Assembly (NCBI GenBank): GCA_964631575.1
Contig: CAZVYD010000002.1
Location: 1-60,330 of the forward strand
From: an uncultured Candidatus Bathyarchaeia archaeon
GTDB lineage: Archaea; Thermoproteota; Bathyarchaeia; 40CM-2-53-6; JALHTG01
DNA length: 60,330 nucleotides
Direction of reading: 5' to 3'
Below the pieces are notes generated by a model. It saw only the letters and a list, made by a program, of their open reading frames with translations, did no database searches and had not been told where the DNA came from. A program made the position numbers and the translations under genes. Positions 1 to 60,330 of the stretch are shown one piece after another (position 1 is the stretch's first letter; each line of letters begins with the position of its first letter).

Positions 1-439
1 CTCCGAACGAGCAAGAAGTGCCTTGGCGGCCCATAGTATATATCGGTTGTGCCGAAAACTTCCTCTCACTGGTTCCCCTGTTGCCTTGACCACTAAGAGT
101 CGTGACTGGTTAAACCAAGACTGTAGCTTGTGACTCAGAGGCGCTGGCTCATGCTGGATCGACTGCGCGACGAGTCATGCTGTCGGAACCGCATCACAAG
201 ATCCAGTCGAGAGGGGCCAAATTCCTTAGGAACAAATGCGCAACCGCCAGCCTCTCGATTGCACTCAAATTCTCAAGAGGCCGGCATTGCGCTTGTCATT
301 GTTCGAAGAGGGCTGTGCCACCATCTATGGAACTGCAGAAGTCATGTGGTCAGTGAGCGTGCGTAGCTCATGTGGCACGCAAAGAGTTAAACTCTAGAAG
401 AACACACGAAAGCAAGCTCAACACATGGAGGTGAAGTCT

Positions 440-628
440 ATGCCTGTAGTCACGGTTGAGATGTGGGAAGGCAGGACCTCGGAACAGAAGGAGAAGCTCA
501 TCAAAGGCATAACGAAGGCTTTCGGAGAGATTGGCGTGAAACCAGAGTCCCTACACATCATACTTCATGATGTACCGAAGAGCAACTGGGGCCTGCGCGG
601 AGAACAAGCATCCAAACTAGCGCCGTAG
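440..628 (+). CDS. 4-oxalocrotonate tautomerase family protein
   Basis: Lies in ORF 425-628. The internal ATG at 440 gives MPVVTVEMWEGRTSEQKEKLIKGITKAF..., the Met-Pro-initiated ~60-aa tautomerase pattern. GGAGGTGA at 427-434 sits just upstream of ATG 440. Confidence 0.8.
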   Translation: MPVVTVEMWEGRTSEQKEKLIKGITKAFGEIGVKPESLHIILHDVPKSNWGLRGEQASKLAP

Positions 629-892
629 CATGTTCGGAGAAGAATGCCCTAGGGTCGCTGGAAAGAAAAGAATTGTGTCTGATGAGAGCTTGGAGAGTGG
701 AGCCTGAGAAGATTTGCGAAGGACGCTTTTGCTGAGTTTCATCGGGCTTACGCTACCTCCAAAGAGTGAGAACAAGCACAAACTATGACGCTCAGCGTTG
801 TCATCAACAAGCTCATTGAGAAAGAGCTGTTGACTCCCTGAGAACCCCAGAATCAGACACAAGTATTAACTACTGATAGCAGCCTCCTACTG

Positions 893-2140
893 ATGAGTGC
901 CTCTTTTGGCAATCGGGGCTCCAGTAACATGGATGAAAGACCAGTCTCCACTGAAGAGAAACGTTCACCTGGAAGACTCGTTCTCCCGTCGCTAGTCATT
1001 TCTCGCTTTGCGACGCAGCCACCGGGACTTCTAGTGGGGCTGCTTCTGGTTGACATCGGACTTACGTTTGGGACTTCCGTCGGAGTTACGGGGCAGATTC
1101 GCAGTGTCTCATATTTCGTCTCGGTCATCTTCGCCTTATTCATGGGTGTCCTAAGTGTTCGATTTAGGCATAGATCGTTGCTAATGATGGGGCTTCTATT
1201 CCTCAGTCTTTCAGCTTTGGGTTCTGGCTTTGCTCCGAACTTCGACACGATACTTGTGACCTATGCCTTATCCGGCTTGGGGATGGCTATGGTTGCACCC
1301 ATGTGTCTTACTTTGGTTGGGGAACAGTTTCCTCGCGAGAAACGACCGGGCGCAATTGGATGGGTGGTCGCCGGCATGTCCATAGCGTACGTTGTTGGTT
1401 CGCCAGCCGTTGGGTTTATCGCAGTTCTTGGAGGTTGGCGCTTGGCCTTCTTAGGATTCGTCCTCCCTGTTTCCGTTCTGAGTCTCTTGTTAGCCGGTAA
1501 GGGGATATCTGCTGCGTCGCGAGGCCATCGACCTGAGATGAGCTCTAGAAGTTATTTCGAGGGCTTCAAGGGAATCCTCTCAAACAGGTCGGCTGACGCC
1601 TGCTTGGCGGGCACGGCGCTTTCAATGGCCGCTTGGATGGCGATCTTGACGTACAGTATGTCTTTCTTCAGACAGCGATTCCTTGTACCCACCGCTTCTG
1701 CGTCGATTCTGATGTTAGTCGCTGCTTTGTGTTTCACTTCGGGTAGTGTGATCAGCGCTCGATTCGTCAAGAGATATGGAAGGAAGCCATTCACGGTCCT
1801 AGCAGCGCTATTCGCCGGCATGTTCACACTCTCTTATGCTAGCTTGCCTAATCTATGGATGTCTTTGACTGCTTGTTTCTTGGGCAGTTTTTTCGCAGGC
1901 ATGAGAGTCACAGCGTCCAATAGCCTAACCCTTGAACAGGTTCCAACATTTCGTGGCACAATGATGTCGATTAGTACAGCAGCTGATAATGCTGGTTCAT
2001 CTCTAGGGACAGCTATCGGAGGACTAGCACTCATCTTGTACAACTATGAAGGCATGGCGATATCCCTTGGAGCTATGGGTGTCGCAGCAGCAATAGTATT
2101 CCAACTCTTGGCAAAGGACCCAACGAAAGCTGAAATGTAG
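893..2140 (+). CDS. MFS-type transporter
   Basis: 415-aa ORF made of many hydrophobic helices in two halves. It has Gly-rich loops and an RFRHRS-type cytoplasmic loop, as expected for a major facilitator. Confidence 0.7.
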   Translation: MSASFGNRGSSNMDERPVSTEEKRSPGRLVLPSLVISRFATQPPGLLVGLLLVDIGLTFGTSVGVTGQIRSVSYFVSVIFALFMGVLSVRFRHRSLLMMGLLFLSLSALGSGFAPNFDTILVTYALSGLGMAMVAPMCLTLVGEQFPREKRPGAIGWVVAGMSIAYVVGSPAVGFIAVLGGWRLAFLGFVLPVSVLSLLLAGKGISAASRGHRPEMSSRSYFEGFKGILSNRSADACLAGTALSMAAWMAILTYSMSFFRQRFLVPTASASILMLVAALCFTSGSVISARFVKRYGRKPFTVLAALFAGMFTLSYASLPNLWMSLTACFLGSFFAGMRVTASNSLTLEQVPTFRGTMMSISTAADNAGSSLGTAIGGLALILYNYEGMAISLGAMGVAAAIVFQLLAKDPTKAEM

Positions 2141-2205
2141 ACCAGCCCCTGACCACTATGGAAATATCGATTCCCAAGAAATTCGCTCATCTAAGCGTAG
2201 GGTGA

Positions 2206-2221
2206 TGGTGCGGCCGCCGGG
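2206..2221 (-). repeat. 16-nt exact copy of the 3' end of the tRNA gene at 6429-6526 (T-stem 3' strand, acceptor 3' strand and ACCA); candidate att-like repeat
   Basis: tggtgcggccgccggg at 2206-2221 is identical to 6429-6444 in the same orientation. The flanking bases differ on both sides. Confidence 0.6.
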
Positions 2222-2343
2222 CTCACACCGCTAGCGATGAATTCTTCTAGAGGGCCTCCGTTCGAATAGAGTCATGTGGGCAAGACGACACTTCGGGGGC
2301 AAGAATTAAATAGTTGGGCGAAATTGAAAGACCGGGGTTTGGG

Positions 2344-2592
2344 ATGGCTGTCGTGGTAGTAGATGAGCGTGGTCGATTGACGATCCCCAGCCAGTTCGAA
2401 GTGAGGGGCACCAAGGCCACGCTGATTCCTGCAGGGCCGTTTCTAATCGTGGTTCCCATCCCGCAACATCCGTTGGAGGCTTCAGCGAGCTGGCTTGACA
2501 GCAAGTTCAGCAGAAAAGAACTGAAGACGTTGGCAGAGAAGACTGCCCGTGCTGATGCGGTGAAGAGGGCGAAGAGAAGGAAACAGATTTGA
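2344..2592 (+). CDS. vapB: AbrB/SpoVT-fold antitoxin (VapB-like)
   Basis: MAVVVVDERGRLTIPSQFEVRG... is a swapped-hairpin AbrB/MazE-type N-terminus, followed by a basic C-terminal tail. It overlaps the downstream PIN gene. The ORF track start at 2314 is TTG; ATG 2344 is preferred. Confidence 0.7.
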   Translation: MAVVVVDERGRLTIPSQFEVRGTKATLIPAGPFLIVVPIPQHPLEASASWLDSKFSRKELKTLAEKTARADAVKRAKRRKQI

Positions 2593-3005
2593 TGATAGAA
2601 GCAGACATATTGTATGCCCACGTGAAGAGAAATGACTGGTTGAAGCCAGCGGCGGACAAGTTCCTGCGCCGCATAGTTCACGGAGATTTTGGGATTGTGT
2701 TGACGAGCAGAGAGGTGCTACACGAACTCTACTACGTCTCGATGGAGGAAGGCGTCACATTGGAGTCATACATCTCAAGGCTGGCGGCACTGACGGCGCT
2801 ACCAAACCTGAAGTATATCGATACGACATCTGAGATCGACATACTTGCAGCAACGCTGATGAAACAGTTCAAGCTCACTTCAATCTTCGACGCCTACTAT
2901 GCAGCAACGGCCCTCAACGCGGTTCCGGATCACATAATAGCCTCAACAGACGAAGTCTTCGACAAAGTGACAGGAGTCAAGCGAGTAGATCCACGAACCT
3001 TCTAG
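2589..3005 (+). CDS. vapC: PIN-domain toxin (VapC-like ribonuclease)
   Basis: 138 aa. It has an acidic residue near the N-terminus (EADILYA), a mid-protein acidic position, and the C-terminal FDAYYAATAL...ASTDEVF pattern typical of PIN domains. It is translationally coupled to the AbrB-like gene. Confidence 0.7.
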   Translation: MMIEADILYAHVKRNDWLKPAADKFLRRIVHGDFGIVLTSREVLHELYYVSMEEGVTLESYISRLAALTALPNLKYIDTTSEIDILAATLMKQFKLTSIFDAYYAATALNAVPDHIIASTDEVFDKVTGVKRVDPRTF

Positions 3006-3170
3006 CTCGTGTCAGATGACAACGTCGTTTTCACCTTGCATAACAATAGTTACTGCCTGCTCAAGACTACCAAGCAACAGGACATCCGAGCAGCACGGGA
3101 ATGAGACATTCAACGATGCGGCCCCCGGAACTCGAAGCTCCAGCCTGCAGTCTCTTGGGTTCAGGAGATT

Positions 3171-5294
3171 CTAGCTGGCTTTGTATACTCTACACAGAAT
3201 TCCTCTAAGATTGACTGAGCCCATAGCTGGGTCGTATGGAGGCTCGTTGGATGTCAGAACATTAAGGTTTGCTTCTTCCCATTCAAACAAGCGGTCGTAC
3301 CCCTCCTCAGGGAACCACCAGCCATAAGCAGCCATAACCACTCTGGGATCAATGTCTTGGTTGAGCTTTAGCCTCTGCTTTATCCTCCCTCTGATGCTCT
3401 CTATGTAAACCATGTCCGCCTCTTCCAGGCCGAGCTTCGTCGCCGTAACGGGGTTCAATTCGACCGTTGGTTCAGGAGAAAGTTTACGCAGACTAGGAAT
3501 GTTTCTATGACTAGCGTGGTAGAAGAACGGGCTTTTGTAGTTTGTTAGGATCAAAGGGTATTCCTCAGCTATCTCAGGTGAGCCAAAAGGTGTCTCTTTA
3601 GGTTCGTTGTAAACTGGAAGGGGCTCGAGGCCGAGTTCCTTGAGCTTAGATGAGTATAACTCCACCTTGCCTGATGGCGTACGGAAGCCCTCCCGCTCGT
3701 ATTTTCTGTAGCCACTCTCGATTCCGTATAACCCCAGGCTCTTCAGCTGTTCAAATGTGAGTCCAGTCGGCTTGAGTAGTGTATCGATGGCCTCAGTCTC
3801 ATCATTCCAGAAGTGCTCTCCGAACCCCATGCTCTTTGCCATGAGGTTGATCCACTGCAAGTCTGACTTACACTCGCCCGGCGGTTCAACCAATTTGGGC
3901 CTCGCTGCAATGTATCCTGAACGCTGGAAAAACTCGTTGAACTCAAGGTTGGCCGCAACGGGCAGAATAACATCACTTAGGGCCGCCGTGGGGGTCATGA
4001 ATAGATCAACGACAATCAGGAAATCCAGCTTTTTCAGAGCCTCATGAACCATAACGGCGTTTGGGTGGGTCAGCATGGGATTGCTGCCGAAGACGAACCC
4101 TGCCTTCAACTGATATGGGTCCTCTCGAATTATCGCTCTGCTCGCCTCTTGACAGGCAACAATGTTTGCTTGGGCTGCGACTTTGAAGCGGCTTCCAACT
4201 GGCGTCTTCCGAATCCTTAACGAGTCCTTGATCAGGCTGAACTCCGTGGCTTTGAGAATAGGGGGATAAGTGAGGAAGATATTGCCTCCAGACACATCGA
4301 TGTTGCCAGTTATTGCCTTGAGAATCGACAGGGCTCGACAGGTCTGGAAGGCGTTGCTGGTCTGATCTAGGGCGTTGCCCCACTGAATGATAGCCGGTTT
4401 ACTTGCAGCATATATCTTCGCTGCCTGCTCTATCTGCGATCTTGGCACCCAAGTTCTCTCGGCGACCATGTCAAGAGGATACTGTTTGACGAATTCCTCA
4501 AGCTTGTCGAACCCCAGAGTCCATCTTTGGACGAAGTCTTTGTCGTAGAGCCCCTCTCGGATGATGAAATTGATCATGCCGAGGGCAAGTAGTCCATCGC
4601 TTCCCGGCCGGGGCTTGATCCACAGGTCTGCTCTTGAAACGAGCGATATCTTCCTCGGATCTATCACTATCAGCTTCGCGCCTGCTTTCAATGCTTGGTT
4701 GAACTGAGCGGGAGAGCCTTCGGCACCTGTCTGGAGGGAGTTTCTGCCCCAGACCATTATGCATCTTGGCGAATGGTCAAAATCCGGGAAGGGCCTATCG
4801 CCGAACGTGTATGATGAAGCCATCGTCCTCGGCGCGTGACAGATGTTATCGATGCCGACGGTGTTCGGCGTCCCGAGAATACTTGCAAACCTTTGTACGA
4901 AGACGCGCTCAAGTCCGCGAAATGCGCCCGTAAACAGAAGGATTGACTCTCCGCCATGCAGCTCGATACACTCTTTGATTCTCTGCGCAATGGTGCCAAG
5001 AGCCTCGGTGACCGATATGCGCTCCCATTTGCCCTCGCCCCTCTTGCCGACCCGTCTCAACGGATACGTGATTCGATCTGGATGATAGAGTATCTCAGGG
5101 ATGGCGCGGCCCTTGGGACATATGTGGCCCTTATTCAGGGGGCAGTCAGGATCTCCTTCAACCTTCGTAATCTTCCCATGATCTACTGTGACCAGTATGC
5201 CGCAATTGCCGCCACATAGACGACCGCAGAACGTCTTGGCAATCTCAACCAAGCTGTTCACGAACTCGCTTCCTATTATGCTGCCAGAGTTCAT
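3171..5294 (-). CDS. Molybdopterin/tungstopterin (bis-PGD) oxidoreductase, cytoplasmic, Cys-ligand type
   Basis: 707 aa. The N-terminal 4Fe-4S motif is CGRLCGGNCG...GHICPKGRA. NICHAPR sits at the position of the Sec/Cys Mo ligand in the formate dehydrogenase family. No twin-arginine signal is present. Confidence 0.8.
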   Translation of the reverse strand: MNSGSIIGSEFVNSLVEIAKTFCGRLCGGNCGILVTVDHGKITKVEGDPDCPLNKGHICPKGRAIPEILYHPDRITYPLRRVGKRGEGKWERISVTEALGTIAQRIKECIELHGGESILLFTGAFRGLERVFVQRFASILGTPNTVGIDNICHAPRTMASSYTFGDRPFPDFDHSPRCIMVWGRNSLQTGAEGSPAQFNQALKAGAKLIVIDPRKISLVSRADLWIKPRPGSDGLLALGMINFIIREGLYDKDFVQRWTLGFDKLEEFVKQYPLDMVAERTWVPRSQIEQAAKIYAASKPAIIQWGNALDQTSNAFQTCRALSILKAITGNIDVSGGNIFLTYPPILKATEFSLIKDSLRIRKTPVGSRFKVAAQANIVACQEASRAIIREDPYQLKAGFVFGSNPMLTHPNAVMVHEALKKLDFLIVVDLFMTPTAALSDVILPVAANLEFNEFFQRSGYIAARPKLVEPPGECKSDLQWINLMAKSMGFGEHFWNDETEAIDTLLKPTGLTFEQLKSLGLYGIESGYRKYEREGFRTPSGKVELYSSKLKELGLEPLPVYNEPKETPFGSPEIAEEYPLILTNYKSPFFYHASHRNIPSLRKLSPEPTVELNPVTATKLGLEEADMVYIESIRGRIKQRLKLNQDIDPRVVMAAYGWWFPEEGYDRLFEWEEANLNVLTSNEPPYDPAMGSVNLRGILCRVYKAS

Positions 5295-5541
5295 AAGTCC
5301 GAACTAGTACAGTCTGGACTGGTGCGCACACACACAACCTGCACGTTAAGTCCTAACGAGCAAGAACACTCCTCTGCATCGACGTCACTCCACCGGGCCT
5401 ATCCCTGCGGGACTCCGCAGTGTCCGATCATTTGCTTGAACTGTCGCTCCAATGTGCCAGCTCTTATCCCCAGCTGGCCCTCGAAAACGTGAAGAATCTC
5501 TCCTCCCAGGTGTGGTGCTGTGTAGCCTTCACCTATGTCAC

Positions 5542-6174
5542 TCAGGGCGCTTTCATAAGGCATGGCTGATTGGATAGTCTTAGAAGACGTATCGCCATCA
5601 CTTCTATCCATATGAGCGAAGGTGCAAAGAATATTCTTTGTAGAGCACCGTACCACGGCCCCCCTGCACCCCCAAGAAACACAAAGAGCAAAATGACTGA
5701 CGTCACACCTGTTGCCAGTGAATAGAGACGATACCCCTGCCATCTAGAGTCCTGCTTCAACCTTCTTGAGATTATGAGAGGAGCAATCGTGATTGTGATG
5801 TAGGCCGCAAGGGCGAGTTGCAGATGCAACCGGTTCGGCAACGGGATGATGGCGACCCCTAATCGGAAACCACCGGACACCGCTACCAAGATTGGACCTA
5901 TCTTCGAGCCTTTTCCGTCGCCTATGCCCTTGTGCAGTCCGTAGGCGAACGCTATAAACAGGAGACCGGATACAAAGATATTCGCATTCATTATCGTTGC
6001 ATAGGGAGCACCGACCGCACCAAGATCGCTCATCACTTGCGAGACATGGCTGTAGCCAGGGTGAAGAAAGCCAAGGATGATCACTACACCTGTAAAGAGG
6101 ATGGGGGCAATTACCCCACTTAGCGCAAATAGTCTCCCTTCAGAAATGCTCATGGATTTTTCTTTTGTTGACAT
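5542..6174 (-). CDS. DUF998-family integral membrane protein
   Basis: 210 aa with about 6 TM segments. The N-terminal GVIAPILFTGVVIILGFLHPGYSHVSQVMSDLGA matches my recollection of the DUF998 signature. Confidence 0.6.
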   Translation of the reverse strand: MSTKEKSMSISEGRLFALSGVIAPILFTGVVIILGFLHPGYSHVSQVMSDLGAVGAPYATIMNANIFVSGLLFIAFAYGLHKGIGDGKGSKIGPILVAVSGGFRLGVAIIPLPNRLHLQLALAAYITITIAPLIISRRLKQDSRWQGYRLYSLATGVTSVILLFVFLGGAGGPWYGALQRIFFAPSLIWIEVMAIRLLRLSNQPCLMKAP

Positions 6175-6428
6175 TCACGTCACCTCCTTCTTCCACCGAT
6201 ACATCGGCTGGGTACTTCTTGTCATCGCGCCCCTCCTCGGCGCTCCGTCCGTGTACAAGATACTTGTATAGCTCCCCGCCTCAGAGCCTAGCCCCCGCTG
6301 CAGAACAAGACAGTGGGACGCCAGACTGTCACCTCTGATTATCAGTAATTATGACTTTCGGTCTTTAGGCTCCGAACAGGTCATGATTTGAATCGTCGTC
6401 GTTACAATGAAATTGTGTGTGGCTGGAC

Positions 6429-6526
6429 TGGTGCGGCCGCCGGGATTTGAACCCGGGTCACCGGCTCTTCCCGAGGATAGAACTCTTGGGGGGCCGACGT
6501 CTTAGACCAGGCTGGACTACGGCCGC
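6429..6526 (-). tRNA. Intron-containing tRNA, best read as tRNA-Gly(CCC), with encoded CCA
   Basis: The reverse complement reads GCGGCCG-TA-GTCC AGCCTGGTCTA AGAC-G-TCGGC-CCCCCA[20-nt intron]A-GCCGG-TGAC-CCGGG-TTCAAAT-CCCGG-CGGCCGC-ACCA. The acceptor and T arms pair perfectly, and the D-loop carries AGCCTGG. The anticodon assignment depends on the intron model. Confidence 0.85.
6467..6486 (-). other. 20-nt tRNA intron at the canonical 37/38 position (BHB motif)
   Basis: The intron is AGAGUUCUAUCCUCGGGAAG. The central helix pairs C33-C35 with GGG (plus a C32.A mismatch). The 5' bulge is CA|A and the 3' bulge is AG|A. The distal helix is GAG/CUC with a 7-nt loop. Confidence 0.7.
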
Positions 6527-6700
6527 TATGTGGAGATAGGTGATTAGTCAACCATAAGTCTGTTTGCATCACAGGGCTACTCACAAAGAAAAGAGACTGT
6601 GAAGATTCTGTTGCAGGCCGTCAGACAACTGCGTTGCGCAAGCTGAAGTTAGACAGTGGACAATAATTGGGGAAAGAGAAGTTGAGAGCATCTATTGTGG

Positions 6701-8922
6701 CTACGCTTTGTCGATGAAATCTTCGATCTTGGATGGTTCGAGCGGAAGCCCCTTCCTCTTTCTTATGTCTTGGATTACCTGTCCGATCATCGACGCCGGC
6801 ACTGGGGACCAATGTGAGAATTCCAGACCCCAGAAGGCACGTCCTGCGGTAGCACTTCTAAGGACCTCGGAGAGATCGAATGTCTCTGCCGTCGGGATCT
6901 CTCCAACCACGTAGACCAGATGCCCTCTCTGTTCGACTGAGATTACTCTCCCCCTTTTCTGCGATATGACGCTCGTGACGGCTCCGAGCAGGTCTGGTGG
7001 AATCTTCGCTGTAATCTTCTGAACCGGCTCCAGTAGGCATGGATCTGCAGACAAGAAGGCTGCGAAGAATGCTCTTCGGGTCATGGGCATTATCTGTGCA
7101 GGCCCTCGATGTACCGGATCCTCATGCAACGAAATGTCCACGATCTTCACCTTGAGGCCTCTGATCTGCTCGTACGCCAGCGGTCCTTCCTTTATGGACC
7201 ACTCATACCCAGAGATGATCGTGTCCTTAGCCTCTTGCACATACTGTGCTCCTTTGGTCACATCCGTAAGGATGTTGCAGCTCTCATCAATACTCCACAC
7301 TCCTCTTGCATCTTCCGCCTCCCAACCCTTATCCCTGAGAATCCTCGCTAAAGCATGTCGATCCATGTACTCTCCGACATCCCCTCGCCTTATCATGTCA
7401 ATAATCTCATCAGGTAGAGGTTCGACCATGATCTTAATCCGGTTATGCCTATTGGGGGACTTACCTTCAAAGGGCCCAGCTAGCTTTCTAATACTCTCCC
7501 TATAGATGACAATCGGCTGCGAGGTCACTATTTCCAAGCCAGTCTTGCTAATCAGCGTCGTGGCAATCTCAAGGTGAAGGGTTCCCATACCTGAAATCAG
7601 GTATTCCCCAGTCTCTTCGTTGATTGTTGTTACAAGGTTGGGATCTTCGATTGAAAGTTTTCTCAACGTGTCCACGAGCCTAGGAAGATCGCGGCTGAAC
7701 TTCGGCTCAACCGCCATCGTCACCACTGGCTCGGTGACGTAGTGAACCGCCTCGAACGGCGCAACATCCTTGGATGTTGCCAACGTCTCTCCAGCTCTGG
7801 CCGCCTCTAGACCGAGCAGGGCAGGGATATTGCCCGCAGTTATCTCTCCGATAATCTCCCGATATGGGCCCATATACACGCAGACCTGCTGAACTCTTGA
7901 CTCAACTCTGGCACCAACAAGGTGAATCATTTGTCCCTCCTTGATCGTGCCTGAGAACAGTCGTCCTGTGGCAACAACACCGGCCTGCGGGTCGACTACA
8001 ATATTCGTCACGCACATGATCGTTGGCCCATTGTCGTCGCACTCCACCATGGCTTTGCCAAATTCCGAATCCACATCTCCCTTCCATATCTTCGGTATCC
8101 GATATTTCTGGGCCACATGCGGGGGAGACATGGCTTCGACCGCCATATCCAGTATCGCCTCATGAAGTGGACTCTTCTCCTTCAACTCCTCAACCTTGTT
8201 CTGCACGTAAGCGTCCAAAACATCGGAGAATTTGACTCCACGGTTCTGGGCGATGGCGGAGGTGAACCCCCAGCGATCTTTCGCCGAGCCCATAGCAACC
8301 GTATTCGTAGCGAAACTTACCTTCCACTTTTCCCTGAACTCTGGCTCAGCGTAGAGGTCTATCAGCGCGTTGAAGTCCTTTATTATACGAGCGATTTTCT
8401 CTTGAATTTGATCAGGGGTAAGCTTCAACTCTTTGATCAAACGATCGATCTTGTTCACATAAAGTACCGGTCTGACTCTCTCCTCCAAAGCTTGGCGAGT
8501 AACAGTCTCAGTCTGAACCATTACCTCCTCGACAGCGTCTACGACAACGACAGCGCCGTCGATGGCTCTGAGAGATCTCGTCACCTTACCTGAAAAATCA
8601 ACGTGCCCCGGCGTATCTATCAGATTGATAACGTATGAGACGCCGCTCTTCTCGTGGAGAAGGCTGACGTTTGCAGCCTTTATCGTCATCTGTCTCTTCT
8701 GCTCTTCCTCCATGAAGTCAAGCGCCAGCGCAGTCCCTGCCACAGACGGCGAAAGGAGTCCTGACGAGGCAAGCAGAGAATCCGACATGGTAGTCTTGCC
8801 ATGGTCAACGTGAGCGATAATGCCAATGTCTTCCGGATGCAGTCTCTCGACTACATCTTTCGGATCTGATCCTTGTTGGCAATTATCTTAATGATCTCAC
8901 CTGTAGTCTTGAATCGTGGCAA
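6701..8922 (-). CDS. fusA: Translation elongation factor aEF-2, interrupted by a 29-nt intervening sequence (exon 1 at 8859-8922, exon 2 at 6701-8829)
   Basis: Exon 2 encodes ...IGIIAHVDHGKTTMSDSLLASSG..., DTPGHVDF, NKIDR and the diphthamide-site HEDPVHRGPAQ. Exon 1 starts at TTG 8922 and reads MPRFKTTGEIIKIIANKDQIR. The joined length is 2193 nt (730 codons plus stop). Confidence 0.85.
8830..8858 (-). other. Putative BHB-like intron within the aEF-2 coding sequence
   Basis: These 29 nt (AGAUGUAGUCGAGAGACUGCAUCCGGAAG) separate two reading frames. There is a 9-bp hairpin with a GAGA loop, and a 4-bp helix UCCG/CGGA flanked by AAA and AGA bulges. See the findings. Confidence 0.65.
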
Positions 8923-8929
8923 TTTTCTT

Positions 8930-8934
8930 CCTCC
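8930..8934 (-). promoter_or_regulatory. Shine-Dalgarno-like GGAGG upstream of the aEF-2 TTG start
   Basis: The minus strand reads tcggtcGGAGGaagaaaaTTG, with a 7-nt spacer to TTG 8922. Confidence 0.5.
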
Positions 8935-9109
8935 GACCGAATTTCCAAAGGCTAAGTGCTACAATCGCGCATCTCTTTTATGCATTATGGTTTCCAGAGA
9001 CCGGCATAAGGATTTTCAAGTGCGAGATAACAGTCATCAAGGTTACATGAGGCCATGAACCGCGGGCGTGACATCACGCCCAAACGAACAACAATCCAAG
9101 GGTGGGGAC

Positions 9110-10135
9110 ATGGGCGTCAATCTCACACCGATCATCAGCCGTCGCACATTGTCTCTCAAAGATTTGACCGGCAAAAGCCTCGCGGTTGACGGAAACAACG
9201 CGCTTCACCAGTTTCTCTCGATCACTAGGAAAGCAGACGGCTCGCCGTTTACTGACCCGCAGGGAAACATAACGTCCCACCTAATCGGTTTCATGTTTCG
9301 CTCCACTCGCCTACTGTCTGAATATGCTATGAAGCTGATCTTCGTCTTCGATGGAGAACCTCCCCCATTGAAGCTAGCTGAAATAGAAAAGAGACGCGCA
9401 ATCAGAAAAAGAGCTGAAAAGGAGTTCGCCGAAGCTCTCAGGAGGAAGGATCTGCGAACCGCTTTCTCCAAAGCAGTCATGACAGGACGCCTGACCAAAG
9501 AAATGATCAACGATGCAAAGCAGCTGCTACACCTGCTAGGAATACCATACGTTCAGGCACCGTCCGAGGCTGAAGCCCAAGCAGCCTACATGACAGAGCA
9601 GGGACACGTCTGGGCAACAAACAGTCAAGACTACGATTCACTTCTCTTCGGAACTCCTAGACTGATCAGATATGTGACGATTCAGGGAAAGGAGTACCTG
9701 CCCAGCAAAGGACTGGCACGCCGCGTGGAACCAGAGCTAATCGAAGCCCAAGACCTTCTGACGAGCCAAGGCATTTCGAGAGAACAACTAATAGATGTCG
9801 CAATTCTTGTCGGCACAGATTTCAACAAAGGAGTGAGAGGCATAGGACCTAAGACCGCATTGAAAGCCATTCGAGAGCACGGAACCATCGAGAACCTTCC
9901 GGAGGGCATCAAGGGCAGCGTATCCGAGAAATATCAAGAGATCAGGAAGATCTTCCTAAGCCCGCCAGTCACAACAAGCTTTTCAACCGCTCTTCATCCA
10001 GTAAGAGAGAGGGAACTCCACGATTTCCTCTGCCACCAGAAAGGCTTCTCAAAAGACAGGGTTGAGACAGTAATTGAAAGGATGAAGAAACTCGAAACCC
10101 AATCAAACCTCTACCAATGGGCTGAAAGCAGTTGA
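9110..10135 (+). CDS. fen: Flap endonuclease 1 (FEN-1)
   Basis: MGVNLTPII... start, followed by AVDGNNALHQFL, IFVFDGEPP, QAPSEAEAQAAY, DYDSLLFG and GTDFN..VRGIGPKTA motifs. The ORF track start at 9068 adds 14 non-conserved residues. Confidence 0.9.
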   Translation: MGVNLTPIISRRTLSLKDLTGKSLAVDGNNALHQFLSITRKADGSPFTDPQGNITSHLIGFMFRSTRLLSEYAMKLIFVFDGEPPPLKLAEIEKRRAIRKRAEKEFAEALRRKDLRTAFSKAVMTGRLTKEMINDAKQLLHLLGIPYVQAPSEAEAQAAYMTEQGHVWATNSQDYDSLLFGTPRLIRYVTIQGKEYLPSKGLARRVEPELIEAQDLLTSQGISREQLIDVAILVGTDFNKGVRGIGPKTALKAIREHGTIENLPEGIKGSVSEKYQEIRKIFLSPPVTTSFSTALHPVRERELHDFLCHQKGFSKDRVETVIERMKKLETQSNLYQWAESS

Positions 10136-11736
10136 CCGGAGAGGCAACTCCCTTTCAGGATCTAGCCACACTCTGCAATGAGCTAGAGCAGACCACAAAG
10201 AGAAATGAGAAGACAGCAAAGATAGGCGACTTCTTGAAGAGACTCAACCAAGACGAGATCTCACCAGCCGTCCGCATGATTGTAGGAAAAATCTTTCCAG
10301 ATTCAGACGAGAGAGTGCTTGAGGTCAGCGGCCGAACCCTGTGGAAAATCCTGCGGAAGCAGCAGCAGAGACAGGTCCCGCTTCTTCGAAGCCCTCTAAC
10401 TATCTTGGGGGTGTACAAGAGCTTCTCCGAGATAGCAGCAACCTCGGGTAGAAGGTCGAGGAGCCGGAAGGAGAGTATCGTTGAAAGCATTCTTGGCGAG
10501 GCCAATCCGGAGGAAGGCGAATACCTCGTCCGCATGCTCCATCACGAGATGAGGATAGGCGTTGTTGAAGGCGTCATGCTTGATGCAATTGCAAAAGCAA
10601 GCGGATCAAGCAGCGACTTAGTCAGAAGATCCTTGATGATGCTAGGAGACATAGGGGAGGTGGCCCGCCTCGCCCTTACAGGCGGAAAGACGACACTCGA
10701 AGAAGCCAGGATCAGCCTGTTCCGACCTGTAAGGCTCATGATGGCCGAAATGTCCTATGAAATCTCAGAAATCATCATTGAACACAAATCTGGCACTGCA
10801 TTCGAATTCAAATTTGACGGAGCCAGAATACAGGCTCACAAGAAAAACGGAGAAGTCAGAATCTTCAGCCGAAGTCTGACTGACGTGACTCAAAGCCTGC
10901 CTGACATCGTCGAAATGATTCAGAAAGAAGTGCGGGCGGAGGACGCCCTCGTCGAAGGCGAAGTAGTTGCAGTCGGACCTGACATGAAGCCGTTGCCTTT
11001 TCAGGAATTGATGAGACGATTCAGAAGAGCGCATGAAATAGGTCGTGCAGCGCAAGAAATTCCTCTGAAACTGTATCTGTTCGACATATTGTATCTCAAA
11101 GGACGGCAACTCACAGACCTAAGATACGAAGAGAGATGGAAGCTTCTCTCGCAGATCTGTCCATCCGAGATCCTGACTGAGAGGATTGTCACAAGTGATC
11201 CACAAGAGATCCAAGACTTCATGCGAAAGGCTGTGAACGCCGGACATGAAGGTCTGATGGCAAAAGCATTGGATAGCCCATACCTGCTCGGGGTAAGAGG
11301 AAGAAAATGGTTCAAGATAAAACCTGCCGACCGGCTTGATTTGGTGATCGTGGCAGCAGACTGGGGATATGGAAGAAGGTCAAATTGGTTAAGCAACTAC
11401 CATCTCGCGGCGCGCGATGAAGACAGCGGGGAGTATCTAGAGGTGGGAAAGACCTTCAAAGGCCTGACTGACAAGGAATTTGACTGGATGACAAGAAAGC
11501 TTCAAGAACTGAAGGTTTCCGAAGGAGACTACACTGTTCTAGTAAGGCCCGAAATTGTTGTGGAAGTCGCCTACAACGAGATTCAAAGAAGCCCTCATTA
11601 CAAGTCGGGGTTCGCGCTGAGATTTGCGAGAATAGCAAGGATCAGAGAGAACAAGCGACCGGAGGAAACGGACACGATACAAAGAATGAGAATGCTCTTC
11701 GAGAAGCAGTTCGAACATAAGGGAAGACTAGGTTAG
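10132..11736 (+). CDS. lig: ATP-dependent DNA ligase
   Basis: Adenylation motif FEFKFDGARIQ (KxDG), plus EGLMAK, WFKIKP and DLVIV motifs. The TTG start overlaps the fen stop. Confidence 0.9.
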   Translation: MTGEATPFQDLATLCNELEQTTKRNEKTAKIGDFLKRLNQDEISPAVRMIVGKIFPDSDERVLEVSGRTLWKILRKQQQRQVPLLRSPLTILGVYKSFSEIAATSGRRSRSRKESIVESILGEANPEEGEYLVRMLHHEMRIGVVEGVMLDAIAKASGSSSDLVRRSLMMLGDIGEVARLALTGGKTTLEEARISLFRPVRLMMAEMSYEISEIIIEHKSGTAFEFKFDGARIQAHKKNGEVRIFSRSLTDVTQSLPDIVEMIQKEVRAEDALVEGEVVAVGPDMKPLPFQELMRRFRRAHEIGRAAQEIPLKLYLFDILYLKGRQLTDLRYEERWKLLSQICPSEILTERIVTSDPQEIQDFMRKAVNAGHEGLMAKALDSPYLLGVRGRKWFKIKPADRLDLVIVAADWGYGRRSNWLSNYHLAARDEDSGEYLEVGKTFKGLTDKEFDWMTRKLQELKVSEGDYTVLVRPEIVVEVAYNEIQRSPHYKSGFALRFARIARIRENKRPEETDTIQRMRMLFEKQFEHKGRLG

Positions 11737-11797
11737 CGTCTTCGAATGTCGTCCGCAGAGTCGTCAGTACGGATGGCAAAACATTGAGTATAGACAT

Positions 11798-12499
11798 ATG
11801 AAGTGAGGACCCCTGAACGTTACAGTTCTATTCAGCGGAGGAAAAGATAGCTGCCTGGCAACTTGGTGCGCTCTTCACCAAGGATGGAACGTCACAAGCC
11901 TGCTTGTGATGGAACCTCGCAGCCCCGAGTCATGGATGTTCCATTTCCCTGCGGTCAGATGGGCTCATCTGCAAGGTGAAGCCATTGGAATTCAGACGAT
12001 CATAGTCCCGTCTTCTGCCGAGAGGGACATAGAGCTTGATGCTCTGAAAAGATCGTTAAAGGATCTGAAGAACAGAAGTGGTCTCCACGGAGTGGTCTCC
12101 GGTGCAGTCGCGAGCGACTACCAGAAGAAACGGATAGACGCGATCTGTGAGGAGGTCGGAGTCGCCAGCTTTGCGCCTCTATGGCACAAGGACCCTGAAC
12201 TGCTATTGCAGGAAACGATAGATCTTGGATTTGAGACATACTTCGTAGGAACCTCGGCACTTGGACTTGAGGAGGGCTGGCTGGGAAGAAGGCTCGATAG
12301 ACATAGCCTCTTGGAACTCAAGAAACTAAGTAGCAAATACGGTATTCATCTCAGTGGCGAGGGAGGAGAATATGAAACCTTTGTCGCAGATGCATCGTTC
12401 TTTCGAAGAAGCATTAAGTTGAAGAAGATTTCCAAACATTGGGAAGGCTCTTCAGGATTCCTGATCATAGATGAAGCTGAGTTAACCAGTAAGCTGTGA
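11798..12499 (+). CDS. Diphthine-ammonia ligase-like PP-loop ATPase (MJ0570/DPH6 family); N-terminus unresolved (in-frame TGA at 11804-11806)
   Basis: VLFSGGKDSCLA (the PP-loop) is encoded at 11825-11860, upstream of the first canonical start (GTG 11906). Downstream motifs are SGAVASDYQKKRID, PLW and GEGGEYETFV. Confidence 0.7.
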
Positions 12500-13786
12500 G
12501 GCTGCTCCAGTCGCTTCTCTCATGATTTTCTCCTCGTCTAGTGTGAGAAGGCCTCTATTGATCATGAGAGGCTTCCCCTGCACTATCGTAGAGTCAACAT
12601 TCATCCCCTTGGCAGAGTACACTACATCTGAAAGCACTGTGTTTCGACCATGAATCGGTACGAGATTCGGGGATCTCAAGTCCAGTAGTATCAGATCCGC
12701 TGTCTTCCCGACCTCAATGCTCCCCACCTTATCCTCAAGGCCAAGTGCTCTTGCTCCTTCGATCGTGGCAAGGTCAAGGACCTTCTGCGCGGGCAGGACT
12801 GTCGGATCCCAGGAGTGCGCCTTGTGCATCAACGCACAGATCTTCATAGTATCGAACATGTCCAAGCAGTTGTTGCTTGCAGCCCCGTCCGTACCCAGAG
12901 ATACTGTGACTCCTTGAGCAAACATCTCAGGAAGCGGAGAAACTCCGCCCACCGCCAGCTTCATATTCGATACAGGGCAGTGCGAAACCTTGACTTTGTG
13001 CTTGGCAAACATTTTAACTTCTCTACGAGTAAGCCAGACACTATGAACCGCCACCAATCTCGGAAAGAGAAAGCCTATCTTCTCCAGATATTCTACTTCG
13101 CTCATTCCCTTATTCTTCTCGAAATCAGCCTGCTCACGTCTAGTCTCCGCGATGTGAGTGTGCACAGGCACATGTTCCTTCTCTGCCAACTCTCTTGACC
13201 AGAGAAGTGTTTCCTCTGAACATGTGTATGGCGCATGAGGCCCCATGGCGAATCCTATTCGCGAGTTCCGAAGACCCTTAATGAATTCTAGGGATTCTTG
13301 TGTTGTCCGCCTTTGGGCTTCAGCCCGTCCTGAGTCAAAGAGATCAATCATTGCGTGAGAAAGAATAGCTCTAAGCCCAGACTCTTCAATAGCCTGTGAA
13401 ACTTCCTTGAGGTGAAAATACATGTCCATGAAACATGTCGTGCCTGTCCTAATCATCTCTAGGCAACCCAGCAGAGCCCCATGGTAGCATATGTCACCTC
13501 TCAACTTCTGCTCAAGAGGCCATATCTTGGTCTCCAGCCATTCTTGGAGGCGCATGTCATCTGCAAACCCTCGCATCAGGGTCATAGAGAGGTGTGTGTG
13601 AGTATTGATCAAACCAGGCAACAGGACTTTTCCTGATCCGTCAATCACATGTTCAGCGTTTCCTTCAAAGCGTCCGATCTCAGCAATTCTCTCGCCTTCT
13701 ATTCGAGCAGAGCAATTCTTGAGAACCTCTCTGGATGAATTCTGAGTGATAACCCAGTCGCAATTCTTGATAACAAGGGACATCAC
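12482..13786 (-). CDS. mtaD: Amidohydrolase, 5'-methylthioadenosine/S-adenosylhomocysteine deaminase family
   Basis: Carries PGLINTHTHLSMTLMRGFADD, HIAET and SLGTDGAASNN motifs, which are metal-binding signatures of the MtaD/DadD group. Confidence 0.8.
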   Translation of the reverse strand: MMSLVIKNCDWVITQNSSREVLKNCSARIEGERIAEIGRFEGNAEHVIDGSGKVLLPGLINTHTHLSMTLMRGFADDMRLQEWLETKIWPLEQKLRGDICYHGALLGCLEMIRTGTTCFMDMYFHLKEVSQAIEESGLRAILSHAMIDLFDSGRAEAQRRTTQESLEFIKGLRNSRIGFAMGPHAPYTCSEETLLWSRELAEKEHVPVHTHIAETRREQADFEKNKGMSEVEYLEKIGFLFPRLVAVHSVWLTRREVKMFAKHKVKVSHCPVSNMKLAVGGVSPLPEMFAQGVTVSLGTDGAASNNCLDMFDTMKICALMHKAHSWDPTVLPAQKVLDLATIEGARALGLEDKVGSIEVGKTADLILLDLRSPNLVPIHGRNTVLSDVVYSAKGMNVDSTIVQGKPLMINRGLLTLDEEKIMREATGAASQLTG

Positions 13787-13869
13787 GAAGTCCTCTCAAG
13801 ATGAGAAGCAGATCTTCGTAGATAAGCATTAGTCAATTCTGAGCGCATTTGAGGAAGAAATCGGGCTTG

Positions 13870-14475
13870 TCAAAGGCCTTCTAATGTTGCGTGCCTTCGC
13901 CTGAGCTCTCCTTCTGTCTCTCCTAACTGGCTCATCAATTCCACAATCAGGCTGTCGAGAAAGATTGAAGCAGATATCTCGAACATGGTTCCAAGTGGAG
14001 CCAAGGGTTCATACTCTCCTACAATCTGTCTGAGAAAGTAATCCTTCTGCCTTGCGGCTTTGGATTTCGCCTTAATGTGCACAACCTGACCTGCAATCTT
14101 TCCCAGAGGCGAGCTTGGCCTTGCTGTGATGGCAACTATGAAGGCTCCGACTCTTCTAGCTATCCTTGCTGACGTGACTGGGAGAGCTGTGGCACCTGAT
14201 CCTGATATGGCGACAACTATGTCTCCTTTTCCGATCGCGGGTGTGATGGTTTCTCCCAGAACGTGGACATCAAACCCTAGGTGCATTAGTCTCATAGCGA
14301 AGGAACGCCCCACCAAGCCGCTTCTACCGGTGCCGATTATCAGAATCCTCTTTCCTCTTCCTCGTATGAGGAGGCTGACAATTTTCTCGATCTGAGCCAC
14401 AGGTATGCTGCGGATGGACTCCCCCGCGTCTCTAAGTATCTCTTCCGCTGCCTCTCTGAAGGCCAACAGCCGCAT
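13870..14475 (-). CDS. hxlB: 6-phospho-3-hexuloisomerase (SIS domain)
   Basis: Carries IIGTGRSGLVGRSFAMRLMHLGFDVHVLGE and VVAISGSGAT. The ~200-aa size fits a PHI-type SIS protein. Confidence 0.75.
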   Translation of the reverse strand: MRLLAFREAAEEILRDAGESIRSIPVAQIEKIVSLLIRGRGKRILIIGTGRSGLVGRSFAMRLMHLGFDVHVLGETITPAIGKGDIVVAISGSGATALPVTSARIARRVGAFIVAITARPSSPLGKIAGQVVHIKAKSKAARQKDYFLRQIVGEYEPLAPLGTMFEISASIFLDSLIVELMSQLGETEGELRRRHATLEGL

Positions 14476-14517
14476 ATAGTGAGACCCGCTCTATCCGTAG
14501 GCACGTGGAACTGCTTT

Positions 14518-15210
14518 TTATTCTTCCGATCCGAGCGTCGACTGACGCCCTATAACGCGCCTAGATCGATACGCAAGATCAAGAATCGAGGATACCTTAT
14601 GAGCCCTCGATCTCCCAAGCCCTCCTCGAAAAGCCAGCTCACTCGGCGACGCGCAGAATACCTTGCGAATCGTTCCGAATCGCTCAAGAAGCCTCTCAGC
14701 AAGCTTGGGTCCTATGGCTGGAAGACTCCCCACAACCAACAGCTGAGACTCAGCATCAGTTGAGATTCTCGGCTTCTTGACAATGATAGGAAGAGTTCTT
14801 CGCTTCCCATACGAAAGATGACGAGCATAAGTGAAGATGAGTTCCGCGGTCTGCACTTCGTCTAAAGTAAAGAACGGACGAATATCATACTGCAGGACCA
14901 ATGACAACATCGATCCCCAGAAAATCCTTGGCCTCGAAAGCCTATGCAAGGAAGCTTGAAGGTCACCCTCAACAACCATTAGCGGCATAGCATAAGACTC
15001 GGAAAGCCTTCTTGCTTGGTCGAAGAGCCTTCCGGAGAAGAGCGAGGAAACAAAGTCATCCGTCGATTTTCGTTCAACCGCTCTATCGCCTATAACGTAG
15101 TCCGCAACATCGAGAAGGCGAAACTCAACTCTCGCTCCGAGACGCCTCAGCCTATCCGGTACACCCGAAGGCTTCTCTCTATCATCCACGATTATTCTTG
15201 GAGACGACAA
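14518..15210 (-). CDS. xpf: Short ERCC4-type structure-specific nuclease (XPF/Hef nuclease domain plus HhH2)
   Basis: IIVDDREK..., the VERKSTDDF (ERK) catalytic motif and a C-terminal LPAIGPKLAERLLERFGTIRKV helix-hairpin-helix pair. The 230-aa size matches crenarchaeal-type XPF. Confidence 0.8.
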   Translation of the reverse strand: MSSPRIIVDDREKPSGVPDRLRRLGARVEFRLLDVADYVIGDRAVERKSTDDFVSSLFSGRLFDQARRLSESYAMPLMVVEGDLQASLHRLSRPRIFWGSMLSLVLQYDIRPFFTLDEVQTAELIFTYARHLSYGKRRTLPIIVKKPRISTDAESQLLVVGSLPAIGPKLAERLLERFGTIRKVFCASPSELAFRGGLGRSRAHKVSSILDLAYRSRRVIGRQSTLGSEE

Positions 15211-15312
15211 GCACCTCAGACCTGATCTTTCGTATGTTCGCCTCCTCTCAAAAAGATTGGCTGAGAAACGGCTGGGGGGCTGAAAGGATTTTACAAAGGC
15301 TTATTTCCAAAG

Positions 15313-16485
15313 GTGGACTCGACTATCCGAAGAGAAACATTGACGAGGCTGACCACCGTAGAGCCGGGACGCCACTTTTGGCAGGGCAATGTCGCATGTG
15401 CCGAAGGCGCGCTTGCCGCTGGATGCCGGTTCTTTGCAGGGTATCCGATCACGCCCGCCAACGAGATATCAGAGTGGATGTCACGTAGGATGCCCGCTCT
15501 TGGTGGAGTCTGCATCCAGCTGGAGGATGAGATAGCCTCGATGGGCGCAGTCATAGGTGCTAGTTGGGGGGGAGTGAAATCTATGACAGCGACCTCTGGG
15601 CCAGGGTTCAGCCTCATGCAGGAAAATATCGGCCTGGCAATCATGATTGAGACCCCCTGCGTCGTAGTGGATGCACAGAGAGCGGGGCCAAGCACTGGAC
15701 AGGCAACGAAGTGCGCTCAGGGCGACATCATGCAAGCCAGATGGGGTACACATGGCGACCATGAGATCATAGCTCTGGCACCAAACTCCGTGCAAGAAAT
15801 GTTCAACCTCACTATCAGGGCCTTCAACCTATCTGAACAATACAGGACGCCGGTCATCCTTCTTACAGATGAGATAATCTCGCATCTCAGAGAGCGAATT
15901 GACCTCCCTGAGCACATTGAAGTCTTCGACAGAAAGGAGATTTCTCAGCCGCCTTTCTTCACTTCAGGCGACGAGTTTCCGAAAGGTATGCCTCCACTAG
16001 GGAGAGGACTGGCTGTCAGCGTAACCGGTTCTACTCATGACTCAGTAGGCATTAGAGCGACCTCAGATCCCGAAATTCACAGGAAACTAGTGGAAGGCCT
16101 AGCGTCCAAGATCCGCCGAGACAGAGACAAGCTTGCCGATTTCGAGGAGACAGGAATTGAGGGGTGCGACATTGGAGTCATATCGTTCGGATGCACATCG
16201 CGAGCTGTCTACGATGCAATTGAGATCGCGGCAACGCACGCGATAAAGGTAGGTCATCTGCGGCTCAAAACCATATGGCCCTTTCCCGATGAGAAGATCC
16301 GAAAGCTAGCAGAGAGCGCGAGAACCGTTCTGGTGCCCGAAATGAATCTAGGTCAACTTTCTCTTGAGGTCGAGAGAGTGGCGCCCGAAGGCACAAAGAT
16401 TGCTCCGGTCAGCAAGATCGGCGGCGGGCTGATGTTTACCCCTGAAGAGATATCGTCGGCGATACTCCAAAACGTGGAAAGGTGA
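15313..16485 (+). CDS. 2-oxoacid:ferredoxin oxidoreductase, alpha subunit
   Basis: GNVACAEGALAAGCRFFAGYPITPANEI and SGPGFSLMQE motifs. It overlaps the beta subunit gene by 4 nt. Confidence 0.85.
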   Translation: MDSTIRRETLTRLTTVEPGRHFWQGNVACAEGALAAGCRFFAGYPITPANEISEWMSRRMPALGGVCIQLEDEIASMGAVIGASWGGVKSMTATSGPGFSLMQENIGLAIMIETPCVVVDAQRAGPSTGQATKCAQGDIMQARWGTHGDHEIIALAPNSVQEMFNLTIRAFNLSEQYRTPVILLTDEIISHLRERIDLPEHIEVFDRKEISQPPFFTSGDEFPKGMPPLGRGLAVSVTGSTHDSVGIRATSDPEIHRKLVEGLASKIRRDRDKLADFEETGIEGCDIGVISFGCTSRAVYDAIEIAATHAIKVGHLRLKTIWPFPDEKIRKLAESARTVLVPEMNLGQLSLEVERVAPEGTKIAPVSKIGGGLMFTPEEISSAILQNVER

Positions 16486-17330
16486 TATGTTTGAAGGAAG
16501 ATCTTCACTTCGCCCGAAACTATCTTCGTGAGGAAGCCCTGCCTTCCACTTTCTGTCCAGGGTGCGGCTGCGGAATGCTGGCAAACTGTTTCCTGAAGGC
16601 AATTGAGGAGATGGGCCACCGAGATCTGAAGCAGTTTGTCTTCTGCAGTGGAATAGGTTGTTCATCGTGGATCCCTTCCCCTCACTTCAGAGCAGATACA
16701 ATTCATGTTACTCATGGAAGAAGTATCCCGGTTGCACTTGGAATAAAGCTAGCTAGACCTGAACTCAAAGTGGTGGTCATCGGAGGAGACGGAGACATTG
16801 CGGGGATTGGGTTGAATCATGTCGTTCAGGCCGCAAGGCGGAACCTTGATCTGACAGTGTTTATGGCGAACAACATGATCTACGGTATGACTGGAGGGCA
16901 GATTGCCCCAACTACTCCTCTCGGCGTGAAGACAAGCACAACTCCTCATGGATCGTTTGAATATCCCTTGGATGTCTCCAAGCTCATGGTTGCTTCTGGT
17001 GCCTCCTACGTGGCTAGATGGACAACTTTCCATGCGATTCAACTCAAAGGAGCGATAAGGGATGCCCTTGCTAAGGAAGGCTTCTCTTTCATTGAAGTCA
17101 TTACGCAATGTCCCGCGATATTTGGGCGAAGGCTCGGCATGGAGGAAGGCAAAAGAATGCTCAGCTGGTTTCGGGACAATTCGATTCCTCTTTCAAAAGC
17201 GAAGGACATGGAGGAGGAGCTCTTGGCCGGAAAGATTGTTGTCGGTAAGCTTGTGGACATCAAGAAGCTCGGCCTCCTGCGGAACCTTAACGAACTGAGA
17301 GGAAGGGTGACAAGATCTGAGCAAGCGTGA
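16482..17330 (+). CDS. 2-oxoacid:ferredoxin oxidoreductase, beta (TPP-binding) subunit
   Basis: FCPGCGCG plus GIGCSSW cysteines, and the GGDGD...NNMIYGMTGGQ thiamine-PP motif. Confidence 0.85.
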   Translation: MICLKEDLHFARNYLREEALPSTFCPGCGCGMLANCFLKAIEEMGHRDLKQFVFCSGIGCSSWIPSPHFRADTIHVTHGRSIPVALGIKLARPELKVVVIGGDGDIAGIGLNHVVQAARRNLDLTVFMANNMIYGMTGGQIAPTTPLGVKTSTTPHGSFEYPLDVSKLMVASGASYVARWTTFHAIQLKGAIRDALAKEGFSFIEVITQCPAIFGRRLGMEEGKRMLSWFRDNSIPLSKAKDMEEELLAGKIVVGKLVDIKKLGLLRNLNELRGRVTRSEQA

Positions 17331-17343
17331 ACGGGTCGAGGTA

Positions 17344-17883
17344 TTGATTGATGGCATGGGAGGCCAAGGGGTCGTGTTGCTCGGAACTATCTTGGGAACG
17401 GCCGCAGTAGCATATGAGGGGAAATACGCCACCCAAGCCTCTAGCTATGGAACTGAGGCTCGCGGAGGCCCAGCCAAGAGTCAAGTCGTCATCTCATCTA
17501 GAAGCATAGGCTACCCCGAAGTCAGGCAATTGGATATTCTGGTTGCCATGACTCAAGAGGCCTTGAGCGCTCATGTAAAGACGCTAGGCAAGGAGACGAC
17601 GGTAATTGTTGACTCAGACTTGGTCAGAGATGTCCCGTCGACACTTGGAAAGGTCCGGAGAATTCCTGCCACGAGGCTTTCGGAGCAGAGTTTTACTTCG
17701 AGGAGCTATGCAAACATAGTCATGCTTGGAGCTTTGGTTAGGCTAACAGGCCTGGTGAGCCTTGGGGCCGCAAGGAATGCCATCACTGTCACTGTGCCTC
17801 CGGACACTGTCGAGAAGAACCTGAAGGCTTTCGAACTCGGCTTCAAGGCAGCCGAGGATTCTGGCCAGTCAGGACGGAAATGA
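17344..17883 (+). CDS. 2-oxoacid:ferredoxin oxidoreductase, gamma subunit
   Basis: GMGGQGVVLLGTILGTAA... and YGTEARGGPA motifs. The TTG start may clip the first beta-strand: the in-frame upstream codons read ERVEV before it. Confidence 0.8.
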   Translation: MIDGMGGQGVVLLGTILGTAAVAYEGKYATQASSYGTEARGGPAKSQVVISSRSIGYPEVRQLDILVAMTQEALSAHVKTLGKETTVIVDSDLVRDVPSTLGKVRRIPATRLSEQSFTSRSYANIVMLGALVRLTGLVSLGAARNAITVTVPPDTVEKNLKAFELGFKAAEDSGQSGRK

Positions 17884-17896
17884 GTGTTTCTGAAAA

Positions 17897-18373
17897 TTAC
17901 TTGACGACCAGCACTGGGGCAGGTGATAGGCGGAGAACTTCCTCTGTTGTACTTCCCATCATTGCACGTCTGGCTCCAGTTAGCCCCTTTGAACCCATGA
18001 TAACTAGATCTATGTCATGCTCCATTATGCTCTTGAGAATCTCTTCGGCGGGGAGTCCTCGCCTTATCTCACGGTGAGCCTTGACCCTCGAATCTTCAGA
18101 GTGTCTGACCACCTCGTTGAGGTAAGCATTGGCGATGTTCGTGACCCTTTCGTCAACGGTGATCATGTCCACTCCGGTAAGCTCTAGGGCCTGAACAGTG
18201 CGGCTGTCGATCACGTGAACAAAGCGAATTTCAGAGCCGAGAAGCTTAGCCAGTTGAACAGCCTTCTTTGCAGCCAAGGCAGAGAGCGCCGAACCGTCAA
18301 CTGGAACAAGAAACCTCTGATACAAGTCCTGCACCCGTGTCCGAAAGCTTACAGCTGAACGCGCGTTTATCAA
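17897..18373 (-). CDS. Universal stress protein (UspA family)
   Basis: FLVPVDGS..., a C-terminal VIMGSKGLTGARRAMMGSTTEEVLR ATP-binding motif, and a size of 158 aa. Confidence 0.85.
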   Translation of the reverse strand: MINARSAVSFRTRVQDLYQRFLVPVDGSALSALAAKKAVQLAKLLGSEIRFVHVIDSRTVQALELTGVDMITVDERVTNIANAYLNEVVRHSEDSRVKAHREIRRGLPAEEILKSIMEHDIDLVIMGSKGLTGARRAMMGSTTEEVLRLSPAPVLVVK

Positions 18374-18402
18374 GCTTCTCTAAGATTCGAAGGGCTCAAG
18401 GA

Positions 18403-19179
18403 TCACCAAAGCCGGGGAAGCTGAAAAGGAATTTCGATAGAAGGAAGCTGGGCGTAAATGCTCGCCCATGCCGCCAAGAGGAGCAATACAATGGAGATAA
18501 GGATAGTAAGGTAGTCAGATGTCTTCATTCGCAGGACGATAAGAGATTGTCTCCGAGAAGTCAATCCAAACGCCCTTGACTCAAGGGCCTCAGCGAGCTC
18601 TACGCTTCTTCGAATAGCGGAGACGATTAGTGGAATCAGTATGGGGATGTAGTTTCTGATCCTCTTGAGAAAGTTGCCCTTATCCAGTTCAAGGCCCCTA
18701 GATCGCTGGGCGTCGACGACCGTTTGGGCATCAACAGCCATAGTTGGGACAAGCCTCACGGCAGTCGTAAACGTGAAGCACAGTGAATACGGAACATGTG
18801 CCTGTTCCAGAGCCAGTCCCAAGTCATCTGGTGATGTCGTCATGAAGAATATCGAGAATGATGACATCAATGCCAGAAACCTGATTGTCATTGCGAGCGA
18901 ATAGGTGAAAGTTGATCCGGTTAGCAGATTCATGAAAAAGATCAGGCCAGCTAAGAAGACTCCCCCCTTCATCGATCCTCCCCAGCGCCTAATTGACCTT
19001 CCTAGCCAGATCAGTGGAATTTGAGCCAACAATATGACTGTGAGAATCAGCACATTTGTGAAGAGAAGCGAAATCGCAAACACCACCATGATCATCACAA
19101 ACTTTGCTCTTGGATCCATTGAATGGATCGGAGTCTGAAGCTTAGTAAACTTGAAGCCCTCAAAAACGCGCATCGACAC
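18403..19179 (-). CDS. ecfT: ECF transporter transmembrane (T) component
   Basis: Polytopic 258-aa protein with the CbiQ/EcfT coupling-helix motifs (AQRSRG, ALESRAFG). It is coupled to two upstream ABC ATPase genes. Confidence 0.8.
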   Translation of the reverse strand: MSMRVFEGFKFTKLQTPIHSMDPRAKFVMIMVVFAISLLFTNVLILTVILLAQIPLIWLGRSIRRWGGSMKGGVFLAGLIFFMNLLTGSTFTYSLAMTIRFLALMSSFSIFFMTTSPDDLGLALEQAHVPYSLCFTFTTAVRLVPTMAVDAQTVVDAQRSRGLELDKGNFLKRIRNYIPILIPLIVSAIRRSVELAEALESRAFGLTSRRQSLIVLRMKTSDYLTILISIVLLLLAAWASIYAQLPSIEIPFQLPRLW

Positions 19180-19994
19180 TACTTTCTCCCCCGAACAACA
19201 TTGCTAATGATGGCCTTCGCAGAGAAGACGTCGATAACATCTCGCGGTAGGCCTGAAACGGATGAGAAGAGAAGGGAAATTTGCGGGCGAAGAAGTGACG
19301 CCCGTTCGACCAGCGCACCATCAGTCAATATTTCTTCCGCGGTGCCGTCGGCTGTGATCCTCCCTCCCGAGAGCAAGACTACACGTGGCTTGCATTCAGC
19401 AACGAACTCAACATCATGAGTCACAACGACAACTGTCTTTCGCTGGGCATTCAATTGAACTATGAAGTTTCTCAATCGATCCTTCTGCTGATAGTCCTGG
19501 CCGATTGTAGGCTCATCTAACACTATGTGCTTGGGATTCGAAACCAGAACAGATGCCAAGGCGACTCTCTTTCTTTCGCCTCCACTCAACATGAAAGGTG
19601 ACGAATCTATGTACGGCATCAGATCCAGTGTCTCTAAGATTCCTCTGACTCTTCTTTCAATTACGTCTAGCGGGTAGCCAAAGTTCCTTAGAGAGTAAGC
19701 CACCTCGTCTCTCACGGTCTCGCAGAATAGTTGGTGGTCAGGATTCTGAAAGACCAGCCCCACTGATCGGGCGAGAGCGGCAACGCTCGTCTTCTTTGTC
19801 TCAACATCGTCAATGAGCACTCTACCATCCGTAGGTTTTAGCAGGCCGTTGAATGTCTTGACCAAGGTTGTCTTTCCGGCTCCGTTCTCACCCATTATTG
19901 CAACGAAGTCACCATCTTCTATGGTGAGATCAATGCCACGAAGCACCTCGTTCGCGTTCGGGTAGACATAGCGAAGGCTCTCGACCGCGATCAA
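19179..19994 (-). CDS. ecfA2: ECF transporter ATPase component
   Basis: Walker A GENGAGKTT, signature LSGGERKR and Walker B IVLDEPT. Confidence 0.85.
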   Translation of the reverse strand: MIAVESLRYVYPNANEVLRGIDLTIEDGDFVAIMGENGAGKTTLVKTFNGLLKPTDGRVLIDDVETKKTSVAALARSVGLVFQNPDHQLFCETVRDEVAYSLRNFGYPLDVIERRVRGILETLDLMPYIDSSPFMLSGGERKRVALASVLVSNPKHIVLDEPTIGQDYQQKDRLRNFIVQLNAQRKTVVVVTHDVEFVAECKPRVVLLSGGRITADGTAEEILTDGALVERASLLRPQISLLFSSVSGLPRDVIDVFSAKAIISNVVRGRK

Positions 19995-20833
19995 TCTGTG
20001 AGAATCCTCCTCAACTCCTTCTCGGCCTCTTCGACGGTGACAGGAATCTTTTCGATCTGCAGCCCGTCCTGCCTCAGGAGATGAAATAGTAAGGCCACCT
20101 TTGGCACTCCTATCCCGATCAAATGAGCCTCCTTGCCGTACACATTTCGAGGAGGCCCGTCGAGTGCGACGACGCCCTTGTCCAAGACAACTATTCTGTC
20201 GGAGTGCCTTGTAGCAAGATCGAGTCTATGCTCTACAAGGATCACGGTTATTCCCAGCTCCCTATTCAGCTTCGCAACTACGCCGAGGATCTCCCGCGAT
20301 GATTTGGGATCCAGAAAAGAGGTGGGCTCGTCTAACACCATCACCTCGGGTTCCATAGCGAGGACCGATGCTATGGCGACTCTTTGCTGCTGTCCACCCG
20401 ATAGCTCGTACGGGGCTCTGTCTCTCAACACTTCGGTTCCTGTGACTTTCAGCGCCCATTCGACTCTCTTCCTGATTTCCTCTCGATCAAGCCCCAGATT
20501 CTCTGGGCCGAAAGCCACATCTCTTTCCGCTGTCAAAGAGAATAGTTGGTTTTCAGGGCTCTGAAAAACGAATCCAACATGTCGGGACAGCACACTAGTT
20601 GGCTGTCGTCGGATGTCAAGTCCGCAAACAGAGACTTCTCCGGTCAACTCTCCGGTGTAGAAGTTAGGAACGAGCCCGTTAAGGCATCTGCAGAGCGTAG
20701 TCTTCCCGCAACCACTCGGACCAGTGACTATGACGAACTCCCCCTTCTCCACCTCGAGGTTGATGTTATTGAGAGACGGCCGAGGCGCTCCTGCATAAGA
20801 GAAGGAAAGATTCTTGATGTCGATGATTGGCAA
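19991..20833 (-). CDS. ecfA1: ECF transporter ATPase component
   Basis: Walker A GPSGCGKTT, signature LSGGQQQR and Walker B MVLDEPT. Confidence 0.85.
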   Translation of the reverse strand: MPIIDIKNLSFSYAGAPRPSLNNINLEVEKGEFVIVTGPSGCGKTTLCRCLNGLVPNFYTGELTGEVSVCGLDIRRQPTSVLSRHVGFVFQSPENQLFSLTAERDVAFGPENLGLDREEIRKRVEWALKVTGTEVLRDRAPYELSGGQQQRVAIASVLAMEPEVMVLDEPTSFLDPKSSREILGVVAKLNRELGITVILVEHRLDLATRHSDRIVVLDKGVVALDGPPRNVYGKEAHLIGIGVPKVALLFHLLRQDGLQIEKIPVTVEEAEKELRRILTD

Positions 20834-20980
20834 GCGATCGAAGCCTCACATAGTTGATGGATATTGTGCTTCCATTCTTGGGTAGCTACTCATTCTTGTT
20901 TTCGCGGAATATGAAGAAGAGGGCTATTTATCGGTATTTTTGCTGTCGAATTATCGGTGCAGCTCATGTTGACAGAAGGG

Positions 20981-21988
20981 TCAGACGCAGCTGGCTCGCT
21001 CCCTCTCCTGAAGCTTTTCCGTGATCACGCTGAGACATCTTTCAAGGGCTACCTTCGCCTTGCCGTGGCCACATATGGCTGAGGAGAGGGCGTGTCCGCC
21101 TCCTGCTCCGTTGACTAGATCCCCTATGGGCCTGGCCACATCTCTGCCTAGGTGAATTCCAGTCTTTTCGTAGAAATCTTGCGTGGATCGAAGGCTCATC
21201 CGTAGTCTGTCCTTCTTCTCTCCCACGACCATTGCCACATCTGCCCCCAGCATTATGAGACCTCTGGCGACGGATGCCTGATGAGAGCCCACATGTGATG
21301 TCACCAGATCCCACCCTTTCACTCGTCTTAGGAGAAGTCGCTGTGACCCCTTCAGCCTCGCGATTTTCTCAGACTCAGTCATCGGAACCTGCAAGAGCCT
21401 CATTGCTTTGCGGGTATCCAATCCCGAGGACACAAGCTCACCCGCAACCTTGAACACTTCTGATGTCGCAAGAGCAAAGTGCCTAGAATCATAGGCCATG
21501 CCAAGAAAAAGTGCAAGCGCTACTGCTCTGCTTGGACGCAATCTCAACTCTCGGCAGAGCCTGTGAACAATCTCGGCCGTCGAAGAGGCCCGCTCATCAG
21601 CAATGACATGGCTTGAAGCCTTCAGAGTTCTCGGATCCGGATTGTGGTGATCTATAACAACTACTGGTCCCTCAAACTGTTCTAGAAGCTCTTCGTATCT
21701 TCCAAGCTGAGAAAGAGTATTCGTGTCAACAGTGAATACGACATCATAACTCTTGAGGTCCTGAGGCTCTTGAAGCCTCATCCTAACTTGGCCAAGGATT
21801 TGCCTTGTCACCCTGCTCACCCCTTCAGGAGCGACCAGGTGAACCTTGACTCTCCTGTTGAGTTTCCTTAGCAGAAATGAAAGCGCAAACGCTGAACAGA
21901 GTGCATCAGGATCGGCGTTTTGATGCGAGAGTATGACCGCTCTTCTAGATGCCTTCACCAATGGTAGAATCCGTCGAAAGGCGCGCAA
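20981..21988 (-). CDS. DHH/DHHA1 family phosphoesterase (NrnA-like)
   Basis: Motifs SHQNADPDALCSA, VDT, VVVIDHH and a C-terminal GGGHALSS (the DHHA1 GGGH). TTG start. Confidence 0.75.
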   Translation of the reverse strand: MRAFRRILPLVKASRRAVILSHQNADPDALCSAFALSFLLRKLNRRVKVHLVAPEGVSRVTRQILGQVRMRLQEPQDLKSYDVVFTVDTNTLSQLGRYEELLEQFEGPVVVIDHHNPDPRTLKASSHVIADERASSTAEIVHRLCRELRLRPSRAVALALFLGMAYDSRHFALATSEVFKVAGELVSSGLDTRKAMRLLQVPMTESEKIARLKGSQRLLLRRVKGWDLVTSHVGSHQASVARGLIMLGADVAMVVGEKKDRLRMSLRSTQDFYEKTGIHLGRDVARPIGDLVNGAGGGHALSSAICGHGKAKVALERCLSVITEKLQERERASCV

Positions 21989-22126
21989 ATCCGGACCAAC
22001 AGCTTTCTCTCGGCTATATAGCAGTAAGGTATCCTTTCCATTTCTCGGGTTCTTCGACGAAGAGAAGCCATCGCAAGACTTGCGGGCATTCTCCTGACTG
22101 TGAGATGTTCGAATAGCAGGGCCGGG

Positions 22127-22444
22127 TCAAGCACGTCCCCTGTTCCTGCAAAGTCTGAGATCTATTGCCTTGTTTTCAGCCGCTGAGAACGCTGCGTCTG
22201 TCGCCTCGCTCAGCACTGAATCTAGTTGCGGTAAGTCGCGGCTTGGCGTCAGAGAAACATCGATCGTTAGCCTTAGAGGCCTCGTTCCCTCAGCCCGCAT
22301 AGTAATCTGAAGATCGTCTATGCGCTTTAGCCCTATCTGTCTCTCAAGTACGTGTTCTACAGCCTCTTCAGCCGTCGAGCAGAGTTCTTCAATCTCTTTG
22401 GCAGACGGTCTTCGTCTGAGCACAATTCCCACGTTAAGGTTCAC
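22127..22444 (-). CDS. Small conserved hypothetical protein downstream of prefoldin beta
   Basis: 105-aa ORF with protein-like composition, in an operon-like position after pfdB. I cannot assign a family from the sequence. Confidence 0.4.
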   Translation of the reverse strand: MNLNVGIVLRRRPSAKEIEELCSTAEEAVEHVLERQIGLKRIDDLQITMRAEGTRPLRLTIDVSLTPSRDLPQLDSVLSEATDAAFSAAENKAIDLRLCRNRGRA

Positions 22445-22454
22445 ATCGTCTGTG

Positions 22455-22823
22455 TTATGTCGGTGTGGTGCTCGGTGTCTTCAATCGTTGCTGAAGCCTG
22501 TCTTGCAGCTCTTTCATTCTTTCTCTTGTTCTGTCCTCTTGCTTGCCTAGAACAGTCACACGGGCATTAAGTAGCTCCTTTCTCTCCTTCAGTTCACCCA
22601 TTAGCCCTTGTCTCTCTGCCTTGAGCAGAATGCTCCCAACGCTCTTGTAAACAGGAGTATCGTCAGTGATCTTCTCCAGTTCGGAGAGAGACTTTTCCGT
22701 TTCACTCAACTCCAGCTCCAGTTGTTGCTTCTGTGTCACCACGATCTGCAATGTCTGCTGTAGCTGTTGAAGTCTGACGAGGTCCTCCTGCACTTGAGGA
22801 GGCAACTGTGCTTCTTCAGTCAT
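22455..22823 (-). CDS. pfdB: Prefoldin beta subunit
   Basis: 122 aa with two long heptad-repeat coiled-coil arms (QQLQQTLQIVVTQKQQLELEL... and ...LNARVTVLGKQEDRTRERMKELQ) flanking the central beta-hairpin VYKSVGSILLK. Confidence 0.85.
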   Translation of the reverse strand: MTEEAQLPPQVQEDLVRLQQLQQTLQIVVTQKQQLELELSETEKSLSELEKITDDTPVYKSVGSILLKAERQGLMGELKERKELLNARVTVLGKQEDRTRERMKELQDRLQQRLKTPSTTPT

Positions 22824-22940
22824 TGTCTCACTCTCAAAGGCCAGCGTTGACTACGCTTGTAGACCACCTTGGATAAGAACATAACGAAAGCGCTTCGCCA
22901 TCATTTCTTCCCGGCTGAAGAGAGTTTCATCTTCTTTGCG

Positions 22941-23156
22941 CTATAGCTTCTTGAACATCAACTCTAGAAGAGCTATGACAACAAAGGCTATTCCTGCATA
23001 CGTGAGGCTTCCCGTGTAGAGCCAAACAATAATCGCTCCAATCAGAGGTATCACATAGTGAATGATCGCCCTGATGAGCATCAAGATTGCTATTCCAACA
23101 AGTACGAGAACTATGAAGACGATCACGTCGCTGCCTAGGATGCCAAACACTGTCAT
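22941..23156 (-). CDS. Small membrane protein (two TM helices)
   Basis: 71 aa, almost entirely hydrophobic (VIVFIVLVLVGIAILMLI..., IAFVVIALLELMF). Confidence 0.4.
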   Translation of the reverse strand: MTVFGILGSDVIVFIVLVLVGIAILMLIRAIIHYVIPLIGAIIVWLYTGSLTYAGIAFVVIALLELMFKKL

Positions 23157-23224
23157 CTCCTCACATACTTTGTGGGGGTCTCACAACAATAAGAGTGAAT
23201 CTGCCTCAGCTCAAGCATCGTTCT

Positions 23225-23527
23225 TCACATCGCTGTCTTGGCTGACACAACGCGCTTCGCGGCGCTCCGTTGTTCAAAGTAACTAGCAACCTGAATGAGT
23301 TCAGCGGAGCCTGACACCCACCTTAGGTATGAGTTGATTGCAGCGCGTAGTGCGCTAATGTCCTTCGCAGAGACGGCTATCTGCAAGCTCTTCCCTTCTA
23401 GCACGATTGTGACCTTGGATCTTGGCCCGATCGAATGCTTCGTCTCGGGTTTCAAGGCTCTGTAGACCGCCTCCGCATATGTCTTTGAAGTGAACTCTAC
23501 CGAGATTTCAGCTCTCGTAGCTTTCAT
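23225..23527 (-). CDS. pcc1: KEOPS subunit Pcc1
   Basis: MKATRAEISVEFTSKTYAEAVYRALKPE...LQIAVSAKDISALRAAINSYLRWV matches the Pcc1 pattern (A.D..ALRA..NSYLRW). The start is taken at the internal ATG 23527. Confidence 0.75.
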   Translation of the reverse strand: MKATRAEISVEFTSKTYAEAVYRALKPETKHSIGPRSKVTIVLEGKSLQIAVSAKDISALRAAINSYLRWVSGSAELIQVASYFEQRSAAKRVVSAKTAM

Positions 23528-24065
23528 GTAGCTTGGGCCCACCCTCATGCCACGCTAGATGGTGCACAACAAAGCCGGGCCCAACTTCCCGAGTCGCAGC
23601 CGGAGATGTCAAACATACTGCCAGCCTGTTTGAAGCACCCTCTGCAACATGAAATGAGCAAAAAAGGCCTCTATCTGATCGCAGGGGAAGATCGAGGAAG
23701 CTTGCGAGAGATTTGGCGAGATCAATCTCGATTCTTCTCCCGCCAGCCGTGATTGCCTCGGCAACGACCCTTTCCTTGATTTCATATTCTCGTCGAAGCT
23801 TCACTCCGTCAAGGAAGATGACTGGATACACGTTACGTGTCTCTCCCCTTTCGATGCGTTGGAATCTAATCTCACCGGGCTCTCCCTTCCTCCTATTGAC
23901 TATCACGAGCCGGTCAGCCTCCTTCTCAATGGCAGAGTCTACCATGTCGTGCAGGCTCATCTTGCCTCTGCGGACGATTACACAATTCCGAAGAGAATGA
24001 GAAAGATCTTTCACAAAGCTGTTTATTCGCTGCGTTGGGTTTCTGCAAGTGCTTATGACAATCAC
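23508..24065 (-). CDS. Brix-domain ribosome biogenesis protein (Imp4/Mil-like)
   Basis: MIVISTCRNPTQRINSFVKDLSHSL...RRGKMSLHDMV resembles the archaeal Brix protein N-terminus. It lies in the conserved position between L37Ae and Pcc1. Confidence 0.7.
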   Translation of the reverse strand: MIVISTCRNPTQRINSFVKDLSHSLRNCVIVRRGKMSLHDMVDSAIEKEADRLVIVNRRKGEPGEIRFQRIERGETRNVYPVIFLDGVKLRREYEIKERVVAEAITAGGRRIEIDLAKSLASFLDLPLRSDRGLFCSFHVAEGASNRLAVCLTSPAATREVGPGFVVHHLAWHEGGPKLHESYES

Positions 24066-24448
24066 TTCGACTCTTCCTTGGGAGTCTCCGGAGTCTTCTG
24101 TCTCCTTCTGGCTCTCTTCTTGGGCTCCGTGACCGCCTCAACAGCCTTCGGCGCTTCAACGAGGCCTAGCTCCGTCGCGACGGCACTGGGCGCCGCGCCT
24201 TTCGTCGCGCGTCTTGCAACTTCTCCAAGCTTTGTCTGCGCTGTGTACGCACCTCCGGCAAACCTGTATCCGCACTTCTTGCAGTACCATATCCCAACTG
24301 CTTCTCTCCTAACCGCCATGACATGACATTGAGGACATTCGCTGTATCTTCTCAACGCCCTGACAATCTCAGCGTATCTTTTCCTCGCAACTGTTCCATA
24401 CCTCGGCCCGAAACTGCCTGCCTGTCCTACCTTCTTTGTCCTTGTCAC
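24062..24448 (-). CDS. rpl37ae: Ribosomal protein eL43 (L37Ae) with a basic C-terminal extension
   Basis: KKVGQAGSFGPRYG plus the zinc ribbon CPQC...CKKCG. About 35 extra Lys/Arg/Pro/Glu-rich residues follow the conserved core. Confidence 0.9.
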   Translation of the reverse strand: MTRTKKVGQAGSFGPRYGTVARKRYAEIVRALRRYSECPQCHVMAVRREAVGIWYCKKCGYRFAGGAYTAQTKLGEVARRATKGAAPSAVATELGLVEAPKAVEAVTEPKKRARRRQKTPETPKEESK

Positions 24449-25263
24449 GTCTGGGCAGCCTCAATGATCCTGGAGCGTATTTCTGATCCTTTCGAGAGTG
24501 CGATCGCCACACCCTGCTTGACCTCTTCGATTGTGAGTGCCTCAGCTCCTCCTTTCTGCATGGCACATATTCGACCGTCCTTGTCGGAGATAACGGTCAG
24601 CCTCGCACTCATCACCTGCTCCTCGTCGAGTGATGGGTCAACAACAAGAGATTTGCCGATCTTTGCTAAGGTAACTGCAACCGGGTGGTTCTGGATTGGG
24701 AGATTCTTGAGCTCAGCCCTGTAGACGACTTCTCCGTTCTGTACTTCGTATTCGTTCATCTTTGCGCTCAGCAGAGCAGCGAGTGAGGCGATTGAGGAGG
24801 CATCTATCAGGTTGCCATCATGATCGAGCACATATACGTCAACGAAAACCACGAACACTTTCTTCCTAGGTTGGATACACAGCTCCTTCAGATTGATGGC
24901 CTTTGATTCTCTGATGCCCCTGTCCACAACTCTTGCAAGCTCAATGGCGTTCTCATTTGGCGGACCCGGCTCGAAGGACGGCGATGCGAGAGGAACAAGC
25001 TCTGCATTCACGGAGAGTACTCCCTCATCAGGGGTGTCAGGAAAGGGCTCTCCCGCTTCCACCTTCACACCTACCATGACCTTCGTTTTGCCCAAGTTGA
25101 TCAAAGCTGACCCACATGCTCTCTCTATCAGACCGATCTCAAGCTTCATTTCTCTGAAGTCGTGAAGCCCTCGGTCATCTATCCTCTTTCCAAGGGTAAG
25201 CATATCCACAACGGTTTTTTGCGCTATGGCTGCAACGGGCGGCAAATGTGGTGTCGAAGACAC
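24445..25263 (-). CDS. rrp42: Exosome complex subunit Rrp42
   Basis: RNase PH-like fold (RIDDRGLHDFREMKLEIG..., GSALINLGKTKVMVGVK). It lies downstream of rrp41 in the superoperon. Confidence 0.85.
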   Translation of the reverse strand: MSSTPHLPPVAAIAQKTVVDMLTLGKRIDDRGLHDFREMKLEIGLIERACGSALINLGKTKVMVGVKVEAGEPFPDTPDEGVLSVNAELVPLASPSFEPGPPNENAIELARVVDRGIRESKAINLKELCIQPRKKVFVVFVDVYVLDHDGNLIDASSIASLAALLSAKMNEYEVQNGEVVYRAELKNLPIQNHPVAVTLAKIGKSLVVDPSLDEEQVMSARLTVISDKDGRICAMQKGGAEALTIEEVKQGVAIALSKGSEIRSRIIEAAQT

Positions 25264-25266
25264 TGT

Positions 25267-26049
25267 CTACTCCTCCTCTCCCTTTGCCTTGTCACTTTTT
25301 TCTTCTACCTCTTCCTTTATGGCAAGGTACCTCTCTTTCAACACAGCTTTCTGTTGTTCGTGAATTGTGTGGCACGTTTTCACGGCGATGTCAAAGCCTT
25401 TCTCGAATTCCTCGTGAGTCAGGGTTCCATCCATCTGTATCAAAGTGACAAGGTTGGATTTGGGCATGACTGCAACGGGCAAGTCCGCTTCGCCTTGCTT
25501 GTCCTCGGCATCAGAGAGGTCCAGGGCGATCTGGCCAGCTATCTTTCCCACGGCTGTGGCTGCGACGAGTCCTCGCATCGGAATACCCGCATCAGCTAGC
25601 GCCAAGGAGGCGCCTGTTATTCCGGCGCACCTAGTTCCCCCATCAGACTGTAGAACTTCAATGAACAGGTCGATTGTTGTGCGAGGATAATACTCCGAGA
25701 GGACTGCAGGCTCAAGGGCTTCTCTTATGACTTTAGAGAGCTCCTGCTCCCTACGGGACGGAGCAGGCGACTTTCGTTCAGGCGTGGAAAAGGGCGCCAT
25801 GTGGTATCGACATCTCAAGACGGCTCGGTGTGGCAACGCAATATGCTTTGGATGTGCTTCTCTGGGACCGTAAACAGCCACCAGAATCCTGTTCTTGCCT
25901 TGCTCAATGTAAGCTGAGCCATCAGCCTTGTCGAGAATTCCAACTTTCATCTTGATCGGGCGGAATTCATCCAGTCTTCTTCCATCAATTCTCAAACCAG
26001 TCTCGTTTATCAGCTCGATAGGTTCCTCTTGCATGTTCAATCTATTCAC
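25267..26049 (-). CDS. rrp41: Exosome complex exonuclease Rrp41
   Basis: GLRIDGRRLDEFRPIKMKVG, DGSAYIEQGKNRILVAVYGP, MAPFST.ERK and DGGTRCAGITGASLALADAGIPM (phosphorolytic site). Confidence 0.9.
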   Translation of the reverse strand: MNRLNMQEEPIELINETGLRIDGRRLDEFRPIKMKVGILDKADGSAYIEQGKNRILVAVYGPREAHPKHIALPHRAVLRCRYHMAPFSTPERKSPAPSRREQELSKVIREALEPAVLSEYYPRTTIDLFIEVLQSDGGTRCAGITGASLALADAGIPMRGLVAATAVGKIAGQIALDLSDAEDKQGEADLPVAVMPKSNLVTLIQMDGTLTHEEFEKGFDIAVKTCHTIHEQQKAVLKERYLAIKEEVEEKSDKAKGEEE

Positions 26050-26734
26050 CTTTCATCTTGGTTCGAAGCATGACCTGTATGCGGTCGGTCAATCCCCGAG
26101 TATGGGCCTCACGTTCGATCATTCTTATCGCCTGCATGGCTGCATTCTCCGAATCTGGAGAACGGCCTGATACTAGGATGATTCCGTTCTGGCCGACAAT
26201 TATGTTTGCTCCCGTCCCCTTCTTGAGAAGGCTTATCATAGAACCTTTCCTTCCTATGAGCCTTGGAACCTTTGTAGGAGACAATTCAATTATCCTCCCA
26301 CTCGCTATCTTTCCCAAGTCCGGTCCCTTGGCAGTAATCAGAGGGTCTCGGGTTCTGTCAAATGCCAAGACCTCGGATACAACAAGATCACCTACGTCGA
26401 ACATTCTACTCAGATCCATCCTGCCCCGGGGACCTCGGTGCCCAAACGTTTCTGAGGCAGGCAGAAGAGCTGGGTAAGGGGCATTAATGTCAACAATCCA
26501 TCCAGACATGCCAATATCAACGATTCTTCCTACGACAACATCTCCTACATGAGGGATGTAGCGTCCCTTGAGCGGAATCACGCTAAGCCTATCGCCAACT
26601 ATCTCGACTACGCCGACCCTCGAAGAATATATTCTCTCACCGTCTCGGTGAGTATTCTCTCCTGACAGATGCTTCCCTTCAGCTAGAATCTCACCTGGGG
26701 CGACCAGCTGCTTCTTTTCGACATACAAGGTCAA
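26042..26734 (-). CDS. rrp4: Exosome RNA-binding subunit Rrp4 (S1 plus KH)
   Basis: N-terminal VAPGEILAEG, S1 segment PHVGDVVVGRIVDIGMSGWIVDI and KH segment RLIGRKGSMISLLKKGTGANIIVGQNG. TTG start. Confidence 0.85.
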   Translation of the reverse strand: MTLYVEKKQLVAPGEILAEGKHLSGENTHRDGERIYSSRVGVVEIVGDRLSVIPLKGRYIPHVGDVVVGRIVDIGMSGWIVDINAPYPALLPASETFGHRGPRGRMDLSRMFDVGDLVVSEVLAFDRTRDPLITAKGPDLGKIASGRIIELSPTKVPRLIGRKGSMISLLKKGTGANIIVGQNGIILVSGRSPDSENAAMQAIRMIEREAHTRGLTDRIQVMLRTKMKGE

Positions 26735-26862
26735 GCTTTGAATTCACCGATTCTCACTGAAATGGAGAACGAACAAGCTGCTCTCTACTTTAAGATTGCG
26801 GTTTGACGACTTGTCGCGTCGATCTGCAATTCGGAAGTTCTGCCTGTCCTTGATGAGCCGAA

Positions 26863-27324
26863 CTAGGATGAGCCAATTCTATAAAGATAGATCGTATGAC
26901 CGTGCGGTTCTTCGCAGACCTCGGAAGGCTTCCAGCCTGTGATTGAAAAGTCGTGCGAAACGACTCTTGAGTTCACCTTCAGCTCTTTTCCAAGCTTCGG
27001 TTTGAGCTTCTCGTTTGCGCTCGACGTCAAGTACAGGGTGACAACATCAGCTTTCGACAGATCCACTTCAAAGAAGTCTCCCCGAATGATCTGGGCTTTT
27101 CCCTCAAGGTCGAATTCCTCAAGCTGCTTTCGGGCTGTTGCCGCTAAATCTTCTCTAATCTCCACTCCGAATGCTTTGGCCATGTAGTCCTTTGCAGCGA
27201 TTACCACGATTCTTCCATCCCCACAACCCAGGTCGTACAGAACCTCGCCTTCTCTAAGCCGAGCCAAGTCCAGCATCTTTCGAACGACCTCTTCAGGAGA
27301 GGACACATATGGTGCAACGCTCAT
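26863..27324 (-). CDS. Class I SAM-dependent methyltransferase
   Basis: From the internal ATG 27324: MSVAPYVSSPEEVVRKMLDLARLREGEVLYDLGCGDGRIVV (motif I), followed by VEIREDL and DVVTLYL. Confidence 0.7.
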   Translation of the reverse strand: MSVAPYVSSPEEVVRKMLDLARLREGEVLYDLGCGDGRIVVIAAKDYMAKAFGVEIREDLAATARKQLEEFDLEGKAQIIRGDFFEVDLSKADVVTLYLTSSANEKLKPKLGKELKVNSRVVSHDFSITGWKPSEVCEEPHGHTIYLYRIGSS

Positions 27325-27412
27325 CGATATACCACGCAACTGCACACTTGCCCGCGCGTATCGATTGGCAAATATATTGGTCAGGCATAAGAGTTTCGGA
27401 GAATCGCGTGTG

Positions 27413-27763
27413 ATGGAGCTAAGCAGAAAAGAGTTCGAGAAGCAGCTTCGATGCGAACTAGCAAGAACTATCTGCACCTACATGATAAAGCATAGGGCAG
27501 CGCTCAGCATGGACTTCGTCTCGGCCTCGTGCCAATACGTTGCTACGTTGTGTGAAAACAGCCAAGATTGCGCGAAACCCGCGATGGCCTGTAAGAAAGC
27601 CACGAAAGCCCTAGCTGAGAGGAATGAGAAGGAGTACTTGGAACTATGTGCCCAAGCTTACAGTGGATGTAGCCTGAGCAGGAAAGCGAGAGAGGAATGG
27701 AAAAAGGCTGCTGAGAAGGCCGGACTCATCCGGAAGGAGAAGCACTCTGAACTTTACCGGTAG
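27413..27763 (+). CDS. Hypothetical Cys-rich helical protein
   Basis: Lies in ORF 27365-27763. ATG 27413 avoids overlap with the methyltransferase. It has 8 Cys in about 116 aa and charged helical segments. I recognise no family. Confidence 0.3.
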   Translation: MELSRKEFEKQLRCELARTICTYMIKHRAALSMDFVSASCQYVATLCENSQDCAKPAMACKKATKALAERNEKEYLELCAQAYSGCSLSRKAREEWKKAAEKAGLIRKEKHSELYR

Positions 27764-27862
27764 TTCCGAAATCTGCTCGACTGCGACATAGCGGAATCAG
27801 AGTCTGCTGGCACCGATTATGCCTCGAAGAGCCCAGACCTGGACTCAATCTGTAACTCCCCT

Positions 27863-28552
27863 TCACTTCAGGATCTTGCTTTGAATCGTACCCTGTGTGA
27901 GCTTCCCCAATCTGTCGATGAACTGGGCGTACGAGCCGGCAGGCATTTCAACTACGCCTATCCAAGACCCGTCCCGTTGCCATTCCTCTTTCGTTATCGT
28001 TCCGTAATTCTTCACCGCTCCATATGCCTTGGCTGCGTGCTCGGCGAATATCTTGACGGCGACGCGCATCTGCTCAATCTTCAACGGTATGATTGGCCTA
28101 AGCTCCTCAATAACGGTCTTCGCTTGCTCCTCTGCGCTCTTGAAAGGATCAATTGAAATCCGGACTTGCGAGAGGGCCTGCTCTATTCTTAACGGTGGAT
28201 GAGGCGTTCCTGTTCTAGGGTCAATGCAGTGCCTCGTCAAGAACGCAATGATTTGCTTTCTCTTGTTTTCAACTAGCTGCCTTCTTTGTTCTGTCGTGAG
28301 CTGAAGCTCTCCCTTCTTCATTATCTCTTCGGCAATCTTCAGAGTGTCAGTTGTCCCGAAGGCCTTCTGTTGCTTTTCTGTGGATGCACGAGTTCCTTTG
28401 CTTGCATCTGAGTATATCTCTTCTATCACCAGAAGCTGAGACACTGTCACCTGCTTCCCCATCTTGAAATCGAGAGCTTCCTCCGGCTTGACCAAGATCT
28501 CGAACTTGTCTCCGCCGACGGACAGCCTCGTCGTTGTGTACTTCTCTCCCAT
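27863..28552 (-). CDS. sdo1: SBDS/Sdo1 ribosome maturation protein
   Basis: ARLSVGGDKFEILVKPEEAL...VSQLLVIEEIYSDASKG and a three-domain length (229 aa). It sits in the conserved position next to psmA. Confidence 0.85.
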   Translation of the reverse strand: MGEKYTTTRLSVGGDKFEILVKPEEALDFKMGKQVTVSQLLVIEEIYSDASKGTRASTEKQQKAFGTTDTLKIAEEIMKKGELQLTTEQRRQLVENKRKQIIAFLTRHCIDPRTGTPHPPLRIEQALSQVRISIDPFKSAEEQAKTVIEELRPIIPLKIEQMRVAVKIFAEHAAKAYGAVKNYGTITKEEWQRDGSWIGVVEMPAGSYAQFIDRLGKLTQGTIQSKILK

Positions 28553-28673
28553 CCAGAACTCCTCTTCTCGCCCCGTCTCTAGTGCTAACTAGTAGGGCTT
28601 AACCTTTTTCGGCTCAGCTTGATCGGGCCCAAGATAGCAGAAATGACTGACAATGAATGCTCATAACAGGAGT

Positions 28674-29414
28674 CTACTTTGCGCTTGGCTTCTTCCCCGA
28701 GTTGACTTTCTTCAGGTACTTATCTATTTCCTCAGTGGTGAGCCTTTGGAACTTCTTTGTTTCCGCGGGTATGACTGCCATCCTTATCTTCTGCGCGTCA
28801 ACTTTCTCCTCAGATATCTCCGCCATACACTTCAAAGCTAGAAGGATAGCCTCCTCAAGTGAGAGGTTTTCACGATATTCTGTCTCAAGGATCTTTCTTG
28901 CGGATTCCTCTCCAGCTCCTATAGCCCAAGCCTTGAAAGCCCAGAAGGTGCCGCTCGGATCGGTCCAGAATAGTCTACAGCCCTTCTTGTCCACTCCTGC
29001 GAAAAGCTCAGAGATACCAAAAGGACGAACGCCAGCATGTTGAGTGTACATCTGCTTGATCTCTCCTATCTTTCGCGTCAGGATCTCAATGTCCACCGGT
29101 TCATCATACATTAGCCGATTGCTTTGCGCGTAAATCCTTGCCTGATCGACCAAGATGTGAGCGTCACAGCTCAGACCGGCAACGGCCACGCCCACATGGT
29201 CGTCGATTTGGAATATCTTAAGCATGAATGAGAGATCTTGAAGCTTCGACATCGCCCTTTCCTCTGCGGCCATGACAACGCCTTCAGGTGACGTCATCCC
29301 GAGCACCGTGGCACCTTTCTTGACGGTCTCGGCCGCGTATTCAACTTGGAATAGACGCCCGTCCGGTGAGAAGACAGTAATGGCACGGTCATATGCACCC
29401 GGAACAGCAAACAT
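28674..29414 (-). CDS. psmA: Proteasome alpha subunit
   Basis: MFAVPGAYDRAITVFSPDGRLFQVEYAAE (the alpha-type N-terminus), plus GVAVAGLSCDA. Confidence 0.9.
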   Translation of the reverse strand: MFAVPGAYDRAITVFSPDGRLFQVEYAAETVKKGATVLGMTSPEGVVMAAEERAMSKLQDLSFMLKIFQIDDHVGVAVAGLSCDAHILVDQARIYAQSNRLMYDEPVDIEILTRKIGEIKQMYTQHAGVRPFGISELFAGVDKKGCRLFWTDPSGTFWAFKAWAIGAGEESARKILETEYRENLSLEEAILLALKCMAEISEEKVDAQKIRMAVIPAETKKFQRLTTEEIDKYLKKVNSGKKPSAK

Positions 29415-29877
29415 CGACAAGTCTTGATCACTACCTCAAGGTGAAAGCGGCTTCTTCTGCGACAACCCAGCTCTAAAACCTTTTCCTCGCAAGTGGTCAA
29501 TTGCATTTGACATAGGCTTTCAGATCCTTAGGGTCAGACCGTCGCAGAGGCTATCATACCTTTTGGCGAAGGTCAACCTGGGACTGGCATCTTCATTCCC
29601 CAGTGTTGTTGGGGATTGCTGTATTTGATTCTTACTTCAGAGGGCTCTGATTGGTTGTCGGGATGTGCGGGCTTGGCTTTCCCCCCAACCGCAGGAACAA
29701 TGTCTCTAAACGCCTGCTAGCGAGATATGCAATGTTTGCCTTGTTGGGACACGCAATTCCATAATACGAGGTGAGGAATTTCGTTACAAGGCGCGGACAG
29801 TTCCGTATACGCGAGTATGAGTGGGTCTGAAAGGGGGGTCAGTGACGCAAGTTCATGGAAATGTCTATGTAGTGGAG

Positions 29878-30198
29878 ATGTCGGCGATTCAGGACAAGTT
29901 CGAGACTGCGGTTCTTGAGGCGGTTGATAGCGGCATAGCTGTGCTCGGTGAAAGCGTTAGAGGCGCCTTATACTATCATGTCGAACGAAGCTTTGGGATC
30001 AGGCGTGAGGAGATTCCAAAGAAGCTTGAAGCGTTTCATGAAGCCTTGGAGCGTTTGCTGGGAGAGGGTGCAAGGGTTGTTGAAAGGCTAATCGTCAGGA
30101 GCCTCTATGGTAGGCTCAGCTTAGATTTCGAAGAGCACCAAGACTGGAAACTAGTCGACTATGTGAACTACGCAGCGAAGGCTAAGGGCGGCCACTGA
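29878..30198 (+). CDS. Small hypothetical protein, co-oriented with and 3 nt upstream of the sensor kinase
   Basis: From ATG 29878: MSAIQDKFETAVLEAVDSGIAVLGESVRGALYYHVERSFGIRREEIPKKLEAFHEALERLLGEGARVVERLIV... It looks helical. No known family is recognised. Confidence 0.45.
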   Translation: MSAIQDKFETAVLEAVDSGIAVLGESVRGALYYHVERSFGIRREEIPKKLEAFHEALERLLGEGARVVERLIVRSLYGRLSLDFEEHQDWKLVDYVNYAAKAKGGH

Positions 30199-30201
30199 AA
30201 G

Positions 30202-32742
30202 ATGACACACAGAAGGGTCTCGACTCTATCTGAAACTGTTTCCAAGCAAAGCAGGACTGATGAGGAATTGAAGGGCCCTGAAACGCGGTTCCACTACGAA
30301 GGGGCCGCCACAGATATCACCGGCCGCAAGAAAACCAAAACAGCACGGGAAAACTCTGATGAACGGTTAAGGATTCTATTTGAATTTGCCCCAGATGCTT
30401 ACTATTTGAACGACTTAAAAGGAAAGTTCATCGACGGCAACAAAGTCGCAGAAGAAGTCACAGGTTTTAAGAGAGATGAGTTGATCGGAAGGAGTTTCTT
30501 AGAACTGAAACTTCTATCTCCAAAGCAGATACCGAAGGCAGCTGCACTTTTGGCTAGAAACGCTCTGGGACAACCTACCGGGCCTGACGAGTTCACTCTA
30601 AATCGAAAAGACGGCAGCCAAGTTACAGTGGAGATAAGAACGTTCCCTGTGAAGATCGGAAACAAAACTTTGGTCTTAGGCATTGCCCGTGACATTAGCG
30701 AGCGCAAGAAGATGGAGTATGAGATCCGGACCTTCACTCAGTTCCTAAGCGCAGCTGTGAACAATTCTCCTGACCCCATATTCATCAAGGATAAGGATCT
30801 CAGATACGTCGTAGTCAGCGACGCGGCATGCGAGTTCGCAGGAAGGCCCAGGGAAGAGATCTTGGGGAGAACGGCGCAGGATCTATACCCTAGAGACTTC
30901 GCAGACAGTGTCGAGAGAACGGATAGGGAAGTGCTGGAGAAGAATGCCGTTGTCGACGTTCCCGGATTGAGGAGTGTTCGCGGTAAGGAGCCCCGCATAT
31001 ATCATACAAGAAAAGCCCCGTTGATAGACGCTTCGGGCAACATAACTCACCTCATATCTATCGCACGAGATGTCACTGAGCGCAAGCGAACGGAGGAGGC
31101 ACTAGAACAGTCTGAGGTGAAGCTAAAGGCGCTTCACAGACATGCAAGAACACTCGCGGTCGCTAACACCATTGAGGATGTGGCGAAGCATACTCTTGAC
31201 GCAATGGAGTTCATATTAGGGTTCGATGTCGCTGACTTCTGTGCGGTCGAGAATGGGCATATTCACGTCTACGGATCCAGAGGAGTACAGGTGTCGCCTT
31301 CGAACTGGCCACTAGAGGGGCCGGGCGTGGTGGTCAAGAGCGTAAAGGCCAAGAGAGCGCTCAGGATTCCAGACACCAGGGAAGAGCCTTCCTTTGTAGA
31401 CAGAAGAAGCTTCTCCGGAACGAAAGAACTCCAGCCAATGCTTTCTGAACTAGTAGTGCCCGTGCTCTCAGACGGCGAGGCCGTTGCTGTCCTGAATGTG
31501 GAGAGCAATCGACTGAACGCTTTCACCGACGAGAACCAAGCGCTTCTTGAGACATTGGCGATGCATGTCGCCTCTGCTCTTGGACGTTTGAAGCAGGTCG
31601 ACACACTTGAAAGAGCCGTTGAAGAGAGGGCACGAAAACTGAAAGAGTCGGAGGAGAGGTATCGTCGTCTGATTGACAACATGACGGATGTGGTGTTCAG
31701 TATCGACCTTAAGGGAAATTTCACCTTCTGCAGCCAGGCAGCTGAGAAGATGACTGGCTGCTCTGTTCAGCAGTTACTCTCAATGAATATGAAAGAGCTG
31801 ATAGCGCCAGAACATTTCTTCGAGATACAGGAGAGACTTCAAGCTCGTGTCCAAGGAGAAAGACATCTGCCGCCACACCGGTTCGAGATTATTAGGATAG
31901 ACAGAAAGCGACTTCCAATAGAGATGAATACCTCGCCCATAGTTGAAAGAGGTATCTTGACTGGCATCCAAGGCATAGCCAGAGACATCACCGAGCTCAA
32001 GAACGTTGAGGAGAAATTACGTAAAGCTGAGCGGCTTGCTGCCATCGGTGAAACTGCTGGGATGGTTGGCCACGACTTGCGCAATCCATTGCAGGCCATA
32101 GTCAGCACCACCTACCTGGCCAAAGTGAAGTACGAGAACCTAGCTTCCACTGACAAAGAGCTGGCACAGAAGAGCGAGATGGCAGAGCTACTCACCAGTC
32201 TAGACGACCAAGTGAGCTACATGAATAAGATTATCGCGGACCTACAGGATTACTCGAATCCTGTGGAGCCTCAACTTGCTGAGAGCAACTTACGCCAGCT
32301 AGTCAAAGACACGCTCTCAGCGGTGACGATTCCACAGACAGTTAGAGTTTCTGTTGAGATTGAGAAAGATTTCCCGAAGCTGATGATCGACTCAGCCCTA
32401 GTGAGGCGAGTGTTAATCAACCTCATTACAAACGCTCTTCAAGCCATGCCTGACGGAGGGAAACTGACAATAACGGCATCCAATACAAATGAAACAGCGA
32501 CTATCAGCTTCCACGACACAGGAGTAGGCATCCCCGAAGAGAACATGCATAAACTGTTTATGCCCCTCTTCACCACCAAGGCCAAGGGCCAAGGGTTCGG
32601 GTTGCCTGTCTGTAAACGACTGGTAGAAGCTCACAACGGCACTATTGTAGTAGAGAGTAAAGTTGGAGAAGGCTCAACCTTCACAATCAAACTTCCACTC
32701 AGGAGAGAGGTGAATGAACAATGGAGAAGAAGCGTATCCTAA
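30202..32742 (+). CDS. Cytoplasmic multi-PAS/GAF sensor histidine kinase
   Basis: Three PAS-like repeats, each ending ...IARDI(S/T)E(R/L)K, and a GAF-like segment around residues 310-470. The H-box is GMVGHDLRNPLQ, the N-box NLITNALQAM, with DTGVGIP and GQGFGLP. No TM segments. Confidence 0.85.
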   Translation: MTHRRVSTLSETVSKQSRTDEELKGPETRFHYEGAATDITGRKKTKTARENSDERLRILFEFAPDAYYLNDLKGKFIDGNKVAEEVTGFKRDELIGRSFLELKLLSPKQIPKAAALLARNALGQPTGPDEFTLNRKDGSQVTVEIRTFPVKIGNKTLVLGIARDISERKKMEYEIRTFTQFLSAAVNNSPDPIFIKDKDLRYVVVSDAACEFAGRPREEILGRTAQDLYPRDFADSVERTDREVLEKNAVVDVPGLRSVRGKEPRIYHTRKAPLIDASGNITHLISIARDVTERKRTEEALEQSEVKLKALHRHARTLAVANTIEDVAKHTLDAMEFILGFDVADFCAVENGHIHVYGSRGVQVSPSNWPLEGPGVVVKSVKAKRALRIPDTREEPSFVDRRSFSGTKELQPMLSELVVPVLSDGEAVAVLNVESNRLNAFTDENQALLETLAMHVASALGRLKQVDTLERAVEERARKLKESEERYRRLIDNMTDVVFSIDLKGNFTFCSQAAEKMTGCSVQQLLSMNMKELIAPEHFFEIQERLQARVQGERHLPPHRFEIIRIDRKRLPIEMNTSPIVERGILTGIQGIARDITELKNVEEKLRKAERLAAIGETAGMVGHDLRNPLQAIVSTTYLAKVKYENLASTDKELAQKSEMAELLTSLDDQVSYMNKIIADLQDYSNPVEPQLAESNLRQLVKDTLSAVTIPQTVRVSVEIEKDFPKLMIDSALVRRVLINLITNALQAMPDGGKLTITASNTNETATISFHDTGVGIPEENMHKLFMPLFTTKAKGQGFGLPVCKRLVEAHNGTIVVESKVGEGSTFTIKLPLRREVNEQWRRSVS

Positions 32743-33176
32743 TCGTGGACGACGAGAAAGCCGTCCTTAAGAGCTTCAGAGGAATCCTCGAGTTGAAAGG
32801 ATACAGCGTTGACACGGCGGAGACTGGCCGAGAAGCCATAGAGAAGTCGAAAGCGAGTTTCTACAATCTGGCTTTGATTGACATACGCCTGCCAGATATG
32901 GAAGGCACGGAACTCTTGCTTAGAATGAGAGAGACTACGCCGAAGATGGTCAAGATAATAGTTACAGGCTATCCATCGCTACAGAACGCTATTGAAGCCG
33001 TCAACAAAGGGGCCGACGGCTATGTAGTCAAGCCAGTCAGTGTGGACGAGCTGCTAAACAAAGTCAAGGAACACTTGCAGAAACAGGAAGGAGCCCAGAA
33101 ATACAGCGAAGAAAAAGTCAAAGAGTACATTGAAACACGAGCCGAAGAACACAGGACAAAGAGCCCAAAGAACTAA
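32721..33176 (+). CDS. Stand-alone response regulator receiver protein
   Basis: KRILIVDDEK..., phospho-acceptor context LALIDIRLPDMEG, IIVTGY and the conserved Lys in GYVVKP. There is no output domain. It overlaps the kinase gene end. Confidence 0.85.
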   Translation: MEKKRILIVDDEKAVLKSFRGILELKGYSVDTAETGREAIEKSKASFYNLALIDIRLPDMEGTELLLRMRETTPKMVKIIVTGYPSLQNAIEAVNKGADGYVVKPVSVDELLNKVKEHLQKQEGAQKYSEEKVKEYIETRAEEHRTKSPKN

Positions 33177-33697
33177 AGCGATGGCTAGTACACTGGTCGT
33201 CAGTACGGCGCAGTACGCTGCAGCGCAAAGTAATGTTATCCCTGAGCGTACTAGGCAAGTGCAAGTTGAGAATTTTCAGTGTTCTCTTCGGATCCTCTTC
33301 TGGGTTCTCCTACTTTTGTGGCACACGGGTGGGGGGCTGTGATCGTCTGTTAGGTTGTGCGCAGTTTCCCACCTAGCAAAGGCTGTTTCTCAGCTTTTCT
33401 CCACGGCTTTGCCGGCAAGAAGTCTACTCTAGCTAGGCCTGTTCTTGTCAAATGATGGACGCTCGACTCCAAAAAATCCGAAAGTCGAGGCATCAGAGCT
33501 CGACTATGATAGGCTCATGAAGAACTGGGCCTAAGCATCATGTAATCTCAAACCCTGAAGTCTATTCATCTCTCCGAAGATCCTACCACGATGTCCGACA
33601 TCAAACAAAACTAGATCGTTCCTTCCGCCCAGACTAGATCCGTATGATATCATCGCCTCTAAGAACGAAGTAGCAGGTTCCCTTTCCTGACACAAAC

Positions 33698-34792
33698 TTA
33701 GCTTCCGACACATCGAGCCGCATTCTTGCCCTGTCTCCTAGTTCTCCTCCTTACCTCTCTGAATAAGGCAAACGGTGTCACGTAGACAACTCCGATCAAG
33801 CCGCTTGCCACTATACCTGCAAAGAGAGTCGCCAGTTCTGAGTTCAAGGGCAACAGGCCAGACACCCATGAAGCAATACAGAGCGTTGCGACTAGAGGAG
33901 AGATGAAGGCTCGAACTAAAGATCTCATTATTGGGTTTGCTACTGCCCCCTCAGCCACAATAGGACTGAATGAATAGTAGAAGGCGTTGAAAACTCGCAT
34001 GAATTGAACGCCAGCGAAGGTGGACATGACTGTTCGATCTCTAAATCCCCTAAGAAACTGAACCTGAGGCGCTATCTCAGAACCATACGCAGCAGACGCG
34101 ATTACGCAAGGCCGAGTGACCACCACGGTAGTTGTTGTGATGGTGGTCGTAGCGGCATACACCGAGGTCACCGTAGAGATTGTTGAAACTACTGATGTTT
34201 GAACAAAGGTTATGGTAACAGTAGGTGAGAAAGCCGTTGTGCTCTTGTAGGATGAGTTCATTGACGTGACCGTGACTGTTGGAAAGAATGAAGTCGAGGT
34301 ATTGGTAAGCGTGATAGTAGTCAAAGATGTTAGAAGGATCATACTGGTACTTGTTCTCCACGTTGTGGAAGTGCTTGTCTGAGTCAGCCAAAATGTGGAG
34401 GTAGTCGTGGTTGTCGTTGTTGTTGGAAGCGTGGAAGTGGTCACGACGGTTTGTGTTGCTGTTGTGGTTGTGGTCGTCGTCGTATAACTAGTTGACGAGG
34501 ATGTGACTGTATAACTGTAGATGCTGGTCAACGTAGACGTTTCGGTTACTACCGAGGCCGGATCATTAGCATAATCAATCACGCTGATTCCCATCACACG
34601 AGAACCAGCCGAGGAGTTGAAATCGGTTCGACTTATCGCTAGTGCTGGAATTGCCGCGGCTGTGGAAACTCGTTTTCCCACCATAGAGGCAGTGCGATTG
34701 CTGATGAGATTGCTCTCGACACGGGAAGAGGTGTCAACAATCAGCAAGACAGTGACTACTATAAGCACAACTGCAACTAACGATTTTCTCAT
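33698..34792 (-). CDS. Thr/Ser-rich secreted protein with a CVIASAAYGSE...LRGFRD C-terminal membrane domain
   Basis: N-terminal hydrophobic anchor/signal and long low-complexity T/S/V tracts (TTTTTTTATQ..., FSPTVT repeats). The conserved C-terminal module carries 2-3 hydrophobic helices and a basic tail. Confidence 0.7.
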   Translation of the reverse strand: MRKSLVAVVLIVVTVLLIVDTSSRVESNLISNRTASMVGKRVSTAAAIPALAISRTDFNSSAGSRVMGISVIDYANDPASVVTETSTLTSIYSYTVTSSSTSYTTTTTTTTATQTVVTTSTLPTTTTTTTTSTFWLTQTSTSTTWRTSTSMILLTSLTTITLTNTSTSFFPTVTVTSMNSSYKSTTAFSPTVTITFVQTSVVSTISTVTSVYAATTTITTTTVVVTRPCVIASAAYGSEIAPQVQFLRGFRDRTVMSTFAGVQFMRVFNAFYYSFSPIVAEGAVANPIMRSLVRAFISPLVATLCIASWVSGLLPLNSELATLFAGIVASGLIGVVYVTPFALFREVRRRTRRQGKNAARCVGS

Positions 34793-35790
34793 TGCGACAC
34801 ACCGGCCGGAGGCCGACTGCGCCTACCCTCACTCAGTTTGGTTAATGAGGAAGTAACCGATCTCCTGACACTGCCCTTCCTGAGCAAATATCGAATCCCC
34901 AGCGCAGTCGGAGCAACATATGTCAATCCAAGCAGAGCGCTAGTAAATACTCCTGTCACAGCTATTCCTACTTCCGGAGCGAAGCTAAAGGCATTGAAAA
35001 TGACTGACGATGCCTGAAGGATCCCCAACAGTGGACATAGGAACAGACGCACAGCAATAGCCATTGGTTGCGATGAGGCAACAACCGGCGCAACGATCGG
35101 GTTGAACGAGTAGTAAAATGCATCAAAAGCCTTCATGAATTCTACCCCAGAAAATGTGGACCGACCCCTTTGATCTCTAAATTCTCTAAGAGATCGGACC
35201 GGTTCGGCGAACTCTGATCCATGTGCGGCTGAAACTATGATGGAGGGACGCCGCATGTCAGGAGCCATAATCGTTGTCACAGTTCTCGTTGTTGTCGTCA
35301 TGGTGATAGTCGAGGAGGCGGTTGCAGTAGTGGTCAGGAAGGTCGATGTGGTAGTAGTCGTGGTTTCTGTGGATACGGTTGAGGTCAAGGTTACCGTTGG
35401 CGAGTACACCGTTGTACTTGCATTGGTCACCCTAGTCACGGGAACAGTTATTGTCGGTGAGAAAAGTGTGGATGTATGAGTCAGCGTCACAGTAGAAGAT
35501 GTTGTCTCAGTGAACCATGATGTCGATTGGGCGGTGACAGCGGTGAGCAACGTGATGCTTTCCCGAGAGGTCGAAACATACGTAGCGGTTACAGATGTCG
35601 TTGTCGAGGTAGTCTCAAGCGTGTAAAGCGTCATCGTGTACGTCGTGGTTGTCGTTGTGTATGACACACTCGTGGTTTGAGTATACGTCGTAACGTATGT
35701 TGTCGATGTCTCTGCACTTGCATTGTTGCCCGTGAGCGATCCTACTGCGAGTACGAGAAAGAGAAAGAGCAGAATGTACAGGCACCTCAT
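34789..35790 (-). CDS. Paralogous Thr/Ser-rich secreted protein with a SIIVSAAHGSE...LREFRD C-terminal membrane domain
   Basis: Signal peptide MRCLYILLFLFLVLAVGSLTG and the same architecture as the downstream paralog. The two genes are coupled by a 4-nt overlap. Confidence 0.7.
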   Translation of the reverse strand: MRCLYILLFLFLVLAVGSLTGNNASAETSTTYVTTYTQTTSVSYTTTTTTYTMTLYTLETTSTTTSVTATYVSTSRESITLLTAVTAQSTSWFTETTSSTVTLTHTSTLFSPTITVPVTRVTNASTTVYSPTVTLTSTVSTETTTTTTSTFLTTTATASSTITMTTTTRTVTTIMAPDMRRPSIIVSAAHGSEFAEPVRSLREFRDQRGRSTFSGVEFMKAFDAFYYSFNPIVAPVVASSQPMAIAVRLFLCPLLGILQASSVIFNAFSFAPEVGIAVTGVFTSALLGLTYVAPTALGIRYLLRKGSVRRSVTSSLTKLSEGRRSRPPAGVSQ

Positions 35791-35982
35791 TGAACAATTT
35801 CACCGCGAAGCTTGCTTATGATGATGGCATTGGATTCTTGAGTATTGCGGGCTATTTCATCCTTCCCTTCTGTGGCTACATGTGTCAGCACTTGATAGTG
35901 GGACGAATTCGGCATCAACTGAAGGAAAACCGCCGTACACTGGCGCAATCTTGGATAAGCGGCTGGGTTACAGGTACAAAGG

Positions 35983-36780
35983 TTATGCAGGAATTGTCGA
36001 TGCTAGGTGATCCTTGAGTCGCAGAATTTGCTGTATTGCTGACGACATCGGCGCATGATCTATTGGCGCTATTCCTGCTCGATCGGCCTCGACCAATCTC
36101 CTGTCAAGTGGAATCGAATGCGAGAGAGGTATTCCCTGTGAACCTAGCGCTGACATAAGGAAGCTTTCGTCTTCTCTAGAGGCAACTTTGTTTGCAACAA
36201 AGAGAATCCGGCTCAGTCCTAGATCCCTAGACAGCTCCATGATTCTCAGCGAGACATCAACGGAGCGGGCACTGGCCTCGACTACGTTTAGAAGCACATC
36301 GACTCCTTTCACGGTTCCTCTTCCCAGATGTTCTAGACCCGCTTCCATGTCCATCACAACTGTATCGTCGTTCCGCAAAATCGCATGCCGCAGGAAGGCG
36401 CGTAGAAGGGAACTTGACGGACACATACATCCAGATCCCCCAGCCTTAACCGTCCCCATAACAAGCAACCAGACTCCATCTGGCCCTCTCACACCAAATC
36501 TTTCCGCCAAGTCGTCTACTCTCGGGGTCAGGCTGAAGACTGCGCCTGAGGCTTCGCCTAGCCCAAGCCCTGTTCTCTCTCTTATCAGATCGGTGTTTTC
36601 TGAGATAGAGACTATTTTCGAAGCAACTTCCTTGGGAACCCCTATCGCGGAGGGTAGATTTCTAGCCGGATCTGCGTCTATGGCAAGAACTCTATAGCCG
36701 TCGCGTGCCAAGAGCCTGCTCAGGGTTCCTGCGATTGTCGTCTTTCCAACTCCACCCTTGCCTGCGACGGCTACCTTCAT
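35983..36780 (-). CDS. cooC: CooC-type nickel-insertion ATPase (CODH/ACS maturation factor)
   Basis: Deviant Walker A AGKGGVGKTT, LAIDADP and the diagnostic CxC motif GSGCMCPSS. Confidence 0.85.
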   Translation of the reverse strand: MKVAVAGKGGVGKTTIAGTLSRLLARDGYRVLAIDADPARNLPSAIGVPKEVASKIVSISENTDLIRERTGLGLGEASGAVFSLTPRVDDLAERFGVRGPDGVWLLVMGTVKAGGSGCMCPSSSLLRAFLRHAILRNDDTVVMDMEAGLEHLGRGTVKGVDVLLNVVEASARSVDVSLRIMELSRDLGLSRILFVANKVASREDESFLMSALGSQGIPLSHSIPLDRRLVEADRAGIAPIDHAPMSSAIQQILRLKDHLASTIPA

Positions 36781-37130
36781 CGGACGGTCTTCTCCGCTTT
36801 CCGGTCTTCATATCTTCTCCAGAGTTCACGAACCTTCTCGTCGCCGCGAGACTTCAAATTAAGCCAAATATCCTCTATAGTGCTCTCATATCTGCCGGAT
36901 CTTTCGCATCGGGATACTTCCTCAAGAAACCGCAACATGCCCCCTATTAGAGGGTCTTTCTTCAATCCTATTGATTCCTTCGTAACATCGATCTCCAAGA
37001 CAACTGCGTCATCGACACTAGTTGCGGAGCCTAGAATATCCTTCAGGGTCAGCACACCATTCGACAGACTTGCATAGACGATGTCATGTGCCACGAGTCG
37101 TCCTTGATCAAAAACTTTGAATTCGCACAT
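36777..37130 (-). CDS. cooT: CooT-like putative nickel chaperone with a C-terminal helical extension
   Basis: It starts MCEFKVF... (Cys2, as in CooT). A ~60-aa beta-rich domain ends ...VLEIDVTKESIGLKK. About 55 charged residues follow. It overlaps cooC by 4 nt. Confidence 0.55.
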   Translation of the reverse strand: MCEFKVFDQGRLVAHDIVYASLSNGVLTLKDILGSATSVDDAVVLEIDVTKESIGLKKDPLIGGMLRFLEEVSRCERSGRYESTIEDIWLNLKSRGDEKVRELWRRYEDRKAEKTVR

Positions 37131-37563
37131 CTTGAACCATCGACCTAGGCTTATTGATCCATCCGAACTCCTTCAAACGCATGCTATTTAGAATATCGTT
37201 CAAGCTCCACCGAGGAAGCTATTCGCTACGTTCATTCAATAGCGATCGCAGATGGAAGCACATTCGTAGAATTCCCGGTCACAAGCTGCGCAGGATTCAC
37301 ATTGTCAAGGACAATCGTCAGGCTGCATCGGCCAGGAGAATCACGGCCTACGTCTTCTGGTCCTCCAAAATCCCTCTAGGAGTCAAAGATGAACTTATCG
37401 AAGTCCTGAAAGTCTTTAGCCTCAATTTGCTTAACCAGATCGTTGCAGGAGAATCCGCTTCGAGTTGAGCTGCGTGAATCCGGATTGAATGTTACATCAG
37501 ACAGTGACATAGCCCTTAATATTATTGAACTCCGAGATCGATGCAACATCTGGGTGGCAATGA

Positions 37564-38580
37564 ATGAAGACTGAAAAGGTAGGCGTAGCAGTCATCGGCA
37601 CAGGATTCGTAGGCGGCCAAGCTCACGTACCCTCGTTTAAGTCAATGCCGGGAGCTGAACTTGTGGCCTTGGGAGCAAGAACTGAGAAGAGAGTTTCAAA
37701 GCTTTCTCAGAAGTACGGCGTTCCATACCATTTGGATCACAGAGAGTTGATAGGAGATCCGAGAGTGAACGCTGTGGTGATCGCCACACCGACCCCACTC
37801 CATTTCTCTGTAGCTATGGAAGCTCTGGCCAACGGGAAGCACGTACTGTGTGAAATGCCGATAGCGCCGACTCTGCTTGAAATTGAGCGGTTGAAGCGTG
37901 AAGCAGAGAAGGCAAGAGTAATCATGATGCCGGTTCTGAACTTCCGCTTCACGCCCAACTACGCAAAGGCGAAATCTCTCATAGAGGAAGGAACTCTGGG
38001 AAAGGTTGTTGCTGCTTCATTCAGGGAATACATAGCTGCTAAGCTTCTGGCAGCGCAATGGCCTGCCGGGTCTTGGGCTTGGGACAAGAAAGTGAGCGGG
38101 GGATACCCCGACTTCACTTTGTCTGTCTGGTCCATAGATTTACTGCGATGGCTCTTCGACGCCGAATATGAATCGGTGGAATGGGCGCCCAACTATGCGC
38201 CGCTCGGAGGAGCATTTGGCGGAATAGTAGGTTACAATACCATGGGATTGATGAAACTGTCTTCCGGCATAGTTGTCTCAGTCCACTACAGTTGTACAGT
38301 GGCCTCAAGTGAGACTTCAAGCAGACTAGAGATATTTGGAGATAATACGCGCTCCCTTTATGCAGATGGAAATGATAGACTTGTCCTCACTGGCGAGGAT
38401 CCAACTAGGCAGGAGTGGAAATTCCAAGAGAGCGGCCCGGCAGTCTGGGGTCACTACCAGATAGATCGACATTTCATAAGATGCATACTTGGACAGGACA
38501 AGCCTAGAGTGACCATGGACGATGCTGCTAAGGCCACAGAAGTAGCCCTAAAGATACATGGAAAACGAAACGATCTTTGA
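37564..38580 (+). CDS. Gfo/Idh/MocA family NAD(P)-dependent oxidoreductase
   Basis: N-terminal Rossmann motif VGVAVIGTGFVGGQAHVPSF, the EMP motif (LCEMPIA), and a size of 338 aa. Confidence 0.8.
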   Translation: MKTEKVGVAVIGTGFVGGQAHVPSFKSMPGAELVALGARTEKRVSKLSQKYGVPYHLDHRELIGDPRVNAVVIATPTPLHFSVAMEALANGKHVLCEMPIAPTLLEIERLKREAEKARVIMMPVLNFRFTPNYAKAKSLIEEGTLGKVVAASFREYIAAKLLAAQWPAGSWAWDKKVSGGYPDFTLSVWSIDLLRWLFDAEYESVEWAPNYAPLGGAFGGIVGYNTMGLMKLSSGIVVSVHYSCTVASSETSSRLEIFGDNTRSLYADGNDRLVLTGEDPTRQEWKFQESGPAVWGHYQIDRHFIRCILGQDKPRVTMDDAAKATEVALKIHGKRNDL

Positions 38581-38897
38581 GATCGCAGCCGTGAGCTATG
38601 TGTTCCGGGAAAACTGGGAGGAGCACCAGACGGATTCAGTCGAAAAGCCACTCTATTACCCCGGCTTTCCTCAGCTTCTCAATGAGCCTGATCTTCGAAA
38701 GAAGAGTTGAGGCGACATAGAAGGAACCATCGTGCCTCCCAGTGAAAGATGCAGATGCTGCGTCGAATCGGCCAGTGCGTCCTAACCTGCCCACCTACAG
38801 CTGCATTTGAAGCGATGCCCAACCCCAAGAAGCGGACTGAGATAGGCCCGGGGCCACGAGGCGAGTCTTGAGGGTGCTATCGAGAAACGTTAGATCC

Positions 38898-39704
38898 TCA
38901 AGATTCAAGCGGCATCTTTTCAACCATATCCTTGATCGCCCGATATGCAGGAGAGCTGTCAGGTAGCATCATCAAAGATTTCCCTGCAATATCATACTCT
39001 TGAACAAGCGAATCCTCTGGGATGACGGCTACGCATTCAAGTCCAAGCTTCTCGACTGATTGCGCGATAACCGCCTTCAGAGCATCTGGAACGCGATTAG
39101 CAACTGCATAGATTTGCCTGAAATCTATCTGTAGCTGCTCTGAAAGCTCGAATATCCGGCGCGCGGTCTCAATTGACCTTGCTGTAGGATCGGTCGCGAT
39201 CAACATAACGTCAACATTTCCAGTTGTTCTTCTACTCAAGTGTTCGAGACCTGCCTCAGCGTCAATCACCATCAAGGGGTAGTTCTTTGAGATTGCTAGG
39301 ACTATCTTTCTCAGAAGGGTGTTGACGTAGCAATAGCAGCCGGGGCCTTCAGGCCTACCCATAGCTAGAAGATCGAATCTGCTGCTCTCTACCAGAGAGC
39401 TGTGAACCATGAACTCTAGGTATGATTCCTTAGACATTTCCGGCGAAAGTCTCTCCTTCTCCTCAAGCAGTTGCTCTCGAATGTCTCCAACAGTCTTCTT
39501 GAGAGAAATTCCAAGCACTTGGTTCAGATTCGAGTTTGGATCAGCGTCAACTGCGAGAATCGTCTCAGTCGTCTTTTCCATGAGGGCTCTTATTAGGAGA
39601 GCGGCTATCGTGGTCTTCCCGGTCCCCCCTTTGCCCGTTACGACTATCGAGAATCCCAAGGACTTCTCCCTATGCTTTTCTTTGGAATTGTGATTTGTCC
39701 TCAT
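38898..39704 (-). CDS. cooC: Second CooC-type nickel-insertion ATPase
   Basis: Walker A TGKGGTGKTT, AVDADPN and the CxC motif GPGCYCYVN. It is divergent from cdhA. Confidence 0.85.
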   Translation of the reverse strand: MRTNHNSKEKHREKSLGFSIVVTGKGGTGKTTIAALLIRALMEKTTETILAVDADPNSNLNQVLGISLKKTVGDIREQLLEEKERLSPEMSKESYLEFMVHSSLVESSRFDLLAMGRPEGPGCYCYVNTLLRKIVLAISKNYPLMVIDAEAGLEHLSRRTTGNVDVMLIATDPTARSIETARRIFELSEQLQIDFRQIYAVANRVPDALKAVIAQSVEKLGLECVAVIPEDSLVQEYDIAGKSLMMLPDSSPAYRAIKDMVEKMPLES

Positions 39705-39925
39705 CGCGAATACTTTAGTTTGCCGCTGGGAAGAGGAAAGTCAGCTTGCCCTCAAGAGACAATGCTTCACCTCAGTGGGGTAGTGGCTCGAAACGAGCGA
39801 TGGCATCCTGATGATTGCGAGTGAGTATTCGCACCGTAAGCGTTGTCCGCACCGCGTGTCGTAGTATCAGAGATAAGTAATCAACTCGCCTCTGAAAATC
39901 GCTGGGGCCATAGGAGACATAAGGG

Positions 39926-39933
39926 CTATATAA
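39926..39933 (+). promoter_or_regulatory. Candidate TATA box for the cdh operon
   Basis: CTATATAA lies about 54 nt upstream of the cdhA TTG start. The purine-rich GGCGAGG at 39978-39984 is a possible SD. Confidence 0.4.
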
Positions 39934-39986
39934 CAAGGCAAAATCCTGAGTTGCAAGCATTCGCGTCTGTTGTGTAGGCGAGGCAA

Positions 39987-42332
39987 TTGTCTAAGAAAGC
40001 GCTCCAGCTGAAAGTGGAGGAACTGAGAACAGAAATAGCTCTTCTCAAGAATTTGGAGATTACTGTCGGAAGAATCTATGAGGAAACATGGTCCGAAAAG
40101 ATTGGGCCGACACCGTTCCCTTCACTCCTTGATTTGAGGGAGTGGGATCTGAAGCTTCTAGAGCGCTACCAGCCATTCTACATGCCCTTCTGCGACCTGT
40201 GCTGCCTTTGCACCACGGGAAAGTGTGATCTGACCAAGCAGAAGCGCGGAGGATGTGGATTAGACATTTCCGGACAGCAATCTCGGATGGTACTCATAAC
40301 AGAGTGCATAGGGGCTTCGACGCACATAGCACATGCGAGGCATCTTGTAGATCACCTGATAGAGAAACATGGGCATGACTGTTCAATCAATGTGGGGCAG
40401 AACATAGAGGTGGAGGCTCCCATCATCAGGACTGTTTGCGCCATAAGGCCAAAGACTCTCGAAGACTTGGAAGACGTCTTAGAGTATGCTGAATCTCAGA
40501 TCACAGGCCTGTTAGCAGCTACAGCCACCGGACAAGAGGAAAGCAACATCGACTTTGAATCAAAGATCCTGCACGCGGGGATGATTGATCATGTGGCCAT
40601 GGAGGCCGCGGACATCGCACAAGTTTCGGCAATGGGCTTTCCAAGAGCTGACCCGGATGCTCCCCTTGCTGAGATTGGGTTTGGAACAGTAGATGTCTCA
40701 AAGCCTACGATCCTTGTGATTGGACACAACGTTCTGCCAGCAGCAGCGATCATGGATTACATAGACAGTCAGAAGATGTACGGTCAGATCGAGGTTGCCG
40801 GAATCTGCTGCACGGCACATGACGTGACAAGATACAACCCTAAAGCCAAGATTGTTGGGCCGCTTTCATGGCAATTGAGATTCATTCGAAGCGGGCTTCC
40901 AGACCTGATAGTTCTCGATGAGCAGTGCATACGAGCAGACACTCTGATCGAAGCTCAGAAGATCAAGGCACCGGTCATTGTGACCAGTGACAAGAACTGC
41001 GCTGAATTGGCAAACCGAACTGCTGACGATATCAATGAGATTGTAGCCGATCTTGTTTCGGGAAAGGCTCTTGGGGTCTTGATTCTGAACCCTGAAAAGG
41101 TTGGGGAAGTCGCTGTACGAGCTGTAAGGGAAGTGGCACCAAAGCGAAGTAAATTCAAGAACTTACCGAACCAAGACAGATTAGTCGCGATGGCAAAGAA
41201 GTGCAGCGGCTGCAGTGAATGTAGAAGAGCCTGCCCCAATGATCTGCTCATTCCTGAAGCAATGGCTTTCGCTGCCAGAGGCAATGTTGCGCCTCTTTCT
41301 GAACTCCTAAACGGCTGTATTGGATGCGCAAAATGCGAATCTGCATGTCCTAACAGGGTGCCAGTCCATAGCCTCATCGTTTCAGCTGCAGGCGAAGCTC
41401 TCTCACAAGAAAGATACAAGATTCGGGTTGGTCGAGGAGGAATCCAAGATGTTGAGATTCGAAAGGTAGGAAGACCTATAGTGCTTGGGGAGATTCCTGG
41501 CATTGTGGCTTTTGTCGGGTGTTCAAACTATCCGCATGGAGGCTGCGAAGTTGCGGAGATGGCTGAGGAATTTCTGAAGCGACGCTTCATCGTGACATCT
41601 TCTGGCTGTGCAGCTATGTCGATTGCCATGCACACGAACGAGAATGGGAAGAACATCTACGAGAGCTACCCGGGCGCATTCGATGCTGGATGCATCTCGA
41701 ATGTGGGCTCATGCGTGGCGAACTCTCATGTGGCGGGAGCAGCCATGAAAATCGCCAGCATATTCGCAAGACGCGATCTGCGAGGTAACTACGAAGAAGT
41801 CGCTGACTATGTCCTGAACAGGGTCGGAGCTGTTGGTGTGGCTTGGGGAGCCATGTCTCAGAAAGCTGCTGCAATCGCTGGCGGGTGCTGGCGCCTAGGG
41901 ATCCCCATTGTGGTGGGACCTCACGGCATGAAGTATCGGAGGATGCTTCTTGGCAGAAAGGATCGTGAGAATGATTGGTACGTCTACGATGCGCGAACAG
42001 GAGCCAAGACGTATGTTGGTCCAGCGCCTGAACACCTGTTCTACGCCGCAGAAACGAAAGAGGAGGCAATTGTAATGATTGCCAAGCTGTGCATGCGTCC
42101 CAACGATACTTCAAAGGGTCGAGCAATAAAGCTAACTCACTACGTCGACCTACACAAACGCTTGTTCGGCGTGGTTCCTGATGATATTCACTTGTTTGTG
42201 CGCAGAGTCAGCGATATTCCCATGACCATGAAGAACGAAATCGAGAAGATACTCGTCCAGAAGGAATGGAAGGAGAGAATCATCCCCGATCCAACATTGT
42301 TGACACGTCTGGTAAGGAGGAGGAAAGAGTGA
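39987..42332 (+). CDS. cdhA: Acetyl-CoA decarbonylase/synthase alpha subunit (CODH catalytic subunit, archaeal type)
   Basis: CDLCCLCTTGKCDL cluster motifs and an inserted 2x[4Fe-4S] ferredoxin domain (CSGCSECRRACP, CIGCAKCESACP). The C-cluster region includes GCSNYPHGG. The TTG start is the first start codon after the in-frame stop. Confidence 0.9.
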   Translation: MSKKALQLKVEELRTEIALLKNLEITVGRIYEETWSEKIGPTPFPSLLDLREWDLKLLERYQPFYMPFCDLCCLCTTGKCDLTKQKRGGCGLDISGQQSRMVLITECIGASTHIAHARHLVDHLIEKHGHDCSINVGQNIEVEAPIIRTVCAIRPKTLEDLEDVLEYAESQITGLLAATATGQEESNIDFESKILHAGMIDHVAMEAADIAQVSAMGFPRADPDAPLAEIGFGTVDVSKPTILVIGHNVLPAAAIMDYIDSQKMYGQIEVAGICCTAHDVTRYNPKAKIVGPLSWQLRFIRSGLPDLIVLDEQCIRADTLIEAQKIKAPVIVTSDKNCAELANRTADDINEIVADLVSGKALGVLILNPEKVGEVAVRAVREVAPKRSKFKNLPNQDRLVAMAKKCSGCSECRRACPNDLLIPEAMAFAARGNVAPLSELLNGCIGCAKCESACPNRVPVHSLIVSAAGEALSQERYKIRVGRGGIQDVEIRKVGRPIVLGEIPGIVAFVGCSNYPHGGCEVAEMAEEFLKRRFIVTSSGCAAMSIAMHTNENGKNIYESYPGAFDAGCISNVGSCVANSHVAGAAMKIASIFARRDLRGNYEEVADYVLNRVGAVGVAWGAMSQKAAAIAGGCWRLGIPIVVGPHGMKYRRMLLGRKDRENDWYVYDARTGAKTYVGPAPEHLFYAAETKEEAIVMIAKLCMRPNDTSKGRAIKLTHYVDLHKRLFGVVPDDIHLFVRRVSDIPMTMKNEIEKILVQKEWKERIIPDPTLLTRLVRRRKE

Positions 42333-42874
42333 TGAGCAAACCTGAGCCTTGGCAGAAAGCTGAGGTTCCGGGTCCAATGAAGGCACTGGTGATATCCAAA
42401 CCGGAGGCCGTAGTCGCGATGATCAAGAGTGCGAAGAGGCCACTCTTCATAGTTGGGCCGGAATCGGCGGAGCGAGAGATCGCTGGAGAAAAAGAGATCG
42501 ACCAGCTGATTCAAATAGCCAAAGCCGGAAAAATACCGATTGTCGCAACAAGCCGAGCAGTCATCGATTTCACTAGACGAAACTATGATCCCGCTTTATG
42601 GATGCCTGCCGTTGACATTGCCAATAGACTGCGAGATCCGAAGTGGATGGGTGTGAAGGGGGAAGGGCAGCACGATCTTGCCCTCTTCGCAGGAATGCAG
42701 TATTATGTCGAATGGTTGTTGCTATCCGGTTTGAAGCATTTTGGAGATGTGAGAACTGTTAGCTTTGGCAGATTCTATCAACCTCACGCCAATTGGTCAT
42801 TCCCAAATCTAGACGAGAAAGAGTGGGAGCAGAATCTTAGGGCTGTACGGAATGGGTTTGGGAGGGTCAAGTAG
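42332..42874 (+). CDS. cdhB: Acetyl-CoA decarbonylase/synthase epsilon subunit
   Basis: MSKPEPWQKAEVPGP...MIKSAKRPLFIVGP, about 180 aa. ATG 42332 overlaps the cdhA stop, and GGAGG lies upstream. Confidence 0.85.
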   Translation: MSKPEPWQKAEVPGPMKALVISKPEAVVAMIKSAKRPLFIVGPESAEREIAGEKEIDQLIQIAKAGKIPIVATSRAVIDFTRRNYDPALWMPAVDIANRLRDPKWMGVKGEGQHDLALFAGMQYYVEWLLLSGLKHFGDVRTVSFGRFYQPHANWSFPNLDEKEWEQNLRAVRNGFGRVK

Positions 42875-44268
42875 TGTCGATGTTCAGCGACATGCCTGTC
42901 GATGTCGGCGTCATATATGAAGGGGAGAGAATCAGGAAGCAAGACATGCATGTGGAATTTGGTGGTCTCGATGTTCCAACAAAGTTCGAACTTGTAAGAG
43001 CTCGTCCTGCCGACAAGGTGGAAGACGGCAATGTGCAGGTCATTGGCCCAGACATCAAGGACCTCAAGGAAGGAGAAAGCTACCCCCTCGGGATATTTGT
43101 AGAGGTTGCAGGAAAGCAGGTTGAGCCCGACCTAGAGGGAGTTTTCGAAAGACGAATCCATGCATACTGTAACTACGTAGAAGGACTGATGCATCTCAAC
43201 CAACGATATGACATCTGGTTGCGGTTAAGCAAGAAATCGCTTCAGAAAGGTTTGAACTCGTTTGCGATATTGGGGAAGATACTAATGAGGCTTTTCAAGA
43301 GCGAGCTTCCGATAATCGAGAGGATTCAGATGACGTTCATCACTGATTCCTCAACTGTTGAGAGGATGCTTTCTGAGGCAAGAAAGGTCTACGATGCCAG
43401 AGATGCTCGAGCACGGGGGCTTAGAGACGAAGAGGTGGACTCCTTCTATGGTTGTGTGTTGTGTCAGTCGTTCGCTCCAGCTCATGTCTGTGTGATAGCT
43501 CCACAGAGGTACGCAAATTGCGGGGCGATTAGCTGGTTCGAAGGAAGAGCTTCAGCGAGAATAGATCCGAAAGGGCCAGTGTTCAGAATCGAGCGCGGCG
43601 GGATCTTGGATCCCCTTCGGGGCGAATTCTCTGGTGTTAACGAGGCTGTGAAGGAAAAATCACTTGGCGAGGTGACCCGAGTGTATCTCTACTCCGCGTT
43701 TGGCTTTCCCCACACATCATGCGGATGCTTTGAGGCAACGGCTTTCTACATACCGGAGGTTGAAGGCTTCGGAATCGTGCAGAGGGATTTTGTGGGGCCA
43801 ACCGTGAATGGACTTCCATTCTCAACGATGGCTGACTCAACAGCCGGTGGAAGGCAAATAGATGGCTTCCACGGCCTCTCCATCGAGTATATGAGGTCTC
43901 CCAAGTTCTTACAAGCTGATGGCGGTTGGGAACGCATCGCATGGATACCCTCGAAGCTGAAAGAGAGAGTCAGGGAGTTCATACCGCAAGACTTAGTGGG
44001 GAGAATACCCACAGAAAACGATGTCAAGAACGTTGACGAACTGAGGAGCTTCCTTCAGGCTAGAAATCATCCCTTGGCTAGGCAAAGGGCCAAATCTCCA
44101 ATTGAGGTAGTTGCAGAAGCAAAGACAGAGCCTCAGACCTCGCGGGTCATTCAGGCTAAGGGACTGCAGGTTGAATCGATGAGCATAGGCCCCTATAAGA
44201 TAATACTTGAAGACGCGAAGATAACTGCAAGAAGACTTGTCATCAAAGCGGTAGAGAAGAAAGAGTGA
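42874..44268 (+). CDS. cdhC: Acetyl-CoA decarbonylase/synthase beta subunit (A-cluster acetyl-CoA synthase)
   Basis: SFYGCVLCQSFAPAHVCVI and FPHTSCGCFEA (A-cluster Cys ligands). GTG start overlapping the cdhB stop. Confidence 0.9.
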   Translation: MSMFSDMPVDVGVIYEGERIRKQDMHVEFGGLDVPTKFELVRARPADKVEDGNVQVIGPDIKDLKEGESYPLGIFVEVAGKQVEPDLEGVFERRIHAYCNYVEGLMHLNQRYDIWLRLSKKSLQKGLNSFAILGKILMRLFKSELPIIERIQMTFITDSSTVERMLSEARKVYDARDARARGLRDEEVDSFYGCVLCQSFAPAHVCVIAPQRYANCGAISWFEGRASARIDPKGPVFRIERGGILDPLRGEFSGVNEAVKEKSLGEVTRVYLYSAFGFPHTSCGCFEATAFYIPEVEGFGIVQRDFVGPTVNGLPFSTMADSTAGGRQIDGFHGLSIEYMRSPKFLQADGGWERIAWIPSKLKERVREFIPQDLVGRIPTENDVKNVDELRSFLQARNHPLARQRAKSPIEVVAEAKTEPQTSRVIQAKGLQVESMSIGPYKIILEDAKITARRLVIKAVEKKE

Positions 44269-45485
44269 ATGAAAGGTTGGCCAAAGAGGGCGAGAAAAAG
44301 GCCCGTCTCAAGCTCAGTTCAAAGATCCTTGAGCTTTTGCGAAAGCACAGCGAAGTGGAACTGGAAAATGTGGAAATTGACGTGGGAGACCTTGAGATAT
44401 GGCTTCAGCCATCGGCGGAAGGTATTCAAATTTCACAGGTTGTCTCTCCCGCGACAAGAGTCAGGCCTGCCGAGACTCTGAAGACTGAATTTGTGCGCCC
44501 CCTGAGACAATACCCTGGATCCATCGTCGAAGTTAAGCTAGGTGCAACGAAAGCTGAGGGGGGCACACGTGGAAGAACCTTTGTTCTTGGCGGAGAGAAG
44601 ACTCCCCCATTCTATCTTTCGGAGGAAACGATGCCTCACCTCCCCGTCATTGCGCTTGATGTCTTTGATACGGAGATAAGACTTGCCAAAGCAGTGAAGA
44701 CTCATGTTGAAGAGGTTCTAAATGACCCTGCTGAGTGGGCCAAGCTTTCGGTTGAGAGATTCGGAGCTGACATGATCAATCTTCACCTCATCAGTATCGA
44801 TCCGTTGATCAAAGATACATCGCCTGCGACGGCAGTGAATACCGTCGAGAAGGTCCTCCAAGCTGTGGATGTCCCACTCACAATCGGAGGATGCGGAGAT
44901 CCGCAGAAGGATCTAAGGGTTTTCGAGAAGGTTGCAGAGGCTACGAAAGGAGAGCGGATACTCTTCAACTCTGTAACCCTTGACATGGACGTGAAGAAGA
45001 CAGCTGAACTCATCAGAAGATCTGGTCATGCAGCACTTGCGTTCACTCCAATGGACATGAATAAAGCTCGTGAGCTCAACAGAAAACTCTACGAGTACTT
45101 ACCACGCGAAGACATTGTGATAGACACAACGACAGCTGCCCTCGGCTATGGTCTAGATTATGCGTTCTCGATCATGGAGCGGACAAGACTGGCAGGACTC
45201 ATGGGCGACCAAGAGCTTCAGCATCCTATGGCGTCGGGCGCAAGCAACGCTTGGGCGGCGAGGGAGGCCTGGATGAACCTAGCGCCCGAATGGGGCCCAC
45301 GGGAACTCAGAGGCCCAATGTGGGAAGTGGTGACTGCACTTACGCTTCTCTTGGCGGGCGTCGACTACTTCATGATAATGCACCCGGCGGCTGCAAGAAC
45401 TGTGCGGGACGTTACTGCCCAGCTCGTCTCACGCTGTCAGGAAGATCCTGGGAATTGGGTAAGTTGGGTAACCACGAAACTCTAG
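44265..45485 (+). CDS. cdhD: Acetyl-CoA decarbonylase/synthase delta subunit (corrinoid protein small subunit)
   Basis: 406 aa. It holds the TIM-barrel-type CdhD position between cdhC and cdhE, and contains segments such as LTIGGCGDP and GADMINLHL. Confidence 0.8.
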   Translation: MNERLAKEGEKKARLKLSSKILELLRKHSEVELENVEIDVGDLEIWLQPSAEGIQISQVVSPATRVRPAETLKTEFVRPLRQYPGSIVEVKLGATKAEGGTRGRTFVLGGEKTPPFYLSEETMPHLPVIALDVFDTEIRLAKAVKTHVEEVLNDPAEWAKLSVERFGADMINLHLISIDPLIKDTSPATAVNTVEKVLQAVDVPLTIGGCGDPQKDLRVFEKVAEATKGERILFNSVTLDMDVKKTAELIRRSGHAALAFTPMDMNKARELNRKLYEYLPREDIVIDTTTAALGYGLDYAFSIMERTRLAGLMGDQELQHPMASGASNAWAAREAWMNLAPEWGPRELRGPMWEVVTALTLLLAGVDYFMIMHPAAARTVRDVTAQLVSRCQEDPGNWVSWVTTKL

Positions 45486-45494
45486 GGGAGAGCC

Positions 45495-46898
45495 ATGGCC
45501 ACGAGAGAACTCAGTCCCATCGACGTATACACGCTGCTTCCAAAGACAAACTGCAAGCTATGCGGCGAAGAGAACTGCATGGCTTTTGCAACTAAGATAG
45601 TGAATAGAGTTGTCACACTTGAGCTTTGTCGCCCGTTGTTGGAGGAGCAACATGCCTCAAACTTGGCAAGGCTACAAGAGATGCTCAGACCACCCGTGAG
45701 AGAAATCATCTTAGGAGTGGGCAAGAGAGCAGTGAGGATCGGCGGAAAACTCGTGATGTATCGTCACCAATTCGCGTACTTTAACCCCACTGCAATCGCA
45801 GTTGACATCGACGACGAATCATCAAATGAGGAGATTGAACGAAGAATCAGCAGTGTCAAGTCTCTTTCCTACGATTACATCGGACAGAGATTGAAGCTGG
45901 ATATGGTAGCTCTCAGATGCACTTCGAATGACCCAAAAAGGTTTGGAGCAATCGCCAAGAAAGTTGCTGAACTAACTGAATTGCCCATCGTGCTTTGTTC
46001 ATTAAACCCAGGCATGTTGGAAGCAGCTTTAGCCGTCATGGGAAAAGCGAGGCCACTCATATACGCCGCCACCTCTGAGAACTGGAGTGAGGTGGCGAAA
46101 CTCGCGATTACGTATCGTTGTCCCGTGGCTGCATCGGCACCAGGGGACTTGACCACACTGAGTTCACTGTCGGCGATGCTGCAGGAAAAAGGTGTGGAGG
46201 ACATTGTACTTGATCCGGGAACCTTTTTTGGCGAGGGCCTCGGTCAGACCGTAGACAACTTCACGATGCTGCGTAGAACCGCGTGCGAGGAGGGAAATAG
46301 GGTTCTTGCGTTTCCCCTGATGGGCGTTCCGATGAGCGTATGGTCACAAAGGGGAGAGCTGCCCGAGGTCACAAAGTGGAAAGAATCGTGTCTCATGTCA
46401 ATGCTAATCACGCGATACGCTGACCTTCTGGTGGTTCATAGCCTTGACGGGTGGGTTCTGCTCCCGAACTTGGTACTAAGGCAGAACCTGTACACAGATC
46501 CCAGGAAGCCAGTTGCAGTTGACCCGGGGCTGAGGTCACTTGGAAAACCTACGCAGAAATCCCCGCTACTCTGTACCGCGAACTTCGCTTTAACCTACTA
46601 CACTGTCCTATCTGATATCGAAGCCGCAGCAATAGATTGCCACATGCTTGTCATAGACACGGAGGGGATATCTGTCGAGAGCGCAGTTGCCGGAAGGAAA
46701 CTAACTGCAGACAAGGTAGCGGAGGCAATCAAGACGTTTAAGGTCTCAGAGAAAGTCAGCCACAGGACTCTGATAATTCCGGGAAGAGCGGCCCGACTCA
46801 GCGGAGAGATAGAAGAGGCGACCGGATGGAAGATTCTGGTAGGCCCGATCGACTCGTCAGGAATCTCAAAGTTCCTGCAGGAAAAATGGAAGTCATAA
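45495..46898 (+). CDS. cdhE: Acetyl-CoA decarbonylase/synthase gamma subunit (corrinoid iron-sulfur protein large subunit)
   Basis: N-terminal 4Fe-4S motif KTNCKLCGEENCMAFA. 467 aa. Confidence 0.9.
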   Translation: MATRELSPIDVYTLLPKTNCKLCGEENCMAFATKIVNRVVTLELCRPLLEEQHASNLARLQEMLRPPVREIILGVGKRAVRIGGKLVMYRHQFAYFNPTAIAVDIDDESSNEEIERRISSVKSLSYDYIGQRLKLDMVALRCTSNDPKRFGAIAKKVAELTELPIVLCSLNPGMLEAALAVMGKARPLIYAATSENWSEVAKLAITYRCPVAASAPGDLTTLSSLSAMLQEKGVEDIVLDPGTFFGEGLGQTVDNFTMLRRTACEEGNRVLAFPLMGVPMSVWSQRGELPEVTKWKESCLMSMLITRYADLLVVHSLDGWVLLPNLVLRQNLYTDPRKPVAVDPGLRSLGKPTQKSPLLCTANFALTYYTVLSDIEAAAIDCHMLVIDTEGISVESAVAGRKLTADKVAEAIKTFKVSEKVSHRTLIIPGRAARLSGEIEEATGWKILVGPIDSSGISKFLQEKWKS

Positions 46899-46953
46899 GA
46901 TCATCCTAACCAGCCATTATTCTCCTCACTATCATGCCGGATGGCCGAGTCGT

Positions 46954-47421
46954 ATGGAGATCCGGAAATACATGGATTGGGTCCACTTCTATTTGATTGC
47001 ATTCTCTGTTGCCGTTGTGTTCTCGGCGGCCGTGGCTGCGTCTGTCACGAGTACTGTCATCTTCGAGTCCTCCGGGTTCACTTTCGAACAGGGACTCTAT
47101 CTCGAATACATTAGAAAGGAAGTTGAGCGATCGATTCCACCAGCGATCGCTCTTGACTGCGTAGTTCTCTTTCTTGAGTACAAGTTTCTCTCTCGTCTAG
47201 AGAGGAGGAGGGAAATCAAGAAAGCTATTGATCTTACGATCAGCACATACATTGTGACATTCGCGTTGTGGCTCAGCTACACAATGTTTCATGGACTTTC
47301 AGGAGATTATCCACCGATGACAGTGGCTGTCATATGGCTCTCGCTAGGCAACATGGTAGCATGTGGAGCATTCTTCTGTATTACAGCGCAAAGAGAGAAG
47401 AGCAGAAACATGGGGCCGTAA
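46954..47421 (+). CDS. Hypothetical membrane protein (about 4 TM) downstream of cdhE
   Basis: 155-aa ORF with four hydrophobic segments. No family is recognised. Confidence 0.4.
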   Translation: MEIRKYMDWVHFYLIAFSVAVVFSAAVAASVTSTVIFESSGFTFEQGLYLEYIRKEVERSIPPAIALDCVVLFLEYKFLSRLERRREIKKAIDLTISTYIVTFALWLSYTMFHGLSGDYPPMTVAVIWLSLGNMVACGAFFCITAQREKSRNMGP

Positions 47422-47463
47422 CCTGATTCAATCAAAGCCCCCGTGCTGAGACCACTTGCTGTA

Positions 47464-47847
47464 TCACCTTGAAAGCCTTGTCAACCTTGACATGGAATCG
47501 CTCGCTGGTCTCTTGTCTCTCGAATAGTTGTTGACCGACAAGGCTCTCTCCAACGCGGCAATAGTGCCTGCTGACCTGAGAACGAAGAGCGCTGCTTGAT
47601 GTTCACTGACCCTCGTTGTCAAAGCAAGCGCGGCCCTAAGCCTCTCGACCCATTGATGAGAGCATCTGACTATGGCAATCGTTTTTTCTAAGTCATAGGC
47701 TATCAATCGTAGAGAGGCCTCAAGAACTCCATATTCACCAAAGAACTTTCTAAGTGAGTTCTCAATCTCGCTAGACAGCTTTTCTCTTGATGGAGCAACC
47801 TCGGAGGCTATTCTGAGAGCGAGATATCTTCGCGACTGTCTTCTCAT
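47464..47847 (-). CDS. rnp2: RNase P protein component 2 (Pop5 homolog)
   Basis: RRQSRRYLALRIASE... N-terminus, ~125-aa size, and coupling to the Rpp30 gene upstream. Confidence 0.7.
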   Translation of the reverse strand: MRRQSRRYLALRIASEVAPSREKLSSEIENSLRKFFGEYGVLEASLRLIAYDLEKTIAIVRCSHQWVERLRAALALTTRVSEHQAALFVLRSAGTIAALERALSVNNYSRDKRPASDSMSRLTRLSR

Positions 47848-48554
47848 ACCTGTGACCTCACTATTTCTATTCCGTCTGAAATGAATCTCGGCCCTCGTTT
47901 CTCTAGGTTCTCTTGAGCAAGGGAAAATGGGGCGCCCGATACGGCGTCAAGTGCCCGCGCTGTGTCCAAGCCCAGCACTGCGAGGACCGCTGCCATGTCC
48001 TTAGGGCCTCTCATTAGCAACCAGCCTGTCGCGCCACTTGAAGCCACGATGGGCAGATGTTTTCCCCCTGTACTCCATATGATACTAGACGCCCTACGGA
48101 GACTCGATTCACTCACAAAGCCATCCTTCAGCAAATCTGCCACATTGAACTCCACCGGCCTCTTTGATCTCCTAGGTGCCAGTTCACCGATCTTCAACTT
48201 GGGACGGTCCAGTGAGAAGAAGACCAGATCGACCCTGCGGTCTCTAAAAGCAATTGAGGAAACCTGTTTCGCAGAACATTCGACTGCGACAATATCGAAC
48301 AATGGTCTGACCTCTTTAAGAGATTTGAGGAGTTGATTCCTATCCTTTGGGTAAAGATCTACCCTCGAAGCTGTTTCGAGGCCTTGATCTTCAAACAATC
48401 TTGTCGTTGTCAATCTTGCCTCTCTTGAAACTCCAGTTGCAAAGGTGAGTCCGACAAGACGAAATTCCATCTCAGCTGCCAGACTGGCCATTTTCTCAGT
48501 GGCCTTCACGTCTTGAATAGGAGGACGTAGATGAAGGTCAACGAATCGCTTCAA
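47844..48554 (-). CDS. rnp3: RNase P protein component 3 (Rpp30 homolog)
   Basis: MKRFVDLHLRP... start, a PHP/TIM-barrel-like 236-aa protein with FEFNVADLL-type segments. It lies in its conserved operon position with the Pop5 homolog. Confidence 0.75.
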   Translation of the reverse strand: MKRFVDLHLRPPIQDVKATEKMASLAAEMEFRLVGLTFATGVSREARLTTTRLFEDQGLETASRVDLYPKDRNQLLKSLKEVRPLFDIVAVECSAKQVSSIAFRDRRVDLVFFSLDRPKLKIGELAPRRSKRPVEFNVADLLKDGFVSESSLRRASSIIWSTGGKHLPIVASSGATGWLLMRGPKDMAAVLAVLGLDTARALDAVSGAPFSLAQENLEKRGPRFISDGIEIVRSQV

Positions 48555-49006
48555 TCTACCAACCCCATTTCCTTACAAATCGTACGGATGGCCTCGATTG
48601 TGCACAGCCTCCCTTGAAATCTTACTTTGATCCTTATTGGGTCCTCCTGCTTGAAACGAACATCTCCCAGATATGCCGCTTGCTTGTCAAAACGAAGGTA
48701 GAGGTTTCCCTCGCTGTCTACGCATCGACCTAACTCGCCCAAGAGAAGGCTTCTATCAAGTGACGACAATCTTGGCGCCAACTCTTTGATTAAACGTTCC
48801 GCCTTGGTTCGGTCAGATATCGTGGCCTTGAGACTCACAATCGGGTTCCCATGATGCCCAGTCATGTGATCCCGTCCAAAGGTTACTTTATCATGGAAGT
48901 CTCTCGGCAGCAGGCTCTTCACTGCAAGGCACACCTTTTCGATGTCTTCCGTGGCATGCGCGATAGCGCTGAGATCCACGCGGATAGCTCGGGAGAGTTT
49001 CTCCAT
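48551..49006 (-). CDS. Predicted RNA-binding protein (DUF54/COG1931-like, exosome-superoperon associated)
   Basis: 151 aa, with IAHATEDIEKV near the N-terminus. It sits upstream of rnp3/rnp2, as in other archaea. Family recall is moderate. Confidence 0.55.
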   Translation of the reverse strand: MEKLSRAIRVDLSAIAHATEDIEKVCLAVKSLLPRDFHDKVTFGRDHMTGHHGNPIVSLKATISDRTKAERLIKELAPRLSSLDRSLLLGELGRCVDSEGNLYLRFDKQAAYLGDVRFKQEDPIRIKVRFQGRLCTIEAIRTICKEMGLVD

Positions 49007-49164
49007 ACTTCACCCTCATTGAACCAGCGGATTTCCTAATCTCATTGACTTGGGTTTTTTCAGGGACGCCGCTACATATAACCCTCGTGCAGAATTCTCA
49101 TTCCGGCGCGGCTCGTATGCGCCTAGGAAATCCTTAACAGTTTCGGATTGAAGTACGCCTCTTG

Positions 49165-49539
49165 ATGGCTTTGAGTCTCGGCGAGTTCAAATATAAAATG
49201 GTCATTGCTGTGAGGACTGATCTCCAAATGCGTAGAGGCAAGATCGCGGTACAGGTTGCTCACGCCGCTGTATCTGCACTAGAGGAGGCAAGAAAGGAAC
49301 ATCGCGACTGGGCGGAAGCATGGCTGAACGAAGGGCAATGCAAGATCGCCGTCAGAGTGAGATCCGAAACAGATTTGCTAAGGCTACGGGAAGAGGCACT
49401 CAGTCTGAGCTTTCCCACGGTGCTCATTCACGATAAAGGGCTGACGCAGGTGCCTCCAAACGCGGTGACCTGCATTGGAATTGGACCCTGTCCCGCCGAG
49501 TTCGTTGACAAGTTGACGCGCCACCTGAAACTACTCTGA
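49165..49539 (+). CDS. pth: Peptidyl-tRNA hydrolase, archaeal type (Pth2)
   Basis: KMVIAVRTDLQMRRGKIAVQVAHAAV, KIAVRV, DKGLTQVPPNAVTCIGIGP and a C-terminal LKLL. Confidence 0.9.
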   Translation: MALSLGEFKYKMVIAVRTDLQMRRGKIAVQVAHAAVSALEEARKEHRDWAEAWLNEGQCKIAVRVRSETDLLRLREEALSLSFPTVLIHDKGLTQVPPNAVTCIGIGPCPAEFVDKLTRHLKLL

Positions 49540-49658
49540 GCGCTACAGGTTCTGACTCGTTTCATGGTATCTTCGTGAATGGAATTCCTCCCCACAAGAA
49601 TCTGAAGACATTTCTCATGCGACTGAAAACATGAAGGCCGCCAGTTCAATGAAAGTGG

Positions 49659-49916
49659 CTATCGGCTAGAATGTCTTGGTGTTCTTCTTGGTCTTTTGCC
49701 AGGCTTCGAAAGGCCTTTAATCCATGCCTTGACGGTTTTCACATTCTCCTCTAGCTTGGTCCTTCGTCTCGGATCGACTCCTATGGATAGCTTCCTAGCT
49801 CTTGTTGGGGAGATCCCGGCCTCCTTCAGTTCTGCCTCAGAGAAGCCTCTACCTTCCCTCGTTTTGAATGTGCCTTGGACATGTCTGACCACGATAGGTC
49901 TTGGTATTTCTGCCAT
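49659..49916 (-). CDS. rpl13e: Ribosomal protein eL13 (L13e)
   Basis: The REGRGFSEAELKEAGISPTRARKLSIGVDPRRR motif fits eL13. 85 aa, as in crenarchaeal homologs. Confidence 0.75.
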   Translation of the reverse strand: MAEIPRPIVVRHVQGTFKTREGRGFSEAELKEAGISPTRARKLSIGVDPRRRTKLEENVKTVKAWIKGLSKPGKRPRRTPRHSSR

Positions 49917-49974
49917 GAGTGAGTCGCCTTCACATTCCTATGCTGATGCCCGTCTTTCTTGGGTGAGATGCCTT

Positions 49975-50409
49975 CTAGGTCCCATCTTTAGCCGCAGGAT
50001 GAGTGGGATCAACAAGGACAGCTTCAAACCATGTGCTCCTTCCGTCCTCCCACACCCAATATGAGTTGAGAACTCTAAGGTTCGGAAACTTTCTAGCCAC
50101 TCGACCTTCAGCAATTTCCTTATGGCTCTTGGCTCGAGTATACTTGACCACGCCCATTGCTTTCTGCCTTCTCCCAGACCTTGGCCGAGGCTTACGCGCG
50201 CCTCCCTTTCTGACCCTCACTCTCACGACGACGAAGCCTTGCTTCGCTCGGTACCCAAGACTTCTTGCCCGATCAGGTCTAGTCGGCCTGTCAACTCGAC
50301 AAATTACAGGCTCGCCTCTCCATCTAATCGCGGCGTCTCGCATAGACTCCTCTACGTAGGATGCGGAAGGCTTCTTCCAAACCTGTGACATGTATTTGTA
50401 TGCGCCCAT
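49975..50409 (-). CDS. rpl15e: Ribosomal protein eL15 (L15e), short form
   Basis: MGAYKYMSQVWKKP..., RPTRPDRARSLGYRAKQGFVVVRVRVRKGG and NSYWVWEDG..WFEAVLVDPTHP. It ends shortly after the HP motif. Confidence 0.85.
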   Translation of the reverse strand: MGAYKYMSQVWKKPSASYVEESMRDAAIRWRGEPVICRVDRPTRPDRARSLGYRAKQGFVVVRVRVRKGGARKPRPRSGRRQKAMGVVKYTRAKSHKEIAEGRVARKFPNLRVLNSYWVWEDGRSTWFEAVLVDPTHPAAKDGT

Positions 50410-50521
50410 AAGCGTCTCCCAAGCCACCAAACGCGATCTGTCTTCAGTCTTTCTGTCGGAACGCCTATGGTTCCAATGAACAGCTCATAAATGTTGCGTG
50501 CCCCAACTCAGGTGCAGTCTT

Positions 50522-51472
50522 TCAACCTCTGCGATAGTACGGTCGCCTTAAATGGCAAAATGCCTCCGTTGCCGCAACCGCTCCTTGACCGACAGCAGTC
50601 GAAATCTGTTTCACGGGGAAACAGGTAACGTCACCGACTGCGAAGACTCCATTGATACTTGTTTCCTGGCGGTCATTGACGAGGATGAATCCTTCTCCAT
50701 CGACTTTGGCGCCGAGGTCTACAGCCAGCTCACTATTCGGGATCTCACCCGCTTCTACAAACAGGCCGTCTACTTGCAGCTCAGACCGCTCATCAGTGAC
50801 TTTGTTGCGGATATGAATCGACTGCAACTTCTGTTCGCCTTTGAGTCCTAAGATTTCATGATCTAACAGCATGCGTACACCTTTGTCCTTGATTGCCTTG
50901 ATCCATGCCTGCTCGGCCCTTAGTTCTCCTCTTCTGTGGATCAAGTATACTTGGCGTGCTATACCCGCCATGTACACGGCCGATGATGCGGCTGAGTTCC
51001 CGCCACCGGCAACTGCGACGGTCTTCCCTCTGAAGAATGCTCCGTCGCAGAGAGCGCAGTAGCTCACGCCACGACCCTTCAGTTCCTCTTCTCCTTTCAC
51101 GCCTAAGGGCCTATGTACCGCACCGGTCGCTAAGACGAGTGCGCCACACGAGTAGTTTGTCCTATCTGTCTTGACAGAGAATAGCTCACCCTTTACTTCA
51201 ACTGACTGTGCCGTTTCTATTTCGTGGATCTCGGCTCCTGCCCTTCTCGTCTGCTCAGTCATCTTGGCTGCTAGATCGAGGCCGGAGACACCTTCTGAGA
51301 ATCCCGGATAGTTCTCTACGACAGGTATCTCGGATAAGAGCCCTCCAGTGGTCTTCTCTTCCAGCAAGAGCGTTGACAGACCGCTTCTTGAACCATAGAG
51401 CGCCGCCGTCAACCCAGCAGGCCCGCCGCCGACTATTATGAGATCCCAATTGCTCATCGCCATGCGACCCAA
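50522..51472 (-). CDS. trxB: Thioredoxin-disulfide reductase
   Basis: WDLIIVGGGPAG (FAD motif), redox-active CALCDG, a second dinucleotide motif VAVAGGGNSA, and GVFAVGDV. The true start may be the internal ATG at 51457. Confidence 0.85.
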   Translation of the reverse strand: MGRMAMSNWDLIIVGGGPAGLTAALYGSRSGLSTLLLEEKTTGGLLSEIPVVENYPGFSEGVSGLDLAAKMTEQTRRAGAEIHEIETAQSVEVKGELFSVKTDRTNYSCGALVLATGAVHRPLGVKGEEELKGRGVSYCALCDGAFFRGKTVAVAGGGNSAASSAVYMAGIARQVYLIHRRGELRAEQAWIKAIKDKGVRMLLDHEILGLKGEQKLQSIHIRNKVTDERSELQVDGLFVEAGEIPNSELAVDLGAKVDGEGFILVNDRQETSINGVFAVGDVTCFPVKQISTAVGQGAVAATEAFCHLRRPYYRRG

Positions 51473-51578
51473 GGTGACAGACCTGTCACGTCTTTATTAA
51501 AGAGTTCATTCTCAAACAAGACAGCATCTTGCGCGGTATGACCAGTTCGCCACTGCTGATGGGCTAGGAGAACTGAAA

Positions 51579-52790
51579 TTGGGAAATATCGTCGGGGTGG
51601 TCGGCAAGCCTAACGTTGGAAAGTCAACGTTTTTCTCAGCTGCCACACTAGTTTCAGTTCCAATTGCGAATTACCCTTTCACAACAATCAAGCCGAACCG
51701 CGGCATGGGATATGTTAGAACACCCTGCGTCTGTACCGAGTTCAATGTCAAGGATGAACCTGCGAACTCAGCGTGTCTCAACGGAATCAGGTTAATCCCG
51801 GTTGAGATCATCGACTGTGCAGGGCTCGTTCCTGACGCATGGAAAGGGCGGGGCTTAGGAAACCAGTTCCTTGACGAAATAAGACGGGCAGATGCCCTCA
51901 TTCACATAGTGGATGCTGCTGGAGCAACAGATATCGAAGGAAAGCAATGTGAACCTGGAACGCATGATCCTCTTGATGACATCAAATTTCTTGAAAAAGA
52001 GCTGGACATGTGGCTCTTCCAAATAGCCAAGAAAGACTGGGATAAAGTTGCCCGAAGAGCCGAAGGAGCAAAAGAGGATCTCCCCTTGGTGCTTGAGGAC
52101 CGCCTCAGTGGCCTTGCAATCAACAGAAGCCACGTCTCAAATGCTCTCGAAAAAGCTGACCTGAACGCAGAAAACCCGACTGCTTGGAATGATGAAGACC
52201 TGGTCCGATTGATGCATGAAGTTCGCAGGCAATCGAAGCCGATGCTGATAGCAGCCAACAAGATCGACTTACCCCACGCAGAAGAAAACGTTGAGAGGTT
52301 GAGAAGTTCGGGGCATAGCGTCGTTCCCTGCTGCGCGGAGGCGGAGCTAGCGCTGAGAAGAGCTGCCGAAAGGGGCTTGACGGACTACAAGCCAGGAGAC
52401 AGCAACTTCAACATATTGAAGCCATCAGAGCTGAAGCCGGAGCAGGCTTCTGCTCTTGACACGATCAAAGAGAAGATTCTGATGAAGTGGGGGTCCACGG
52501 GAGTTCAGGAGAGCATAAACTTCGCCTTTTTCAAACTTCTTGAGATGATAACGATATATCCAGTTGAAGATGCTGAAAAACTAACTGACCATAAGGGACG
52601 AGTTCTTCCCGATGCATACTTGGCGAGGTACGGCACCACCGCGAAACAGTTCGCCTACATGATACATTCAGATCTGGGAGAAGGATTCATCTTTGGGATT
52701 GAGGCCAGATCGAAGATGCGAATAGGAGAAGACTACTTACTGAAGGATCGAGATGTCATCTCAATAGCGAGCGCAAAGAAGAGGGGCTGA
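51579..52790 (+). CDS. Obg-like GTPase/ATPase (YchF/Ygr210 group) with a C-terminal TGS-like domain
   Basis: G1 GKPNVGKST, YPFTT, G3 DCAGLV and G4 ANKIDL. The C-terminal segment DRDVISI fits the TGS fold. Confidence 0.8.
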   Translation: MGNIVGVVGKPNVGKSTFFSAATLVSVPIANYPFTTIKPNRGMGYVRTPCVCTEFNVKDEPANSACLNGIRLIPVEIIDCAGLVPDAWKGRGLGNQFLDEIRRADALIHIVDAAGATDIEGKQCEPGTHDPLDDIKFLEKELDMWLFQIAKKDWDKVARRAEGAKEDLPLVLEDRLSGLAINRSHVSNALEKADLNAENPTAWNDEDLVRLMHEVRRQSKPMLIAANKIDLPHAEENVERLRSSGHSVVPCCAEAELALRRAAERGLTDYKPGDSNFNILKPSELKPEQASALDTIKEKILMKWGSTGVQESINFAFFKLLEMITIYPVEDAEKLTDHKGRVLPDAYLARYGTTAKQFAYMIHSDLGEGFIFGIEARSKMRIGEDYLLKDRDVISIASAKKRG

Positions 52791-52796
52791 GGGAGA

Positions 52797-53195
52797 TCAG
52801 ACGCTTGTCTGTGTCTTCGCGGCCTGTCTCTGATAATGGGCATCATCCTTTCGCGGACCGAAGCTTCGGATGCCTTGCATCTTGAGCTGATCTCTCAGCG
52901 CAGTAGCGTATTCGGTTGTGATCTCCCCCTTAGACTCTAAGTAGCCGATTGTGTCAAGTGCATCCTTCTCGTTATCACATCGCCTAAGATAGTCGATTGC
53001 AGTTGGGGTACACCCGCTGGAATCGCTTGCAGCCTTGTTAGCTTCCTCCGAAACAGATCTAACAGAATCTATCCGCAACCTAATGTCACCGCTCTCAAGC
53101 TCTCCAGCAAGGTGAGGGAATCTTCGCTTAAATTCCTCCCATTTCATGTTGGCCACGAGCCATGCCTCCACGCTCTCTTGATGGTCAGGAATCAC
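52797..53195 (-). CDS. Conserved archaeal protein (DUF2095-like)
   Basis: EEFKRRFPHLAGELE..., PTAIDYLRRCDNEKDALDTIGYLESKGEIT...RSFGPRK resembles my recollection of the DUF2095 pattern. It overlaps the glmU-like gene by 4 nt. Confidence 0.5.
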   Translation of the reverse strand: MIPDHQESVEAWLVANMKWEEFKRRFPHLAGELESGDIRLRIDSVRSVSEEANKAASDSSGCTPTAIDYLRRCDNEKDALDTIGYLESKGEITTEYATALRDQLKMQGIRSFGPRKDDAHYQRQAAKTQTSV

Positions 53196-54490
53196 ATCTC
53201 TTCAAATCTGTGCTTCAAGATGACCCTGCTTCCGGGCGGAACATCGTGATCGAGAGTCACGCCCGGGCCGATGAGCGAGCCTGATCCGACCTTCACACCC
53301 GGCATGATGCTAGCATTGACTCCTGTCTGCACTTCGTCTCCCAAAACCGCTCCGAGCTTCCTCCTGCCGCTATCGACTAGATTCCCGGAAAGGATCATCT
53401 TCACAGGCTTTCCATCAAGACGGACGTTTGCTATGATCGTTCCAGCACCCAAGTTGCATCGTTCTCCAAGGACGCTGTCTCCAACGTAGGAAAGATGAGG
53501 AATCTTCGTATCGTTCATCACAATACTGTTCTTCACCTCGCATCCGTTTCCAATCTTCACGTTTCTTCCTATGCTTGTGAATGGCCGGATGTGGCAGTTT
53601 GGTCCTATCTCTGCACCACGAGATATGAGGACTGGCCCCTCAACACAAGCTCCGGATCTTACGACCGCCTCGTTCTGCGCAACTACAGGCCCAATGAGTC
53701 GCGCACCTTCCTCGATTCTTCCCTCGATGTTCGGCTTGATGTTCCTTAGAGCCAGCTCATTCGCCTCAAGAAGATCCCAAGGTCTACCAATATCTTTCCA
53801 AGTCCCTCCTTCCAGCTCAGTCACCCTAACCTTTGACCCGCTGTCTACTAGTATTCTCAAAGACTGAGTGATTTCGAACTCGTCTCTCCTTGACTTGATG
53901 GTTTTCCCGATGGCTCCAAATATCTCTGACGAAAAAACAAAGATGCCCGCATTCGCTAGGTTGCTGACAGACTCCCCAGGCTGTGGCTTCTCAACCACAG
54001 ATTTCACATACCCATTCTCTATCGTGACTACACCAAAGAACTGCGGAGTCGAAACCGGAACGACGGCCATTGCGGCCGTACAATGGTCCTTGTTGAAGCT
54101 TTCTCGAACTCTCAGTATGGCATTGTGGGCGACATAGATGTCACCATAAAGCACGAGGAAGGGCTCCTCGTCGACGAAGTCTTGTGCCATTCCGATCGCG
54201 TGGGCCGTGCCCAAGACAGCCGGCTGAACCGCGTAGCTTATCATAAGTCCTCGATTCTTTCCGTCGCCAAAATGCTGCCGGATTACATCCTTCCATTGAC
54301 CAACAACGAGAAGAACATCAGATATGTTGCATGCCGCTAGGTTGTCTATCAGGTGCTCAAGAATCGGCTTGCATGCAATCGGGATCAGGTGTTTTGGTCG
54401 GCCATCAGTTAGAGGCTGGAGCCGCACTCCTTCTCCCGCTGCGAGGATGACAGCCTTCAACTCTGGTTCTCTCTTGCTATGTCTGAGCAT
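53192..54490 (-). CDS. glmU: Bifunctional sugar-1-phosphate nucleotidylyltransferase/acetyltransferase (GlmU-like)
   Basis: N-terminal KAVILAAGEGVRLQPLT..PKHLIP, and a C-terminal left-handed beta-helix of hexapeptide repeats (IGPNCHIRPFTSIGRNVKIGNGCEVKNS...). Confidence 0.8.
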   Translation of the reverse strand: MLRHSKREPELKAVILAAGEGVRLQPLTDGRPKHLIPIACKPILEHLIDNLAACNISDVLLVVGQWKDVIRQHFGDGKNRGLMISYAVQPAVLGTAHAIGMAQDFVDEEPFLVLYGDIYVAHNAILRVRESFNKDHCTAAMAVVPVSTPQFFGVVTIENGYVKSVVEKPQPGESVSNLANAGIFVFSSEIFGAIGKTIKSRRDEFEITQSLRILVDSGSKVRVTELEGGTWKDIGRPWDLLEANELALRNIKPNIEGRIEEGARLIGPVVAQNEAVVRSGACVEGPVLISRGAEIGPNCHIRPFTSIGRNVKIGNGCEVKNSIVMNDTKIPHLSYVGDSVLGERCNLGAGTIIANVRLDGKPVKMILSGNLVDSGRRKLGAVLGDEVQTGVNASIMPGVKVGSGSLIGPGVTLDHDVPPGSRVILKHRFEEM

Positions 54491-55833
54491 AAGCTGTAGC
54501 TTGTATTGAAAAGATCTTCCGCAAGCCTTTCAGATTTGGCTTCGACAGTGACTCGTATGGCAGGTTCGGTACCGCTGGGTCTTACCAAGACCCAACCTGC
54601 CGGAACCTTGACACGAATCCCATCAATCTCCGCAATCTCGGTCTTCTCGCCCAGAACTCCCGGAAGGTTCGAAACTATTATCCTCATTACCTCGGGCTTC
54701 ACTCTGTCCTGGCACGGAATCTTTCCCCTTTTCATAGGATATCTTGTAACTTCTGAGAAGAACTCGCGTGTAGTCGTGCCTTTTTCCTCAAGGGCCTTCA
54801 ACAGGAGGATAGAAGAAAGAACTCCGTCGGGGCAGAGGTGGAAATCCGGATGAATCCAGGCCCCGCATTGTTCTCCTCCAAACAATGCCTTTTTCTTCTC
54901 AATGGCTTCTGCAACGTTTGCATCGCCTACTTTCGTCCATATCACTTGTCCTCCGCTCTTCTCCACAGCTTCCTGAACACCCAAGGAAGTGTCAATCGGC
55001 AGAGCCACGCCTCCTTTCCCTTGTTTCTGAAGCATGTGGGATGCGAAGGCCGCTAGCGCCACATCTCCGTCAACACATTGCCCTTCTTCGTCAATGACGA
55101 AGACTCTGTCAGCATCTCCGTCATAGGCGAATCCGATGTCACAATCCATCTCTCGGACTGTCGTCACTAGCGCAGACAGGGATTCCGATGTTGGTTCGGG
55201 GCTTCTTCCTGGGAAGACTCCGTCGGGCTGGGCATTGAGAGAAATGATGTGGCAACGTAACGATCGAAGAAGGCCAAAGCCGATCTGGTATGCTGCTCCT
55301 GATCCGAAATCCACTGCCACCTTCCAAGCCTTTTCAAGCTCTATTCGATTGAGAATCTCTTCGACATATCGAGATGAATGATCAGCCGAAGATACCTCCC
55401 CAAGTTGATCCCAACTTGCGCAAGGGAGGCTCTCGTCGCCAAGGGCAGGTTCAATTTGGCTCTGAAGACCATCGTCGTATGCCTTTCCGTTTCTGTCGAA
55501 AAGCTTGATTCCGTTGAATTCAGGCGGGTTGTGACTGGCGGTGATCATAGCACCTGACACTGCTCCAAGTGACCTCGTTAGGTATGCGAGAACGGGTGTC
55601 GGGAGGACTCCAAGGTCTGTGACGTCTAACCCTCCAGCTAGGGCGCCTGCCAGAATTGCGGATGACAGCATCTCCCCAGAGGTTCTCGTGTCTCTGCCTA
55701 AGGTTAGCATACCCTTCTTGAGCGTGTTGCCGAGCGCTATTCCTAGCCTCATTGCGAGAACCGGTTCGAAATCAACGTTTACGACGCCTCTGATCCCAGA
55801 GGTGCCGAAGAGTCTGGGTTTGTGGGCCTGCAT
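54457..55833 (-). CDS. glmM: Phosphoglucosamine/phosphohexose mutase
   Basis: LFGTSGIRG, active-site TASHNP, metal site AYDGDADR, and GEQCG. Confidence 0.85.
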   Translation of the reverse strand: MQAHKPRLFGTSGIRGVVNVDFEPVLAMRLGIALGNTLKKGMLTLGRDTRTSGEMLSSAILAGALAGGLDVTDLGVLPTPVLAYLTRSLGAVSGAMITASHNPPEFNGIKLFDRNGKAYDDGLQSQIEPALGDESLPCASWDQLGEVSSADHSSRYVEEILNRIELEKAWKVAVDFGSGAAYQIGFGLLRSLRCHIISLNAQPDGVFPGRSPEPTSESLSALVTTVREMDCDIGFAYDGDADRVFVIDEEGQCVDGDVALAAFASHMLQKQGKGGVALPIDTSLGVQEAVEKSGGQVIWTKVGDANVAEAIEKKKALFGGEQCGAWIHPDFHLCPDGVLSSILLLKALEEKGTTTREFFSEVTRYPMKRGKIPCQDRVKPEVMRIIVSNLPGVLGEKTEIAEIDGIRVKVPAGWVLVRPSGTEPAIRVTVEAKSERLAEDLFNTSYSLCSDIARENQS

Positions 55834-55918
55834 AGCTGCATGTCAGATAGTGAGGATGAGGTTATTTCGTGTTTCGGCTAAGATGGAAGAGGCATCTGGG
55901 AATCTCAAGTTTGGGTTG

Positions 55919-56599
55919 CTAGTTCTTCTTGACCTGTATGACCCTTTCCTCAAGCGCAGGAGAAAGCTTCGTCAACCTCGACTTTCTTACACCAACATGC
56001 CTCAACGGCGCGATCTTCTTCGCTTCGTTGTAGATGTCAGATCCGACCTTGCCGAGAACTACTTCTTGTGAAAGCTGATCATAGGTGAGACTCCTTGCCT
56101 TGTCCTCAACAATCTTCCGCATAACACTCCTGACTGCATGCTGCTGTGAAGCATTCAGTCTACCGCGAGCGAATGCAACGATTGAAACCATAGTGGCAAA
56201 ACCATCCTTCGTCGTGACTTCGGCGATGCAGTCAACCCTTGAGCTTCCGCGCCTAACCAAGCTTCTAAGATAGTCAGCAGAATACTCATGGCCCTTCAGC
56301 GTCGTCTGCGCCCTGTCTCCTTCGACACCTGTGATGAGGAAGTATAGCTTGGTTGATTGATGGGCAAAATCTCCCGTGATGTCGTACAACGTGTTCTCAA
56401 CGACCCTACCGACCAATTTCGATTGACTGTCGCAGGGAATCTGAGCAACGTTCAGCTCGCCGAAATACGACGGAGTGTACACTGAATACCAATCCTTAGA
56501 ACGCCATTTGTCCCTAACCTTCTTTGGTGCTTTCGACAAGGCTTTTCCTCTGCCGGAAAGCGTTCCTACTCGGGTTACCGCTTTAAAAACGTTTGTCAC
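55919..56599 (-). CDS. rps3ae: Ribosomal protein eS1 (S3Ae)
   Basis: KKVRDKWRSKDWYSVYTPSYFGE and an overall length of 226 aa. Confidence 0.9.
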   Translation of the reverse strand: MTNVFKAVTRVGTLSGRGKALSKAPKKVRDKWRSKDWYSVYTPSYFGELNVAQIPCDSQSKLVGRVVENTLYDITGDFAHQSTKLYFLITGVEGDRAQTTLKGHEYSADYLRSLVRRGSSRVDCIAEVTTKDGFATMVSIVAFARGRLNASQQHAVRSVMRKIVEDKARSLTYDQLSQEVVLGKVGSDIYNEAKKIAPLRHVGVRKSRLTKLSPALEERVIQVKKN

Positions 56600-56628
56600 A
56601 CTCGATGAGTTGCCAAGTCTGTTTGCGT

Positions 56629-56874
56629 TCAGGTGATAGATGCCGATTTCAGGGCTTGTTCAGCAGCTTGGGCACATTTCAGAAGATCGTCAATCGTGGA
56701 CATCAAGGTCTCTACTTTCCCTGAGAACTCGATATCCGTAACGATCTCAGACCCTCTTGCCCTTGACGATATCTTCATTCCTTGCGGCACTAGCGAGTTG
56801 TCAGGGTTGAGCGCGCATGCGATAGCATCTGCCTCCTCACGGCTCTCAGCTTTGAGCGTTATTTTCGCTTTCAA
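56629..56874 (-). CDS. Second Pcc1-like small protein (candidate KEOPS Pcc1 paralog)
   Basis: 81 aa: KITLKAESREEADAIACALNPDN...IVTDIEFSGKVETLMSTIDDLLKCAQAAE fits the Pcc1-family layout (A..I..AL.PD, ...L..T.DD.L). It overlaps the RecJ-like gene stop. Confidence 0.55.
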   Translation of the reverse strand: MKAKITLKAESREEADAIACALNPDNSLVPQGMKISSRARGSEIVTDIEFSGKVETLMSTIDDLLKCAQAAEQALKSASIT

Positions 56875-58316
56875 CGCTTCTCCCTCAACATCCGTGAAAT
56901 ACTAAGGTCAAGCTCGCGCAGAAACAGTTTCTCGGAATCAGCTGGAATATTGCCGCCAGCGGCGATGTCATGGCCTCCACCGGAACCTCCATGCGCGGGG
57001 GTAAGCTCTTGGAGGGTCTTTCCCAGATTCACTCCCGATATGACGAGCTGCTCTGTTCCTCGGGCTGAGATCTTCAGATCACCTTCACTCGTTCTAGCCA
57101 AAACCAGCAAAGCCTTCATGGGGTCAAAGATGCCTGAAGAAACCAAGATTGTTGAGATACTTCCCGTCATGTTCTCGTCTATTGTTCCTTCGCCGTGTAC
57201 CACATAGATCCCTTCAAGTTCTTCGATGCGATCCTGGGTTTCGGTCACCCAAGTCATATACTGTGCTATGGTCTTCCTATATTCCGCCAGAACTTCCTGT
57301 CCTTCGTCCATGACGCTTCCCCTCTCTCCTAGGCAGATGCTTATGGCGAGTCCCTGCCGGTTCATCCTGCCGCAGGCGTTGAGAAGTGACGAGAACTCTC
57401 TTGCGTCGCGCGTAGGCATGCCCCTCTCCTCTTTCGGCAGAGTATACACAGTGCCAATCAGATTCAGGGCTACTTTTCCGGCAACACCCTTGGAGGAGAC
57501 GGCTTGGATTATTGCAGATAGGAGATTCTGCTTCTCTCCGTCGCTCAGATCTGCAAGCGTTCTCCATCTCTCATCCTTCTTGACAGCTATCCCGGCTGAT
57601 GTTACTAGAGAGAGGCATCGGTCTTCTTGGCCGCTAAGTCCAGGGAGGAAGGGATTTGATGTGTACGCGAGTGCCTTATGGATCGGCCTTGTCTCCCTTC
57701 CGTAGAGAACAAGGTCTCTGTCAAGCTTGAGACATCCTGCCTTTGCGCCGTCTTCTGCTATGACCGAATTGAGCCCATGCAGCGATCGTTTCTCTCCTCG
57801 ATCCTGCATATCTCCCAAGGCTCCTACGACACCAAGAGCGGACAGGTCCAAGTTGTTCGCATCCGTCGCCCGAGCGACAAAGTATGCTATTCCCGCACCG
57901 CTGATCTCCCTCGCTCCGTCGAAGCCAAACGTGTGTGGATTGACTTGGATGATCTTCTCCTCTGGGTTGCCGACCGGCTGATGGTGATCAAGAATCAGGG
58001 CCCTCTTTCCTACTTTCGAGTTTAGTAGCTCAAGCATCCCGCTTCCCATGTCGGCGAGAACTGTGAGGTCTGCGGTGTCAATCGGGGCCTGATTCATGGT
58101 CCGCTCATCCAAGCCGTCTATTGCACGTATGTGCATTGAGGCATCAAGCCTGCTTAACGCTGCTCCGAGTATCCCTGCCGAAGCCAATCCATCAGTGTCG
58201 AAGTGAGTCAAGACGAGGATTTGCGATCCCTTTTTCGCTGCCTCTGAAAGAAGGGAGGCGGCTTCAGACGCACGTGCCTCAAACGAATTTCGGTCAGGTT
58301 CTTTCACACTAGACAA
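56871..58316 (-). CDS. RecJ/Cdc45-like DHH-family protein
   Basis: VLTHFDTDGLASAG, LADMG, LILDHHQ and a C-terminal GGGHDIAAG. It lies in the S15 / RecJ-like / S3Ae neighbourhood that recurs in archaea. Confidence 0.8.
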   Translation of the reverse strand: MSSVKEPDRNSFEARASEAASLLSEAAKKGSQILVLTHFDTDGLASAGILGAALSRLDASMHIRAIDGLDERTMNQAPIDTADLTVLADMGSGMLELLNSKVGKRALILDHHQPVGNPEEKIIQVNPHTFGFDGAREISGAGIAYFVARATDANNLDLSALGVVGALGDMQDRGEKRSLHGLNSVIAEDGAKAGCLKLDRDLVLYGRETRPIHKALAYTSNPFLPGLSGQEDRCLSLVTSAGIAVKKDERWRTLADLSDGEKQNLLSAIIQAVSSKGVAGKVALNLIGTVYTLPKEERGMPTRDAREFSSLLNACGRMNRQGLAISICLGERGSVMDEGQEVLAEYRKTIAQYMTWVTETQDRIEELEGIYVVHGEGTIDENMTGSISTILVSSGIFDPMKALLVLARTSEGDLKISARGTEQLVISGVNLGKTLQELTPAHGGSGGGHDIAAGGNIPADSEKLFLRELDLSISRMLREKR

Positions 58317-58758
58317 CTGAGGCAGCCATCAACTTGTATTCCCATTGGCGGGGCAAAACTCCCTCTTCTTTGTAGTACTTGCTCAGCCGGTATATCTTTG
58401 ATTCGATGAGTGCAAGTGAACGCTTTGCGATGCTGTCCGACTTGTTTCTCTCCAAGTGCCTTCTAGCTCTCTCTGCTTTCTTCATCAGTGTCTCTAGGTC
58501 TTCGGGGATCTTGAAGGTGATGTCAGAGGATTTCAGGGCTTCTTGAAGGGTCTTCCCAACGATTGGCTTCACGAGTGGAATTCCATACCTATCGCGTAAT
58601 ATTGTCCCGATTGTGCTGGCGTTGTTTCCTTCCTTCGCGAGTTTCACTACTAGCGCCTCAACCTCCTCTGCATTGTACTTGCACCAAGCCGGGGGCTTCT
58701 TGCTCAGAGGTCTAGTAGAACCGGATCTTCCTCGTTTGTGTGAATACAGTCTGGCCAT
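58309..58758 (-). CDS. rps15: Ribosomal protein uS15 (S13e type)
   Basis: MARLYSHKRGRSGSTRP..., GIPLVK, and C-terminal KIYRLSKYYKEEGVLP..W.Y. Confidence 0.9.
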   Translation of the reverse strand: MARLYSHKRGRSGSTRPLSKKPPAWCKYNAEEVEALVVKLAKEGNNASTIGTILRDRYGIPLVKPIVGKTLQEALKSSDITFKIPEDLETLMKKAERARRHLERNKSDSIAKRSLALIESKIYRLSKYYKEEGVLPRQWEYKLMAASVV

Positions 58759-58824
58759 GTCAAGTCTGCCTTGTTTTATTCCCCAGATGGGGTTCGGATC
58801 ACCTATGAGCGAAACGCTCTCTAT

Positions 58825-59406
58825 TTAAGGTTTGATTGACTCAACGAACCATCTGCCAAACTCTCGGAAAGCCCTCGCTCTATGGGAGTATCTCCCCTTC
58901 TCTGCAGTTGACATTTCACCAAACGTTCTCTGTTTCTCTCCTTCGACGATGAAGATGGGATCAAACCCAAAGCCTCCTGTGCCTCTAGCCTCAGTCGCTA
59001 TAACGCCTTCTACCGTTCCGGAGAAGCAGACAGGTTCACCAGAAGGTTCGCAGAAGGCAACCACGGACACAAACTTGGCTTCTCGGTCAGGGCATCCGCT
59101 CAGAAGCTTCAGAACGCCATCGCAGCCCAACTTCTTGAAGACGAATGATGAGTAAGGTCCAGGAAAGCCGTTCAAGGCATCAACGAACAGTCCGGCGTCT
59201 TCGACGACTGTGGCAATATTCGCTTGTGAAGACGAGGACTTGGCAGAATGTTTGGCTATCTCTTCGATACTGTCAGATTGAATCTCCAATGCTCTTCGGC
59301 CTAGGAACGCCAGTTTGATTCTGTACTCAGCCAAAACCAATTGCGCTTCAAGGAACTTGTTCATATTTGAAGTGGCGAAGTGAATCTCAAGCTTGTCTCT
59401 CTGCAA
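58825..59406 (-). CDS. Non-canonical purine NTP pyrophosphatase (HAM1/RdgB family)
   Basis: FATSNMNKFLEA, EDAGLFVDALNGFPGPYSS, GFGFDPIF and SHRARA. Confidence 0.85.
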   Translation of the reverse strand: MQRDKLEIHFATSNMNKFLEAQLVLAEYRIKLAFLGRRALEIQSDSIEEIAKHSAKSSSSQANIATVVEDAGLFVDALNGFPGPYSSFVFKKLGCDGVLKLLSGCPDREAKFVSVVAFCEPSGEPVCFSGTVEGVIATEARGTGGFGFDPIFIVEGEKQRTFGEMSTAEKGRYSHRARAFREFGRWFVESIKP

Positions 59407-60034
59407 AGTATCTCCCTCTCTTCTCTATCTCCCTAGCTCTCCTGAGCACGACATCTGCCAGTTTGGGTCCTAACTGTGACCGATAGCCATTGACCACTGA
59501 TCTGAAGCAAGGTTCGGCATAGGTGAAATGAGTACTATTCAATGCGCGTCTTACAAGGTGCATATCCACGCCTCTGTCTTCTGTCTGGCCTGAGTGGAAG
59601 CTCAATCCGAAGTCGATGAATGAAACATTTCCTTCATCGGTGAGTATCATGTTCGAGGTGGTCAGGTCTCCGTGAACCAGCTGGTTTCCATGCAATCTCC
59701 CGATCAAACTTCCAACCAAATGGCAAAGAGAGGCCCTTCTCTTCGGAGACATTACTGCGAGAGCTTCCTTCAATCTTGGTCCTTGCAAGAACTCCATGAA
59801 GATTCTGCAGTTCTGTTCATCAATCAAGTAGATGACAGGGGTGGGGACTCCGGCCTTCTTTGCTTCATGAATCATTTGTGCCTCGCGGATGGTTCGGTAT
59901 CGTCTGATCTGATGGTCCAAGGAACCTAGTCTGTAGGACTTCTGTATTCTTTCCTTCACTATGACCTCTTTACCGAGCCACTTAGTCAAGTAAAGGTTGG
60001 CCTCAGCTCCCGTCTTGATAAGGCGAGCTTCCAA
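59387..60034 (-). CDS. bud32: KEOPS kinase/ATPase subunit Bud32
   Basis: GAEANLYL..., VKERIQKSYR, the HEAKKAGVPTPVIY hinge region, catalytic HGDLTTSNMIL and IDFGLS. TTG start. Confidence 0.85.
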   Translation of the reverse strand: MEARLIKTGAEANLYLTKWLGKEVIVKERIQKSYRLGSLDHQIRRYRTIREAQMIHEAKKAGVPTPVIYLIDEQNCRIFMEFLQGPRLKEALAVMSPKRRASLCHLVGSLIGRLHGNQLVHGDLTTSNMILTDEGNVSFIDFGLSFHSGQTEDRGVDMHLVRRALNSTHFTYAEPCFRSVVNGYRSQLGPKLADVVLRRAREIEKRGRYFAERQA

Positions 60035-60212
60035 GTGCTACGCTTCCATGGTTCCTCGAATGCTGTTACTTGAATGAAGTTGCAGTAGAAAACGTTTGTG
60101 AGCTGAGCCTTTTTTCAATCAGTAGTTGCCTGAAGTACGACACTGTGAACCAACACTTTTATTGGACCAGCACCAACCTAGGTCGAAGCGATGGTACCGG
60201 AGAAAGCAAGGA

Positions 60213-60330
60213 ATGACCCAAGACTCTGCGGATCCTTCGAAGGAAGGCGGGCACACTTGGCAACAGCCGGAATGTAACATTGGCACGCTAGGCCACGTGG
60301 ACAACGGTAAGAGCACTTTGGTCCAAGCCT
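60213..60330 (+). CDS. eif2g: Translation initiation factor aIF2 gamma subunit, 5' partial (runs off the window)
   Basis: ATG 60213 gives MTQDSADPSKEGGHTWQQPECNIGTLGHVDNGKSTLVQA, i.e. the QPE.NIG..GHVD.GK(S/T)TL G1 region of aIF2-gamma. Confidence 0.8.
   Translation, partial: MTQDSADPSKEGGHTWQQPECNIGTLGHVDNGKSTLVQA

Follow-up and report, generated by a model that had tools for sequence, protein, structure and literature searches.

The gene for translation elongation factor aEF-2 in this Bathyarchaeia genome is, very probably and judging from its sequence, interrupted by a 29-nucleotide (nt) bulge-helix-bulge (BHB) intron, which lies in the Asn22 codon, directly before the GTP-binding P-loop. 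In the literature that we searched, cbf5 has since 2002 been the sole archaeal gene with an endonuclease-spliced intron inside its coding region (PMC7714728), in agreement with the statement in a preliminary description of this DNA that an intron in EF-2 was unreported; by that literature, EF-2 is the second protein-coding gene found with a tRNA-type intron at such a location. Protein-coding BHB introns would then not be confined to cbf5 and would extend to an essential, universal translation factor in a globally abundant lineage.

The split gene and the fold of its insert

The EF-2 features described here are on the minus strand of the 60,330-nt stretch that was analyzed (the window). Exon 1 (8859 to 8922) begins with a TTG start codon, 7 nt downstream of a Shine-Dalgarno-like GGAGG that was read from the sequence (8930 to 8934), and comprises 21 codons (MPRFKTTGEIIKIIANKDQIR) and one further base, with which the Asn22 codon begins. 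It is followed by the intron (8830 to 8858; AGAUGUAGUCGAGAGACUGCAUCCGGAAG), the excision of which gives DQIRNIGIIAHVDHGKTT and an open reading frame (ORF) of 730 amino acids (aa), and by exon 2 (6701 to 8829), which supplies the other 2 bases for Asn22 and encodes the P-loop and the remainder of the protein up to the TAA stop codon at 6701. The reading frames were as the preliminary description had given them: the short ORF starting at TTG 8922, preceded by GGAGG, translates to MPRFKTTGEIIKIIANKDQIRKM and ends at 8851 with an in-frame UAG (8851 to 8853) that is located inside the intron, and the long EF-2 ORF is devoid of a usable upstream start, with ATG, GTG, and TTG all absent from its frame between the stop codon at 8890 to 8888 and the ATG at 8788. 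From the P-loop (NIGIIAHVDHGKTT) onward, aEF-2 is encoded in a different frame from exon 1, without a start codon there. Deletion of 8858 to 8830, as originally proposed, creates the junction CGA A/AC AUU GGC (slashes mark cuts or junctions throughout) and a frame of 64 + 2129 = 2193 nt including the stop codon, and in silico excision following the BHB cutting rule restores QIRN-GIIAHVDHGKTT and the full ORF in the window.

The predicted spliced junction, CAGAUCCGAA/ACAUUGGCAUUAUC, lacks the 29 nt, and the spliced product is predicted to release the tryptic peptide NIGIIAHVDHGK (or NMGIIAHVDHGK), preceded by an arginine; translation reading through the insert would include LHPEDIGIIAHVDHGK. 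In a tblastn search, the spliced protein matched the window at 8830 to 6704 with 99.9% identity, and the corresponding window protein (P0227) is recorded with the EF-2 domain set GTP_EFTU, EFG_III, EFG_IV, and EFG_C. Exon 1 itself varies mostly at third codon positions, with 0.42 differences per site among the homologous exons of 33 genomes compared to 0.14 and 0.12 at the first and second positions, which indicates that it evolves under coding selection.

The central helix, the AAA bulge, and the 9-bp hairpin previously drawn for the insert were present in the minimum free energy structure of the minus strand from 8810 to 8895, which has a z-score of -4.4 and was not equaled by any of 200 shuffled sequences. 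The central helix pairs UCCG (8861 to 8864), which is exonic and overlaps the codons for Ile20 and Arg21, with the intronic CGGA (8832 to 8835). On its 5' side, the bulge AAA (8858 to 8860) contains the predicted cleavage site between 8859 and 8858, and the second predicted cleavage, between 8830 and 8829, falls in the 3' splice-site triplet AGA (8829 to 8831). The intronic hairpin h' (8836 to 8857), consisting of 9 bp and a GAGA loop, stacks on the central helix. According to the definitions of h and h' in PMC7714728, the latter requiring at least 2 Watson-Crick pairs, the window contains both the 4-bp central helix between the cleavage sites and a 3-nt 5' bulge closed by h' on the intron side; the bulge at the 5' splice site measures 3 nt in all 35 intron-bearing genomes. 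The strict hBHBh' motif, on the other hand, is absent, as the adjoining exonic outer helix h amounts to only 0 to 1 bp in 35 of 35 genomes. With the exonic closing helix missing beside the 3' triplet, the motif is an HBh' and was rightly called a relaxed rather than a strict BHB. A more distant closing helix (UGCCAA-UUGGCA), also part of the initial proposal, does form in the window but is not conserved: in relatives, exon-exon pairing was no better than in shuffled sequences, and duplex energies placed it at positions that differ between genomes.

Loosely defined BHB-like patterns commonly arise by chance, with 16 matches in the window versus 8.8 in shuffled sequences even when the inner helix was required to have 9 bp or more. 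The chance that predicted cuts coincide with the sole frame-restoring deletion is roughly 1e-4 per position, as estimated from the match rate in the window, and this coincidence of cut and frame recurs in 34 other genomes.

Conservation and covariation among relatives

An alignment of fusA across relatives, a check suggested beforehand, located the insert at the Asn22 codon in 33 other Bathyarchaeia genomes, all MAGs, in which it measures 25, 27, 28, 29, 30, 31, 32, or 44 nt. One Nitrososphaerales MAG (L065) carries an insert with its junction 1 nt further 3', and the insert is absent from the 38 other archaeal EF-2 genes examined. A fixed geometric rule (4-bp helix, 3-nt bulges, cut after the second bulge nucleotide) produced exactly one frame-restoring excision in 33 of the 35 genes, yielding Q[IV]RN-G--AHVDHGKTT. 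In the remaining two (L008 and L012), a single C-U mismatch interrupts the inner helix, and the rule holds for them when read by hand; cutting after the second bulge nucleotide thus restores QIRN-GIIAH in 35 of 35 genes. Insert lengths modulo 3 are 0, 1, and 2 in 8, 14, and 13 genomes, respectively, each with an in-frame stop codon. In 32 of the 35 introns, this stop is a UAG at an identical codon position; the other 3 have a UGA or UAA 0 to 3 codons further on. The last intron nucleotide can be G, A, U, or C, so that the unspliced downstream frame would give D, N, Y, or H at the position of the asparagine. Splicing always yields AAY there, and the asparagine is common to all 38 intronless genes.

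Not all interruptions are at Asn22. In one genome (L004), the intron at that site is absent and a 42-nt insert separates the His codon of AHVDHGK from the Val codon; it has a GCCC-GGGC helix and bulges AU/A and AG/G, i.e., the same cutting rule applied at a second site. Separately, true inteins were observed in other Bathyarchaeia EF-2 genes, at GK/TT.

The helices of the insert also vary in a manner expected of paired RNA. Among 30 Bathyarchaeia sequences, the central helix was paired in 100% of cells, and in the Nitrososphaerales MAG it has undergone a compensated replacement (CAGG-CCUG). Inner-helix pairing reached 90.3% of cells, against 24 to 48% in slid registers and with none of 500 shuffles attaining the observed value. 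Double-sided changes occurred in 5 of the 7 counted inner pairs (25 cells), a count that exceeds the number of independent events, as the Bathyarchaeia sequences share ancestry. RNAalifold independently gave the same consensus, ((((...((((..)))))))), and, as read from these alignments, the inner helix shows compensatory changes and covaries in the BHB register. The pairing partner of the U in the UAG varies among introns, and GNNNUAG is conserved more than pairing demands.

Weighing of alternative explanations

A frame break in a single MAG-derived contig would ordinarily suggest an assembly error, and an assembly or sequencing indel, or else a decaying pseudogene, was considered as an explanation. 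However, the occurrence of the equivalent insert in 34 other genomes, the work of many projects using short as well as long reads, and the retention of the 29 nt in five independent assemblies of near-identical strains (different samples and assemblers) leave this explanation a negligible probability. Once the insert is removed, 31 of the 35 genes contain a complete ORF of >690 aa, the exceptions being two that run off their contigs (L007 and L042), one of 516 aa (L014), and one without a recognizable exon 1 start (L053). Furthermore, EF-2 protein identities across the intron-bearing clade are 72 to 97%, and tblastn with the spliced protein, the pseudogene check that had been asked for, found no second EF-2 copy in the 60-kb window. 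Ribosomes might instead bridge the insert without splicing, by programmed frameshifting, stop codon readthrough, or a hop over the hairpin as in T4 gene 60, where a stop codon and hairpin separate coding segments and matched take-off and landing codons are needed in frame. A stop codon followed closely by a stable hairpin does resemble known bypass and frameshift signals, and cbf5 introns were formerly taken for frameshifts (PMC2738675). Still, we consider such recoding very unlikely, since the three length classes would require -1 or +1 frameshifting or readthrough depending on the genome and, with an in-frame stop in each, no single recoding event explains them all. The products would moreover gain 8 to 14 nonconserved residues before the P-loop, with D, Y, or H replacing the universal Asn. 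As for a hop, the AAG at 8859 to 8857 in the window is matched by an AAG at 8832 to 8830, but landing there resumes the wrong frame; in contrast to gene 60, EF-2 lacks in-frame matched codons and has an insert of variable length. The covariation of the helices as RNA structure, in exact BHB register, likewise speaks against recoding.

Another possibility, in our view improbable, is that exon 1 is not used and that translation initiates downstream, at Met23 in the subclade with AU/AUG or at a noncanonical codon, giving a protein that lacks its first 22 residues. Indeed, about one in three intron-bearing genomes has an in-frame AUG immediately after the 3' splice site (exon 2 starting AU/AUG), and gene callers begin the protein there (706 to 707 aa). 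The window and most other intron-bearing genomes, however, have AUU at this position, and no ATG, GTG, or TTG occurs before Met36, which is past the P-loop. Intron-bearing genomes have kept exon 1 together with its start codon and Shine-Dalgarno sequence, this exon evolves as coding sequence, its 21 N-terminal residues are present in 38 of 38 intronless archaeal EF-2 genes, and a downstream start would leave the upkeep of BHB geometry and covariation without a reason. Finally, the intron might be real but removed by something other than the splicing endonuclease EndA, e.g., an unknown ribozyme or another endonuclease recognizing the hairpin and UAG, a reading to which the missing exonic helix h and the conservation of GNNNUAG beyond pairing needs lend some weight. 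There is little likelihood of this, given that the junctions coincide with the BHB cut positions of EndA not only in the 35 genomes but also in L004 and a tRNA gene of the window, and that relaxed HBh' motifs form a recognized subclass of described substrates of (alpha-beta)2 and epsilon2 EndA (PMC6379350; PMC2738675). At 25 to 44 nt, the inserts fall short of the size of group I or II introns and have no match in Rfam. For the window in particular, a group I or II intron or an intein was ruled out, the insert being 29 nt long with stop codons and the only Rfam match in the window being the tRNA. What remains best supported is the reading of the preliminary description, namely that aEF-2 contains a relaxed BHB intron with obligatory splicing by an endonuclease; the fixed-rule junctions, the covariation, a coding exon 1, the independent assemblies, and the distribution of lengths modulo 3 all argue for it. 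Against this splicing model, we count the absence of exonic helix h (0 to 1 bp) and of a conserved distal exon-exon helix.

Putative splicing pathway, known parallels, and other loci

According to the splicing model, exonic UCCG would pair with intronic CGGA in the pre-mRNA, and the AAA bulge and stable intronic hairpin would complete the relaxed HBh' motif. EndA would then cut the 5' bulge after its second nucleotide (AA/A) and the 3' triplet at the symmetric position (AG/A), after which an RtcB-type RNA ligase would join CGA-A to AC-AUU, creating the Asn codon and bringing the 21 codons of exon 1 into the reading frame of the P-loop and the other 708 codons. On RNA that escapes splicing, ribosomes would halt at the conserved UAG after 23 codons, so that no aberrant EF-2 is made. 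Splicing in vivo, the identity of EndA and an RtcB-type ligase as the enzymes, and the role of UAG as a safeguard are what we infer from the genomic comparison. Cleavage between bulge nucleotides 2 and 3 is known from a crystal structure of EndA with RNA (PMC12397907).

The window itself offers a second putative substrate of this kind. A tRNA gene on the minus strand (6432 to 6526; Rfam RF00005, 47.9 bits), which ARAGORN missed, reporting no tRNA in the window, has 26 nt where the RF00005 model has 6. As the preliminary description had noted, a 20-nt insert in its anticodon loop (6467 to 6486) shows the same geometry, with bulges CAA and AGA; its central helix contains one C-A mismatch. A BHB intron in a tRNA implies that the tRNA-splicing machinery should exist in this organism; EndA or RtcB genes were not found among the 40 annotated ORFs of the window. 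Archaeal tRNA BHB introns in general, cut by EndA and joined by RtcB, share the 4-bp helix, 3-nt bulges, and cut after the second bulge nucleotide with the EF-2 intron, but in tRNAs helix h is provided by the anticodon stem, and the exons are kept together by the body of the tRNA, whereas in EF-2 h is absent and the exons are part of a translated mRNA.

The closest parallel is the cbf5 pre-mRNA intron of Crenarchaeota (Watanabe 2002; Yoshinari 2006; Yokobori 2009, PMC2738675), likewise a short insert in a coding region. The cbf5 introns span 16 to 44 bp, have a relaxed motif, and interrupt the codon of a catalytic residue (PMC2738675); those of EF-2 span 25 to 44 nt. Both break their gene at a catalytically essential motif, have lengths divisible by 3 in some cases and not in others, and are patchily distributed among relatives, which suggests gain and loss. 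The EF-2 intron is thus comparable to that of cbf5 in the way it works but constitutes a separate instance: the host gene differs, cbf5 introns are found in Desulfurococcales and Sulfolobales and EF-2 introns in Bathyarchaeia and one Nitrososphaerales genome, and only the EF-2 intron lies a mere 64 nt from the start codon and carries a nearly invariant in-frame UAG. Furthermore, cbf5 splicing was demonstrated by RT-PCR and in vitro, whereas that of EF-2 is deduced by comparison. The EF-2 case also includes a second insert site (that of L004) and a near-identical independent junction. The BHB intron in the 5' untranslated region of Haloferax volcanii HVO_1309 is another mRNA substrate of the archaeal splicing endonuclease but, located in an untranslated leader, leaves the reading frame uninterrupted, unlike the intron in EF-2 (PMC7714728).

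The position of the intron, 64 nt from the start codon, its nearly invariant in-frame UAG, and its retention across a large Bathyarchaeia clade led us to consider whether it could be a control point tying EF-2 synthesis to EndA and RtcB; in addition, BHB introns of independent origin (three junctions) are grouped together with inteins no more than about 12 codons from the P-loop, which might make this region a hot spot for intron gain. Both ideas are tentative and, on balance, rather doubtful. If true, the former would couple translation-elongation capacity to tRNA-maturation capacity and form an archaeal analogue of XBP1/HAC1 splicing; the latter might reflect gain via, e.g., reverse splicing. 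In XBP1 and HAC1 mRNA, IRE1 cuts a small intron (26 nt in XBP1) at stem-loops, an RtcB-type ligase joins the exons, and the frame changes. That system differs from the EF-2 intron in being eukaryotic and stress regulated and in its nuclease and RNA motif.

Spliced, cDNA-like copies from the intron-bearing clade were not found in protein collections, whether searched with the spliced N-terminus or with a profile of 21 spliced N-termini, nor was there a copy of the spliced junction ATCCGWAAYATNGGNATHATHGCNCAYGT from that clade in metagenome contigs, collections that may be without metatranscriptomes. The matches obtained belonged to bacterial GTPases, other archaeal lineages, and intronless Bathyarchaeia lineages, and these null results are not evidence against splicing. 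One candidate for a spliced-like copy (P0128/L081) was rejected, as it represents an intronless gene of the L002 type with an AGG Arg codon. In a collection of 5.8 billion proteins, exon 1 was missing from 112 of the 120 closest protein clusters, many of which also lacked the P-loop. Gene callers routinely overlook the intron in EF-2, a gene in wide use as a phylogenetic marker; gene calling in archaea therefore needs a BHB-aware step. The intron-bearing genes also provide a comparative data set for how mRNA can be spliced under the presumed coupling of transcription and translation.

A window-wide scan for other BHB-interrupted genes, in which ORFs were merged across candidate motifs, returned roughly 200 matches, mostly between neighboring genes, and could not tell real split genes from such matches. 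One further candidate for a split gene, dph6 (at about 11.8 kb), was rejected by comparison with relatives. This gene has no canonical start before its SGGKDS motif, and the homologous codon is UUG in L001 and CUG in the window, L007, and L003; dph6 therefore probably uses a CUG start rather than containing an intron.

A split aEF-2 reading frame around a bulge-helix-bulge element

The aEF-2 gene, encoded on the minus strand, is divided between two reading frames. From a TTG start at 8922, with GGAGG upstream (8934-8930), the frame of exon 1 reads MPRFKTTGEIIKIIANKDQIR-K-M-stop and ends at UAG 8853-8851, while the remainder of aEF-2, from ...EDIGIIAHVDHGKTTMSDS, sits in a different frame. Since this second frame contains no ATG, GTG or TTG from its stop (8890-8888) until ATG 8788, the mechanically called ORF (6701..8788, 695 amino acids [aa]) begins downstream of the P-loop. 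Excision of 8858-8830 creates the junction CGA A|AC AUU; the resulting protein of 730 aa has the universal IRNIGIIAHVDHGKTT motif and is encoded by 64 + 2129 = 2193 nt (stop counted). The split frame, its repair by removal of 29 nt and all coordinates of the preliminary description were thus confirmed against the sequence.

The minimum free energy fold of 8810-8895 (minus strand; -27.1 kcal/mol; z-score, -4.4) combines a UCCG/CGGA helix with an AAA bulge of 3 nt and a GAGA-capped hairpin of 9 bp. Loose bulge-helix-bulge (BHB)-like patterns are common (when the inner helix has 9 bp or more, 16 matches in the window versus 8.8 in shuffles), and the motif by itself therefore proves nothing. Only one deletion, however, restores the protein, and its ends are exactly the cuts set by BHB geometry, a coincidence whose chance we estimate, from the background rate of loose matches, at about 1e-4; in an EndA-RNA structure, cleavage occurs between bulge nucleotides 2 and 3 (PMC12397907).

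Conservation and covariation across archaeal EF-2 loci

A scan for EF-2, limited to one genome per species, returned 80 loci, with the nearest relatives all belonging to the Bathyarchaeia. The alignment of related fusA loci proposed in the preliminary description separated 38 loci in which the Arg21 codon is directly followed by AAY-AUH-GGN (N-I-G) from 34 (33 Bathyarchaeia and one Nitrososphaerales locus, L065) carrying 25 to 44 additional nucleotides within that Asn codon, with a covarying inner helix. A fixed BHB rule (a helix of 4 bp, a pair of 3-nt bulges, 3 bp or more of inner helix and a cut after bulge nucleotide 2) yielded exactly one frame-restoring excision in 33 of 35 sequences, the window included; L008 and L012, whose inner helix contains a single C-U mismatch, obeyed the rule on manual reading. 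Insert lengths (25, 27, 28, 29, 30, 31, 32 and 44 nt) fall into class 0 modulo 3 in 8 genomes, class 1 in 14 and class 2 in 13. The Asn is common to all 38 intronless genes, and splicing restores AAY in every case; read unspliced, the downstream frame codes D, N, Y or H at this position, since all four bases (G, A, U and C) occur as the final intron nucleotide. Differences in exon 1 are concentrated at third codon positions, with 0.42 per site compared to 0.14 and 0.12 at the others.

In a gap-free alignment of 30 Bathyarchaeia sequences (20 nt on each side of the variable loop), 90.3% of cells paired in the BHB register, versus 24 to 48% in registers slid by 1 to 3 columns. Two-sided changes were found in five of seven inner pairs (25 cells), and none of 500 shuffles reached the observed covariation. 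Independently, RNAalifold on the untrimmed sequences returned ((((...((((..(...)..)))))))), which comprises the central helix, 5' bulge and stacked inner helix. The central helix, whose 5' strand is coding, is almost invariant in Bathyarchaeia. Next to the motif, the flanking bases offer no more than one pair in any of the 35 sequences, and by the definitions quoted in PMC7714728 and PMC6379350 the element is a relaxed HBh' rather than a strict hBHBh' motif, as the preliminary description had it. Its more distant closing helix (UGCCAA/UUGGCA) did not hold up: over 30 nt to either side, optimal exon-exon pairing averaged -9.75 kcal/mol, close to the -8.83 kcal/mol of shuffled partners, and its position differed from genome to genome, so that the distal helix is peculiar to the window sequence.

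The Nitrososphaerales insert (L065, metagenome-assembled genome [MAG] contig JASMAB010000006.1, 1979-2029) is 28 nt long and lies in the same Asn codon, with a CAGG/CCUG central helix and a junction 1 nt further 3' (AGG AA|U versus CGA A|AY), a difference suggesting that, in this other class of archaea, the intron either was gained independently or has slid.

Alternative explanations, proposed splicing and precedents

With the frame restored by one rule in 35 genes and an inner helix that covaries, the insert is very probably an obligatory BHB-type intron, as originally proposed. Against an assembly artefact, the 29-nt insert persists in five contigs that differ in sample and assembler (JGI, ENA, Logan); the EF-2 they encode is 93 to 97% identical to that of the window, and every hairpin change is wobble compatible. 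Against decay into a pseudogene, 31 of the 35 genes have a complete ORF of >690 aa once the insert is taken out; of the others, L007 and L042 reach the contig end, L014 gives only 516 aa, and the start of exon 1 is not recognizable in L053. No second EF-2 copy, which had been named as a sign of a pseudogene, was found within the window. Recoding was rejected, as a single frameshift, readthrough or hop cannot fit inserts in all three length classes; its product would, moreover, gain nonconserved residues ahead of the P-loop and lose the invariant Asn. The only matched codon pair available for a hop in the window insert is AAG 8859-8857 and AAG 8832-8830, and landing on the latter would put the ribosome in the wrong frame.

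For the BHB-type intron, EndA would most likely cut the pre-mRNA at AA|A and AG|A, after which an RtcB-type ligase would join exon 1 to exon 2; ribosomes loading on unspliced RNA would read 23 codons and then terminate at the stop within the intron. In 32 of the 35 genes, UAG at one common codon provides this stop; the others have UGA or UAA at most three codons further on. The pairing partner of its U is G in 11 sequences and A in 5, and the U is unpaired in 11, a pattern suggesting that either the stop as such or some sequence-specific contact is under selection. A tRNA gene, probably Gly (CCC), at 6432-6526 (minus strand) went undetected by ARAGORN; as the preliminary description had noted, it contains an intron (20 nt) with matching bulges, CAA and AGA. 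A single C-A mismatch interrupts its BHB central helix, and the mature anticodon loop would be CCCCCAA, with C in place of the usual U at position 33. Given this BHB intron, the splicing machinery should exist in the organism; no EndA or RtcB gene was among the 40 annotated ORFs of the window. Only other lineages were matched when proteins were searched with the spliced N-terminus or with a profile built on 21 such N-termini and when metagenome contigs were scanned for the spliced junction, which is a null result and not evidence against splicing. The sole candidate spliced copy (protein cluster P0128, locus L081) was rejected as a member of the intronless L002 lineage.

The closest precedent, the crenarchaeal cbf5 intron, is 16 to 44 bp long, has a relaxed motif and splits a catalytic-residue codon (PMC2738675). 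The EF-2 intron works alike, but in a different, essential host gene and a different lineage. According to a 2020 study, no archaeal coding mRNA other than that of cbf5 had by then been reported to carry a BHB intron; the study added a 5'-UTR case of its own (PMC7714728). In agreement with the preliminary description, which knew of none in EF-2, no link between EF-2 and a BHB intron was found in full-text searches of open-access papers, though an earlier description elsewhere is possible; the parts consulted of the detailed archaeal EF-2 survey by Narrowe et al. do not raise one.

Evolution, annotation and neighboring genes

In a neighbor-joining tree of spliced proteins, all intron-bearing Bathyarchaeia genes form one clade, within which the intronless L002, the L030/L031/L033/L038 group and L004 are nested, a pattern like the gain-and-loss history of cbf5 (PMC2738675); the number of losses is tentative, as the tree is only distance based. 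L004 (hot-spring Bathyarchaeia MAG JAVZFM010000049.1, 167-420) lacks the Asn22 intron, but in its AHVDHGK segment an insert of 42 nt separates the His codon from the Val codon. This insert has a GCCC/GGGC helix, a hairpin of 9 bp and the bulges AU|A and AG|G; the fixed rule restores the frame here too. On these features, it is a second predicted BHB-intron site in EF-2, in one genome only. Inteins at GK|TT in the P-loop (GK|C...VVHN|TT) occur in other Bathyarchaeia, upstream of position 3001/1496 in L024, L035 and L037 and from 2721 in L106; three kinds of interruption thus cluster around the P-loop coding region.

In one subclade (L005, L006, L008, L010, L012 to L015, L020, L021 and L039), exon 2 starts AU|AUG GGC, which places an in-frame AUG (Met23) immediately 3' of the splice site; unspliced RNA could in principle give an EF-2 without residues 1 to 22.

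Public predictions miss the splice, and EF-2 of the intron-bearing clade is systematically misannotated. Exon 1 is missing from 112 of the 120 closest protein clusters in a public collection (P0227 to P0346): 65 begin at Met36, downstream of the P-loop, 37 within or just past the intron, and 10 are otherwise truncated. Some clusters, e.g., P0253 and P0261, translate the intron in the wrong frame. The eight with a full N-terminus all come from the two intronless lineages.

Elsewhere in the window, in the diphthamide synthase gene dph6 (PF01902; 11798-11830, plus strand, with the gene extending to 12499), the PP-loop (VLFSGGKDS) precedes the first in-frame ATG, GTG or TTG. An intron was rejected here, since relatives have UUG (L001) or CUG (L007 and L003, as in the window) at the homologous start codon, with GUGAGGA 4 nt upstream; dph6 probably starts at CUG 11813. 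The gene context is typical of Bathyarchaeia (39987-46898, plus strand; 24445-26734, minus strand) and includes a CODH/acetyl-CoA synthase cluster (Prismane/CdhC/CdhD), an exosome operon (Rrp4, Rrp41, Rrp42), SBDS, proteasome alpha and RNase P p30, with FEN-1 and DNA ligase adjoining EF-2.
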